NCBI GenBank assembly: GCA_964016885.1
Contig: OZ024741.1
Coordinates: 286,068,001 to 286,132,000, forward strand
Direction of reading: 5' to 3'
Length of the DNA stretch: 64,000 nucleotides
DNA from: Eledone cirrhosa
Taxonomy: Eukaryota
The position numbers and the translations under genes were made by a program. The notes beneath the pieces were generated by a model. The model saw only the letters and a program-made list of their open reading frames with translations, did no database searches and was not told where the DNA came from. Within the stretch, counting starts at the first letter, position 1. Every line of letters begins with the position of its first letter. Positions 1 through 64,000 of the stretch are shown here, in pieces.

Positions 1-317
1 TCTAAAATCAAGATTACAAAATAATCCCACTTCATACGCAGTCAAATCAAATCCCACCATACTTATTCCAGTACATCTGCACTAAGCCGATCTGTTGTAA
101 TGGGTTGAAAAGTGCTTTCACGGTGCAGTTGAAAATTATTGTATTCTTATCTAGTATAACGTCATACCAAATCAGGTAGAACTTATAAGATAATAAATTT
201 CATTTTTCTACTTTAAACCCACCTTAACAAGGAAGATGAAAAAAACTTACAACTTAATTCTTTATTTTTTATTTTTAGTTTTTAATTCTTATTCATTCCT
301 TTTAATTGTAATACTTA

Positions 318-362
318 ACATTTGATAAGATGAATTTTACTAATACATCGAAACCGGTAATA
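318..362 (+). ncRNA. Degenerate minimal type-I hammerhead motif (U3-A8 core variant)
   Basis: TTGATAA (322-328), stem II GATG/CATC, GAAA, palindromic loop CCGG, TA; stem I only ~2 bp, so probably decayed. Confidence 0.4.
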
Positions 363-544
363 CATTATATACGTTATACAACTCTTTCTTAAAAAAATTG
401 TCCCTCTCATTTTTTCAATAATGTCACCTTGACATATCAAAGAAAGGAAAAGAAAGAAAAACAAGCCCTAAAATATACTTTCCGTGCTATTTCCAACTTC
501 ACCTTTTCTCTATAACCACTGTTTTGTATAGAACCTTACTTCCC

Positions 545-580
<36 letters not shown>

Positions 581-608
581 CGTTATTCCGGGTTGAATCG
601 CAGGTAAC

Positions 609-675
<67 letters not shown>

Positions 676-1016
676 AGACCGAGTGAGCCGAGAAAGAGAG
701 AGGGAGAGATTCCCTGTGTCATATCAGACATGTTTTAATTTATACTCGCTTTTAAATATATATGCACATATACATTTTTATTCCCGAATACATATACTCA
801 TAATCATGAAGGCATGCAGCTGCTATATTAAATAGCTTAATAGCACTTAATAATATTTTTCTGCCAGTAAAATTATGAGATATTTTACTTAATTTTTTAT
901 TTGTGTAATAAATAATTTTAAAATGATATTTTAATTACTGCCTCTGGTTATTTTATATATACTGTGTAGAAATTACATTATTTTCAATTGGTGTCGAAAA
1001 TAGCAATAATATTCTT

Positions 1017-1055
1017 CTTATTATTATTATGATTATTATTATTATTATTATTATT
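1017..1055. repeat. (ATT)n microsatellite at the 5' edge of Tx1-like copy A
   Basis: Direct reading of TTA repeats. Confidence 0.95.
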
Positions 1056-1249
1056 GGTCTAAGCGGACGTATTTTCCTCGCTCACAGTAAGTCGCTTTAT
1101 TTGCCTGTTTAAATTATTTGTTGTTAATACTTCTTGTTGTGTAAGGGATATAAGCCCTTAGACTTTGCCCCGTGATGGGGAAAGTATAATATTTGTATAA
1201 TATTTGAACTTTTTTTTAAATGTTAAAAAATTTACGAAGAAAAAAAAAC

Positions 1250-2650
1250 ATGGTTGGGCCACGCCCCCCAGCGATATGTCGGCTGTCGTGCGACAACGAC
1301 GTAGAAGTTAAGAGGAGCGCTACAGCGAAATTAACTCACATTGATAACACAAACACCACCACAAACAAGGTAAACAAAGACACCAATGATACCAATAAGA
1401 ACTCTAATTTGAAAAAAAATGACAGTAACAGCGACAACGAAAATACAGATAACAAAAAAAAAAAATAACAAATGCAACAACAATATCAACACCACTAACA
1501 TGAAAACAAACAGCGACAACACCAACAGCAACAATACCAACTACACCGAGAACAACGGTGGCAGCAAAGACAACAATGATAACAGCGACAGTGCTAACAA
1601 CAACACCAACAAGAACAACGTCGACAACACCCCCAACGAAAACAAGACTACTTTCGCTGCGGCAGCAGCAAAAAAGAGGCCATGCTTCAACATGGACCTC
1701 TCAAACAAAGATGAAAAGTTGGCCCAGGCATGGAAGCTCATCAAGCAAGAGCAAACTTGGGCCAACTTAACTGTCCCGGTAGAAACTATTGAGGCAGTGG
1801 AGCGCAAAACGGTGCATTATAGATGCACCTCAGCACAAACCAAAAGGGCAGCGTTAATCCCACAGGAAGATATCGAAGTCGCGCTGAGATGCATCAGAGA
1901 AGACACCCAGTACATAGAGAGGGGCAGACAGTACGGCACCATTTCGGTATTGTTCAAGTCAGAAGCCCTCGCGATGAAACACGCCATGACTCCTTGCAAA
2001 ACCAGCAAGGTCATAATGTACCCTTCCTACATGGGAAAAAGAACGGCCCGTCTCCGCATTCCCAGAATCCCACCAGGACTTGACATGTGGTGGCTTCTGG
2101 GATGTGTGATTGTGGAGGGGACGGATACAGTCCCTATAGAAGTGACCAGAACGGCCAGAGAGGACTGGTCCGGGGTTGACCTGGAGATCCTTCTCCAGAT
2201 CAGGCCCGAGAATGTGAAGACAATCCCAGACCACATCCGCCTTCAGAATGGGACTGTCATTCACATTATGACCGAAGGCAAAAGGCCGCAGTGTTTTGTT
2301 TGTGGGGAAAAAGCCCATTTGCGAGCCTTCTGCCCTCAACTGCTGAAAGAGGCAAGGGGTCGAAAGGCTCCACTGCTGCCGACGCCGGGGCGAGGACCAC
2401 AACCAACACCTGCACCGGCAAAACCACCAACAACAACACCAATAGAAAGACCACCACCAACATTGACCACCCAGGGGTGAAACGAGGAAAGCTGTCAAAT
2501 TCCCCCTCCCCCCCAAAATACACACACCAATAAAACCTTAAACATACATACAGACACACTTACAGAAACAGACCCCGCATCTACCAATAGTGAAAATGAG
2601 GGAAATCCAAAATCCCCCAAAATACAAAAAAGGAAACACAAAAAGAAAAC
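1250..2650 (+). pseudogene. ORF1 (gag-like, zinc knuckle) of copy A
   Basis: ORFs 1220-1468 and 1419-2480 join across an A-run at ~1454-1465; Asn/Thr-rich N-terminus; CFVCGEKAHLRAFC; Pro-rich tail. Confidence 0.8.
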
Positions 2651-2686
2651 GACTATCAGATCTTTGCATCTGTTAGCCAGCCGGGA

Positions 2687-5600
2687 ATGGGAGGCAGGGT
2701 GGCAGTGCTGTTTAGGAAAGGCCTGGATCTCGAGGTAAGGCCGATCTTCCGGGACTCGGACGGGAAGTTGGTGGTCCTGGACGTGAACAATAATGAAGGT
2801 GGTGCCTTTAGACTGGTGGCCGTCTATGCTCCTACTGGGGCAGGACGGCCGGACTTCTTTAGACGCCTGGAAGCCTTTCTGGGTACGTCTCGCCCTTTAC
2901 TGTTAGCGGGGGACTGGAACGGCATCTTAGACGCACGCTGGGACTGTGTGGGAGTATCCGAGAGGAGCGGGGGGTGCAAAAGTCTCAAGAACCTGATCAG
3001 CCAGTTCCAACTGTCTGACAGGTACCGACTAGATTACCCTAATGCACCAGTGTGGACCTGGGCTAACCGCATAGGGTCATCTAGATCGTATATAGACAGG
3101 ATATTCATTAGGAAAATAGACAGAAATAGTGTAAGCTGTCCACGTTTTGAAACGGTCGCCTATTCAGATCACAAGTTTGTGATCTGTATTGTCGACCTAG
3201 ATAAGACGCGTAGGTTAGGACCTGGTTACTGGAAGCTAAACATGTCATTTCCGGCACGTAAGGCTTACAGGGACCAGGTCAACAATTTAGTTAAGAAAAA
3301 GTTGACAGGGGGAGTCGTCAAAAATAGATGGTGGGAGGCTCTCAAAAGAGAGATTAGAGTAATGTCGATAGAGTTTAGCAAAGAAGTAGCATTGGAGAAA
3401 AATAGAAAGGAGGGAGAGTTGGTAGATAAGTAAGACGAGGCTATTGGTAGTGGTATTGCAACGGATGTGCTAGCGGCGAGAATGGCATTAGACCATTTCT
3501 TCAATGCGAAACACGAAGGTTGCATTGTCAGAGCTAAGGCGCGTGCTCTGAGAAACGAGGAAACCAAAGCTGTTCGATGGGCCCGCGTGGCAGAGGCGCA
3601 GCGTAGTAATAAAACCACGATTCGGTCTTTGACGGACCGAGACGGGCTCGAGCTGAACGATTCCGAGAGGATGTGTGAGGCCTTTCGCCAACATTTTTCT
3701 CGGTTGTTCGGGGGAAGTGGCGGGTCAGAGATGGTGGCAGACTTCAGTCCCTACCTCGATGGCTTACCGCAACTCTCGACGGCTGACGCTGGGCGCTGCG
3801 AAAGGCCAATTACTTCAGCCGAGATTCAGGATGCCCTTGTAGGCTGCATGAGACACAAGTCACCCGGTTTGGATGGTCTTCCCTACGAGCTTTACGTAAA
3901 TATGCCAGACTTGTTCTCCAATCTCCTCGAAGCGCTCTACTGCAACTGGCAGCAAAACGGGAGTATTCCCAGTTCTGTGAGCCGGGGCGTAGTGACGTTG
4001 ATAAGGAAAGACGAGAACAAGAGGGACACATTAGACAATTTCAGGCCCATAACTCTGCTCAACACAGAATTTAAGATTTTGGCCAGGGTGTTAGCGAAGA
4101 GGTTGGCGCTTGTCGTCGGGGATTTGGTTGGGGAGGCGCAAACCAGGTCCATACACGACAACCTCCACCTAATGCGATACATCATAGAGAGGGTAGGGTG
4201 TAAACCTGGCTTCGGTGGGGCTCTGATCAATTTAGATCAATCGAAAGCATTCGATAAGGTCGACCATCGGTACCTGGAGGCTGTCCTCAAGGCGGCTGGC
4301 TTCGGCCCCGTCTTCAGAAGCTGGATCGCTGCAATGCACAGCGGCACCTGCTCGATGGTCAAAATTAATGGCCACCTCTCGGAATCGTTTCAGGTCTCCC
4401 AATTGGTCCATCAAGGATGCCCTCTCTCCTCCCTTCTGTACGTATTGACTCTCGAGCCTTTACTGCGGAAGCTGGAGCTGTTGCAGGGCATCCCGCTCGA
4501 ACCGGGACGCGGAAAGGCTGTGTCGGCTTATGCGGACTACATCACCGTGATGGTGTCGGACACCTTAGAAATCGAGGTGGTCGGCAACTTATTGGAGGAA
4601 TATGAAAGGTTGACGGGAGCAAAACTTAACCCGGAAAAGTCAGTGGGCTTGCAACTCGGCACCTGGAGAGGCAAGTCCATGCCGTCCAACAGTTATCGTT
4701 AGGTGCTGGACGGACGGACCGGTATAGTTGCTAGGGGTTTGGTTCGGGCCAGACCTCCAGGTGGATAAGAATTGGGACGAGGTGACTGGCAGGGTAATCA
4801 GTCTCACCCAGAAATGGGCTGGGATGAAGCTATCACTGAAAGGTCGGGCGGAGGTGGCGAACGCGTACATCGCGTCCGTCATCTACTACCATCTGACTGT
4901 CGTCCCTTGCCCCCGTTCGCGCCTCGCCATCTTGGAGCGGCTCCTCTTCAAATTCTTGTGGAGGGGTCAGGTACCGCTGGTGAGGCGGTCCATCTGCTGC
5001 CAGCACCCTCTACGTGGAGGGCTGGGCATGACGTGGCTAATGATCCGCAGGCACGCGCAGAGGCTGCGGCATCTCCAGATATTCTGCCTAAACGGTGAAC
5101 AGGTGTGGTCGCCGTTTGTCAGACGTGCCTTTCCGCAGCTCGTTTCTTTGACTGAGTTGCAGTCCTGGGTCAAGAAGAGACCGAGACTGGGTGACTGGCA
5201 TCTGGAATGTTGCCAGGCACTCACTGCCTTCTACCAGGCGGGTAATGCGGTCAGTGGAACATCCACTCTCGAGTTCTATAGAGGATTAGTGGTGGGCAAG
5301 TGCGACGACGCACTCGGAGAGGCTCTGGGAGTCAACGAAGTCGAACTAACCAGTCTGTACCGGAGGACTTTCGAGCCGGGGACGATGGATAATTTCCAAA
5401 AATCCCTCGCTTGGCAGTGCTACCGGGGGGCACTGCCGGTTCGAGATAAACTCTACAGGCACGGAAGTGCTGTCAGACGGACCTGCCCGAGATGCGCGCA
5501 GAACGACGAAACCGTTCTGCACGCACTCGTCCAGTGTCCGTGGAGTTATGTTGAACAGCTGTTATCGCGTGTAGAACGGATCCGGCTATCGGCCGAGTCC

Positions 5601-5885
5601 ATAGTGAAGATCGACCTGCCGCCTTCTTTTTGAATGGAAGGGCAGGCAATTTTCCTCTGTCTGGTGGCAGTAGCGAAAGAGGTTGTATGGCGGACGAGGT
5701 TGAAAGGACTGAAGACAGACACTTTTCTCTTCGGCCAATCCCTCATCAACTTTTTCAAGTTTCACTTGGAAAGGAAGGTGAGGGTGGAGAGAGAAGTGCT
5801 GCCCCCCATTACATTTGCTGAAAGGTGGGTGAATGTGGCGAGAATGGCCCGTGTGACTGGGCCTACTCTGGTCATGCGGCTGTAG
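2687..5885 (+). pseudogene. ORF2 (APE endonuclease, reverse transcriptase, zinc-finger-like C-terminus) of copy A
   Basis: VYAP, GDWN, YIDRIF, SDHK (APE); KSPGLDG, FRPITLLN, KAFDKV, QGCPLS, YADY (mutated YADD); CPRC..H..C; stops at 3431, 4726, 5631 and a frameshift at ~4694. Confidence 0.92.
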
Positions 5886-6543
5886 GTAGGTAAATTTGAA
5901 GTGGAGAGGGGTGCCCTTCCAGAGTTCTCTCGAAGCGTCGGGTCGTTCAGGACTGGTGGGGTACCTGAGCGAACCCTAGGTGGTCATCCCCCCCTATTGG
6001 GGAATGTTTTCTTGTAATTTTCTTGTTACTTTATTGTTACTTTGTTATTGTTACTTTGTTTATTCATATTGTTTACTCGATTTTTCTGTAAAACCTCACT
6101 GTCCCAGTCTTTTGTATTGTCCCCTATATGTCGACCTTTGTGGGCAATAAATGAAAACATTATTATTATTATTATTATTGGCAACCAACGTAGTAAATCG
6201 AATCATCGTGAGCTCCGCAAAGGTTTGTTATTTTCAGTTGTTTAAAATTGCCATTTATGGAAACTTTTTATTATTAACTGTATATAAGTGCACATACATT
6301 GATTTCTGAAAAGGACACTCAAAAATATTGGGGTCTTGAGACCAAAATTTAAACTTTTTATAATTATCAAACAAAAATTTTTCTTTGAAAAATAATTGAT
6401 GTCTCAGAGTCACTCCTTCCTCACAATCTAGCACCTCACACCGACACCACCATTGTAAATATTGCTACGTTTTCCAAATTGGAAATGTAAGCAGTAGCAA
6501 TATTTTATATTCTCAGGCAGACGTTCATTTCCCGCCATTACCA

Positions 6544-7873
6544 ATGACTGCAGGTGTTAAAGCCGCCACCACCACCGGAACCGCGACAACCACCACCCTC
6601 ACCAGCACCACAGCGACAACAGAAACAAAAGAAAAAAATAAATTAACTCGTGATATTGAAATGAATTCAACCAAAATGAACTCTTCCACACCGAAGACCA
6701 CTGACGCCACCACCACCACAACTGAAACTAAAATTAACAATAGCAAAAATAACGATAACAACAACAGTAACAACGAAATTTTAAAACTACCCTGAGTTTT
6801 GCCAGAATAGCAAAAACGTGCGAAGCGATCCAGGTAACTCAGGAGGAATTAGAAGAAGCCAAAGGAATGGTAAAGAAAGATGGGTACAGGGTCAGCCCCC
6901 CCCCCCCCTCCAATAAAATGGAGCATCCCAGAGGTAATAGACCTCACTGACGGCAGCCACCTCACCGTAATCGTCGAGGGCAGTAGACCTAGGTGTGTCG
7001 TTTGTGGTGAAGGAACCCACCTAAGGGCTTTCTGCCCTCAGGCTAAAAGGTTGAAGCCACCTCTCTTACCCACCCCAGTGACTCAACCATCAACACCACC
7101 AGCAGCAGAAATGGCAGCAGCAACTGTAGCAGCAACAACAGAAGCAACTGTAACAGCAACAACCCCAGCAACAGTAGCAAAACCAACACCACCACCGCCC
7201 AACGCGCCAGAACTAGCACCAGCGCCTACGCCATCCACCACGCCACAACCCAAACCAACGCCCGTGGGGGATTTTCCACTCCCCGGCTTATCGCAACTGG
7301 AGACAGATTGTGACGACGAGGCGTGGGAAACGGTATCAGGAAAAAAGAAAAAAAGAAACCAAAAAAGAAAAAATTCTCTTCCTTCCCCCTCCAAAAACAA
7401 AATACAGAGGGAAACAAATAAATTATCAAACAAAAAAGTTAGGACAGATATGCCACCATCCACACCAGCATCACCAACCCCGTCACCACAAACACCAACA
7501 TCATCACCATCATTAACCCCAACACCACCATCACCAACACCACAAACGTCACCAAAAAGCGTAACAGAAACAAACCCACAACAAAACAGCATTAAATTTG
7601 AACAACAACCAATTATTACACTACATGCAACACAACACCAGCATCACAGAAAAAGACTACACAACAACCCAAAAGTTCACACCACCTCCACACATACAAA
7701 TCACTCGCATCACACAGAAAACGTACACGACACTAAAACAAAAATTCCCCAAAGACATCGGAGACTTCCGACAAACACTCTCCAGGAGGATTTATAAGGA
7801 CACCCTTCCGGAGGAGGCCACAAGCAGTGAAAAGGATGGACAAACCATCCTTCCTCTACGAGAAGTAAGGTAA
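6544..7873 (+). pseudogene. ORF1 of copy B (middle deleted near poly-C at ~6896-6908)
   Basis: Thr/Asn-rich start, zinc knuckle, PPLLPTP shared with copy A, Pro/Thr-rich tail. Confidence 0.75.
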
Positions 7874-7879
7874 GTGGTC

Positions 7880-10786
7880 TTTCGCCGGTTAGGGGAGGAG
7901 GGTGCAAGAGCCTCACCAACCTGCTCAGGCGTTTTAAACTGTCTGACAGGTACCGATTGGATTTCCCGAATGTGCCAATGTGGACTTGGACAAATCGCAT
8001 AGGGTCATCCTGATCATATCTAGATAGAGTATTTTGTAGAGAAATAGATATGTCTAGCATAGGCTGTCCACAATTCAAGATAGTCAGCTACACGGACCAC
8101 AAATTCGTGATCTGTGTGCTTGACTTAGATAGGCTTCATAGACGAGGACCCGGCTACTGGAAGCTAAACGCGTCCTTACCAGCGCACAATGCCTACAGAG
8201 ACCGGATTAGCGAACTAGTTAAGCGGGCGTTGACGGGGGCCATCGTCAACAACAAGTGGTGGTTTTCTCTGAAAAGAGCAATTAGAATAGAGTCCATTAG
8301 GTTTAGTAAGGCTTTAGCAATAGAGAAAAATAGACCAGAGGGAGAATTAGTTAGAAAATTAGACGAGGCGCTTAGCAAAGGCATCGTGACCGACGTACTT
8401 GCGGCGAAATTGGCCCTTGAACATTTCTTCAATGCAAAGCATGAAGGCTGTGTTGTCAGAGCTAAGGTGCGTGCTCTCAGACACGAGGGGACGAAAGCCG
8501 TTCAATGGGCCCGAGTGGCGGAGGCGCGTCGTGGCAACAAAGCCACGATCCGGTCTTTGGTGGACCACGACACTTCGCTCAGTTGTTCGGGGGCAGCGGT
8601 GGGCCGGATCGAGGGATGGACTTTAGTGTCTACCTCGACGGACTGCCGCGGCTCTCGGCCACTGAGGCGGAGTCTTGCGACAAGCTGATAACAGCCGCTG
8701 AAGTACGGGAGGCAATGACTAGCTGCACAAGGGGTAAATCGCCTGGTTTGGATGGTCTGCCCTATGAACTTTACGTACAGATGCCAGACTTGGTCGGAGG
8801 CCTCTTGGCGGATGTCTACTGCAACTAGCAACAGAACGGGAGAATTCCCAGCTCTATGAGCCGAGGAGCTGTGGCGCTGCTGAGAAAGGATCCGAACAAG
8901 GGGGATAACATAGATAATTTTAGGCCCATAACTCTGCTAAACACAGAGTTCAAGATTTTGGCCAAGGTGCTAGCAAAGAGGTTGGCGCTTGTCGTTGGTG
9001 GTCTGGTGGGAGAGGCGCAGACATGCGCCATTCCCGACAGGTCCATCCACGACAACCTCCACCTCATGCGATACATCGTAGAGAGGGTAGCTAGGGAACC
9101 TGGCACGGATGGATTCTTGATCAATTTAGATCAGTCGAAAGCTTTCGATAGGGTCGACCATCGTTACCTAGCGGCAGTGCTGAAGGAGGCTGGCTTTGGG
9201 CCCGTCTTCAGAGGCTGGATCGCTGCGATGCACAGCGACATCTGCTCTGTGGTGAGAGTGAACGGTCACCTTTCGGAACCGTTCAACATCATGCGCTCGG
9301 TCCGCCAAGGATGTCCTCTCTCGTCCCTCTTGTACGTATTGACTCTCGAGCCATTACTGCACAAACTGGAGACGTTGAGGGGGGTCCCGCGCGAACTAGG
9401 ATGCGGAAGATCCGTGTCAGCATATGCGGACGATGTCACCGTAGTGGTGTCGAACGCCAAACACATCGAGGCGATCGGCACTACACTAAGAGAATACGAA
9501 GCTGTGACAGGAGCAATGATCAACCAGGTAAAGTCAGTGGGCCTGAAGCTCGGCACCTGGAGAGGCAGGTCCATGCCGTCCAACAGGGTTGTCGGGCGCT
9601 GGACGGACCAGTTAAATTGCTCGGGGTCTGGTTCGGTCCGGATCTCCAGACGGACAAAAACTGGGACGAGGTGACGAGCAGGGTGGCTTCTCTCACCCAG
9701 AAATGGGCCGAGAGGAAGCTATCCCTGAAAGGTCGAGCGGAGGTGGCTAACGCCTATATTGCGTCCGTCATCTACTACCGCCTGACCGTCGTACGTTGTC
9801 CTAAGCCCCGCGTGACTGCGCTGGAGCGTTTGCTCTTTCTCTTTTTGTGGAGGGGACGGGCTCCGATGGTCAGGCGGTCCATCTGCTGTCAACACCCGCT
9901 ACGTGGAGGGCTGGGCATGCCGTGGCTGATGATGCGCAGACACGCGCTCAGGCTACGACATCTCCACCTCTTCCTCGACGGTGATCAGGTGTGGTCGCCG
10001 TTTGCTAGACACGTTTTTCCCCAGCTCGTCTCCTTGACGGAGCTGCAGTCCTGGGTCAAGCGAAGACCGAGAGGGAGCGCTTGGAGACTGGAATATCTTC
10101 AGGCGCTCACAGCCCTCGACCAATCGGGCAATGTGATCGGTGGAAACTCCACCTTGGCGTTCTATAGGGGATTAGTGGAGGGGAAGAGCGACGACGTACT
10201 TGGAGAAACTCTAGGCGTCGACGAAAATCAACTAGCCAATCTCTTCGGAAGGACTTTCGGGCCGGGGCCTATGGACAACTTCCAAAAATCCCTGGCCTGG
10301 CAGTGCTACCGGGGTGCTTTGCCAGTTCGGGATAAACTTTACAGGCATGGAGGTGCCGTCAGCCGGGCATGTCCGAGATGCGCACAGGGCGACGAAACCG
10401 TCCTGCACGCACTCGTCCAGTGTCCGAGCATTGCTGACTTGTGGGTTTATGTCGAACACCTGTTGTCACATGTAGGACGGATCCAGCTATCAGCTGAGTC
10501 CATTGTGAGGATTGCCCCGCCCTCTTCCTTTAGCCGGGAAGGGCAGGCAGTTTTTATCTGTCTGGTGGCCATGGCGAAAGAGATAGTATGGTGGACACGT
10601 TTGAAAGGGCTGAAGACGAGCACTTACCTCTTCGGTGATGCCCTGATTAACTTTTTCAAATTTCATCTGAAAAGAAAAATCAGGGTAGAGAGGGAAGTGC
10701 TCTCTTCCCAGCATTTTGTTGAAAGATGGGTGAGAGAAGCAAGTATGGCCCGAATGAATGGGCCTTCTCTGAGTATGTGTCTGTAA
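7880..10786 (+). pseudogene. ORF2 of copy B (APE N-terminus deleted, several stops and frameshifts)
   Basis: TDHK, GYWKLN, KSPGLDG, FRPITLLN, KAFDRV, QGCPLS, YADD, CPRCAQGDETVLHALVQC. Confidence 0.92.
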
Positions 10787-11029
10787 ATTAAAGGTGGAAA
10801 ACTGAGAGAGGGCACTTGCCCTGGTGGTCAGGGCCACTGTGGTCTTTTAATGGGCTTTCTCCACAAATGTCCCTCGGAAGTCTCCCCCCTATTGGGGAAT
10901 TTTTCTTTGTTATTTTATTTCATCCTCTGTTTTTTTTACACGCAGAAATGCCCATTTGTACCGTCCTGTATTGTCCTGTACTGTCCTTAATGTCTACTTT
11001 ATGTAAACCCTTGTGGTTAATAAAGAAAA

Positions 11030-11065
<36 letters not shown>

Positions 11066-11079
11066 CATTATTATTATTA

Positions 11080-11493
11080 CACTGTATCGGTAGAGCATCG
11101 CACACCCTGCTTCGCGACATACAGGTACGGCCCTAATTTCAAATGCCGCCGAGGTTAGCTTTGCCTTTCCTCCTTACGGGATCGATAAAATAAAGTACCA
11201 GTAATGCACTGGTGCAATTTAATCGACTTTCGCCTCGCCAAAAATTGTTGTCCTTGTGCCTATATCAGAAATCATTATTATTATTATTAGGCAGTATCGA
11301 CAGAGCATCGCACACTCTGCTTCGCGACATAGAGTTACGACGCTTTACTTTCTGATTCCAAATGCTATCAATGTTAATGTTGCCTTTCATCCTGAAGTGT
11401 CGATAAAATAAAATAGCACTAATGTACTGGGAAAAATGTAATCGATTCCACCCACCCCAAAACATTGCTGGCCTTGTGCCTAAATCAGAAATC
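11080..11493 (+). mobile_element. Two tandem tRNA-derived SINEs of the main family (11080-11273, 11290-11493)
   Basis: A-box-like GGCAGTATCG, central GCCTTTCATCC..GTCGATAAAATAAAGTACCAG core (resembles the Meta/MESC SINE domain, from recall), tail CCTTGTGCC..GAAATC-(ATT)n. Confidence 0.85.
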
Positions 11494-12778
11494 ATTATTA
11501 GTATTATTACTATTAAGATGCTGGAAATGTTGACTAAATGCACGAAGAGTAAGCCGCCTGGTTTGAATAGTCTGCCATAAAACCTAGGGATGTCCTTCGA
11601 GTTACTAGAAATAACAGCCGACTTCCCATCAAATCACACTCTACCATCATAAAAGAGAACAACACAATGCGTTATATAATAGAGTGATAATAGATAGAAT
11701 GTCTTTGATCACACGTCCGTTCAGTAATAGCTGAGCTGGGGCTAAACATAATCACCACCAACAAAATCATCACCAGGCGTACAAATATAGAGTGGACACT
11801 AAAGAAAGTAATGCTATATATCCATAGTGTAAAACTGAATACCTTGCAATACATTACAAGGTGAAGTGTGCAGTGTGGTCTTCAGTTAGTGAGAGAGGCA
11901 AGGTATATATCCTATATTTATTGATCTGTGTATCAAGCCAAGTCATTTAATGACTTCCTATCTGCGTGTTATCAGTCTACTTTTTCTTAGTAAGATCAGT
12001 TTCTCAACTTAAATATAATTATTTCTTACTATTTATCAAAAATCATTTACTTTATGTTCTTTTAATTGTTCGTGCTGTATGGATTATTTAAAAACGTAAA
12101 AAAAAACAAATAAACAGCATAACTGTTTCAGATAATAAATGTGATATTCAGTAGAAATCTAATTATGATTTGATATAAGACATTTATTGCGCTATTACTT
12201 TATATGATAAAAGGTAAAACTCTTATATGCAAGTTAATAAAGAAAAGTTCAATTGTATTTTGCCGGATATCAGAAAATTCGAATTCAATAATATGATGAC
12301 CGGATGCTGATATTAAATAAAAGTAAATAAATAGGAATAATAAGTAAATAAATATAGAATGTCATTAAAGAATATTTCCCCGATAAATCTGTAATAAACC
12401 ATAAAATTATTGCAAAATGTATAATAGAAGCAGTGAATTACAATTCTCTTTCATTAACTTTCATTTTCAGAGATAACTACTCATACTATACAAAGATATG
12501 TGATATATGACCAGGAGTTGTAAAAAGACAAACACCCAAATAAAATCTATTTTACAAGTAGGTCTTTAACGAACAAATAATATATATGAAATTTATCATT
12601 GTACACAGACCTCATGAAATAGAACTAATATACCATTTGTGATGAAGGATCTAGTGTTTATGAAAACGAAAGAGAAATATGATTTATTACCTCATGTTCC
12701 CAATTATATATTCCATACAATAACACTCTAGGCATTAAACCAACATCTACTCCTCAGCTGTGCATGTATTGATATGTA

Positions 12779-13082
12779 CGAGGTGTGTTATAAAGGAAAC
12801 AGCATTGGGGTCGCAAACAAAATATTTCAAATCCAAACTACAAACTACAAGTTTTGCTCTTCGAAAATATCTTCCTCGTGTCTAATACGCTTTCCCATCC
12901 GTCTCTATCACCCCTTCATATACTCCTGGATTCTCGTGGGATTCTCCGGAGCTCCGTCATCAAAGCCTTCTTGATGGCTTCCACTTCCGATGGCTTCCAC
13001 ATCCTCTTCATGACCATCTTGAGCTTGGGGAAAAAAAGAAAAAATCACAAAGCCATGTGGGGTGAGTAGGGAGGATGCTCGT
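12779..13082 (-). mobile_element. Mariner transposase 3' remnant
   Basis: Minus strand reads EHPPYSPHMAL-DF-FPKLK across frameshifts, matching the mariner HPPYSPDLAPCDF motif; TA-CGAGGT terminus at 12777. Confidence 0.75.
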
Positions 13083-13479
13083 ATGTTCATACGAGAGCAG
13101 GCATAACCAAATTGTTAAAAGGTTTACTTGGGTAAACTTTTTCCGATGCTACTGTCCGATGCCACTTCTCCTTATGCATGTTTTTAACTACAGCTTTTGG
13201 ACAACCCAAATATTGGGAGGAGAACTGGACGAGCGGTATCCAAGTGGCGGTCTTTCAGTCAAAATGTACCTGTAATTCAAACGTCCAGCATTATTGGACA
13301 TTTCTATGTTGATTCTGCTGAAGAGTAGGTCAAAATAAAATTGTGTGTGAAACAATGAGCAATAACTCGTACTGAACTCTTAGGGACGTTGTCGTGACAT
13401 TTTACACCTGGCAGAGCCCATTCTTCTCAAGGACTAAACAGCCAATTTCTTCCAAATAAGGGGAGTGATAAAGTGGGGG

Positions 13480-13646
13480 TGAGAAAGAGATATAAGGGAA
13501 GAATCGACCCCACTACTAGACTGGTTCAACCTCAAAAGATAAAAGCCAAATTTGACATCGATCGAATGTGAAGTCAGAGCACGAAGAGTCGAAACAGATA
13601 CTGCAAAACATTCTATCCGAAGTTCTGAATCTACCATTTTGCTACC
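13480..13646 (-). mobile_element. Degenerate SINE (older relative of the main family)
   Basis: Eroded reverse-complement core and head. Confidence 0.55.
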
Positions 13647-14723
13647 TATACTATTTGCATTATAGTGTATTAAACGGATTTTATAGAAACGTGTAACCTT
13701 ATTAAAACTCACTGCAGGAAATACCGTCACTACTGGTAAAAGTCATGATTTTGAATCACAGATATATTTCAAAAGGTTTCTAAGTAGTTTTCAATCACCT
13801 AATTTCATCCAGTTAGCTTGTAAGGGCCTGTAGCTATAGTAGAAGACATATTTCAAAATAGCCATGTTGTGGGATTGAAACTGAAACTTTGTGATTGAGA
13901 GGCAAAATGTTAACCTCTGTATTATTCATGTTGGCTCCGTGTCTGCCCTTACATATATATATATATGTGTGGGGGGGGGGGTATGTGTGTGCATGTGTGT
14001 GCGCGTGTTCGTGTGTGTGAATGTGTGTAATATATGGGATACGGTATATTTGTAAAAATCAGTGGAATTCAAAAAACAGTCTACTGTAATTTGTAAATGA
14101 TTGGAACAATTTATTTTGAAATGAAATATATCTTCAATTTATTTTGGAGTTATCTGATTTTTATAAGGAAATATAAGTAATTATGTGAGGAAAATGTCCT
14201 CAATGATGAATGGGTCATTTATATGCAAGATTATAAGCAAATAGCTCGAATATATTGAAAAATATCTCTATTATTTACATTTCCCAGTACATCAATACAC
14301 ATTTGTGTTTTATGGAATGTCACTTTTAGCGTTATTTGGCCTAACGAGAGAACCGCATCATAGAATACCAGTTCAAGCATTAACAAGACGTCGTTGATTT
14401 ATATATATAGCGTCCAACATAGGATAACATTTGGTTCTGAGGTAATTAAGGAACCAAAAAGTCTACACCTTCAATGTGATAATTTGTTCGATCTTAGTCG
14501 TTGCCTGTTGTATTAAACACATTCCATATCAAATAATTGAGAGACGACCCATTATATCATTCACGATGCTCTTTTCCAAGAACATAAATTTACTTAAGAT
14601 ACTTTAGATGTTGCTGCATGCAAGTTCGATAAAATTTCTTTCCAACGAGGAAAAATATTCGGAGATCTGCTGTCGGAGCATATACAACAACCACATACTC
14701 AATGCACTACTATAGAGAAAGTG

Positions 14724-15010
14724 AAGGCACGTGGTTTAATGGTTTGGGCGTTTGGCCTATCATCATAAAATCGTAAGTTCGATTCTGTGTTGTTGCCTTG
14801 AGCAAGAAACTTTATTTCATGTTACTCCAGTCCATTCAGTTGACAAAAACGAGTATCTGTAATTCAAAGGGTCAGCCTTGTCACAGATTAATCCCTAAGA
14901 TTTATGTTAAAGGTATACATGTCTGTGTAATGATAAGCTACTTATACGTTAGTTTCAAGAGCAGGCAATTATGTTGATAGAATCATCTGGAGCACTAGTT
15001 GTCAAAATTG
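14724..15010 (+). mobile_element. Second tRNA-SINE family (CCTTGAGCAAG..ACTT core); related copies at ~35850-36110(+), 36730-36955(+), 43780-43995(-), 54340-54455(+)
   Basis: A-box-like GTGGTTTAATGG, B-box GTTCGATTC, shared body CTTGAGCAAGACACTTTATTTC. Confidence 0.7.
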
Positions 15011-16726
15011 ACTGAGGTTAAGCATTATAGAGAAAAGTGTTCTGTATTATAGTAACACGTTTTACAAATTAATGACTAGTTTTGCTTCCATACTGACTAA
15101 CAGAGAAGGAAAATGAATGATACACTAAAGTGGGCACAGGTGTCAAGAATACAATAATTAGGAACAACCAACACAAAATAAATACTGATAATTCTGTAAT
15201 AATCCGCTACACTTATCGAAAATCCTAACACGAGTTTCCAATGTATAGGCCAATTTTTCTTCCATTTTTCTATACATAAACATTAAGACCAAGAGCTGAA
15301 GATCTTCATAGGCACTGCTAGATGGTCTGTTAATGAATGTTCCATCGGTAAATCAGTGACAACTTCCCTTGTAATACGCAGGGGACAAAGGAGATGAAAA
15401 TTTCGCTAGAATCCTCAATACTTCTTTCTTGAATCGTGAACTGTTTTCAACCAAACCTTCTCATAAATATTCTCTAAATATTTAGGAATTTAACGGTCTT
15501 CGGGATTGGGAGTAAATTTTGACAGGTATTATTTTTCGATGTGCTACGTAAATATTGGATAACGCACGCGAAGGAACTAAAAAACAACGTTGAATGACAC
15601 CAAAAACTTGAAATATTTCTCTGGCATTTTTCTTGAATTTTTTTCTTTTGTCATCAGATTGACATTATGCTTCGTAGAGCTAAGGTGATAATGAGGCGAT
15701 TCTCTGTAACAGGACTAGCATTAGGGTAATGGTTGCGGTTAGGTTTAGGGAAGTAAATTCCAAAACTTCACATCACCAGTAATTTAGGGAATCAGTGATT
15801 TTTATTGATTTTTACCTGTAAGCACATTTAAGAAAATCGTGTTCTGTTATCTTTATTCGCGTTTCTGATTTCAATTTATGAATATGTTAATAATTGATAT
15901 CTGTACCAATTACAGATAGCAAGGCTGTAATACCTAATGGCGACCACAATTCTAGATATTTAGATAGTACACACATTTCCCAACAACCACCTCTCATCCC
16001 TCTTTTATGGAAGAGAATTAATGCATGAATATATTATTCACCACCACATTACTCTTATTTCTTATGGTCACCTTGATGGAGTCTTCAATTTGAGCATTTT
16101 TTTTAGAATCTTAGATAGAGAAATCTTGGTGGGAAATCCTTACTTTTCCTTGATCGGCGAATTTTTAGCGATCAAACTAGAAAGTTAAATCTGCTAAGGA
16201 TTAGCATTATACCTAACGTTATGTATTTATCATATGAATATTGAAACTAAAATTGTTTTCTCAAGTATGCTGTGTTATATAATCATCCTGACATTGGAGC
16301 TGAATGATATCCATGGATGTGTTGCAGAGATATTCTTTGAGCGTTTAACGACATCATAGACGGAGGAAATTGTTTCTGAGATTCAATATATTTGACAACT
16401 AGCACATATTACTAATGCTGCAAGTGTAACGTAATGTAGATTATTTGATGAACTGGCACGTGACTAAATATAGAGTTTTCCATTTAATTAGGCAACAGAG
16501 CGATAAATGTATAACAAAATTGGGTGACGATATCACACGCGGCAGCCTATATCTGCTTCCATCTCTCTCGGTACAGATTAGCAAATACATAACTATATGT
16601 AAATTGAGGATAAAAGAGAATTTGTCAATGTTTGAGCGGATATATCGTTTTAACTTATAATAAATTGAATAAAATATTGTATTGAGTGAATTTTGTGAAA
16701 GGCGGCTATATTTGGAACATTAATAT

Positions 16727-16748
16727 TATATATATATATGTGTGTGTG

Positions 16749-16789
<41 letters not shown>

Positions 16790-16956
16790 GTATATATGTA
16801 GGTATTTATAAATAGGTATATGAATATATATCAAACACATACGCACACTCAGAGACACAGATATAGATATAGATATATATATATACATGTATATGTGTAC
16901 ATCGAGTGCTCATATTGGTACAGCACCAGCAATTAACTGCATATCTATAATATGTG

Positions 16957-17000
<44 letters not shown>

Positions 17001-17054
17001 CATTATATATTTATATATATATATACATATATATATATGTATATATATATTGTT

Positions 17055-17093
<39 letters not shown>

Positions 17094-17180
17094 TATATAT
17101 ATATATATATATATAATATATATATATATGTATATGTATATATATTTTATATATATATATAGTGCTATGTATATATATAT
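16727..17180. repeat. Compound (TA)n/(TG)n microsatellite block; similar blocks at 549-671, 17694-17790, 22260-22410, 22800-24080, 44510-44810, 48480-49780, 54780-55123
   Basis: Direct reading; explains the YIYI/CVCV ORFs. Confidence 0.95.
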
Positions 17181-17689
17181 GCATATAGGTGGGCGCACAA
17201 TCACATTTATGTATATTGGCTTATAAATTAAATATTAGACTCCTGTGGTAGATATCAAATCATCTACACACTGTATCCAGTAGAACATAACTTCCAAATC
17301 GTCATTTTCTCGATATTCCTTATTTTTATATAACAGTATTCGTAACGTTTAAAGTCAGTATTGCTTGTTTCCTCAACCTACAACCATATGTAACTCGTCT
17401 GCTATTTTATGAAGTTCTTTTTTATTATTTTTAGTATCGCTTTAGATTTACTTTTTTATTAATTTTCTACAGACCCTCTAATATGATAGAAACATAGAAA
17501 GATGAAAGAGTTGGGAAATCGATTATTAGTATTTTATTACAGCTGCTATCATAATTAGGATTCGGCTTTTGAAAATTAAGAGGAGACATAAATTTTTTGT
17601 TCGTTTTCTCCCTAAATATGAATACGCCAGCTTGCAGAAGTAATATGTATTTTGACTTAGAGTATTCGTTATTCAGGGGAAAATGTGAG

Positions 17690-17728
<39 letters not shown>

Positions 17729-17733
17729 CTATG

Positions 17734-17798
<65 letters not shown>

Positions 17799-18419
17799 CG
17801 GCTTCAACAATATTCTCATCTACGCAAAGACAGTTGATTATAAAGTAAAATTTTGACCGCGAATGTTCCAATATTACGTTATTTGTAGAATGTACATAAT
17901 TGTAGTCTTAATTGTAAAATATATATTGTTTCTTCCATATTTAAGTACTTAATAAAAGAGCATCCGATATTAATAACATTGTTATTAATAAGTGAAAGTC
18001 AATAGAAGCTGTTTTGTTGTTTTTCTTTTTTTTTCTTTTGCTTATATTAATTATTTTATATTTTCTGTGAATATTTTGTATATATATGAGGCAGAATTTT
18101 CTACTTAATTATAAATATTGCCTGGAAAAAATTGACTTAATTTTGGCACCTTAAAAATACAAACACACACTCGTAGTTTCAAAGTCTTTGATTTTAACGT
18201 CTATGCTTGCTACATGATTGGATTTGGAAGTATTCAGCCTTTTGCTCATGGTGACACTCTGTGTCAACAGTACCTGTTCTGTACCATTAAATTAGTAAAG
18301 TACACCAGAATTATCTTAAGCTACAAAATACAAATATTACATATCCCATCAATCATATCTAGAATTAATACAAATACTTCCATACTATTACTATTACTCT
18401 TACCTGACATCTTTGAGGT

Positions 18420-19835
18420 GTAATGGCAAATTCATTAGAACGTCGGATATAATGGTTTGCAATATCCGTACAGGCTCTCTGCTTTCTCTGTGTTCAAATC
18501 ACGCCAAGGTCATCTTTGCATCCATTTTGTGGTCGATAAAACAAACTACCTTTTCCATCTCACTCTTTCTCTCTCTCCTTGTCGGAAAGAAATCGGCTAG
18601 ACAGGTGTGGGTTCTACCAGGCTTAATCCACCCAAGATACGTCTGCACGACACCCTACGAAGTTGTGGATGGACACACACACACACACACATGCCTACAT
18701 GCATGCATACATACTTACTTACTTACTTAAAAAGCTAATGTTTAGCCAATGATGTTGAATGCACCAAGAGTGGGAGAGTCCTTATGGTTATATTGTTGGC
18801 CACTGAGTTAAAGATACTATGTCAATATTGCATAGTCCAGTAATTCCTGGCGGTTCGTAAGTGTGCTGTATTGATATACAGCGTTTCTATGGCATTTTCT
18901 TAAAAGCTGGTGGAGCCCTTCTCTCCAGATCTGAATACAGAAATTTTCTTCCAGAGAAGGAGAGAGAGAGGGAGAGGGAGAGAGAGAAGAGATGTAGAGG
19001 AAGAATCTGCCCCAGTACTAGACTGGTGCTTTTGTTTCGCCCTTGAAAGAATGAAAAGCAAAGTTGACTTAGGTAGGATTTGAACCCTGAGATTAGAGAG
19101 CCGAAACGAATACCGCAAATCATTCTATCCGACATTCTAACCACTCACCCAATTTGTCGCCTGCTATATCAATATTATCAGGGCATTGCTTGGGTGGTGC
19201 TTTCTTTGGCGGAATCGTTTGAGCATCGGACAAATGCTTGTGGTTTTTATCAGGCTTTCCAATTTCTGACTTGAAATCCCGCCGATGTCAACTTTACTTT
19301 TCATGCTTTCAGAATAAATAAAATAAAGTACCAGTCATATACTGAAATCAATTGAATTGATTCCCTCTCGATCAAATCCTTACTCTTCTGCTTGAATTAT
19401 AAATATTAAGAGCCATTTATTGATTGAATCGTGAGAGCGTCTTTAAAATGTTTAGCAGTATTTATATGGGTGTCTTATTTCTGAGTTCAAATACCATCGA
19501 TGTTAACTTTGACATTCGGACTTCCGAGGTCGGTAAAATAAAACACCAGTCTGGCGCTGGAGGTCTATTTAATCCGCTTTGTCCCACCGCCAAAATTATT
19601 GGCTTTGTGCCTAAATCAGAGACTATTATTATCAGGACACTCGTGGCATTGGCAGAATCGTTAGAGTGTTCGACGGGATGATTTACGTTCTTAGTTCAAA
19701 TCCTGCCGAGGTTAACTTTGCCTTTCATCTTTAGGGGGTCGATAAAATAAAGTGCCAGTAACACACTGGAGTTTATTTAATTGACTTTCCCCTCCCCATA
19801 AAATTGTTGGGTTTGTGCCTAAATCAGAAACTATT
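18420..19835. mobile_element. Cluster of about five degenerate main-family SINEs (18420-18550+, 19000-19160-, 19190-19400+, 19420-19630+, 19640-19835+)
   Basis: Repeated GTTCAAAT..GAGGT.AACTTTG..GTCGATAAAATAAA motif. Confidence 0.75.
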
Positions 19836-21107
19836 TATATCATGATACTCAATAAAAAACCTTGCTGCTCTACCTAAGTGAAATAAATAATGAGAATACC
19901 GAACGACTTCGCATATCACGATCACCATACGAGAAATATTTCCTGATTGATTATTCGGAATAGACAGAAGATATTAATTGTTGTCAATTTGTTTGACTGT
20001 ATTTCGGTTTATTCACATTTTACGTTTTCTGAGACAAAATTGTGGTCAATTTTATAAGAGTAGAACTGTTTATAATAATTGGTATAATTAAAATAATTAT
20101 CTTTTAATTAGTAAATAAAGAGATCATAAATTATATGCGCTGTATTGCTGATGTTAGTTTCAACATTTTATGTGTTTTGGAGATAATTTTCGAGAAATAA
20201 ATCATGAATTGTCGAAGAAATATCGTCGCTACCAAATGACCGACGGGCTTGATAATTTCATTTCTATCATTAGTGCGGTATTGTTCACTTAAATGGTTTT
20301 AGCTGCTATGTTCAGCTAAAATTCTGAATATAATTAATGAGTTTTTTTTAAAATAAATTTTGAAATCAAATCCAAGCAAAACAGCTCTGCAAAAAGATAA
20401 CTTAAATCCGAATTTTTTCTAGTAGATTGATGATGAAGTAATGTATGCAAATATGCACGTTAGATTTGGCATTGAATATCATAAAATACAAAATCGGTTA
20501 AGAATTTGTTCATTGATTTCTAGATAAAATTAACGGACATATACCAACATCTGGTACAGGGAGGCTGAAACTTTTTCTAGCAGTGGGCCGCATAGGGTAG
20601 AGCTTATTATAAGACAGGCTGCACGATTAAAGAATTGAAGCCTATTTTCCATTGGCCGTGCAATTGAGAAGGCCAATCAGTCTGCATGCCAACCACTATA
20701 TTATTTAGTTCCATATTTTCTTAAGTTAAGAACTAAGTCGAACGTCCGTACAAGGTAATATCTTGAGCACGCTTGATCTGTTAGAAATAGTAACCAAATT
20801 TCCCTGTATCTACCTTATTTACTTACAACATTGAAAATACTTACAATAGCATCCTACAGACAAATAGGTCCTAAAAATTAATAGGATGGTTACAGCTTGA
20901 ATATCTTTAGTCTCAGATCTCCTATATCATACATGCTGTTGGGACAATCATACGTACATGCCTAAAAACGTACAGCATACATACATACATACATACACAC
21001 ATACATACATACATACATACATACATACATACATACATACATACATACATACATACATACATACATACATACATACATACATACATACATACATACATTA
21101 CATACAT

Positions 21108-21540
21108 GATGGCAGCAACTCGATTTCGAATGACGCCATCGTTTGATCATGATAGTGGCTTTTAGTCCTGCTAAGGACTTGCCTAAGGGCAGCAATGACA
21201 CATCGCAAAGAATGTCACATATCAAGCGATGCCTGTGCTTGAAGGTTTTTTTAAGTGAGGAAAGACTTTCTACGGGGCCAGTCTCATTCTCTAAACATCG
21301 AATGCATTTGCCCAAACAGTAGAACTGGTCACATCATTAGATGCATACGAAGTCGCAAGTTTTATATCAGAATACCCTTCTAGAGAGATGTCTTAATGAA
21401 GACTGGGAGTCTCGCGCTCCACAAAAAAAGGAAAAGAAAGAATATTGTATTGGATGGCCGTTAAAACTCCTGAGTTCCTCCGCCCTTTGACGGGTTTTGT
21501 TTTTCTTCCCGCAGGGTGTCCAAAAGCACCCTCCTCACAA
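21108..21540 (-). mobile_element. RTE-derived non-autonomous element, copy 1 (5' truncated), with (ATGT)n tail at 20976-21107
   Basis: Homologous to 52372-52978 and 56243-56850; terminal TGGC..TCGA..CGAG..GCCA stem-loop. Confidence 0.65.
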
Positions 21541-21785
21541 AGCACACAGACGCGTCCGAGCCATGTGAGATGTAAGCGAGAAAAGGATTTCACACAGGTC
21601 AGGCGGGAGGAAGTGAGTGAAGGGGAGTAGCAGAGAGTGAGTGAGTGAGTGAAAGTGTGAGGAAGAGGCCAGCTGAGAGAGAGTGACTGGCAGAGGGGGG
21701 TCAAATGAAGCTGAGATATACAGGGTAAGAGAAAGAGTATAGCAGTAAGAAAGAAACAGACTGGTTACAGCGGAGGGAAAAATGT

Positions 21786-21861
21786 AAATGAAAAATGGCG
21801 TGCTGCGTTGTTGCAAATGATGTATCCCATTTGCAACAACGGAGCACACCATTTTTCATTT
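21786..21861. repeat. ~34-bp-arm hairpin next to (TA)n
   Basis: AAATGAAAAATGGCGTGCTGCGTTGTTGCAAATG and its near reverse complement, 8-nt loop. Confidence 0.85.
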
Positions 21862-21967
21862 CATATATATATATAGTAATAATAATAAATTTGAAGACTA
21901 AAATCCAAATAGGGCTCGATAAGGATAAATATATATCAAATATATAAGAACCGTAGAGCAAATATTT

Positions 21968-22248
21968 ATTAAATTAACAGATTAAAGTTTAAGCAAAGAA
22001 TCGGTGCTTTCACACTTAACGGGATCTTCTGAAACTAACAACGTCAATCTGTGAACGCAGAAGTAAATATTACAACCGGGGGAAGACAGGACACGATACC
22101 AAAGTATCGCCTTCCTGTCTTCCTCCGGTTGAAACTTTTTTTGAAATATTTACTTCTGCGTTCACATATTGACTTTGTTAGTTTCAGAAGATCCCGTTAA
22201 GGGTGAAAGCAGCGATTCTTTGCTTAAACTTTAATCTGTTATTTTAAT
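21968..22248. repeat. ~280-bp imperfect palindrome, probably a PLE pLTR fold-back
   Basis: Arms are reverse complements around CGATAC-CAAA-GTATCG; part of the arm recurs at 28375-28415 at the head of a PLE. Confidence 0.85.
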
Positions 22249-22257
22249 TAAAAAAAT

Positions 22258-22312
<55 letters not shown>

Positions 22313-22366
22313 GTGTGTGTGTATATATATATGTATATATATATATACACACACACTCACACAGTT

Positions 22367-22416
<50 letters not shown>

Positions 22417-22907
22417 AACTCTCCAACTCTTGAAGTTCGTTTAGAAAAAAACACTTTCCAAAGTAGCTGACTGATTACACAACTGCTTTCCCTCAGTCTA
22501 ATTCTTCCCCATCGCCGAGGTAAACTTTGCCTTTCATCCTTACGGGGTCGATAAAATAGAGTACCAGTAATACACTGAGTATTTGCTGGCCTTGTGCCAA
22601 AAGAAGAAACAATTATAGTCTTTTCTTGCTGTTTTCTATCTTCACATTACGTCCTCTTTTTCTTTCACCATCTATCTCCCGGTGATCAACTAGCCGCCGA
22701 AACTATAAGACTCATATCTAACGTTGAAATAATATAAATCATTGTTATATTGTCCTGATATGTTTCTCTTTGTTAACTCTTCGCAGATACACACTTGCAT
22801 ACATACGTAAGTACATACACGCATATATACATACATACATATATACATACATTCTTATATACATGCATATATGCATACATACATATGTATATGTATATAC
22901 ACACACA

Positions 22908-22958
<51 letters not shown>

Positions 22959-23360
22959 GCTTACAAATATACAAATATAACACATACAAGTATACTTGTA
23001 TGTGTTACTTTATACTTTTATGTGTTATATTTGTATATTTGTAAGCGTTTCGGTGCGTATTTGTGGTTTTTGTGGAACAAGTAAAAGAAATCAAAATGTA
23101 AATGTGTGTGTGCGGATATATATGTGAGTGTGTTTGAGGGTGTGTGTGTGTGTTTAAGTGTGTGTGTATCTGAGGGTATACTAATACTACTGTAGGTTTA
23201 TTGATGATTAGTCAACAAAGTTATAGATATGCCTATGCTTGTAATGTTTTCCAAAGCATGATCAGCACGCCCGTGGTAAGCACTTTATTTTTCATAATAC
23301 AAACTATGATGAAACAGGAATTCAACATGTCCAAAAAAATAAAAGCCTCCTATTCCCACA

Positions 23361-23439
<79 letters not shown>

Positions 23440-23704
23440 TATGTGTGTGTGTGTGTGTGTGTATGTATATATGTGTATGTGTGTGTGTATATGTGTGTAT
23501 GTGTATGTGTGTGTGTCTACATTAAATGCCTAATACGACACGCTTTGAACATTTCTGTTTTTTGTTAGAATCAAAAGGATAGAAATATATTTATGTTAGA
23601 TAGTCAGCGGTAAACGTCCATAAAGGAACTTAGCTTCCTTAAATATTGAGTATTATATTTGATTTGTGAAAACCTTTTTGTATTCTTTGAACACATTAAT
23701 ACAA

Positions 23705-23760
<56 letters not shown>

Positions 23761-23988
23761 CTGTGTGTGTGTGTGTGTGCGTATGTCTGTGTGTGGTTGT
23801 GTGTGTGTTTGTGTGTGTGTGTGTTTAAGTATGCAGGTACATATGTATACATGCATATATATAAATATACATGTATAGATATGTATAGATATATATATAG
23901 AGAGAGAGATAGATAGATCGATATTTATATGTGTATGTGTACACACACACAGACACACACACATATATATATATATATACATATATAC

Positions 23989-24026
<38 letters not shown>

Positions 24027-24040
24027 ATAATGTGTTTGTA

Positions 24041-24083
<43 letters not shown>

Positions 24084-24588
24084 CTTACGTGTACTTATAG
24101 TTACTAGCGTTTCGTATATATAATTGTTTCTACTTTTGGCACAAGGCCAGCAATTATCCCAGAGCATTACAGGTACTTTATTTTATCGACCCCGTAAGGA
24201 TGAAAAGCAAAGTTAATGATAATTGTGAAGACCAGAGGTAGATATTCATAATTACTTTTATTTACAATCTGCCGTAATACATATTTCAGTGGCTTTGATG
24301 ATTCCGCAATGCAGTCATCACGCAACCACAAACACGACTTCAAGTAATAAGATTGTGATTTAACATTCATATTTCAATGTTGGCTATAGATAAGGAGAAG
24401 GGTGAATACGAAGTTTATTCTTCCGACGTCTGTCCCCTTAAACCTAACCAGAGATTTTAGGATGAGATTGTGGAGTTACGGTGTGTACCTCTACCCTCTT
24501 GCCCATTCGAAAGCATCTTGCTGATTTTAGTTTTAATGCTTAACCTTTAAGCCTTTCGCGTTCCTAACATTATTACTACATAAAGGGG

Positions 24589-24773
24589 GGCGGAGAATTG
24601 GCAGTATCGGTAGAGGGTCGGACGCCATGCTTTCCAGCATAGTTACGACCCATCATAGTCTAAGTTCAAATCCCGTCGAGGTTAACTTTGCCTTTCATCC
24701 TAACGGGGTCGATAAAATAAAGTACCAGTAATACACTGAGGTAATTGCTGGCCTTGTGCCAAAATTAGAAACA
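24589..24773 (+). mobile_element. Full-length main-family SINE with 14-bp TSD
   Basis: A box TGGCAGTATCGG, B box GTTCAAATCC; TSD ATTATTACTACATA at 24569-24582 and 24774-24787. Confidence 0.9.
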
Positions 24774-25278
24774 ATTATTACTACATACTATCTGCTCTTC
24801 TGCAATTCAACACAGCATTCTTAATCCCTCCCAATATTCCTCATTCCCTTACTTTCTCTTACATATCTAATCACCGCTAAATGATCTCTCAGCCTCATCC
24901 TAAACTAAATACTTTAACCTACCGCCTACAACACAGGTGGAGCCTCTAGCATCCTTCCGTGAATGATACCATAACAGATGCCTCAGCAGAATATCAAAAC
25001 TATGGATGTCACCACTGTAAAAGAACACATGAAATATTAATTATATTGTATAGAGTAAGAGTTTGAGTTATATTTTGCTTTCCACTCACATGGAATCTAG
25101 CTTTTAATGGAAATCGATTTAATCGATTATGGCTCTAATATTGAAAGATTGACGGCTGTCTCCTGCCAGATAGATTACATGAAAGCGATTCCTTCAGACG
25201 CCAACCGAGAATATGTTATCACACTATGATTTTTCCTCTTACATATTCACAAATATGCGCCTGAACGCATATACACAA

Positions 25279-25365
<87 letters not shown>

Positions 25366-25600
25366 AACATATATACAAGCATATTTACAATTACTTATAT
25401 ATGTGTTTGTGCCTGTGAGTTCATTTCTAGGTGCTGTCATGGCTGGGTTACGAATTTGTTTTACAACTAAATGGTTTCGGGTCCAGTTCTTCTGCATGGC
25501 ACCTTGAGGAAATCTCTCCTACCATAACCATGTGAATGAAAATTAGCACATGGAAACTCTGCAGGAGGCCACCCCCAAACCCGATAACGACATACCTCTC

Positions 25601-25644
<44 letters not shown>

Positions 25645-25706
25645 ATATATGATAAAGTTATATCTGTATAACTGCAGATATAAATATTTCTTATTATATG
25701 TATGTA

Positions 25707-25758
<52 letters not shown>

Positions 25759-25885
25759 TACATACATATAATAAGAAATATTTACATCTACATATATATA
25801 TATATATATATATATATGTTCTGGACTCCAGAAATAGCCGCCGAAACGGCTTGAGCTCTGCCGTCGGGGCCTTCAACATTTTCCC

Positions 25886-25967
<82 letters not shown>

Positions 25968-26164
25968 GTATGCGCGTAAACATAATCCCGGGGAGTTAGT
26001 GCAGTTGATTTGAGAAGTATTATGTTTCATTCGCCCTGTATTAGTGATATAGGAAATACAACAAAAATATAACATAACTCAATGCTAAAGATACAAAACA
26101 TGTACTCTGATGTATTGTGTGAACAAAAGTAACATTTCATAAAAAATACATTACATTCACTAAC

Positions 26165-26209
<45 letters not shown>

Positions 26210-26561
26210 GAATAGACTGAACAAACTAATCAATAAGGAAAGTGAGGTGTCCTTGGTTATTTCTAGAATTTTTCTTTCATCAGACTGATTGAAATTGATA
26301 TAACATTTGGAAGTTATTTTTAGAATATTAGATGTTAAAAAATAGAATTCATCAAGCAATGACAGGATCAGACGTGTTGCTATGACGGAGTTTATCATCT
26401 AATGTAACATTACAACACTCTCTCTGACAGTTACCAGATAAACTTAGTACACATATGTATTCATGAGGGTGTATATTAAATACACTGTTTATATACGCCT
26501 AACCTTCAAATTACTGTAATATGACAAAACAAAAAAACTTCTGTATTCTTGAGTGATCATA

Positions 26562-26608
<47 letters not shown>

Positions 26609-26837
26609 GAAATAAAGCTCGTATTTTACAAAAACAATATAAAAAATTATAAAAATAGGTGGAGATGTTAAATACAGCTCAAAATAGAGGAATTTATTTT
26701 AATAAGCAATGCAAAAGGCTATGTAAGAATTTTCCAAAAAGGCATGTATACAAAATCCTATTGTGCTAAAGATAACAATTACACTAGAAGCACATTATTC
26801 GTTAAAATAGACACCAAATACATTAATACATTAAATG

Positions 26838-26884
26838 CTGATTTACGAACGTTTCATCCCCTTCCTGAGACTTTTCAAAACCAG
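26838..26884 (-). ncRNA. Minimal type-I hammerhead ribozyme, U3-A8 variant
   Basis: Minus strand: CTGGTT-TTGAAAA-GTCTC(AGGAAG)GGGAT-GAAA-CGTTCG-TA-AATCAG; 6-bp stem I and 5-bp stem II. Confidence 0.7.
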
Positions 26885-26964
26885 TTATTTAATAATAAAT
26901 CCTCGTTATAATCTCACCAAAGCAATCGACAACCAGCAACCAAAGAAATTGTTTAGATGTGTGC

Positions 26965-27066
<102 letters not shown>

Positions 27067-27172
27067 GCACACATCTAAACAATTTCTTTGGTTGCTGGTT
27101 AAATATATAAATAAATATATAAATAAATATATATATATATATAAATAAATATATAAATAAATAATAATTTTT

Positions 27173-27368
27173 TATTCACATGACCTCTACCGACCAATCA
27201 AAATTGTTTTGACCACAAGAATTTTTGCTGGACCCACTTTTTTAACATAAAAACAGTTTTGGCGCAAAATCAATTTTTTACATTCACATGACCTCTACCG
27301 ACCAATCAAAATTGTTTTGACCACAAGAATTTTTGCAAATTGGAGCCACTTTTTTAACATAAAAACAG
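27173..27368. repeat. Direct tandem duplication, unit ~110 bp, containing CCAATCA
   Basis: ATTCACATGACCTCTACCGACCAATCAAAATTGTTTTGACCACAAGAATTTTTGC occurs twice. Confidence 0.9.
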
Positions 27369-27785
27369 GTAGAATTCCCAAAACTAATCAGATCAGAGCA
27401 AACAGCACGGACACTCTATCTCAAAATTATTTTTGAAAAGCATTTAGAAATGCGCAATCGGTAAAAACTTAAAAACTTAAAACTACAACTGAATGCTAAC
27501 CCATACAATCACTAATACTCTTTTATTCCTAATTAAACCATTTTTCAACAATATATATATATAAAAGTAAAAGTAATATATATGAGTAATATATATGATG
27601 AAACAGATACCAACACATCTGTATTTATATTGCAAAAGAAAATTAATTATTTTACCACAGTTCGTCCACATCGATTTAAAATAATAAATCGACAAAAACT
27701 AGCTGCGCTGCCAAATGGCTATGATGTTTATACATATTTAAATTTCAAAATCAAACCTGTTCCGTAGATAAGTTTAAACCTTAAA

Positions 27786-27856
27786 ATCCAAACATGTTTC
27801 GAGATGAATAAGTGTATAAGTGTAGGAATATCATGCCACTGCTCTCCTCAGTAAAC
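27786..27856 (-). ncRNA. Minimal type-I hammerhead motif with long stem II
   Basis: Minus strand: GTTTA-CTGAGGA-GAG...CTC-GAAA-CATG-TT-TGGAT; stem I is wobble-rich. Confidence 0.55.
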
Positions 27857-28182
27857 ATCCAGAGACAATTGATAAGCTTCACTTCTAAATAATTTAAAAG
27901 ACTGTGTGACGCACATGGGTTCACAGATTCAAGCTAGTCTCATAACCGTACTGCTAGAAATAACAGTCGTATATATGAGGCGAATTTCAGCTCAACCAGG
28001 AGCAGTTATATTAAGTGTAATGAATTCTTTTACAATGGAATTAGCTCATTTTCTTTTGCAATATTAATACAGATGTGTTGGTATCTGTTTCATCATATAT
28101 ATTACTCATATATATTACTTTTATACACGGCTCAGGAATATTTCCTTTTGAGCTAATTCCATTGTAAAAGAATTCATTACAC

Positions 28183-28220
<38 letters not shown>

Positions 28221-28430
28221 GTAGGGAATTGACACACGAGTTGAAATATATAAAAATTAGTAAAAAAGGAAAGAAAAGACAGTAGCAAATGCTAGAGGGA
28301 TTTTTTAAGAATACCAACTCCATCTAACATTTACTACTGTGTTTTTTGTTTCCTTTTTTACTATATATATATATAGTTTCAGAAGAACCCGCTAAGGGTG
28401 AAAGCAGCGATCTGTTATTTTACTGAATTC

Positions 28431-29779
28431 ACTTCTATTTAGTTTTGATGTGATAAGCTTTTACACCAACATTACACATGATTTAGGAATAAAGGCGATT
28501 AAATACTGGGTGGAATAACATAGAGAAGTGATTCCCACCAGATTCACAGCGCCATTTATATTAGACGCAGTCAAACTTATTCTGGAAAACAACACTTTCT
28601 TCTTCAATGGAAAGAATTACATCCAAATTAGAGGCACAGCGATGGGAACGAAGTTTGCTCCCGTTTACGCGAATTCTGTAATGGGATACTTAGAACAACA
28701 ACTCTACCAAGAAATAGAGGAAAAATATAGCACCGTCTTTAGAAAGTACATTGAAAAATCTTGGAAGAGATACCTTGGCGACTGTTTCATCATCTGGACA
28801 GAACCTCTTGAATAACCTACACCCATCTCTCCAATTCACAAAAGAGATGAGTAGTACCAAATTACCATTCCTAGATAATCAAAAACGACATCACCATTAC
28901 CACGGATATATATTATAAACACACAGACACCCATCAATATTTGAATTTTAAGTCGTGTCATCCACCTCATACAAAACGCAACATCCCGTACTGCCTAGCC
29001 AGAAGAATTTGTACCATTGTAGAAGATACGAATACCAGAAACAAACGCCTAACAGAACTGAGAGAATTTTTGCTCAAACAAAAATACCTATCTCTACTTA
29101 TAGAAAATGGCATACAGCGGGCTATAAAAATACCTATACAACAACTTAGGACAACCCAAGGAAGAAGAAACCAAGAACTGGTCATACTATTTATAATGAC
29201 ACACAACCCATGTCACCAGAAAATCTTCAACACTGCCAAAGCAAACCTACCGATCATTGCTCAAATAATGAATTAAAAGGCTTAATCACAGACCGATCTT
29301 TGACTCTTAGTAAAAGACAGCCGAAAGATTTGAAGCAATTACTAACAAAAGCCAAGTTTGACCTTAACAACAAAGACCAATCATTCATTATATCTAAATG
29401 CAATGATAATCGATGTGGCACATGTCAATCCATACACACTGGTCAATATATGAACACAAAGACTGGAAAAATATTCCCAAATGCAAATATGAACTGTAAA
29501 AGCAGAAATCTAATTTACTGCATTAAATACCCGATTTGTGAAGAACTATATGTCGGTCAAACTGGAAATGCACTATCGGAACGTGCACGGGTGCACCGAC
29601 AGCAAATCAGAGACCCAAATGTCCGTCAGATACCCCTGAGTAACCATCTAGCAACATGTGGTCAGAAAATATTTATAATATTTCCATTCTACAAATTACA
29701 CAGCCCAAGTGAAATCAAGAGAAAAATCAAAGAAAAGAATTTTATTGATAAATTCCAACCCAAGCTAAATGAACAATAA
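28431..29779 (+). pseudogene. PLE RT and GIY-YIG endonuclease remnant
   Basis: SFDVISFYTNI, YIQIRGTAMG, RYLGDC, SCHP, NLIYCI..YVGQTG, HRQQI, KFQPKLN; frameshifted. Confidence 0.88.
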
Positions 29780-29796
29780 TAATGGGATATTACTCC

Positions 29797-30051
29797 TACT
29801 ATGACCATGACCATGTCGACTACCACCACTAACAACAACAACAACAATAATAATAATTGTTTCTACTTTTCGCACAAGGCCAGCAATTACCCAGTGCATT
29901 ACTGGTACTTTATTTTATAGACCCCGTAAATAAAATAAAGTACCAGTAATGCACTGGGTAATTGCTGGCCTTGTGCCAAAAGTAGAAACAATTATTATTA
30001 TTGTTGTTGTTGTTGTTAGTGGTGGTAGTCGACATGGTCATGGTCATAGTA
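29797..30051. repeat. Fold-back palindrome of a SINE 3' end plus ~60 bp of flank
   Basis: Arms mirror around AGACCCCGTAA (~29919-29929); one mismatch seen. Confidence 0.9.
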
Positions 30052-30221
30052 CAACAACAATAATAATAATAATAAAAGTGATGTTGATGATTACTGAAAG
30101 ACTTTTTATAAAAACCCTAGAAAATGCTATTTTCATCATTTCTAAAAATAGCAAAACAATTGATGCTTTGGATAGGGTCAAATAGAAGTCGTTAGACATG
30201 CTCAACCAACCGTGACGCCTA

Positions 30222-30325
30222 AACCAATCAGCTTTAGTAATCCAGTGAAACTACACACGGATTGGTCGAAATACAGTTTGCAAAATTTAGCATTCTGTAG
30301 CCGCTTTTCACTGTATATAAGGGAC
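30222..30325 (+). promoter_or_regulatory. Putative pLTR Pol II promoter
   Basis: CCAATCA (~30224), reverse CCAAT (GATTGG ~30260), TATATAAG (~30315), ~70 nt upstream of the HHR; motif-only evidence. Confidence 0.45.
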
Positions 30326-30383
30326 AGAATTTACCCATCTCATTACAGTTGAAAATTACAAACTTGACTGTCACCACAGAATA

Positions 30384-30422
30384 TGAACCTGAAGATTGCG
30401 AAAGCATGAAAGTACTTGTTCA
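30384..30422 (+). ncRNA. Canonical minimal type-I hammerhead ribozyme of the PLE pLTR
   Basis: TGAAC-CTGAAGA-T-TGC(GAAA)GCA-T-GAAA-GTAC-TT-GTTCA; palindromic loop III. Confidence 0.85.
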
Positions 30423-30596
30423 ATTAACACTTAACATTTAATATTCTTCATACTATTTCATTCTAATACCATTATAATTTTAAAGGATTGTAAATAAAAC
30501 GAGTAAATCAGACAAAGCTGGAATTCCTTTTATTAATATATATATATATATATACGATATATTAACAAATGGAAACTATATTTATAAAACCATATT

Positions 30597-30661
30597 TATT
30601 TCATTATACATATTTCAAGGACACCAAGTTAAATTATGGTGTGCTTTCATCAGATAAAATA
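30597..30661 (-). ncRNA. Hammerhead ribozyme, mirror copy in the left arm
   Basis: Reverse complement of 30792-30856. Confidence 0.8.
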
Positions 30662-30791
30662 TAATATAGAGCAGTTTTATAAATAAATATTGACATACCC
30701 TTAAAGAATGCGACCATTTCTGTTGGAAGCTCCAAATGGTCGCATTCTTTAAGGGTATGTCAATATTTATTTATAAAACTGCTCTATATTA

Positions 30792-30856
30792 TATTTTATC
30801 TGATGAAAGCACACCATAATTTAACTTGGTGTCCTTGAAATATGTATAATGAAATA
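30792..30856 (+). ncRNA. Minimal type-I hammerhead ribozyme
   Basis: TATTTTAT-CTGATGA-AAG.ACACCA..TGGTGT.CTT-GAAA-TATGTA-TA-ATGAAATA; 8-bp stem I. Confidence 0.82.
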
Positions 30857-30992
30857 AATATGGTTTTATAAATATAGTTTCCATTTGTTAATATATGTTA
30901 ATAAATCGTATTTTTACTCCAATAAATTGTTGAGTGCTTTATATCAGTTATAAAAATATTTGCTTGTTGTATCCCAACAATTTCAATAGAAC

Positions 30993-31048
<56 letters not shown>

Positions 31049-31134
31049 TATATATAATCGGCTTGCTGAACATACAAGCCAAAACTTCTTGGAGCTGGGG
31101 TTAGGATTTTACCTCCATCTCTCTCTATATTACG

Positions 31135-31214
<80 letters not shown>

Positions 31215-31461
31215 TTGTGTGTGTGTGGGTGGGTGTGTGTGAGTGTGTGAGTGCGTGGGTGTGTGTGTATTCTTACATAATGTCGGAATCCCAAAAGCTT
31301 TTCATGGACAACAGTGGTCAGCAGTCGTTACGGAGTAGAGAACATTGTATCTCTTATAGGGTTGCGTTATCAGATCTTGGGCCCCTGCTCCTCCGAGACA
31401 TGCCTTTAATATTTTTGTGTAGATCCCTTAGTTTTACTAAAGAAATCCTCATTATTATCAT

Positions 31462-31642
31462 GTGCATTGGCAGTATCGGTAGAGGGTCGGACGCCATGCT
31501 TTGACGCATAGAGTTACGGCCCTTGCCATTCTGAGTTCAAATACCGCCGAGGTTAACTTTGCCTTTCATCCTTACGAGGTCGATAAAATAAAGTACCAGT
31601 AATGTACTGGTAAATGCTGGCCTTGTGCCAAAAGTAGAAACA
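31462..31642 (+). mobile_element. Main-family SINE
   Basis: A/B boxes, core, tail followed by (ATT)n. Confidence 0.9.
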
Positions 31643-31667
31643 ATTATTATTATAATTAGATTTATTT

Positions 31668-31769
31668 TGCTCAGAACACTCCCTGAAACATAAGTATTAC
31701 ATATGTAAAGGTTGAAAACAGTCGGTTGGGTGTTTCTCACACAGACATCCTCAGTTTTATATATATAGA
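31668..31769 (-). mobile_element. Inverted 5' fragment of the adjacent Helitron-like element
   Basis: Reverse complement TCTATATATATAAAACTGAGGATGTCTG..CCAACCGACTGTTTTCAA..GTAATACTTATG aligns to 31805-31930. Confidence 0.65.
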
Positions 31770-31804
31770 CTAGCAGAAAACCACTCGGGGCGGTTTTCTG
31801 CTAG

Positions 31805-33339
31805 TCTATATATCTAAAACAGAGAATGTCTGTCTGTCTGTCAGCTCACTAAAGCTTGAGAACCATCCAACCGATTGTTTTCAAACTTTAGACATGTAAT
31901 ACTTATGGTCCTGTGAGTGTTTTGAGCAAAGATTATTTCAAATTGTCAATGCCCTAGGGACCGCATTAGGCGATTTAGCGTTCTCTCTATATAATTCTTA
32001 GTCTTTCTTTTTAGATAGATACATAGATATAACGTTGCACCCTTATAATATCTGTTGTATGTCTGACTGTCTGCATTACGTCATTATGACGCGCTCAGCG
32101 CGATTCCCTTGGCCTCAGTGACCAAAGTCAGTGGAGAGGGGAAGGTAATGTTTCTGTAGCACGTGTTTTAGCGTCTATTCACTCTCTCTCTCTCTCCCTC
32201 CCGCTATCCCCCTCTCGTAGTCTGTCTCTTTATTTCACTCTCACTCTCTCTCTACGCACGTGTTTCCACTGTCGGACAGACAGACAGAGAAATTGCTGGT
32301 TATATATATAAGTAGATGAATGTCAAGTGCATATATATTGAAATCAAAGATGTATTATTTCCTTGCTTATCGTATCCTGGTTGTCAACCTTCTAACGTTA
32401 TGTCAATGACCTTACACCCGTAATAGGTTCTTAACGTTGTTTGCTCTTCTTTTTCCATTCAAAAATCCGTCCTTTCCGGTAGTTGAGCGGTGACTAAACA
32501 GTCCCTGATGAATTTTAAGAAAAACAAAACATGCTGAGTGATGTCTCGTTTTCAGCTAACTATGACTAAAACTTCAATTGCTTCGTGGTTTATGTTTTCA
32601 TATGGAAACTATATATATGTGTTTATCAAACATGTATAATATATTTAAATAAACACCTTTGTTCTAAACATCGCTGTGCTGCTATTCTTTATCTCTCACA
32701 ATCTCCTCTCTCTCTCAAACTCCTCCTGTTTCACTTTCTTTCTCTTTCACTGTTTTTCTCTCTGGCTCTCGGTTTACACACATATATGTGTTTGTATATA
32801 TACAGTCTGGTCTCTTTTTACGCGAATTCGCTTGAACGTCTCTTGAAAAATCTAAACTATAATAAAGTAAGGAGTGCGGGACTGCGTCCAGAATATATTT
32901 TTTTATCCCCTTTGTAAAATAAGTTGGATTACTTTGAATAAATAATGAATGAATATTACATAATTTATTTACTAAATTTCGTTATTCTTGATTAAATATA
33001 AATAATTTTGTTGCTTATTTTAAGATTCACTTCTTTAACATTTTCAAATAGCAACACTTCCGGTTAGCAATCGCTTAAATAAACATTCATATATTTCCAT
33101 CACTAATTTTCTCCTAATGCAGTTTATATATAATATCGTCTTTTTTTAATGTATCATGGAATACGTTACTGATTACATAAGAGAGTGTAACGCGGTCTTC
33201 GTTCGATTTCTGTGCATATTGTCAATTACGATTTCATTTGATGTATCATATCTACATGTATATATACTTGTGTATAATATCAATATACACACTACACATG
33301 CTAGCAGAAATGCCACCCGAAGGGTGGTTTTTCTGCTAG
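31805..33339 (+). mobile_element. Non-autonomous Helitron-like element (interior may be composite)
   Basis: 5' TCTATATAT..(TGTC)n; 3' hairpin CCACC-CGAAG-GGTGG then CTAG|T; a second Helitron-like 5' end TCTACTTATATATATAA..(TCTG)n on the minus strand at 32316. Confidence 0.6.
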
Positions 33340-33511
33340 TATTATTAAATATTCACATTGCACGAATAACACGCTATAACGTGTGTGGTTTCTATTTTTT
33401 CATTTATTTATTTATTGGTCAACAATATTAGGTATGAAAATTACGCGAATTTGCTTTACAAGCCGCGTTCACGGACGCATATTCACGTAAAAAGCGAACA
33501 CACTATATATG

Positions 33512-33624
<113 letters not shown>

Positions 33625-36600
33625 GTTGGGATATAGCTGTTGAAAAGGCCGGTTCTCAGCCGTCAGGGTCCCGAATTTATCATATATATATTTCTATATG
33701 TTATTATATATACTCGTATATATTTATATATATTTATATGTGTATATGTGTGTGCACGCGCGCGCGCGTGTGTGTAAATAACTTGTTGATGTAGGAAACA
33801 TGAAAGACTTGAAATTCGAAATGTAGTCATCCCAACGTAAATCAGTTACCCGTGTATGTGTGTGTTGTCTGTGTATGTATTTCTCCATGTGATTGTGTGT
33901 GTTTGTGTGTGAGCAGGTGCATGCGTATGTATGTATGTGTGCGCATATGTTTGTTTGTGTTTTCTAGAAATTAACGTGTCAGCATTAAACTTCTATTCTA
34001 TCCACCATTGCCTATAAACCAATCATGTTTCCGGAAATACGTTGGAGTTACAGATGCTTTGGTACATTATTAAAGCTTCAATGTCGGTCATAGTACACTG
34101 ACCTGTCTGCTGACGTTCTCATTGACTGAGATGTATTAGTAGTATGTAATAGTAAAAATAGAATTCACCGAACGAATATAAATGCGCACGTTCGTATATG
34201 TATGTATAGATGGGACTGTTTATTGCTGATTATTTTAAAGGGGCGCGTCGTGACATTTTCAGCCTGGTAGATCTCATTTCCACTCTAGGTCAGAACACAG
34301 CCGAGTTTTTTGTTCAGTGACGAAGAGGAAAGGTGACAGAGCGGAAGAATATGTGATAGAATAAAGTTGATAGAGTGATAGAGTAAAAGGTAAAAAGATA
34401 TACATACAGAGAAAGAATCGACCTCACTACTGGACTGGTTGTTGTTTTATCGGCCTCGAAGGATGAATGACAAAGTTGACCTCCGTGATATTTGAAAGAA
34501 TAGCGCAAATCTGATGTTCTAACGACTCTGACAACTATCCGCCATTCAAGCTGAACGATAACGTGTTTATTCTGATTATTTCACATACTTTTTCGAGTGT
34601 GGAGGAGGTGTCGTTTTCGTTTGTTTGTAATGTTGCGGGCATAATGTGTTTAAAATTTGTAATAGTTTATCGAAGGCCCAAATATTATGAGGTCCCTATT
34701 TACAGTTTATAACAAACTTTTTAACAAAAAACATTATGCAAACAAGTGAAAATTAACAAAACATATGGAGAAAAATATCCGTGGAGACTACTTGAAAAAC
34801 CAATAATAATAATAATTTTAATGAATGGATGCAGCTTGCAAAAGAGACTAAAAGAAAACCTGTTTTTATTTAGATATTTTGTTAATGAATTGATTAAAAA
34901 CAACTTAATTATAGTCACGTGAACAAAGCAATCTTGAGTAGCTTATTAAGTTGAAATTAAAAGGTGAAGTGAAAATTACCTAATTAAAAAAAATAGGGTT
35001 TTAAGTAGAGAACGAACGTGTGGAATTTTGGATGTGTTTATGTGTGTATATATGTGTATGGAAGACGATAAATTGTCAGAATCATTAGAACGCCGGATAG
35101 AATGCTTTGATCTAAGAGTTCAAATCCCGTTGAGGTCAAGTTTGCCTTTCACCCATTCAAGGTCGATAGCATAAGTACCACAGAACTACTGGGGTTGATT
35201 CCTTCGCTATATCTCTTTCTCACTTCCATTATTTCACTCCCTATCCTTCTTAGGAAGGAACATGCTATATTCAGACCTGGTGAGGATATTGGCCCCACCC
35301 GGTTTTAAATTACCCTAGAAACGCTGTATGTCAATACGGGTCTCCTGCGACTCCATCAGGAATTACAGGACCATATCCTATCATCATATGTTTATGAGCG
35401 TGCAAAGCATACGACGAATTATTAGCTATAAGGTGCATAACCATCTGGTATGAGGGCTTCCGAATTTTCAGAGATGAAGCATTATTTCTGGAATTTAAGT
35501 TTGGGATACCGTACATGAAGAATGGGCTGATATTTTTATAACACATTTCACAAGTGTGTGACACAGATTGTAACGATATCTTTGGCAGATCATTTGATAT
35601 CCCAGTCACGATTTTGTATCATGCAGGAAGAGCTATCACTTATCATTTGAAATTACAAATGGTTTAACATTCTCTCTAAAACTCTAAAATCTCTTAATTC
35701 TATCTGCATCTTTATTCTACCAAAATCAGTAAATGTTGCTGCTTCTTTTTCTGTGAAAATGACATTGCAAACGAAATCTTGACCATTCCAGCAAATCGGA
35801 TGAAAGGTTGCAGCCATCTCATTGTGTGTCTCCCATTATGATAATATAGAGGTGCATGGTCTAGTGGTAAAGGACATACGATCATAATGTCATCGGTTTG
35901 TTTCCTGGACAGGGTCGTGTGTTGTGTTCGTGAGCAAAACATTTAATTTCACGTTGCTCCAATATACTGAAAATGAGTACCATCAATAACTGGGAGGCTT
36001 AACCATGCGATCAATTGGCGTTCTGTTTTGTAGTTTCAGTCGTTTAATATCACGGAAACCAGGATAAACACCGGCCTGGTGGACCTCCGGGTTAGAGTAA
36101 GACGTTAGATTATGATAATATTCCTCATGGAGGTATAATAGTCATATTCAAAATACTTGATCCAATATTTTAAACTATGATTAATGCTTATCCTTCCGAG
36201 TTCAAGTATGTTGTTCATTTTATTTGATATTTAAAATAATTAGGAAGTTGTCTGCAATACTTTCCTAATTATATAAAAGGAAACACCGAGAAACTATCTT
36301 CAAAAGGTAATAAGTATGGATATTAGTTTAAATAATTATACCATATCCATATACAATCTATAACACAATTCTGTTATTCCTTTCAACGATTAGATGTATA
36401 CGCTTCAGAAAAACATTTAGATGTTTATCAAAGAAAATACAATTAAATGATATCTACCACAAAATTTGCTTCCGAATAAGCTAGAAATTTGTCAATAAAT
36501 TTTGTTTAATATTTAGCCTGAGAAGATAAATTTTAGGAGAAATGAGAGGTTATTTTATCGAATTTTCAGTTGTTGAGTTAAAATTATTTTCTCGCCAAAG

Positions 36601-37648
36601 GTTTTACATTTTCCCAAACTCTGCGCATCTTGATTGAACAATTCTAAGAGAGAGTAAGCACAAGTTGTAATATAGCTAAATAGGTATTATACAGATTTCT
36701 TAAATATGAAATATTATTGTTAAGTAGTTATTTGAGCAAGACATTTTATTTCAAGTTGCTCCAGTCCACTCGGCTGGTAAAAATAAGTTGTACCTGTAAT
36801 TCAAGGGGCCAACCTTCTCTTACATTGTGTCACGCTCAATGTTCTTTCGAACTACATTAAGGGTAGACACGTTTGTCAATGGAAGGCTCAGTCTCATTAG
36901 CATTAATTTTACGGGCAAGTGCTTCCGTTGAATGGATTATCTCTAGCACTCGTTGAGCCATTAAAGAAACATAGAAAATACAGATCCGAAAGAAAAAAGT
37001 CAGACATTTTCACGACGCTCTAACAATTTCTCCCTTCCGTTTGTGGGTATGCAATTAATCAATGTTTGTCAAATTAAAATTCAAATATTTTCAAACACTA
37101 TTTGGTTATGTGTGTCCAACGTGAATACATTAAATAAACAAATAAATTTCCACAACATAATGACGACTCTTTCTTGAAGCAGAAGTATAAATCTCCACGC
37201 TTAACTCTCACCAGTTTCCCCTACAGCTTTGAATTATCTCATGTACCCGTATAATGTTTTATCGCGGTCAAATGTCTGATCACGTTTCTCATAAAACGAG
37301 AAATAATCGGAAATCGGAAAAGCAATAAAAATCGTGATTTCGAAACAAAATCAAAATAACAACAAGAAATTTAGTTAAGATCCAAATGTCAGTATGAGAC
37401 AATATCAGAATTTCTAAATATAACTTGACATTATCTCATTTCTCCAATTCACTTACGTTTAGATTTATTAAGAATTGCTTCTGTTGGTAAATTAAGAATA
37501 TTATATAATACTTTCATAAAAAAATACCTTTCTGTAAAAACATTGAAAAACTCACAAATGCACCTGGTAGTGCATTGAAAAATCTCACAAGTAATAACTG
37601 TAAAATGATGATCATTATGATCATTGTTTCTTTAATAATAATAATAAT

Positions 37649-37835
37649 TGTTTCTACTTTTGGCTCAAGGCCAGCAATTACCCCAGTGCATTACTGGTGC
37701 TTTATTTTATCGACCCCGTAAGGATGAAAGGCAAAATTAACCTCGGCGGGATTTGAACTCAGACCGTTAAGGGCCTTAATTCAATGCTGTAAAGCATGGT
37801 GCCTGACGCTCTACCGATACTGTCAATCCACCGCC
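37649..37835 (-). mobile_element. Full-length main-family SINE
   Basis: Reverse-complement head, core and tail, between (TAA)n runs. Confidence 0.9.
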
Positions 37836-37838
37836 CTT

Positions 37839-37877
<39 letters not shown>

Positions 37878-40114
37878 GCAGCCCCAAAGACAAACCATCT
37901 GGAAATCACCAGGCCCAGATGGTGTGCAGGGGTATTGGATTAAAAATATAACATCCCTCCACCCGAAACTGACAACCCTATTCAATGACTGATTGGTGTC
38001 GGGTGAGGTACCAGAGTGGTTGACAAAAGGTACCACAGCTCTGGTAATGAAAGACCGAATCAAAGGTAATGATGTTACCAACTATAGATCTATCACATGT
38101 CTGTCCGTAATGTGGAAACTGTTAACAAGCATTGTATCTGAGGAAATCTACCATCACCTCCACATAAACAACTTGTTACCGGACGAACAGAAAGGATGCC
38201 GAAAGAAGTCCCGTGGTACAAAAGACGAATTAGTTATTGATAATATGGAAATGAAGAATTGCAAGAGGAGACACACTGGTCTTACCATGGGATGGATAGA
38301 CTACAAAAAGGCATTCGACATGGTACCTCATTCTTGGATAACCACAAGCCTAGAGATCTTCAAGGTGGGAGATAACATCAGACAGTTGTTGAGCAAAAGT
38401 ATGAAGTCCTTGGAAACAGAGTTAACATCGGGTGGAGAATCCTTGGGAGGCGTGAAGATCAAGAGAGATATCTTCCAGGGAGATAGTTTGACCCTTCTGC
38501 TGTTTGTCCTTGCCATGATACCCCTGACCATTATATTGCAAAAAGTGAGAGCAGGATACAAGTTGGGAAAAAGGGAGCATACCATCAACCACCTCATCTT
38601 CATGGAGATCTTAAACTCTTTGAGAAGAGTGAGAAGGAGTTGGATGTACTTGTTGACACTGACCGTATTTACGCAATGATATATGTATGCAATTTGGTAT
38701 TAATAAGTGTGGAGTCCTTGTGATGAAGAGGGGTAAATTTGAGCAGAAGCAACGGAATCCAGGTACCAACAGGTGAGATGATAAGGAAATTTACACTGAA
38801 GAAGGATACAAATATTTAGGTGTTCTGGAGGCAGATGGCATCAAGAACAAAAAAATGAAGGAATTGATAAGATCTGAGTACATAAGGAGAGTAAGGAGCA
38901 TATTAAAATCACATCTAAATAGTAGGAATGTCATAAGTGCAGTGATTTCCCGAGCTGTGTCTATTTTTAGGTACAGTGTGGGAATTCTGAAATGGAATGT
39001 TGTTGAACAAAAGGAAATGGATAAGAAGACTAGGAAGCTATTGACTATCTACAACATGTTCCACAAGAGGAGTGATGTCGATAGACTCTACTTAAAGAGA
39101 TCTGAAGGGGGAAGAGGTCTTTCAGCATAGAGGACTATGTTCAGATGGTGAAAAGCAACCTGCACAAATACGTGACTGACAGTAGGGAGCCAATGCTCAA
39201 AATTGTACTGAAGGAGAAGACAATAGACCATGGGATGTCCAAGGAGAAAATAACAACAAGGAGGTAGAGCAACCTTCATGAAAAAACCCTTCATAGTACC
39301 TTCTTTAAACAAACTGAATTTAGAGATCCACAGATATGGAACTGGTTAAAAAGAGGAGACCTTAAAAAGGCTACAGAAAGCATGCTAATGGCTGCGCAAG
39401 AGCAGGCCCTCAGAACGAAGTGGGTGAAACACCATATTTACAAGGAGGGGGCTAGCCCACTGTGTAGGATCTGTGGAGAGAGAGAGAGAGAGGAGACTGT
39501 GGCTCACATTGTATCCGAGTGTAAACACCTAGCCCAGACTCACTATAAAGGCTGGAGACAGGATGTGATAGGCTGGGTGATCCACCGGCACCTATGCAAA
39601 ATAAACAATTTACCACATTCTGAGAAGTGATATGAGCATAAGCCAGAGTCGGTGATAGAAAACGATCAGGTGAAGGTGCTATGGGATTTTAGGATACAGA
39701 CGGACAAGAAATTAGAACACAATAGGCCTGACCTGGTGGTTTTGGACAAGGACAAAAGATCGTGCTTGATTGTAGATGTAGCCTGCCCATTCGACACGAG
39801 AGTGCAAGAAAATGAGAGGGAGAAAGTTAACCGATACCAGGATTTAAAGTGGGAGTTAAAAAGGATTTGAAACTGCCATGAAGTCAAGGTCATCCCGATT
39901 GTCATAGGCGCACTAGGTACTATCTCAAAGAGTTTCCAAAGATGGTTAAAGAAGATTAGTCCCGCCCCGCTTTTTGGAACACTTCAAAAGGCATGATTGC
40001 TGGGAACAGCAAGAACCCTCCGATACCTCCTGAATATCTGAGGCTGCGGGTAGCGGCTTGATATTCATTTCAACACATTTTCCAGTTAAATAATATCAAT
40101 GACTGAGACTCAAA

Positions 40115-40115
<1 letters not shown>
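37878..40115 (+). mobile_element. R4/Dong-type RLE non-LTR retrotransposon, 5' truncated and decayed, inserted in (TAA)n
   Basis: WKSPGPDG, YRSITCL, EQKGC, WIDYKKAFD, FQGDSL, CRICG..ETVAHIVSEC, RPDLVV..IVDVACP..EK (PD..D restriction-like endonuclease); (TAA)n at both ends. Confidence 0.88.
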
Positions 40116-40154
<39 letters not shown>

Positions 40155-40248
40155 TGTTTCTACTTTAGGCACAACCTGTAAGGGTCGATAAAATAAAGTA
40201 CCAGTAATGAACTGGGTAATTGCTGGCCTTGTGCCTAAAGTAGAAACA

Positions 40249-40303
<55 letters not shown>

Positions 40304-40462
40304 TTTGAGTCTCAGTCATTGATATTATTTAACTGGAAAATTTGTTGAAATGAATATTAAGCCGCTACCCGCAGCCTCAGATATTCAGGAGGTATCGGAG
40401 GGTTCTTGCTGTTCCCAGCAATCATGCCTTTTGAAGTGTTCCAAAAAGCGGGGCGGGACTAA
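39956..40462. repeat. Inverted duplication of the R4 3' end, (TAA)n and SINE tail around a SINE fragment
   Basis: 39956-40174 mirrors 40229-40462; two mismatches seen and different repeat lengths. Confidence 0.9.
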
Positions 40463-40470
40463 ATAATAAT

Positions 40471-43210
40471 GATTTCATTTATTAGCCACAAGGGCCGACA
40501 TGTAGGGGACAATACAAACACAGGGACAGTGGGGTTTACAATAAGGTCGAGTAAAAGTGCACAATGAAAATATAAAAATATAAAATAAACTATGCATAAA
40601 TATAACAAAATAAATTCCCCGCTAGAGGGTGGACGACCCTGGGGTGACTCGGGTACCCCACCAATCCTGAACTACCCTGCGCTTCTAGGGCACCCAGGGA
40701 TAGCACCCCTCTCCTCAAGTTAGCTAGCCTATAGGCGCATGGTCAGAGTAGGCCCATTCACACGAGCCATTCTCGCCACATTCACCCACCTTTTAGCAAA
40801 TGTTCTGGGGAGCAGCACTTCTCTCTCCACCCTCACCTTCCTTTCCAGGTGAAACTTGAAGAAGTTGATGAGGGATTGGCCGAAGAGAAAAGTGTCTGTC
40901 TTTAGTCCTTTCAACCTGGTCCACCATATAATCTCTTTCGCAACTGCCACCAGACAGAGGAAAATTTCCTGCTCTTCCTTACCTAAGGAAGGCGGTGGAT
41001 CGATCTTCACTATGGACTCGGCCGATAGCCGGACTCGTTCCACACGCGACAGTAGCTGTTCGACATAACTCCACAAGTCAGTAATGCACGGACATTGGAG
41101 AAGTGCGTGCAGAACGGTTTCGTTGTTCTGTGCGCATCTTGGGCAGGTCCGTCTGACAGCACTTCCGTGCCTGTAGAGATTATCCCGAACCGGCAGTGCC
41201 CCCCGGTAGCACTGCCAAGCGAGGGATTTCTGGAAATTGTCCATCGTCCCCGGCTCAAAAGTCCTCCGGTACAGACTGGTCAGTTCAACTTCTCCGAGTG
41301 CGTCATCGCACTTGCCCACCACTAATCCTCTATAGAACTCGAGAGTGGAAGTTCCACTGATCGCATTGCCCGCTTGGTAGAGGGCAGTGAGTGCCTGGCA
41401 ACATTCCAGGTGCCAGTCTCCCAGTCTCGGTCTCTTCTTGACCCAGGACTGCAGCTCAGTCAAACAAATGAGCTGCGGAAAGGCCCGTCTGAATAACGGC
41501 GACCACACCTGTTCACCGTTGAGGCAGAATATCTGGAGATGTCGCAGCCTCAACGCATGTCTGCGCATCATTAGCCACGGCATGCCCAGCCCTCCGCGTA
41601 GCGGTTGCTGGCAGCAGATGAACCGCCTCACCAACGGAACTTGTCCCCTCCACCAAAATTTGAAGAGGAGCCGTTCCAACTTGACGAGGGGCGGACGGGG
41701 GCAAGGCACGACGGTCAGGCGGTAGTAGATGATGGACGCGATGTACGCCACCTCCGCGCGACCTTTCAGTGATAGCTTCCTCCCAGCCCATTTTTGGGTG
41801 AGACTGGCTACTCTGCTCGTTACCTCGTCCCAATTATTTTCCACCTGGAGGTCTGGTCCGAACCAAACCCCGAGCAACTTTACCGGTCCGTCCGTCCAGA
41901 CCCCACGACGCTGTTGGACAGCATGGGCTTGCCTCTCCAGCTTCCGAGCTGCAAGCCTACCGACTTTTCCGGGTTAAGTTTGGCTCCTGTCAATCTTTCA
42001 TATTCCTTCAATAAGGTGCCGACCACCTCGATTTCTGAAGTGTTCGACACCATCACGGTGATGTCGTCTGCATAAGCCGACACCGCCTTTCCACGTCCCG
42101 GTTCGAGCGGGATGCCGTGCAACAGCTCCACCTTCCGCAGTAAAGGCTCGAGAGTCAATACGTACAGAAGGGAAGAGAGAGGGCACCCTTGACGGACCGA
42201 TCGGGAGAGCCGAAATGGTTCCGAGAGGTGGCCATTAACCTTGACCACCGAGCGTGTGCCGCTGTGCATTGCAACGATCCAGCTTCTAAAGACAGGGCTG
42301 AAGCCAGCTGCCTTAAGGACAAACTCCAGATACTGATGGTCGACCCTATCGAATGCTTTCGATGGATCTAAATTGATCAGTGCTCCACCGAAGCCAGGTT
42401 TACACCCTACCCTCTCTATGATGTATCGTGTATGGACCTGGCTGGGATTGCGCAAGTTTGCGCCTCCCCAACCAAATCCTCGATGAGGAGCGCCAATCTC
42501 TTTGCTAACACTTTGGCCAAAATCTTAAACTCTGTGTTGAGCAGAGTTATGGGCCTGAAGTTGTCTAATGTATCCCTCTTGTTCTCGTCTTTCCTTATCA
42601 GCGTCACCACTCCCCTGCTCACAGAACTGTGAATACTCCCATTCTGCTGCCAGTTGCAGTAGAGTGCTTCGAGGAGTTGGAGAACAAGTCTGGCATATTT
42701 ACGTAAAGCTCGTAGAGCAGGCCATCCAAACCGGGTGACTTGCGCCTCATGCAGCCGACAAGAGCGTCCTGAATTTCGGCTGAAGTAATTGGCCTTTCGC
42801 AGCGCTCAGCGTCGACCGTGGAGATGCGCGGCATGCCGTCAAGGTAGGGACTGAAATCCGCTACTCTTTCTGACTCGCCACTCACCCTGAACAACCAAGA
42901 AAAGTGCTGGCGAAAGGCCTCACACATCCGCTTGGAATCGCTTATCTCGTGTCCGTCTCGGTCCGCCAAAGACCGAATTGTGGTTTTATTACCACGCTGC
43001 GCCTCCGCCACACGGGCCCATCGAACAGCTTTAGTTCCCTCGTTGCTCAGCGCACGCGCCTTAGTTCTGACAATGCAACCTTCGTGTTTGGCATTGAAGA
43101 AATGGTCTAATGCCATTCTCGCCGCTTGCACATCAGTTGCGATGCCACTACAAATAGCCTCGTCTAACTTATCTACCAGCTCCCCCTCCTTTCTATTTTT
43201 CTCTAACGCT
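40471..43210 (-). mobile_element. L1/Tx1-clade copy C (5' truncated ORF2 pseudogene, closest to copy A)
   Basis: ORFs 42619-43224, 42416-42622, 41880-42455 (YADD), 40729-41877; 3' end CCCTTGTGGCTAATAAATGAAATC-(ATT)n. Confidence 0.92.
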
Positions 43211-43351
43211 TGTACTAGTTTCAAGCTTATTAGCTATCGTCGGTACCCCGGCCGATTAACTCACTCGATATGCAAATTAGGCTGCTCAGTCGTTAATATG
43301 CATAAGGAAAGTATATACTTTCAGACGTTCAATCATCTGGCAGGAAGGTTT

Positions 43352-43394
43352 ACGTTGCTGACGATAGCTAATAAGCTTGGAACTAGTACAGCGT
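43352..43394 (+). ncRNA. Minimal hammerhead motif in a solo pLTR fragment (43206-43510, inverted arms 43206-43241 and 43360-43395)
   Basis: ACGTTG-CTGACGA-T-AGCT(AATA)AGCT-T-GGAA-CTAG-TA-CAGCGT; the mirror arm keeps GAAA. Confidence 0.7.
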
Positions 43395-43675
43395 TCCTTT
43401 GTCAGTGTTGAACAAATGAGCAACGATGGTTGCTAGACACTGTACGGCTTAATTCGGGATGTTTGTTTACAAACACACCGAGCATTATATTAAATGTTCG
43501 GTGAATCCATACGTACATATATATATGTGTGCATGTATGTATATATATATACATACTACTGTACGTCTGTATACATATATGTATGTACGTATACATACTT
43601 ATATTTCATTTCTCATTCTTAGTACGACTGTTACTTAAATATAAGTATGTATACGTACATACATATATGTTATAT

Positions 43676-43785
<110 letters not shown>

Positions 43786-43991
43786 TCGACTTTTTTGTCA
43801 AATCGGACAGAGGGAACAATGTTTCCGTTGGTCTTTCCAATTGCTAATACTATCTATCGGTCGCAACTCCAGGTAGAAGGAGCAACGTGAAATAAAGTGT
43901 CTTGCTCAAGGACATAACGCATCGCCTGGTCTAGGAATCGAACTCACAACCTTACGATTGCGAATCCAATTTCCCAACCACGCAGCCACAC

Positions 43992-44073
<82 letters not shown>

Positions 44074-44514
44074 TTTATAAACTTAAATAATGCGTTTATG
44101 TAAAATAAATAAACAAGGACAAAATAAACAACTTACAACTGAATCAACCTACATCGAAATTGATAGCCAAAAAACAAAGAAGGGACTGTTTCTTCGGTAA
44201 AATTAATCACCAGCGGCATCGAACAACTCCTAAGAGGCAGATGGTGAAGTCATAACAACACGTTATAAGGCAGCACATTTTATGATGCATTCGAATGTTT
44301 CATTAAGATTTACAGGGTTCTACATACCTGCACACATAGATATCCACACATGTATTGACACATATACATACGTGTATGCATGTTGGTCTTTGTTTATATA
44401 TATATATATATATATTGTTATACTTTGGGAGGGTCATGTTGCCAATAAGTATAACAATATCGGTTTCAACACACGATTTCAGATAAAGAATCTTGCTAAA
44501 CAAATTCAGAAACG

Positions 44515-44553
<39 letters not shown>

Positions 44554-44602
44554 AAATTAAATTAAGGGTGTCATGTCTGAGAGACATGCGCTATATCCAC
44601 TG

Positions 44603-44663
<61 letters not shown>

Positions 44664-44732
44664 GTATATATATACATATATATACATACATACACACTCA
44701 CCCCGACACACACACATATATATAGAAATGTG

Positions 44733-44763
<31 letters not shown>

Positions 44764-44805
44764 ATACACAAACATATACAAATACATATATATACATATA
44801 TATAT

Positions 44806-46495
44806 ATAATATATAAGATCAAAAGATGGTTAAAAGAGTTCCATGTATTTTATTATGCGCATTTCAAAAACAAATATCATCATGCGATGACATTTGCGTT
44901 TTCATGAGATAAAATAGGGAGATATGATATGAAGGTTAAAAAACACTTGTGAATAGTGCAGTTTTAAATCAACATATGAAAAGTAGTTTTAGATTGATGT
45001 GTGATATTGGGGAAAAAAATGAGGGGGGGGGGGGTGAAAAAGAGGAGGAGATGAGAGTAAAGAATGGAGAGGGAGGAATATAATAAGGGAGGAGAGATGG
45101 GTGATAGAGAGAGAGATAGCTTTTATAACAGAAAAATATATTGTTTTACAGAGAGAGGTTAAAAAACCGTTGGAAGATAATATATAAATTAAAAGAATTT
45201 GAAAATTAACGAAGAGAATATAAGACTAGTTACCCATTCTATATCATTTCTATTTATCACTTCCCTTTCTTCCTTTTAATTTCTAACCTCTAATCTGTAC
45301 CTTTTCTTCCTAGATACTTCTCAATTCTCATTATTACTCACCACAATATATCCACTCTTCCTTCTTCCATCCTATCACTGGCCATAAAACTTACTATTAC
45401 CCTTTTAAATACTTTATAGTATCACCTTGAAAAATCCTTCGCAAACAAACATTTTTTTTTACGATAGAATTCATCCTCAATTCATTATTTTTTTCTCCCT
45501 TTCATGCTCGTCTAACTTACACATCCCAACACATAAAAACAAACTTAAACCCTAACTAATCTCCTTTATTACCATTAGGAAATACTTCATAAACATACAT
45601 ATTTTGATGTTAAAGTCTTCTCCTTAAACACTATCTCCTTCTATGCTTTCTGCGCTCATTTGTAAACAAACTATTTATATATTACACATACATATTACTT
45701 TACATAAAAACATACTTAAACACTAACTAATTCCTCTAAATTCATAATTCATCCACTCTTCTACTTCTTTTCACAATATATCCTTAATTACATTACAATT
45801 TTTATTTTTAATAATACATATCAACAATTTCTTTCCATCGCACATGTTATTAAACCCTTCAATATTCAAACCTTAACTTAATATTATTCTTAATACATAT
45901 TAACAATTTCTTTTCATCGCACATATTATTAAACCCTTCAATATACAAACCTTAATTTAACTTTATTCTTAAATTTTTCTCTTCGTTAATTTTCAAATTC
46001 TTTTAATTTATATATTATCTTCCAACGGTTTTTTAACCTCTCTCTGTAAAACAATATACATTTCTCAGTTATAAAAGCTATCTCTCTCTCTATCACCCAT
46101 CTCTCCTCCTATCTCATCCTTCCTTATTATACTCCTCCCCCTCCATTCTTTACTCTCATCTCCTCCTCTTTTTCATCCTTTCCAACCCACCCCCCTCAAT
46201 TTTTTTCCCAATATCACACATCAATCTAAAACTACTTTTCATATGTTGATTTAAAACTGCACTATTCACAAGTGTTTTTAACCTTCATATCATATCTCCC
46301 TATTTTATCTGATCAAAACGAAAATGTCATCGCATGATGATATTTGTTTTTGAAATGCGCATAATAAAATACATGGAACTCTTTTAACCATCTTTTGATC
46401 TTATATATTATTTATACTCCAGTCCTACAAACTGTAGAGTGCTACTTATCCGATATCTGCATTGCTTTATTGTACTACAATAAAACTCACCTCCT
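44806..46495 (+). mobile_element. Non-coding PLE-type element: inverted arm 44806-45218, spacer, direct arm 45977-46411, tail into (TA)n
   Basis: ~420-bp inverted repeat with an HHR motif in each arm; ~78-bp tandem duplication in the spacer (~45812-45970). Confidence 0.75.
46301..46371 (+). ncRNA. Hammerhead motif (core CTGATCA); mirror at 44846-44916(-) has core CTCATGA
   Basis: TATTTTAT/ATAAAATA stem I, long stem II AAATGTCATC(GCAT)GATGATATTT, GAAA-TGCGCA-TA. Confidence 0.72.
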
Positions 46496-46842
46496 ACATA
46501 TATATATATATATATATATATACATAAACGCATATATATATATATATATGCACACATTATTTATTTACATATAGAGGGAGATGTGAGTGTGTGTGTGTGT
46601 GTGTATGCATACCAATGCTGGTATATTTGGAAGTAGATTCTGTGTGTTGGGAATATGAGAGATATCAAGACTGTGATTACGGTTTTAATTAAGATATCAT
46701 TCTAGGAATTTATGGTAGTCTTTTATATAACACTATATTAGCAAGCTGTCCCCGAATTTTCTATTTTCTTTTTTCTATTTTTTCTACCGTCTTCTGTTCT
46801 ATGTTTGAATTCACATATCCTGTTATATAATTCTGCAAATAA

Positions 46843-46913
46843 CACCTGATGAAATCACTTAATCTTGCATCATAATCGGATGATAGAGCTGGGCCATCGA
46901 AATATGTATAGTG
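46843..46913 (+). ncRNA. Degenerate hammerhead motif
   Basis: CAC-CTGATGA...GAAA-TATGTA-TA-GTG; same loop III as 30792; stem II eroded. Confidence 0.5.
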
Positions 46914-47130
46914 CTTTCGCGGAATTAAAATTCTAAAGTAAATTTTCCAGTCCGACCTTCTTTTCTTGGTTTAATAAATACTTTACTCCGTTCTTGCACT
47001 AACCTCTCGATACTACATCTACGATGGATGATTTGCCAAACTTTGAGTGCTTTATTTAATTTATTGCATCATCGTTTACCAAACCAATGCACCGGTTCTA
47101 TCCATTAGTAAAGAGCCTAACATAAATAAT

Positions 47131-47312
47131 TTTTTCTACTATAGGCACAAGGCCAGCAAATTAACCAGTACATTACTGGTACTTTATTTTATCGACCCCG
47201 TAAGGATGAAAGGCAAAGTTAACGTCGGCGGGATTTGAACTCAGACTGTAAAGGGACGTAACTATGCGTCAAAGCATGGCGTCCAACACTCTACCGATAC
47301 TGCCAATTCACC
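47131..47312 (-). mobile_element. Main-family SINE with 18-bp TSD; another copy at 47636-47820(-)
   Basis: TSD GAGCCTAACATAAATAAT at 47113-47130 and 47313-47330. Confidence 0.92.
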
Positions 47313-47348
47313 GAGCCTAACATAAATAATATTGTATATATATATATC

Positions 47349-47389
<41 letters not shown>

Positions 47390-47952
47390 AGTGTTTTTCC
47401 GTAAAATTAGTCTAATCAGCCGATGTATAGCTTTGAAAATACTATGTATTCTCAACAGTTCTAGTGGGTAGTAAAGACGAGGGAACACATAGTCTTCATA
47501 AGGAGCAATAACTCCGAAATGATTGTAAACTATTTTCTCTCTGCGCAGCTGAAACAAAGGATGATGCCAGTCATCTAGAAAAGACACATGGAATCATGAG
47601 GCTGTTAGCTTGCAAACGAACCGAATATTAAAAATTGATTCTTCTTTTGGCACAAGGCCAGCAATTCTGCCAGTGCATTACTGGTACTTTATTTTATCTA
47701 CCCTCGTAAAGATAATAGACAAAGTTAACCTCGGCGGGATTTGAAATCAGACCGTAAACGGCCGTAACTCTATGCCGCAACGCTTGACGTCCGACCCTCT
47801 ATCAATACTGCCAATCCACCAAATATTAATAATTTTATTATATTATTATTATTCACTCACGAATACATTTAGGTATCCGCTATGTTAAAGCGAAAACAAA
47901 TTTTGTTTCATATATCGTATGTATATATATATAGAGAGAGAGATTCATGAAA

Positions 47953-48004
<52 letters not shown>

Positions 48005-48006
<2 letters not shown>

Positions 48007-48134
48007 TTAATATAGAAATGGCTTCTACAGGACTAGAACTGTTTTATTCGCAGGAAATCATCAGGAAAGCTTTCCTTATGATTTCCACCGAATGAAACAG
48101 TTCTAGTCCTGTGGAAGCTTTTTCTATATTAAAT
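48005..48134. repeat. 130-bp palindrome of an HHR-like pLTR fragment; single-arm relative at 55130-55190(-)
   Basis: Centred on AAGCTT; consensus of arms CTGATGA-T-TTC(NNNN)GAA-T-GAAA-CAGTTC-TA; stem I not recoverable. Confidence 0.75.
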
Positions 48135-48480
48135 ATTTATACTCTGCTATGTATTGAGAACCTTACTCGGGATAAACATATATATATATATATGTGTGTG
48201 TGTGCGTGTGTGTATGTGTGTGTGTATTTGTCTGTCTGCCTGTCTGTGTCTGTGTGCGTGTTTGTGTGTATGACTATATACTAATTTTATCTAATAATTG
48301 TACCTTGTTCAACATTAACCTAACCTAACAAAAGGATTGGGGTGGTCCCTGAATTATGCCCAACACTGTACATGAGTACGCAAGCATAATTATGTAGATG
48401 TGCGTGTGCGTTTATGCATGCATATGTAACGTTTGTACATATGTATATATGTCCGTATGTACATATGTTTGTATGTATGC

Positions 48481-48552
<72 letters not shown>

Positions 48553-49017
48553 TCATGTATGTACGTATGTATGTATGTATTTATCTTTGTATGTATGTGC
48601 GTATGTATGTATGTTTGTATGAATGTATTTATATATGTATATACGTATGTATACAAACATATTTGGAAATCGAAACGATTTTCAATTGGACTTAATCCAA
48701 AAAACGGATTATTATATTTAATCGAAATAACTTGTAATCTTAATTCGTGTCCATAAAGCTCACAAATAATAGTTTGTGCTTAGACATAACATCAATATGG
48801 TGAGAAATGTGTAGAATTTCAACGTAGTTCCAACCAGCTAATTTTCCTTTGTCGATATTGGGAGGAATTTGTTTTCGATATTTCTCAATAATTCATACAT
48901 ATATGCTTTAAAACACGCGCGCATTCGCACTGAACACTCATACAAGAATATGACTGACACTGAAAAATCAGATGCATATCGTACATATATATATATATAT
49001 AGAGAGAGAGAGATATA

Positions 49018-49166
<149 letters not shown>

Positions 49167-49202
49167 TGAGAGAGAGAGAGATAGATAGATATGTATTTAT
49201 GT

Positions 49203-49234
<32 letters not shown>

Positions 49235-49405
49235 GGTCCTCAGTAATATTATTCTGATGAAATGACAGTAAATAATAACATTGAAATATTGAATGTCTGC
49301 ATAACTAAAAGTTTGTAGATAGCAGCTGTTTTAGGTTACGTAACTGTTATAGAAACACGTGTCAATAAATTCCTTTCAACTAAACTGTATCCATTCAAAT
49401 CTTTC

Positions 49406-49531
<126 letters not shown>

Positions 49532-49683
49532 CAGATATATATATATACATATATATATATATTGGAAAATGTGTGAATCCTTGGTACAGTTAGGTATATT
49601 TGAAAAAAAGGAAAAGAATGACTTCAGTTGTAGTGTTAAAGACTTTATGATATAATATTATATTATGAGTTGGTAGATCCAGT

Positions 49684-49730
<47 letters not shown>

Positions 49731-49739
49731 GTATAAATA

Positions 49740-49781
<42 letters not shown>

Positions 49782-49784
<3 letters not shown>

Positions 49785-50861
49785 GCATTCTTCAATTTCC
49801 TCGGCCACACGTACAAACAGATCTCTGGGCTACCTATGGGCTCTAGTCTGTCCGGCATACTTGCGATCTCGTACATGGACCACCTGGAACGCAAGGCACT
49901 CAACACCTGCCAACCCAACGCCGTCGCCCTCTACTCCAGATACGTCGATGACATACTGATACTCACTTCTTCCCGGGAGATGGCGAATGAAATTCACCAA
50001 ATCTTCAACGACACTGACCATCACGTCGATTTCACCATCGAACACCCTGGAGAAGACGGGTCACTCGCCCTCCTCGACTTCCGTATCAACATCTCGGAAG
50101 AAGGAGACATAAACACCACCTTCTACCGCAAGGCAGCGTGCAAGGACTTATTTGTGCATTACAACTCAGCCCTCCCCAACAACGCTAAGAGAGGCTATGT
50201 CCTAAATGAACTTACACGGATCACTAATAGATGCAGCGACCCGATGGGTGGTCTCACCCATACCACGCAATTCCGTAATCTACTCAAGTCTAATGGATAT
50301 CCCAAGCGACTGATTAACGGAATTAGAGACCCCAGACCCAATAGACAGACACCCACTAGAAACTTAGATAAAAGCAGGTGCTTCTTTAAAATCCCCCACC
50401 TGAGTGAATATACCACGAACGCCATCCGCAGGGCCATACGGAGGGAGGGACTTGACATACATTTGGCCCACACAGGACCTTCGCTCCGCAGATGCCTCTC
50501 CAACAAACCCGACGAGTCAGATGGGACGTGTTCCCTCAGCAACTGCCCGATACGGGGGGCAGATTGCCTACGCACCTATGTCGTATATAAGATTCAATGC
50601 GATAAATGTAACAAGTTTTACATAGGTAGCACCATCCGACCCCTACATGTTCGTATCAAGGAACATGTCAACACCAACGCATCTTCCTTCCGTAAACACA
50701 TCCTTAAATGCGGAAACCCACAGGGCAGACCCTTGGTCACAGTCCTAGCGACTGAACGCAGCATCGGATCCTTAAGGATAAAGGAAGCACTTGTTATTAA
50801 GAACCTCAGACCCCCACTTAACAACCGGGCTGAGAGAAATGAGCTGACATGGCTAATTTAA
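49782..50861 (+). CDS. PLE RT C-terminal half and GIY-YIG endonuclease (uninterrupted but 5' truncated, so not a complete gene)
   Basis: YKQISGLPMGS, RYVDD, LLDF, YRK, NGYP, VVYKIQC..C..FYIGST, RIKEH, EALVI, PPLN. Confidence 0.88.
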
Positions 50862-51283
50862 CCATAGTGACCAGTAACAGCCCCTGCGGCCTACTATTTT
50901 CACACACACGCACTTATATGTATACCCATACACATACACACACACATCTATATTTATACACGCACACATGTTTATACAACCTACCACCTTTCACACTCTT
51001 TGATTTCCAGCTTCTATCTTTCACACACTATCTTTCACACACACACACTCACATACATACACACATACACATACACACACACAGTTACACACACATATTT
51101 TACGGCTTTCCCATGCTAGCGCACCCTATTGATTTAACCCAATTGGTCAGTAGCTTTTGCCACAGCCTATCACGCGCACGCGCATTCTTTCCCTCGTTTG
51201 AATTTTCCCCATAACGGCATTCCTATGTTTTAACGAAAATACAACTTTCTCCGGCTTAGCCTGTTCCCCCCCTTTTGGAACTT

Positions 51284-51319
51284 TCCCCCGTTGATGGGCG
51301 TGAGCCCGAAATATTGGGA
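51284..51319 (+). ncRNA. Atypical hammerhead-like motif (core CCGTTGA)
   Basis: TCCC-CCGTTGA-T-GGGC(GTGA)GCCC-GAAA-TA-TT-GGGA; topology intact, two core deviations. Confidence 0.5.
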
Positions 51320-51715
51320 TTAAATCTCCACTACGGTAACCCTTCTACCTTTGTTTTGTTTTCATTTTCATTTTCACTTTTCTCCTATTTCTCACTCACT
51401 TCTTACCTCGAGATTTCCCATCTGCATTGTTGTGGCTTTCTAAACTACATATTTTACACATTTCACAATGCTTCAAGCAAACTTTAACACCCTCATATAT
51501 ATATATATAAAATAAAATAAAATAAATAAGTCAAATGTTTAAAATTTGGCTTCGTTTATTACTGCTATATATATTTCGGTGACAGCCATCTTACATATGT
51601 ACGATTACAGTTCCACAGTGAAATAACAACTAAACCAGGAACTGGGCATATCAGAGTATTGACAAAGTTAAACACCTCAACAGTATGTGTACTCGTCTCT
51701 ACCACACTAATTCGG

Positions 51716-51770
51716 ACTGCCTGAAGAGGTCACAGCCAAAGATGGCTGTCACCGAAATATATATAGCAGT
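51716..51770 (+). ncRNA. Minimal type-I hammerhead in a solo pLTR with inverted arms 51508-51592 and 51739-51823
   Basis: ACTGC-CTGAAGA-GGT.ACAGCCA(AAGA)TGGCTGT.ACC-GAAA-TATATA-TA-GCAGT. Confidence 0.85.
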
Positions 51771-51971
51771 AATAAACAAAGCCAAATTTTAAACATTTGA
51801 CTTATTTATTTTATTTTATTTTACATTACTCCGGAGTAACCAAACCAATCTGCGCACTTCGTCGAGTGCTCCTGCCTGCATACTAATGTGTTGGTATACA
51901 ACTAACATATACTCAAAATTTATATATATATATAAATATATATATATATATGAAATATATACATATATACA

Positions 51972-52014
<43 letters not shown>

Positions 52015-52371
52015 AGAAGAAGTTTATGAAATGGAAATGCGGGTATACAGAATTTATTAGGTAACAATTGTTTCTATAGTGTATGGGTTACCTATACCTC
52101 GCTATTTGAATAATATAAAAATATTATCATAAACCGAAGGTACACTGTAAGCAGACACACCATATCGTCAGACCCTTGTATTGGAATGATATGAAAATAT
52201 TTTATACACTAGATAAAAGATAAAGAAGGAGGTAGGAAGAGAAGGGGAAGAGGGAAGTGAGTAAGGTGGAGGGAGTCTTAGGATTTAAGACTGTCAGACT
52301 AGTAGAGATTGTAAGGAGAGAATGTTTTGGCAGCAGTTAGCTTAATGAGGCGTATATATATATATATATAT

Positions 52372-52978
52372 GATGGCTGCCCCCTCGTTATCGAGTAAGG
52401 CCATTGCACGATATAACATTATTAATAATAATTAATTAATTCTATCGTGCAATGCCTATGCGTGAAGATATTTTTTAAAGTGAGGAAAGACTGTGCACTG
52501 ACCCAATCCAACTCTCTGAGCGACAGTAGCTATAACCCGAAAAGAAGAAAAGATCAACATCATCGGTAACTACTGAGCCGCAGGTTTTATATCGGAGTTA
52601 TCCTAGTTTCCTGAGTTGCCTTCTCCTAGAAGAATACCCTGACAAAGGCTAGATGTCCTTCACTCCCAGTGGTTTAAACCGCGCGATCGAGTATACAGCC
52701 CGACTATTTCTATGTCCCCGCACATATACATACACATGCACCCATGTATATACATATGTACATGTGTATATACATATTTACACACTTTTGGATGGCTATT
52801 GACACTTATGAGTTCTTCCGCCCTTTGTCAGGTTTTGTTTTTTTCCTGCAGGGTGTCCAAAATCACCCTCCTCACCAAGTAATCTTAGTGGGGTTTCCAG
52901 TTTAGTCGCCGACGACCCGACCATGCGACAGGTTGTACTGAGTTACATGTTACCAGTACCACTCAAGAGTAACCTGAC
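52372..52978 (-). mobile_element. RTE-derived non-autonomous element, copy 2
   Basis: Colinear with 56243-56850; GGAGAAGG.AACTC motif; flanked by TA/TACA repeats. Confidence 0.7.
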
Positions 52979-53206
52979 ATACATAGATACATACACACAT
53001 ACATTCATACATTCATACATACGTACATACACATACACACATATACATACATATACCCACACATACATACAAACGAACGTACATACATACATATATACAT
53101 ACATACGTACATACATATGTACATATATACACACTGTACATATATATAAATATATACAGGTATATATATATGTGTATATATATATATATATATATACATA
53201 TATATA

Positions 53207-54295
53207 GCGGCGATGAATTAGTTTTGCGAGGTTTTTTATATGAAATCGTGTGTCATGTTTGTGGACGCCACCCCTGGAGGGAAATTAGCTAACCAGTGTA
53301 GAAAGGCCCTGAGAAAGACCCACTTAAAAATAAAGGTCGTAGAAAAGCCATGAACCACCATAAAATCCCTGATCAGCAAAACCTAACCTTTTAAGAAAAC
53401 CCACTGTACCAATAGGAAATGTATCATATGTAAGGTGAACGCCCGGATAAACTGTAAAACTAGAAACGTAGTCTATAGCATAAGATGTACAGAGGGTACT
53501 TGCAGAAACATGACAACAACATACATAGGTGAGACAGCTCGTAGCATAGGTGAAAGGATAGACCAACACTGGGGGGAACTAAAAGGACGAAAAAACGGGT
53601 CAGTACTATACGAACATGCTAGACAACAACATGACGGTAACATAGACAACATAGAAATTAGAATAATATCTAAACATAGAAATGACCCAGCAGATAGGCA
53701 AATCAGAGAGGCCAGTGAAATAGAAATTAGAAGACCAAAGCTAAACAGAAAGAATGACTGGAATAACAACAACACCCAAACAAACAACACTGACCTAAGA
53801 GAAGTATAAATAAGTAAATAAAATAAGATAAATAAATAAATCAATACATACACAAGCACAATAACAACAAGCACATAAACACACACTAGTCACCCATCAC
53901 ACATCAAACATAACACTATACACACACGCAAACGCATGCGCAAAGAAGACAAAATAAAATAAACAAACAAGCAAATAAATAAATAAATATATAGACAGAC
54001 TGAATAAAAATGGCGTAGGCATACAACACAACAGGAGGAAAATATAAAAAATATAACACCACTGACGATGTTGCAGATGTGCAACGAAAGATTTATGATA
54101 AACTATATATATGTGTGTGTGTCTATATTGTATCTGTATTATTTTTGACCGTCGGTGAGTCAATGGCAACATTGAGGACCGAGTAAGTTAGATTACCGAT
54201 AAAAAAGACAGCGAGAAGCGAAAACCAACCAAACAGTGAGTGTGTTCTGTTATTAATTCTGGCAATATTACACAAATATGACCCTCCCCAAGTAT

Positions 54296-54299
<4 letters not shown>
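53207..54299 (+). mobile_element. Penelope-like element 3 (GIY-YIG remnant 53207-53809 plus 3' pLTR), bounded by (TA)n
   Basis: NVVYSIRC..TYIGET.R..ERI.QH, RQIREA..I, PKLN. Confidence 0.85.
54057..54100 (+). ncRNA. Degenerate minimal hammerhead in the PLE 3 pLTR
   Basis: CACCA-CTGACGA-T-GTTGCA(GATG)TGCAAC-GAAA-GATT-TA-TGATA; stem I has two mismatches. Confidence 0.6.
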
Positions 54300-54337
<38 letters not shown>

Positions 54338-54474
54338 CCGGGTGATGTGTTGTTTCCTTGAGCAAGACACTTTATTTCCAGCATCCAGCTGTAGAAATCA
54401 AGCCAGAATCAGTTCCCGTCATACCCTTGCAAGCAGGGAAAAGCGGACGTAAAATGATGATATATATATATGTA

Positions 54475-54524
<50 letters not shown>

Positions 54525-54830
54525 CACATATATATATTTATGTGAGTGGTTATTTGGCTGTCTGACTGGCTATACATATCAAAGTGTATATTGGAAATTG
54601 AAAAGTGGCAACATAATTGGCTATTGCTAACTGCTAAGAAATCAGATCAATTGCTAGTTGCGGGTTCAATGACTCTTTCTTGTAGGGCGTTTCTCAATAA
54701 ATAGAATCGGAGACCGAATTTGTATGACATTCAAAAGTGTGCACTCCCTTTAATTTGAGGGATTAACAATTATATTTTATATTTTTACACATATACATAT
54801 ACATTTATATATATACATATATATATATAT

Positions 54831-54897
<67 letters not shown>

Positions 54898-55002
54898 TAC
54901 ATATATATATATATATATATATGTACATATATACACACACATACATATACATATATATACATATATAAATATATATATATATACATATATATACATATAT
55001 AC

Positions 55003-55035
<33 letters not shown>

Positions 55036-55063
55036 CCCATATTTTTCATATATATATATATAC

Positions 55064-55127
<64 letters not shown>

Positions 55128-55227
55128 AATTTTAATATAGAAATGGCTTCTATAGGACTAGAACTGTTTCATTTGTCCGAGATCATCAGGCGATATCACT
55201 CTCTGTATATATAAATATTATTATAAT

Positions 55228-55413
55228 TGTTTCTACTTTTGGCACAAGGCCAGCAATTACCCAGTACATTACTGGTACTTTATTTTATCGACCTCGTCAG
55301 GATGAAAGGGAAAGTTAACCTCGCCGGGATTTGAACTCAGAATATCAAGGGCCGTAACTCTATGCGTCAAAGCATGGCGTCCGACCCTCTACCAATACTG
55401 CCAATCCACCGCC
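55228..55413 (-). mobile_element. Full-length main-family SINE
   Basis: Head, core and tail; imperfect TATAAATATTA..TAAT TSD. Confidence 0.9.
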
Positions 55414-55806
55414 GTATAAATATTATAATAATCATTATAATAATTTATTGAGAGTTCATTCCTAGAATGAAAATGAACTTCAATAAATTTCTCCTTCTGA
55501 CCATTCTTTCAGCCTAATTATTCTTCCTTTTTGTGGTTTGCCTTTCATCCTTACGGGGTCGATAAAATAAAGTACCAGTAATGTATTGGGTAATTGATGG
55601 CTTTGTGCCAAAAATAGAAACAATTATTATAAATACTCCATGAAGTATTTATAATAATAATAGAAATTGTGCCATAACCTCATTAACTGGATTATTACAT
55701 TACGCCTTGCAAGGAACACGTCGAGAAAAATATTTTGGTAAGCAATCTTCTATATTTATTTTGTCTGCGCACCTGATTCACACACACGAAATTTAATTTG
55801 ACTTAT

Positions 55807-55876
<70 letters not shown>

Positions 55877-56157
55877 CTATTATTTCATGCTTTGTTATCA
55901 GTTGAATTGTGTGTGATGGATGAAGATTGGGGTGTCAGAAAAATATTTTTCATCAAATTACACGACTGCGACCGTGTTTCTCTACAACTCCATTACCAGT
56001 ATTGTATGTATGTATGCATGCATGCATGTATGTATGTATGCATGTATGTATGTATGTATGTATGTATGTATGTATATATGTCAGGTCACCAGTTGGTGCT
56101 GCTGGTAACATGTATCCCAGTACAACCTGTCTCATGGTATATGTATGTATGTGTATG

Positions 56158-56188
<31 letters not shown>

Positions 56189-56242
56189 GTGTGTATATGT
56201 ATATATATGTATGTGTATATGTATATATATATATATGTATAT

Positions 56243-56850
56243 GTCAGGTCACCAGTTGGTGCTACTGGTAATATGTATCCCAGTACAACCTGTCTCATGG
56301 TCGGGTCGTTGGCGACTAAACTGGCAACCCCACCAAGGTTTTTTAGTGAGGAGGGTGACTTTGGACATCGTGCAGGACTAAAAACAAAACCTGTCAAAGG
56401 GCAAAGGAGCTCTTAAGAGTCAATAGCCATCCAAAATCACCGGGAGAGATGACCCCTTAGCCTTTGTCGAGGCAGAATTCTAGGAGAAGGAAAACTCTGA
56501 TATAACACCTGCAACCTTGATGGTAGCCAATGATGTTGACTTGTTCTTCTTTTTGGTAAATATCATTTTGGTTAAGAGAGTGGGACTGGCTTTTTGCAGT
56601 GCCTTTGCTCACTATTAAAGCTTCACGGCACAGGCATTGCTTTATATCTGGACATCTCTCTGCACTTGTCGTCACATGGTACCATGGGGCCAGCACTATG
56701 TGTCAATAATTGTCACAAGTGTAGTGTTTGTACCAGAGTTTTCAAGTCGCTGGCTGGACTAAAAAGTCACACTCGTTCAGCGCATCGGTAGGGGTTCTCC
56801 CACATGGATATAAAGTAGTGGCCGTACTCGAAAACGAGTTGGCAGCCACC
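56243..56850 (+). mobile_element. RTE-derived bipartite non-autonomous element, copy 3 (5' ~58 nt duplicated at 56080-56138)
   Basis: RTE-like 5' UTR motifs (GGCGACTAAA, GGAGAAGGAAAACTCTGA) joined to a C2H2 finger remnant CSVCTRVFKSLAGLKSHTRSAH, 3' stem-loop and (ATGT)n tail; RTE assignment from recall. Confidence 0.7.
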
Positions 56851-57662
56851 ATGTATGTATGTATGTATGTATAGACCTATAACTCGTGCTGGAGTCGAAA
56901 GAGTGCCGTAGTGACATACAATGTGACCTAATCATTTAAAGCCTAGTGGTGTCCATCCATCGTTCGAGTCTAAACAGCCGATATTTCTGTTAGAGATAAA
57001 AGGGGGGAGGGAATGAGAAAGAAGGAGAGAGAAATAATGAGAGCGGGGGAAAAGAGAGGGAATAAATGAAAGAGCGAAAGAAAGGGAAACTAAGTAAGAA
57101 AGAAATGTACAGGAGAAATCGTACTCAGTACTAGGCTGGTACATTTCTTTATCGAGCTTGAAATGTTGAAAGGCTAAGTTGACCATGACGAGATTTGAAC
57201 TCTGAGTGCTATGACCCGAAATGAATACTGCGAATTATTCTCTCCGGCGTTCTAATGATACTACCAATTCAAGTCCTCGCTACCAACCTTACTACTGACA
57301 CTATTATCATCGTCATCAACATTATCATTATCATTATCGTCACCAACGATAGTAGGAGCCATTACTGTCATCAACGTCAACACCACCACCACCACAAGCA
57401 CCACCACCACCACCATCAGCATCATCATTATCAGCATCATCATCATCAACATCATCATGATTATCATCATGATTATAAACTTCAGAGGCAGTAATTTCAT
57501 TGCCTTCTTCATTGTTATCATTGTCCTCATACTTGTTGTTGTTTACGTATTTTTTTACGGCCAATTTGATAGAGAGATTCATGGAAAATTGTCAACATAT
57601 TTTTATTTATATGCGTTGATATGTTAGAAAGAAAAAAATCAAATTGTTTGTGGAGTAATAAT

Positions 57663-57758
57663 TGTTTCTACTTTAGGCACAAGGCCAGCAATTACCCAGT
57701 GCATTACTGGTACTTTATTTTATCGACCCCGTAAGGATGAAAGGCAAAGTCAACCTCG
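57663..57758 (-). mobile_element. 5' truncated SINE with 13-bp TSD
   Basis: GTGGAGTAATAAT at 57650-57662 and 57759-57771. Confidence 0.9.
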
Positions 57759-57837
57759 GTGGAGTAATAATACGGCTGGGCAGCAGAAGACATTGATTGA
57801 ACTCTCAATTTCATATTTAATGGCTTTATCTAATATA

Positions 57838-58253
57838 CATGGTGTCACCAAAAGATGTATACATACTTTGATTACCTGTACAGGCAATATATATTAGAAT
57901 ACACAGCCTTTCCCAAAAATAAAATGATCTATCGACATAATTCAATTGTATGTAAACACCCAAAAATGTTTACATAATTTAAATAATTGTTTCTACTTTG
58001 GGCAGAAGGCCAGTAATTATCCCAGTGCATTACTGGAACTCTATTTTATCGAACCCGTAAGGATGAAAGGCAAAGTTAACCTCGGCGGGATTTGAACTCA
58101 GACAATAAAGGGCCGTAACTCTTTGCTACAAAGCATGGCGTCCGACCCTCTACCAATACTGCCAATCCTATGCATATAAAACAGAATTTATTTGAGTGTA
58201 TTTTTTGTTTGTTTTGCTATTGAAATGTGTATATATTTTTGGTAGACGCCCTG
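57838..58253. mobile_element. Tc1/mariner-like MITE interrupted by a SINE (57988-58168, -)
   Basis: TA-CATGGTGTCACCAAAA.. versus ..TTTTGGTAGACGCCCTG-TA imperfect TIRs with TA flanks. Confidence 0.55.
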
Positions 58254-58780
58254 TATATATATAGAGAGAGAGATGTTAGACTAGACAGAAAACTAGACAA
58301 ACAAGTAGTCAACATTTTACTACGTCCTTGTAGAATTTACTCATAAATGATCTTGGTCTGAAAGATGTGTGCTAGGCTCTGCTGTAACAGCGTTAAACGG
58401 ATGAAGTATAAATTCTCGTATCGAGGGTACACTAATTAACGCAAGTTAATATTCCAATGAAGAGAAAAAGTCCCGGGAATAAAATACATTCATATTCACA
58501 ATTTTGGCTACAAAACATATTCTTAAGGGAATGTCATATTTAATTTAAATGCCATAAATTATTGCCTTAATTATTTTACGTCACTTATTACCCGAGTGTA
58601 TAGGATGTGTACATAACGACAACAATGTTAACAGAATGACATTACACATAGACCAAGGAATTTTACTATGCTAAGGCCTTCCAAACCTGCAAGGGCCATT
58701 TGTTACATGTGTTTGTGTGCGTGCATGTTTGTGCTTAGACTTAGGTCGTCAAAAATGATCAAAATCTAAATACAAATAAT

Positions 58781-58950
58781 TGTTCTACTTTTGGCACAAG
58801 GCCAGCAATTACCCCAGGGCATTACTGTGCTTTATTTTATCGATTCTGCAAGGATGAAAGGCAAAGTTAACCTCAGAGGGATTTGAACTCAGAACATAAA
58901 GAGCCAAAACTCTATGCTGCAAAGCATGGCGTCTGATATTCTACCGAAAC
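58781..58950 (-). mobile_element. Main-family SINE; further partial or old copies at 22510-22612+, 24126-24216-, 34410-34545-, 35070-35200+, 55535-55622+, 57110-57290-, 59480-59605-, 61895-62060-, 62410-62500+, 63520-63728+
   Basis: Shared core and B-box. Confidence 0.75.
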
Positions 58951-59883
58951 TCATCTACAGTTGAACTAAGACTAGCTCAACAGAGTTGTATACGATATGC
59001 TGTTTAGACATTTTTCTATTTTGGCAAACTGTTTACACTCCGATACCTTTTATATTGCAATTTGTGTAACGCTTGGCAGGTTTCTTGGCTTTTTCTTACA
59101 TTTATATGTGAGTTTGTTTGAGAAAATATCACGATCATGACATTTTATTGTAAAAATTTAGATTTTGTTGAATGGAAACATGGTAGAATGGGGATAGGAA
59201 GTGGATAGATCTTAAGATGGATCTTTAAAAAATAAGGAACTGCTATCATGTTTATGTTACTGTATGTGTGAATTTGTAATTTCTTATGGGGGAGTAGGAA
59301 ATTTCAATTTTTTTTATTCACTATTTAAATTCCACAGAGAAGTAACAAAAAATGTTGATAGGCGTTTCACGAAACAGAAGTACATTTTATGAAAATGATT
59401 TATGAAATGGACAGCCATAAAATATTTATTAATTTAGAAAAGAAACAACGTCATCAATTTGTGGGGAAGGGGATTAAAACTATCACAGTACCTTACTTAT
59501 ACTTTAATTCCTCGTTAACGGAGGGATGGAAGATAAAGTTGACCGCGGCAGGATTTGAACTCAGAAAAGCCGGAACAATTCCTAGTAAACATTGGTCCGA
59601 CGTTCTATTATATATCAATATATAATTTTTTCCTATACAATGCTTTTGTTTTCTTCAAAACACCATGCATAAACGTCCTGAATTTGTTTTTCTAATTTAA
59701 AAAAGTGAGGCAATAAGGAGTTTGGATGAATCAGTTTTATAATTGTCATTAAACTTTAAACCTAGGAAAGGAATATTGGTCACGGACACCCATAACTGCT
59801 ATAATATATGTAATTTGAGATTCTTGTTCAATAACATGAAACCTAAATAAAATGTGTCAGGAAAAACGGGTTATATTTCCGAA

Positions 59884-60084
59884 TTCAGGATTGGTGTGGT
59901 ACCCGAGTCGCCTCTGGAAGGTTCGCAACCCTCACACCCCTATTAGGGAATTTTTATATATTTTCATTGTTAATTGTTTTTATTATTGTGTATTTTTACA
60001 CGATTTTATTGTACCCCCCTCCCCGCTGTCCCTGTCTTTGTATAGTCCCCTATATGTCGGCCCTTGTGGCCAATAAATGAAATC
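59884..60084 (+). mobile_element. L1/Tx1-clade copy D (3' UTR only)
   Basis: Matches the 3' UTR of copies A and C; ends CCCTTGTGGCCAATAAATGAAATC-(ATT)n. Confidence 0.85.
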
Positions 60085-60110
60085 ATTATTATTATTATCG
60101 TTATTATTAG

Positions 60111-60298
60111 GGCAGTGAATTGGCAGAATCGGTAGAGCGTCGTACACCAAGCTTAGCAGCATAAGAGTTATGGACCTTTACGTTCTGAGTTCAAATCCCG
60201 CCGCGGTTAACTTTGCCTTTCATCTTTACAGGGTTGATAAAATAAAGTACCAGTAATGCATTGGAGTAATTGCTGGCCTCGTGCCGAAAGTAGAAACC
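60111..60298 (+). mobile_element. Main-family SINE inserted in the (ATT)n tail of copy D
   Basis: Full head, core and tail. Confidence 0.9.
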
Positions 60299-60316
60299 AT
60301 TATTATCATTATTATT

Positions 60317-60530
60317 GTTATCACTTGCCCACTTTATTACTTGGAGCGTCGAGGGGCCAGAGTGCTCAGATAAGTCTTCCAGAGCCTCCGATCAGAAAAA
60401 CCATCTCCAATTAGTCCGGCTGGATCTCCATGCAAGAATAATTATGCTCATGGATTTTATTCAACCATCTTGCTCATTGTTTACCATTGAGTCTCATGCA
60501 AGCTTGTTTTGCCAGTGAGATCTGATCAGT
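60317..60530 (-). mobile_element. Possible RTE-clade LINE 3' fragment
   Basis: Minus strand gives ARWLNKI..DRRLWKTYLSTLAPRRSK*, resembling an RTE C-terminus; ends in an AAT-rich tail. Confidence 0.4.
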
Positions 60531-62946
60531 GGTTATTTGTTTATACATTCTAATCACATTTCCTTATTATTGGAGCTGTGATATTTCGATTCAAAGTAGT
60601 GGTTCTACCTGGAGTGACTCCCCGATTGTCAATTAAGTTAACATCAACTAACCGTTATTTATCGATTTCCGAACTTTGTTGTCAAAACAGTCATTATTTC
60701 ATATGTTTTCCTTCTTTGAAATTATGTTAGCATTAAACAGAGGTATGTTAAAAATATTTATTCTTTCCACAATCTCGCTTACATGTATAACAATATGTGG
60801 GTTCTTGTCAACACAACAATTGATTTAAAACACAATATCTTAATAATTCGTGACTGAGACGCAAATACAAGTCTCATGATCTAAGAATGTTCATACATTG
60901 GAATTATAGCAAATTTCGATACAAATTGTTTTTATATTTATATTCATATTTTAAAAAAATATTGTATTATTTTTCTCTTCACGTTTCAACGTAGAAATCT
61001 AAAAGTTTTGTGGGATTTTTTTAATGATTAAGAAAAACTAATCTTTTTCGTTGTTGCATACAGACTTTCTACAGAACTATGTGGCATGATTATTGATTCG
61101 AAAGAAATCTATCACTTGTAAGGTTAATACTTGTGTTAATCTCAAAAATATAACAGAAGACATTGAATTATTTTGCTGTCAGCTTAAATATATTCATGTT
61201 GCTCTCATGGTCAGGTAAATATCCAGACCACATGGGGTGCAATTCAATAAGGTCAATTTACAATCGCTTCAGAACGTAGCTTGTATCGTGCAAAAATACG
61301 AAAGCTCCATGATAGATAAGAGTATGACCTTGTCACGACCCCCTATAGTATTCATTCAAATATTTTATCGACACTGGAGCTCTTTATAGATTGAACTATT
61401 ATAATGCCTAGGCACTCCCCCTTGAAAATCAAAGACAATTTAGCAACATAAGGTTTCAGAAGTGTATGTATGTATGTATGCATGTATGTGTCCATAATTC
61501 CAAGTAGAGTGGTACCGGCGGTCTAGTATCATAGGGCGTGTCTTGGGCATTTTAAATTTGGCAGAGCCCTCCTATCATACTATATTTTTGTCAAATTCCT
61601 CCATTAATTATTCCAGAGCTAATAAACTATCTTCTCTTCTTGAGTCATCCTTCTTTCAAAGGTAAAGCATTCATATTACTTTTTCTAATGGCTAGAATAT
61701 ATTCAGCTCGCCACACCTGCATAAACATTCACGCCACCGATGTTGACCAAGAGAAAGGCAATGGCCGATAGAGCTTGTCACCTGTGGTGTCGCAAATCCT
61801 TTCTACAAGCGAGTAAATTGAAGTTCATTCACTCCAGGTGTGAATACAGCTGATTTCTTCCAGGGAAAGCGTGACAGGGAGAAAGATATATAAACGACGA
61901 ATCGACTCTAGTGCCGGGCTGGAATTTGTTTAACGACCTCGAAAGTATGACGGGTAATGTTGACCTCGGCGGAATTTGAACTCTGGGAGTGCAGTGAGCC
62001 TGGAGGAACATCGCAAAGTGTTCTCTCTGACGTTCTAATAACTCTACCAATCCACCGCCTATACCACTACATGGATCCATTTAAACTATTACGTTTCTCA
62101 GCTATAATAACTTTACTGATCTGCTCATAAACACCCCTTGATTTGATTGATCCCTCGCCATTAACGCTGAAGGAGCCGCTTGTTTTAGATGTTTATGATG
62201 ATAACGATTATTATGTTGCAGAATATGAATATTTCAAAAGAAGAGGGAAAGCATATGCAATAAGGAAATCAAGTGATTTGAACCACATTCTTACATGCAA
62301 ATCAAGATCTGTCTGCCAGAACTAATCAAAAGATTTAAATGCATGTGACTAATCTTTCTAACAGGAGGTTCTCTACGCCTGCAATCATTTCTGATAATCA
62401 GGCTGCGAATTGGTACAGCAGAATGCTTGGCGGTATTCGTTTCATCTCTGCGCTGTGAGTTCAGAACCCGCTGAGGTCGATAAAATAGTAATGGTGTGGT
62501 ACTGGGATCGATTCATCTTCTATATCTCTCTCTCTCTGGAAGAAATCGGTATTTAGGCCTGAAGTGGGGATCAGCACTGTCAGGTTTAATAATGTCCAGG
62601 AAACGTCGTATTTCAACATGGCATCCGTACGTTGCCATCAAGATTTACTTATCCATCTATACACACAACCACAACGCTAATATTATCCCTCAGAAGTTAG
62701 ATTAACATTGTTGTAGGCGACAATAGAATGATAACACTTCAAAGAGACGCATTAAATGGTGAACAAGCAATTAACCTGTTACAAGTCCTTTAACAGTCAT
62801 TAGAAATACATTTGCTATGATTATATTCTGCTACACTATCCTGAGTACTGCATTCTCCTACTAATTCCTTCCATCTCGACGCCTCTTCTCCCCCTCTCTT
62901 CCCTATCTCTCTTTCTTCCTCCTTCATATTCTCTTACTTCTCTTTC

Positions 62947-63000
<54 letters not shown>

Positions 63001-64000
63001 GCTATCTCCCCCTTTCTCTCTCTCTTCTCCCCTCTCTCTCTCTATATATATATATGTGTGTGTGTGTATATATATATATACACACACACACACATATATA
63101 TATACCGAGATCTATCATTCTTTCTTCTGTTCTCCACTTGGTTTAGCCATTGACCAATTTGTAAGAACATTGTGCATATAGGCAAAACAACATTTTCTTA
63201 AAAGTTATATCCTCCCCCAATTGAACACTTCCTCCTCCCCTAGTACTACTACTACTACTACATTTTCGTTAATTACGACAATCTACACAACTTTACCTCA
63301 AGTCTTTCTGTCACTACAATAGCAATGAAAAACTATTACAACCACCTTTAACTCTGTCATATATTTTCTTTTCATTGGCAAGTGGAACTGGAATGGAGTT
63401 TTCTTACAATGTCGATGTTGTTCCTCCTCTGTTAATATTTACATGCTCTCATTTATTAAGAATATACGTAGTTGGTTTGGCTACTGTTTCATATTATAGG
63501 TCCAGTTTAGGACAGTGTATTGGTAGAGTCGTTAGTGCTATAAAGAAATGATAAGCAATATTTGCTCTCGCTCTTTACCGTCCGCGTTCAAATCTCATCG
63601 AGATCAACTTTGCATTTAATCCTTCCGGGGTTGATAGAATAGAGTACCAATAAAGTACTGGGTTGGTATAATCTACTTTACTTTACCCACAAAAAAAATT
63701 GTTGCCTTTATGCCTAAAATAGAAACCATAATAGATCGGCTTGACCAAAGTATTTAGTGTGTTATCTACGGAATTTATTATATAAATTTTAACGTTTAAA
63801 ATATCTAAAATGTGTTCATTGATAAAGACATCTATATATAGGTGTAAACATTAAAATTAAAGTAATAGTATATACCGGACGGAGATAGAATAGGTGGGGG
63901 AGGAAGATACAATAGAAAATGTATAATAGAAAAGAAGGAGAAATAGCGATTAAAAGACGAAAACGAAGAGATGTTGAGAAAGACATAGGGAAGATAAACG

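Follow-up and report, generated by a model that had tools for sequence, protein, structure and literature searches.

A SINE and a Tx1-like LINE of the octopus Eledone cirrhosa with a common 3' motif and a common ATTAT target: a candidate SINE-LINE pair

SINEs that carry the 3' tail of an L1-clade LINE are rarely described; the accessible text of two surveys lists only three of them, from maize/sorghum and Chlamydomonas, among 58 pairs and upwards of 800 LINEs belonging to the L1 clade (PMC3472496, PMC3747384). According to the parts available, the end of the maize pair folds into a stem-loop whose loop is fixed while its stems change in a compensatory manner (Ohshima 2012, PMC3472496; Ohshima 2013, PMC3747384), and the ORF2 protein of L2 elements recognises the loop (Hayashi 2014, PMC4176376). 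One open question is whether the L1 group originated as stringent or relaxed readers of RNA, and an animal Tx1 case would support a stringent ancestor. The Tx1 family Keno targets U2 snRNA, no partner SINE is mentioned for Keno, Kibi or Koshi in the accessible portion of the report on SINEU (PMC4494074), and that report found no LINE with the 3' end of SINEU-1 (Kojima 2015, PMC4494074). SINEs make up a large share of octopus repeats, for example 11.6% of the O. vulgaris genome in the available text (PMC13282606). The partner LINEs of MetaSINEs are stated as unknown in the part we could use of the paper on them (PMC4824008), and the octopus elements OR1 and OR2 are mentioned without a partner LINE in the accessible sections of three papers (PMC4758252, PMC4824008, PMC5804259). 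Our literature search, outside Repbase reports and subscription papers, found no description of a SINE/Tx1 pair, and the tail-sharing L1-group pairs in it came only from plants and an alga.

The DNA analyzed here is a stretch of 64,000 nucleotides of the Eledone cirrhosa assembly GCA_964016885.1 (contig OZ024741.1, positions 286,068,001 to 286,132,000), called the window below, whose repeat mix is consistent with the accessible parts of published octopus surveys (PMC13282606, PMC8967140). The following elements are needed for the argument.

1056..6158, plus strand: LINE copy A, near full length, ORF2 broken (from Pfam, translation and ends)
6179..11030, plus strand: LINE copy B, young family with A-T stem, inside the ATT tail of A
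11076..11493, plus strand: two tandem long-type SINE copies in the ATT tail of B
37878..40117, plus strand: LINE fragment ending in (AAT)n, of opposite polarity, which we take to be Dong/R4-like from reading its RT sequence
40471..43210, minus strand: LINE copy C, 5'-truncated
59884..60084, plus strand: LINE copy D, 5'-truncated 3' UTR of an L1/Tx1-type element, 201 bp
60059..60071, plus strand: Tx1 3' hairpin with a 4-bp G-C stem and CTTGT loop, then AATAAA; junction 17 nt past the loop (MFE and centroid folds, 111 ends)
60085..60109, plus strand: (ATT)n tail or target of D, 25 nt, read from the sequence
60091..60108, plus strand: 5' copy of the 18-bp target duplication of the SINE, one mismatch to 60299-60316
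60110..60298, plus strand: short-type SINE copy within the ATT tail of D (family with about 30 hits in the window)
60121..60132, plus strand: A-box-like stretch for Pol III, judged by eye against the consensus
60187..60198, plus strand: B-box-like stretch for Pol III, judged by eye against the consensus
60275..60285, plus strand: SINE 3' hairpin with a 3-bp G-C stem, loop CTCGT in this copy
60299..60316, plus strand: 3' copy of the target duplication of the SINE

The LINE copies A, B and C encode an ORF2 with APE endonuclease, RT and a C-terminal cysteine-rich zf-RVT region (Pfam PF03372, PF00078, PF13966), which is the arrangement expected of the L1 group. Elements of the Tx1 clade have an ORF1 of their own that contains a CCHC zinc knuckle, and translation of ORF1 from A and B revealed a knuckle of the form C-x2-C-x4-H-x4-C; ORF1 gave no Pfam match. 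The RT fragment of copy A found its best PDB match in human L1 ORF2p (110 bits; R2 proteins at most 70 bits) and reached 196-224 bits with six metagenome elements flanked by U2 snRNA (Keno-like), although this comparison with human L1 is biased by the retrieval of the U2-flanked loci with a related query. In an RT tree restricted to sequences other than named Tx1 or L1 references, from which L359, L362 and L435 were left out, copy A groups with two U2-flanked elements (96/94). A target preference, as expected of the Tx1 clade, is also present in the form of (ATT)n before full-length B copies and ATTAT in 5' flanks. The Tx1 type of the LINE lineage is well supported but indirectly, as judged from sequence comparisons; protein searches for annotated homologues yielded no informative clade name. 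Distant Tx1-type elements from metagenomes (L359, L368, L377, L387, L372) terminate in U2 or U1 snRNA sequence.

Among the RT regions in 1.19 Mb, the Tx1 type is the commonest (15; RTE 13, Dong-like 11, Penelope 8, CR1 5, other 4), and the ORF2 DNA of its subfamilies is about 74% identical. Copy B is shorter than the 5.9-kb full length of its family, and its last 200 bp are 100% identical in 37 of 40 scored genome matches. Copy C matches an Argonauta hians protein with 65% identity across 400 aa. Copy D shares 77% identity with the 3' end of copy A, and 40 of its 689 candidate matches in the 3.0-Gb genome were scored. The window also contains Penelope-like fragments at 29150-29779 and 49737-50861, both with GIY-YIG and one with RT.

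The SINE is short (about 190-210 bp), non-coding, high in copy number and flanked by duplications, all of which is characteristic of tRNA-derived SINEs; its strict tail motif occurs 110 times in 1.19 Mb, which extrapolates to about 277,000 per genome. Its head appears tRNA-like from the two boxes judged by eye, and ARAGORN and Rfam gave no tRNA call for it. The body is possibly a Meta domain, the 66-bp unit that follows the head in MetaSINEs. The divergence from the majority sequence has a median of 6.9% in the short type (n=87) and 14.0% in the long type (n=26), compared with 11.0% for pooled G-C-stem Tx1 ends (n=53), a rough age comparison, because the Tx1 loci were chosen by similarity and the subfamilies pooled. 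None of the 113 sampled SINEs lies within 2% of the majority sequence, whereas Tx1 B has identical copies. At L002:1170-1700 a SINE head is joined straight to a Tx1 3' fragment, with the remainder of the SINE not seen just downstream, a junction that is possibly a template-switch chimera. Window positions 29851-29997 are occupied by an inverted pair of SINEs, smaller than the inverted duplication beside LINE C described below.

The sequence-only reading from which this work started had proposed that the SINE and the Tx1-like LINE share a 3' tail. The ends it relied on, at 60055-60084 for the LINE and 11466-11493 for the SINE, read exactly as it quoted them, and similar ends are found in copy A at 6158, in copy B at 11030 and, on the minus strand, in copy C at 40471. 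The proposal stands for a common end of about 30 nt, in which a stem with a CTTGT loop is followed by an A-rich spacer and GAAA and the junction comes 16-17 nt past the loop, but not for an ATT tail of the SINE, which is nearly absent (median 2 ATT units, mostly belonging to the duplication). The alignment with two gaps given for these ends can equally be read as gap-free with compensatory stem changes; anchored on the loop, which is CTTGT in most SINE copies, SINE and LINE ends can be aligned with no more than a single gap, and the stem measures 4 bp in the LINEs as against 3-4 bp in the SINE. Loop, stem pairing and the spacing from loop to end are kept across Tx1 subfamilies and both SINE types, whereas the upstream sequence differs.

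A set of 111 Tx1 ends, picked from 356 candidates via homology upstream of the hairpin, has the loop CTTGT in 94 cases and pairing at stem positions 1-4 in 106, 103, 96 and 93; the third pair is G-C in 47 and A-T in 45 of these ends, and no slid register pairs at all four stem positions. The two outer pairs are A-T in B versus G-C in A, C and D, and the E-type has an outer mismatch. Nine aligned ends are paired in 33 of 36 cells, which none of 500 shuffles reached, with the reservation that related sequences can pair in this way without structure and that the stems represent few subfamily-level events and not 111 independent ones. The hairpin is found in the MFE and centroid structures of all six folded ends, and the folding z-scores from -0.98 to +1.08 indicate that it is small and not unusually stable. 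Hence, what characterizes a stringent pair, a shared 3' sequence at equal distance from the end, which is weak for B, and a stem-loop with compensatory changes, is present.

To score the tails, a profile was built from 143 SINE tails of 119 evenly spaced 10-kb loci, excluding the ATT repeat. Six Tx1 ends obtained +3.7 to +14.9 bits and nine ends of CR1, Dong, RTE, Nimb-like and RTE-X-like elements -1.2 to -9.1 bits, the last three labels resting on a reading of protein motifs; the end of a third CR1 family reached at most 2.7 bits. Hence, no other clade matched the SINE tail better among the sampled LINE 3' ends. The median score per copy was 13.6 bits in 63 non-B ends versus 5.7 in 48 B-type ends, and when the last 40 nt were shuffled 2000 times the observed score was reached twice for D, once for C, never for E, 12 times for A, 81 times for B and 1074 times for CR1. 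Among 1699 ATTATT junctions, 104 score at least 24 bits (taken as SINEs, uninspected) and 13 fall between 12.8 and 24 bits, which by eye are eight worn SINE ends, three Tx1 ends and two unassigned cases. When the profile was run without an anchor, the terminus ranked first in copy C only; in A and B it did not, and sites inside these copies reach 12-13 bits. The tail match is real but rests on its position, and it is modest, being short and weakest in the youngest Tx1 family B. Neither a Tx1 subfamily nor any other LINE with the exact SINE tail was found: the 27 genome matches of a hybrid pattern are SINE-type ends. Metagenome loci with a complete ORF2 end (38 distant L1/Tx1 relatives that are 25-33% identical to the query) include 17 with a downstream AATAAA, and the CTTGT hairpin precedes it in none of them; hence, the hairpin seems lineage-specific. 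The metagenome locus L387 has a 3' stretch with 18.3 bits on the profile and a different layout.

The 18-bp duplication around the SINE at 60110-60298 indicates that it was inserted into the tail of LINE D; at the flanks of D itself no target duplication was seen. The three SINE duplications cited in the sequence-only reading were confirmed, each with ATTAT as its first letters; that at 24569 measures 14 bp, that at 47113 18 bp and that at 57650 13 bp. Near 11080 and 60110, SINEs do sit inside tails of equally oriented LINEs, as it had stated. In the evenly spaced loci, duplications of at least 12 bp flank 47 of 126 SINE copies compared with 20 of 1260 mismatched-flank controls; 44 of the 47 measure 13-20 bp, and they begin at ATTAT. 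Among 20 fetched close SINE copies, 19 were scored and ten have a duplication of at least 12 bp. The reconstructed SINE sites show ATTATT at 27-33 of 33 per position, and ATTAT follows the SINE tail in 93 of 110 cases. Directly before the 5' end, ATTAT was observed in 65/126 SINE, 32/65 Tx1 and 1/15 truncated CR1 copies over a background of 7.1%, the 5' ends of old Tx1 copies being imprecise. Hence, the target motifs of SINE and Tx1 agree when compared. The starts of full-length Tx1 B copies are preceded by (ATT)n in 14/14 cases from 20 extended loci and in 20/20 further ones; extended (ATT)n arrays are where the young B copies lie, whereas most SINEs occupy short ATTATT sites.

SINE and Tx1 LINE are nested in each other's tails: of 111 Tx1 ends, 29 have a SINE of the same strand within 80 nt downstream and one has a SINE of the opposite strand there, and Tx1 fragments also begin right behind SINE ends (e.g. 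L019, L020, L022, L026-L028). Duplications of Tx1 gave five automatic calls in 65 copies, about two of them convincing by eye and both 17 bp long (L125, L238); their lengths are rarely readable, so that the SINE/LINE length comparison rests on about two Tx1 copies. Tx1 ends are also found in Dong tails in the opposite orientation (11/111), and two LINE clades thus exploit the two strands of one microsatellite. At L120-L149 (e.g. L124, L137, L145) a single Dong/R4-like family often has young Tx1-B copies inside its (AAT)n tail.

Collectively, as had been suggested from the window alone, the tail scores, the target motif with its strand and the pattern of duplications favour the Tx1-like LINE as mobiliser of the SINE; they speak against the other LINE families sampled. 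The Tx1 enzyme likely copies the SINE, because both share the tail motif and insert at ATTAT sites in one and the same strand orientation, and mobilisation by this lineage is very probable on the sequence evidence. That ORF2 protein does so through the predicted hairpin is a further step, for which the conserved loop and spacing make a good but less firm case, and the complete explanation, combining the common 3' motif, the same-strand ATTAT site and copying via the hairpin, is in our judgement probably correct. The SINE would be transcribed by Pol III on into the flanking AUUAU, and ORF2p would bind the predicted hairpin, whose loop would confer specificity in the way known from zebrafish L2. 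The APE endonuclease would nick the AAT strand, the freed target end could pair with AUUAU and prime reverse transcription, and a second nick about 15-18 bp off would produce the duplication. Every insertion would thereby add new ATTAT sites, leading to LINE-SINE chains. The subfamilies with a G-C stem (A, C, D and E types) are tentatively regarded as likelier drivers than the youngest family B, because B combines a preference for long (ATT)n arrays with a stem rich in A-T, and the SINE a G-C stem with mostly short ATTATT sites, an argument drawn from biased Tx1 samples.

A similar hairpin was found in the 5' UTR of the Tx1 element, as in the following copies identified with the SINE-tail profile.

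6327..6355, plus strand: degenerate 5'-UTR hairpin copy resembling the SINE tail, 11.6 bits (22.1 bits in young full-length B copies)
L185:1982-2024: 5'-UTR hairpin
L204, near its end: 5'-UTR hairpin

The best match to the SINE tail within full-length B is this 5'-UTR site, which at 22.1 bits tops every Tx1 3' end and was reached by none of 60 shuffles. It lies about 35-45 nt ahead of the likely ORF1 start and is followed by ATTATTAT. The hairpin occurs in 31 of 36 Tx1 5'-end matches, with the stem kept and the loop variable; an A-type form has a 5-bp stem, and older copies score 8.8-15.6 bits. A stand-alone short element corresponding to the B 5' unit was rejected, as all 20 best matches and both unbiased hits continue into the LINE; the SINE model matches this unit only at its positions 152-182. 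Separately, L015 contains a copy of part of the Tx1 5' unit (76% match to that of B) that does not continue into Tx1 ORF1. The 5'-UTR hairpin may derive from the end of an old SINE or LINE that was captured, provide another binding site, or act in transcription as part of a promoter or in translation. It is a speculative idea, which we consider possible at best, that an animal Tx1 reads a minimal CUUGU-loop hairpin 16-17 nt from the RNA end, that the dominant SINE mimics it, and that with the similar 5' hairpin one LINE protein may bind both RNA ends in autoregulation or end pairing. If true, this would mean that an animal element of the L1 group recognises its RNA stringently and that its partner SINE is directed to ATT repeats.

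The target and strand evidence needs no hairpin, and Tx1 could also copy the SINE in a relaxed mode via its AUUAU(U) 3' end alone, with the hairpin as a relic of the origin or in another role. Mammalian L1 is relaxed and SINEU has been linked to Tx1-Mar by target alone, according to the accessible text (PMC4494074), the hairpin folds weakly, and its counterpart in the 5' UTR suggests other uses. However, loop, stem pairing and spacing have been kept across subfamilies of about 74% identity and both SINE types despite differing upstream sequences, and we therefore regard relaxed copying as unlikely. It is hardly credible, in turn, that the SINE tail is akin to the 5'-UTR hairpin or that the 3' likeness arose by convergence towards a small GC hairpin followed by A-rich sequence: the 5'-UTR score does exceed that of any Tx1 3' end, but its loop varies in older copies while the 3' loop is fixed, and only the 3' motif lies at an equal distance to the true element end. 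Moreover, such an origin concerns the source of the tail, and Tx1 would still be the likely mobiliser.

The mobiliser could also be another LINE, an ATT-tailed CR1, a Dong/R4 or an unsampled or extinct element, with the Tx1 nesting due to shared ATT-rich ground. CR1/L2 elements are the usual SINE partners in the available version of Table 1 of PMC3747384, L2 is listed for coleoids in the accessible part of PMC8967140, and the sampled LINE 3' ends do not include those of five low-copy RT loci (L077, L262, L307, L291, L081). A young CR1 family even ends in (ATT)n with its own 3' hairpin; however, CR1 scores -6 to -8 bits and was discarded as partner on tail score, target (no ATTAT) and duplications (0/15). 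Dong/R4 was dropped on strand and tail, because it has (AAT)n in sense versus ATTAT after SINE tails. RTE terminates in (ATG)n, and RTE, Nimb-like and RTE-X-like elements were set aside for their different terminal repeats and negative scores, while a motif scan of the fetched genome loci gave no L2 signature. A mobiliser outside the Tx1 lineage is therefore very unlikely, and copying by Tx1 through the hairpin is the reading we retain.

Some further observations concern these other LINEs. The young CR1 family (L090-L119, L150-L179) has a 945-aa open frame and about 98% identity between copies. The (ATG)n ends of RTE at L055, L078 and L083 closely resemble the ends of nearby short dispersed repeats, which suggests an RTE-tailed SINE in the same genome. 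At window positions 39958-40462 a near-perfect inverted Dong 3' end (about 180 bp, two differences) surrounds two head-to-head SINE fragments and abuts LINE C; this inverted duplication is a fold-back event or an assembly artefact. Finally, the distant loci L052 and L059 share several kilobases of near-identical AT-rich sequence, mitochondrial-looking by eye and possibly nuclear copies of mitochondrial DNA.

The proposed pair offers a motif that is small, open to testing and available with naturally varying stems. If true, it would name a likely engine of octopus SINE expansion and explain the pile-up of SINE, Tx1 and Dong elements at ATT/AAT arrays.

Compared with described systems, as far as their accessible texts go, the pair resembles SINEU and Tx1-Mar of crocodilians in tying a SINE to a Tx1 lineage, which there was concluded from a common target and overlapping ages; SINEU elements have U1/U2 heads and poly(A) ends, whereas a tRNA-like head, an ATTAT/(ATT)n target and a common tail motif are found here. 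Kibi at (TC)n and Koshi at (TTC)n, described along with the U2-targeting Keno, insert into simple repeats like the present Tx1 element does into (ATT)n (PMC4494074). Sharing of 3' ends between an L1-group LINE and a SINE is likewise seen in maize (LINE1-1_ZM with ZmSINE2/3) and Chlamydomonas (L1-1_CR with SINEX-3_CR); however, those pairs come from plants and an alga and share 50-80 nt, while the present one belongs to an animal and the Tx1 branch, shares about 30 nt with a 3-4 bp stem and has a sequence-specific target. With UnaL2/UnaSINE, ZfL2-1 and ZfL2-2 it has in common a 3' stem-loop, the loop as specificity element and a short terminal repeat, although these stringent pairs belong to the L2 clade with binding shown experimentally, and here binding is predicted for a Tx1 element. 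Finally, MetaSINEs and the octopus OR1/OR2 elements, compared by description only, combine a tRNA-type head, a conserved body and an exchangeable tail in the same way as the SINE of Eledone cirrhosa.
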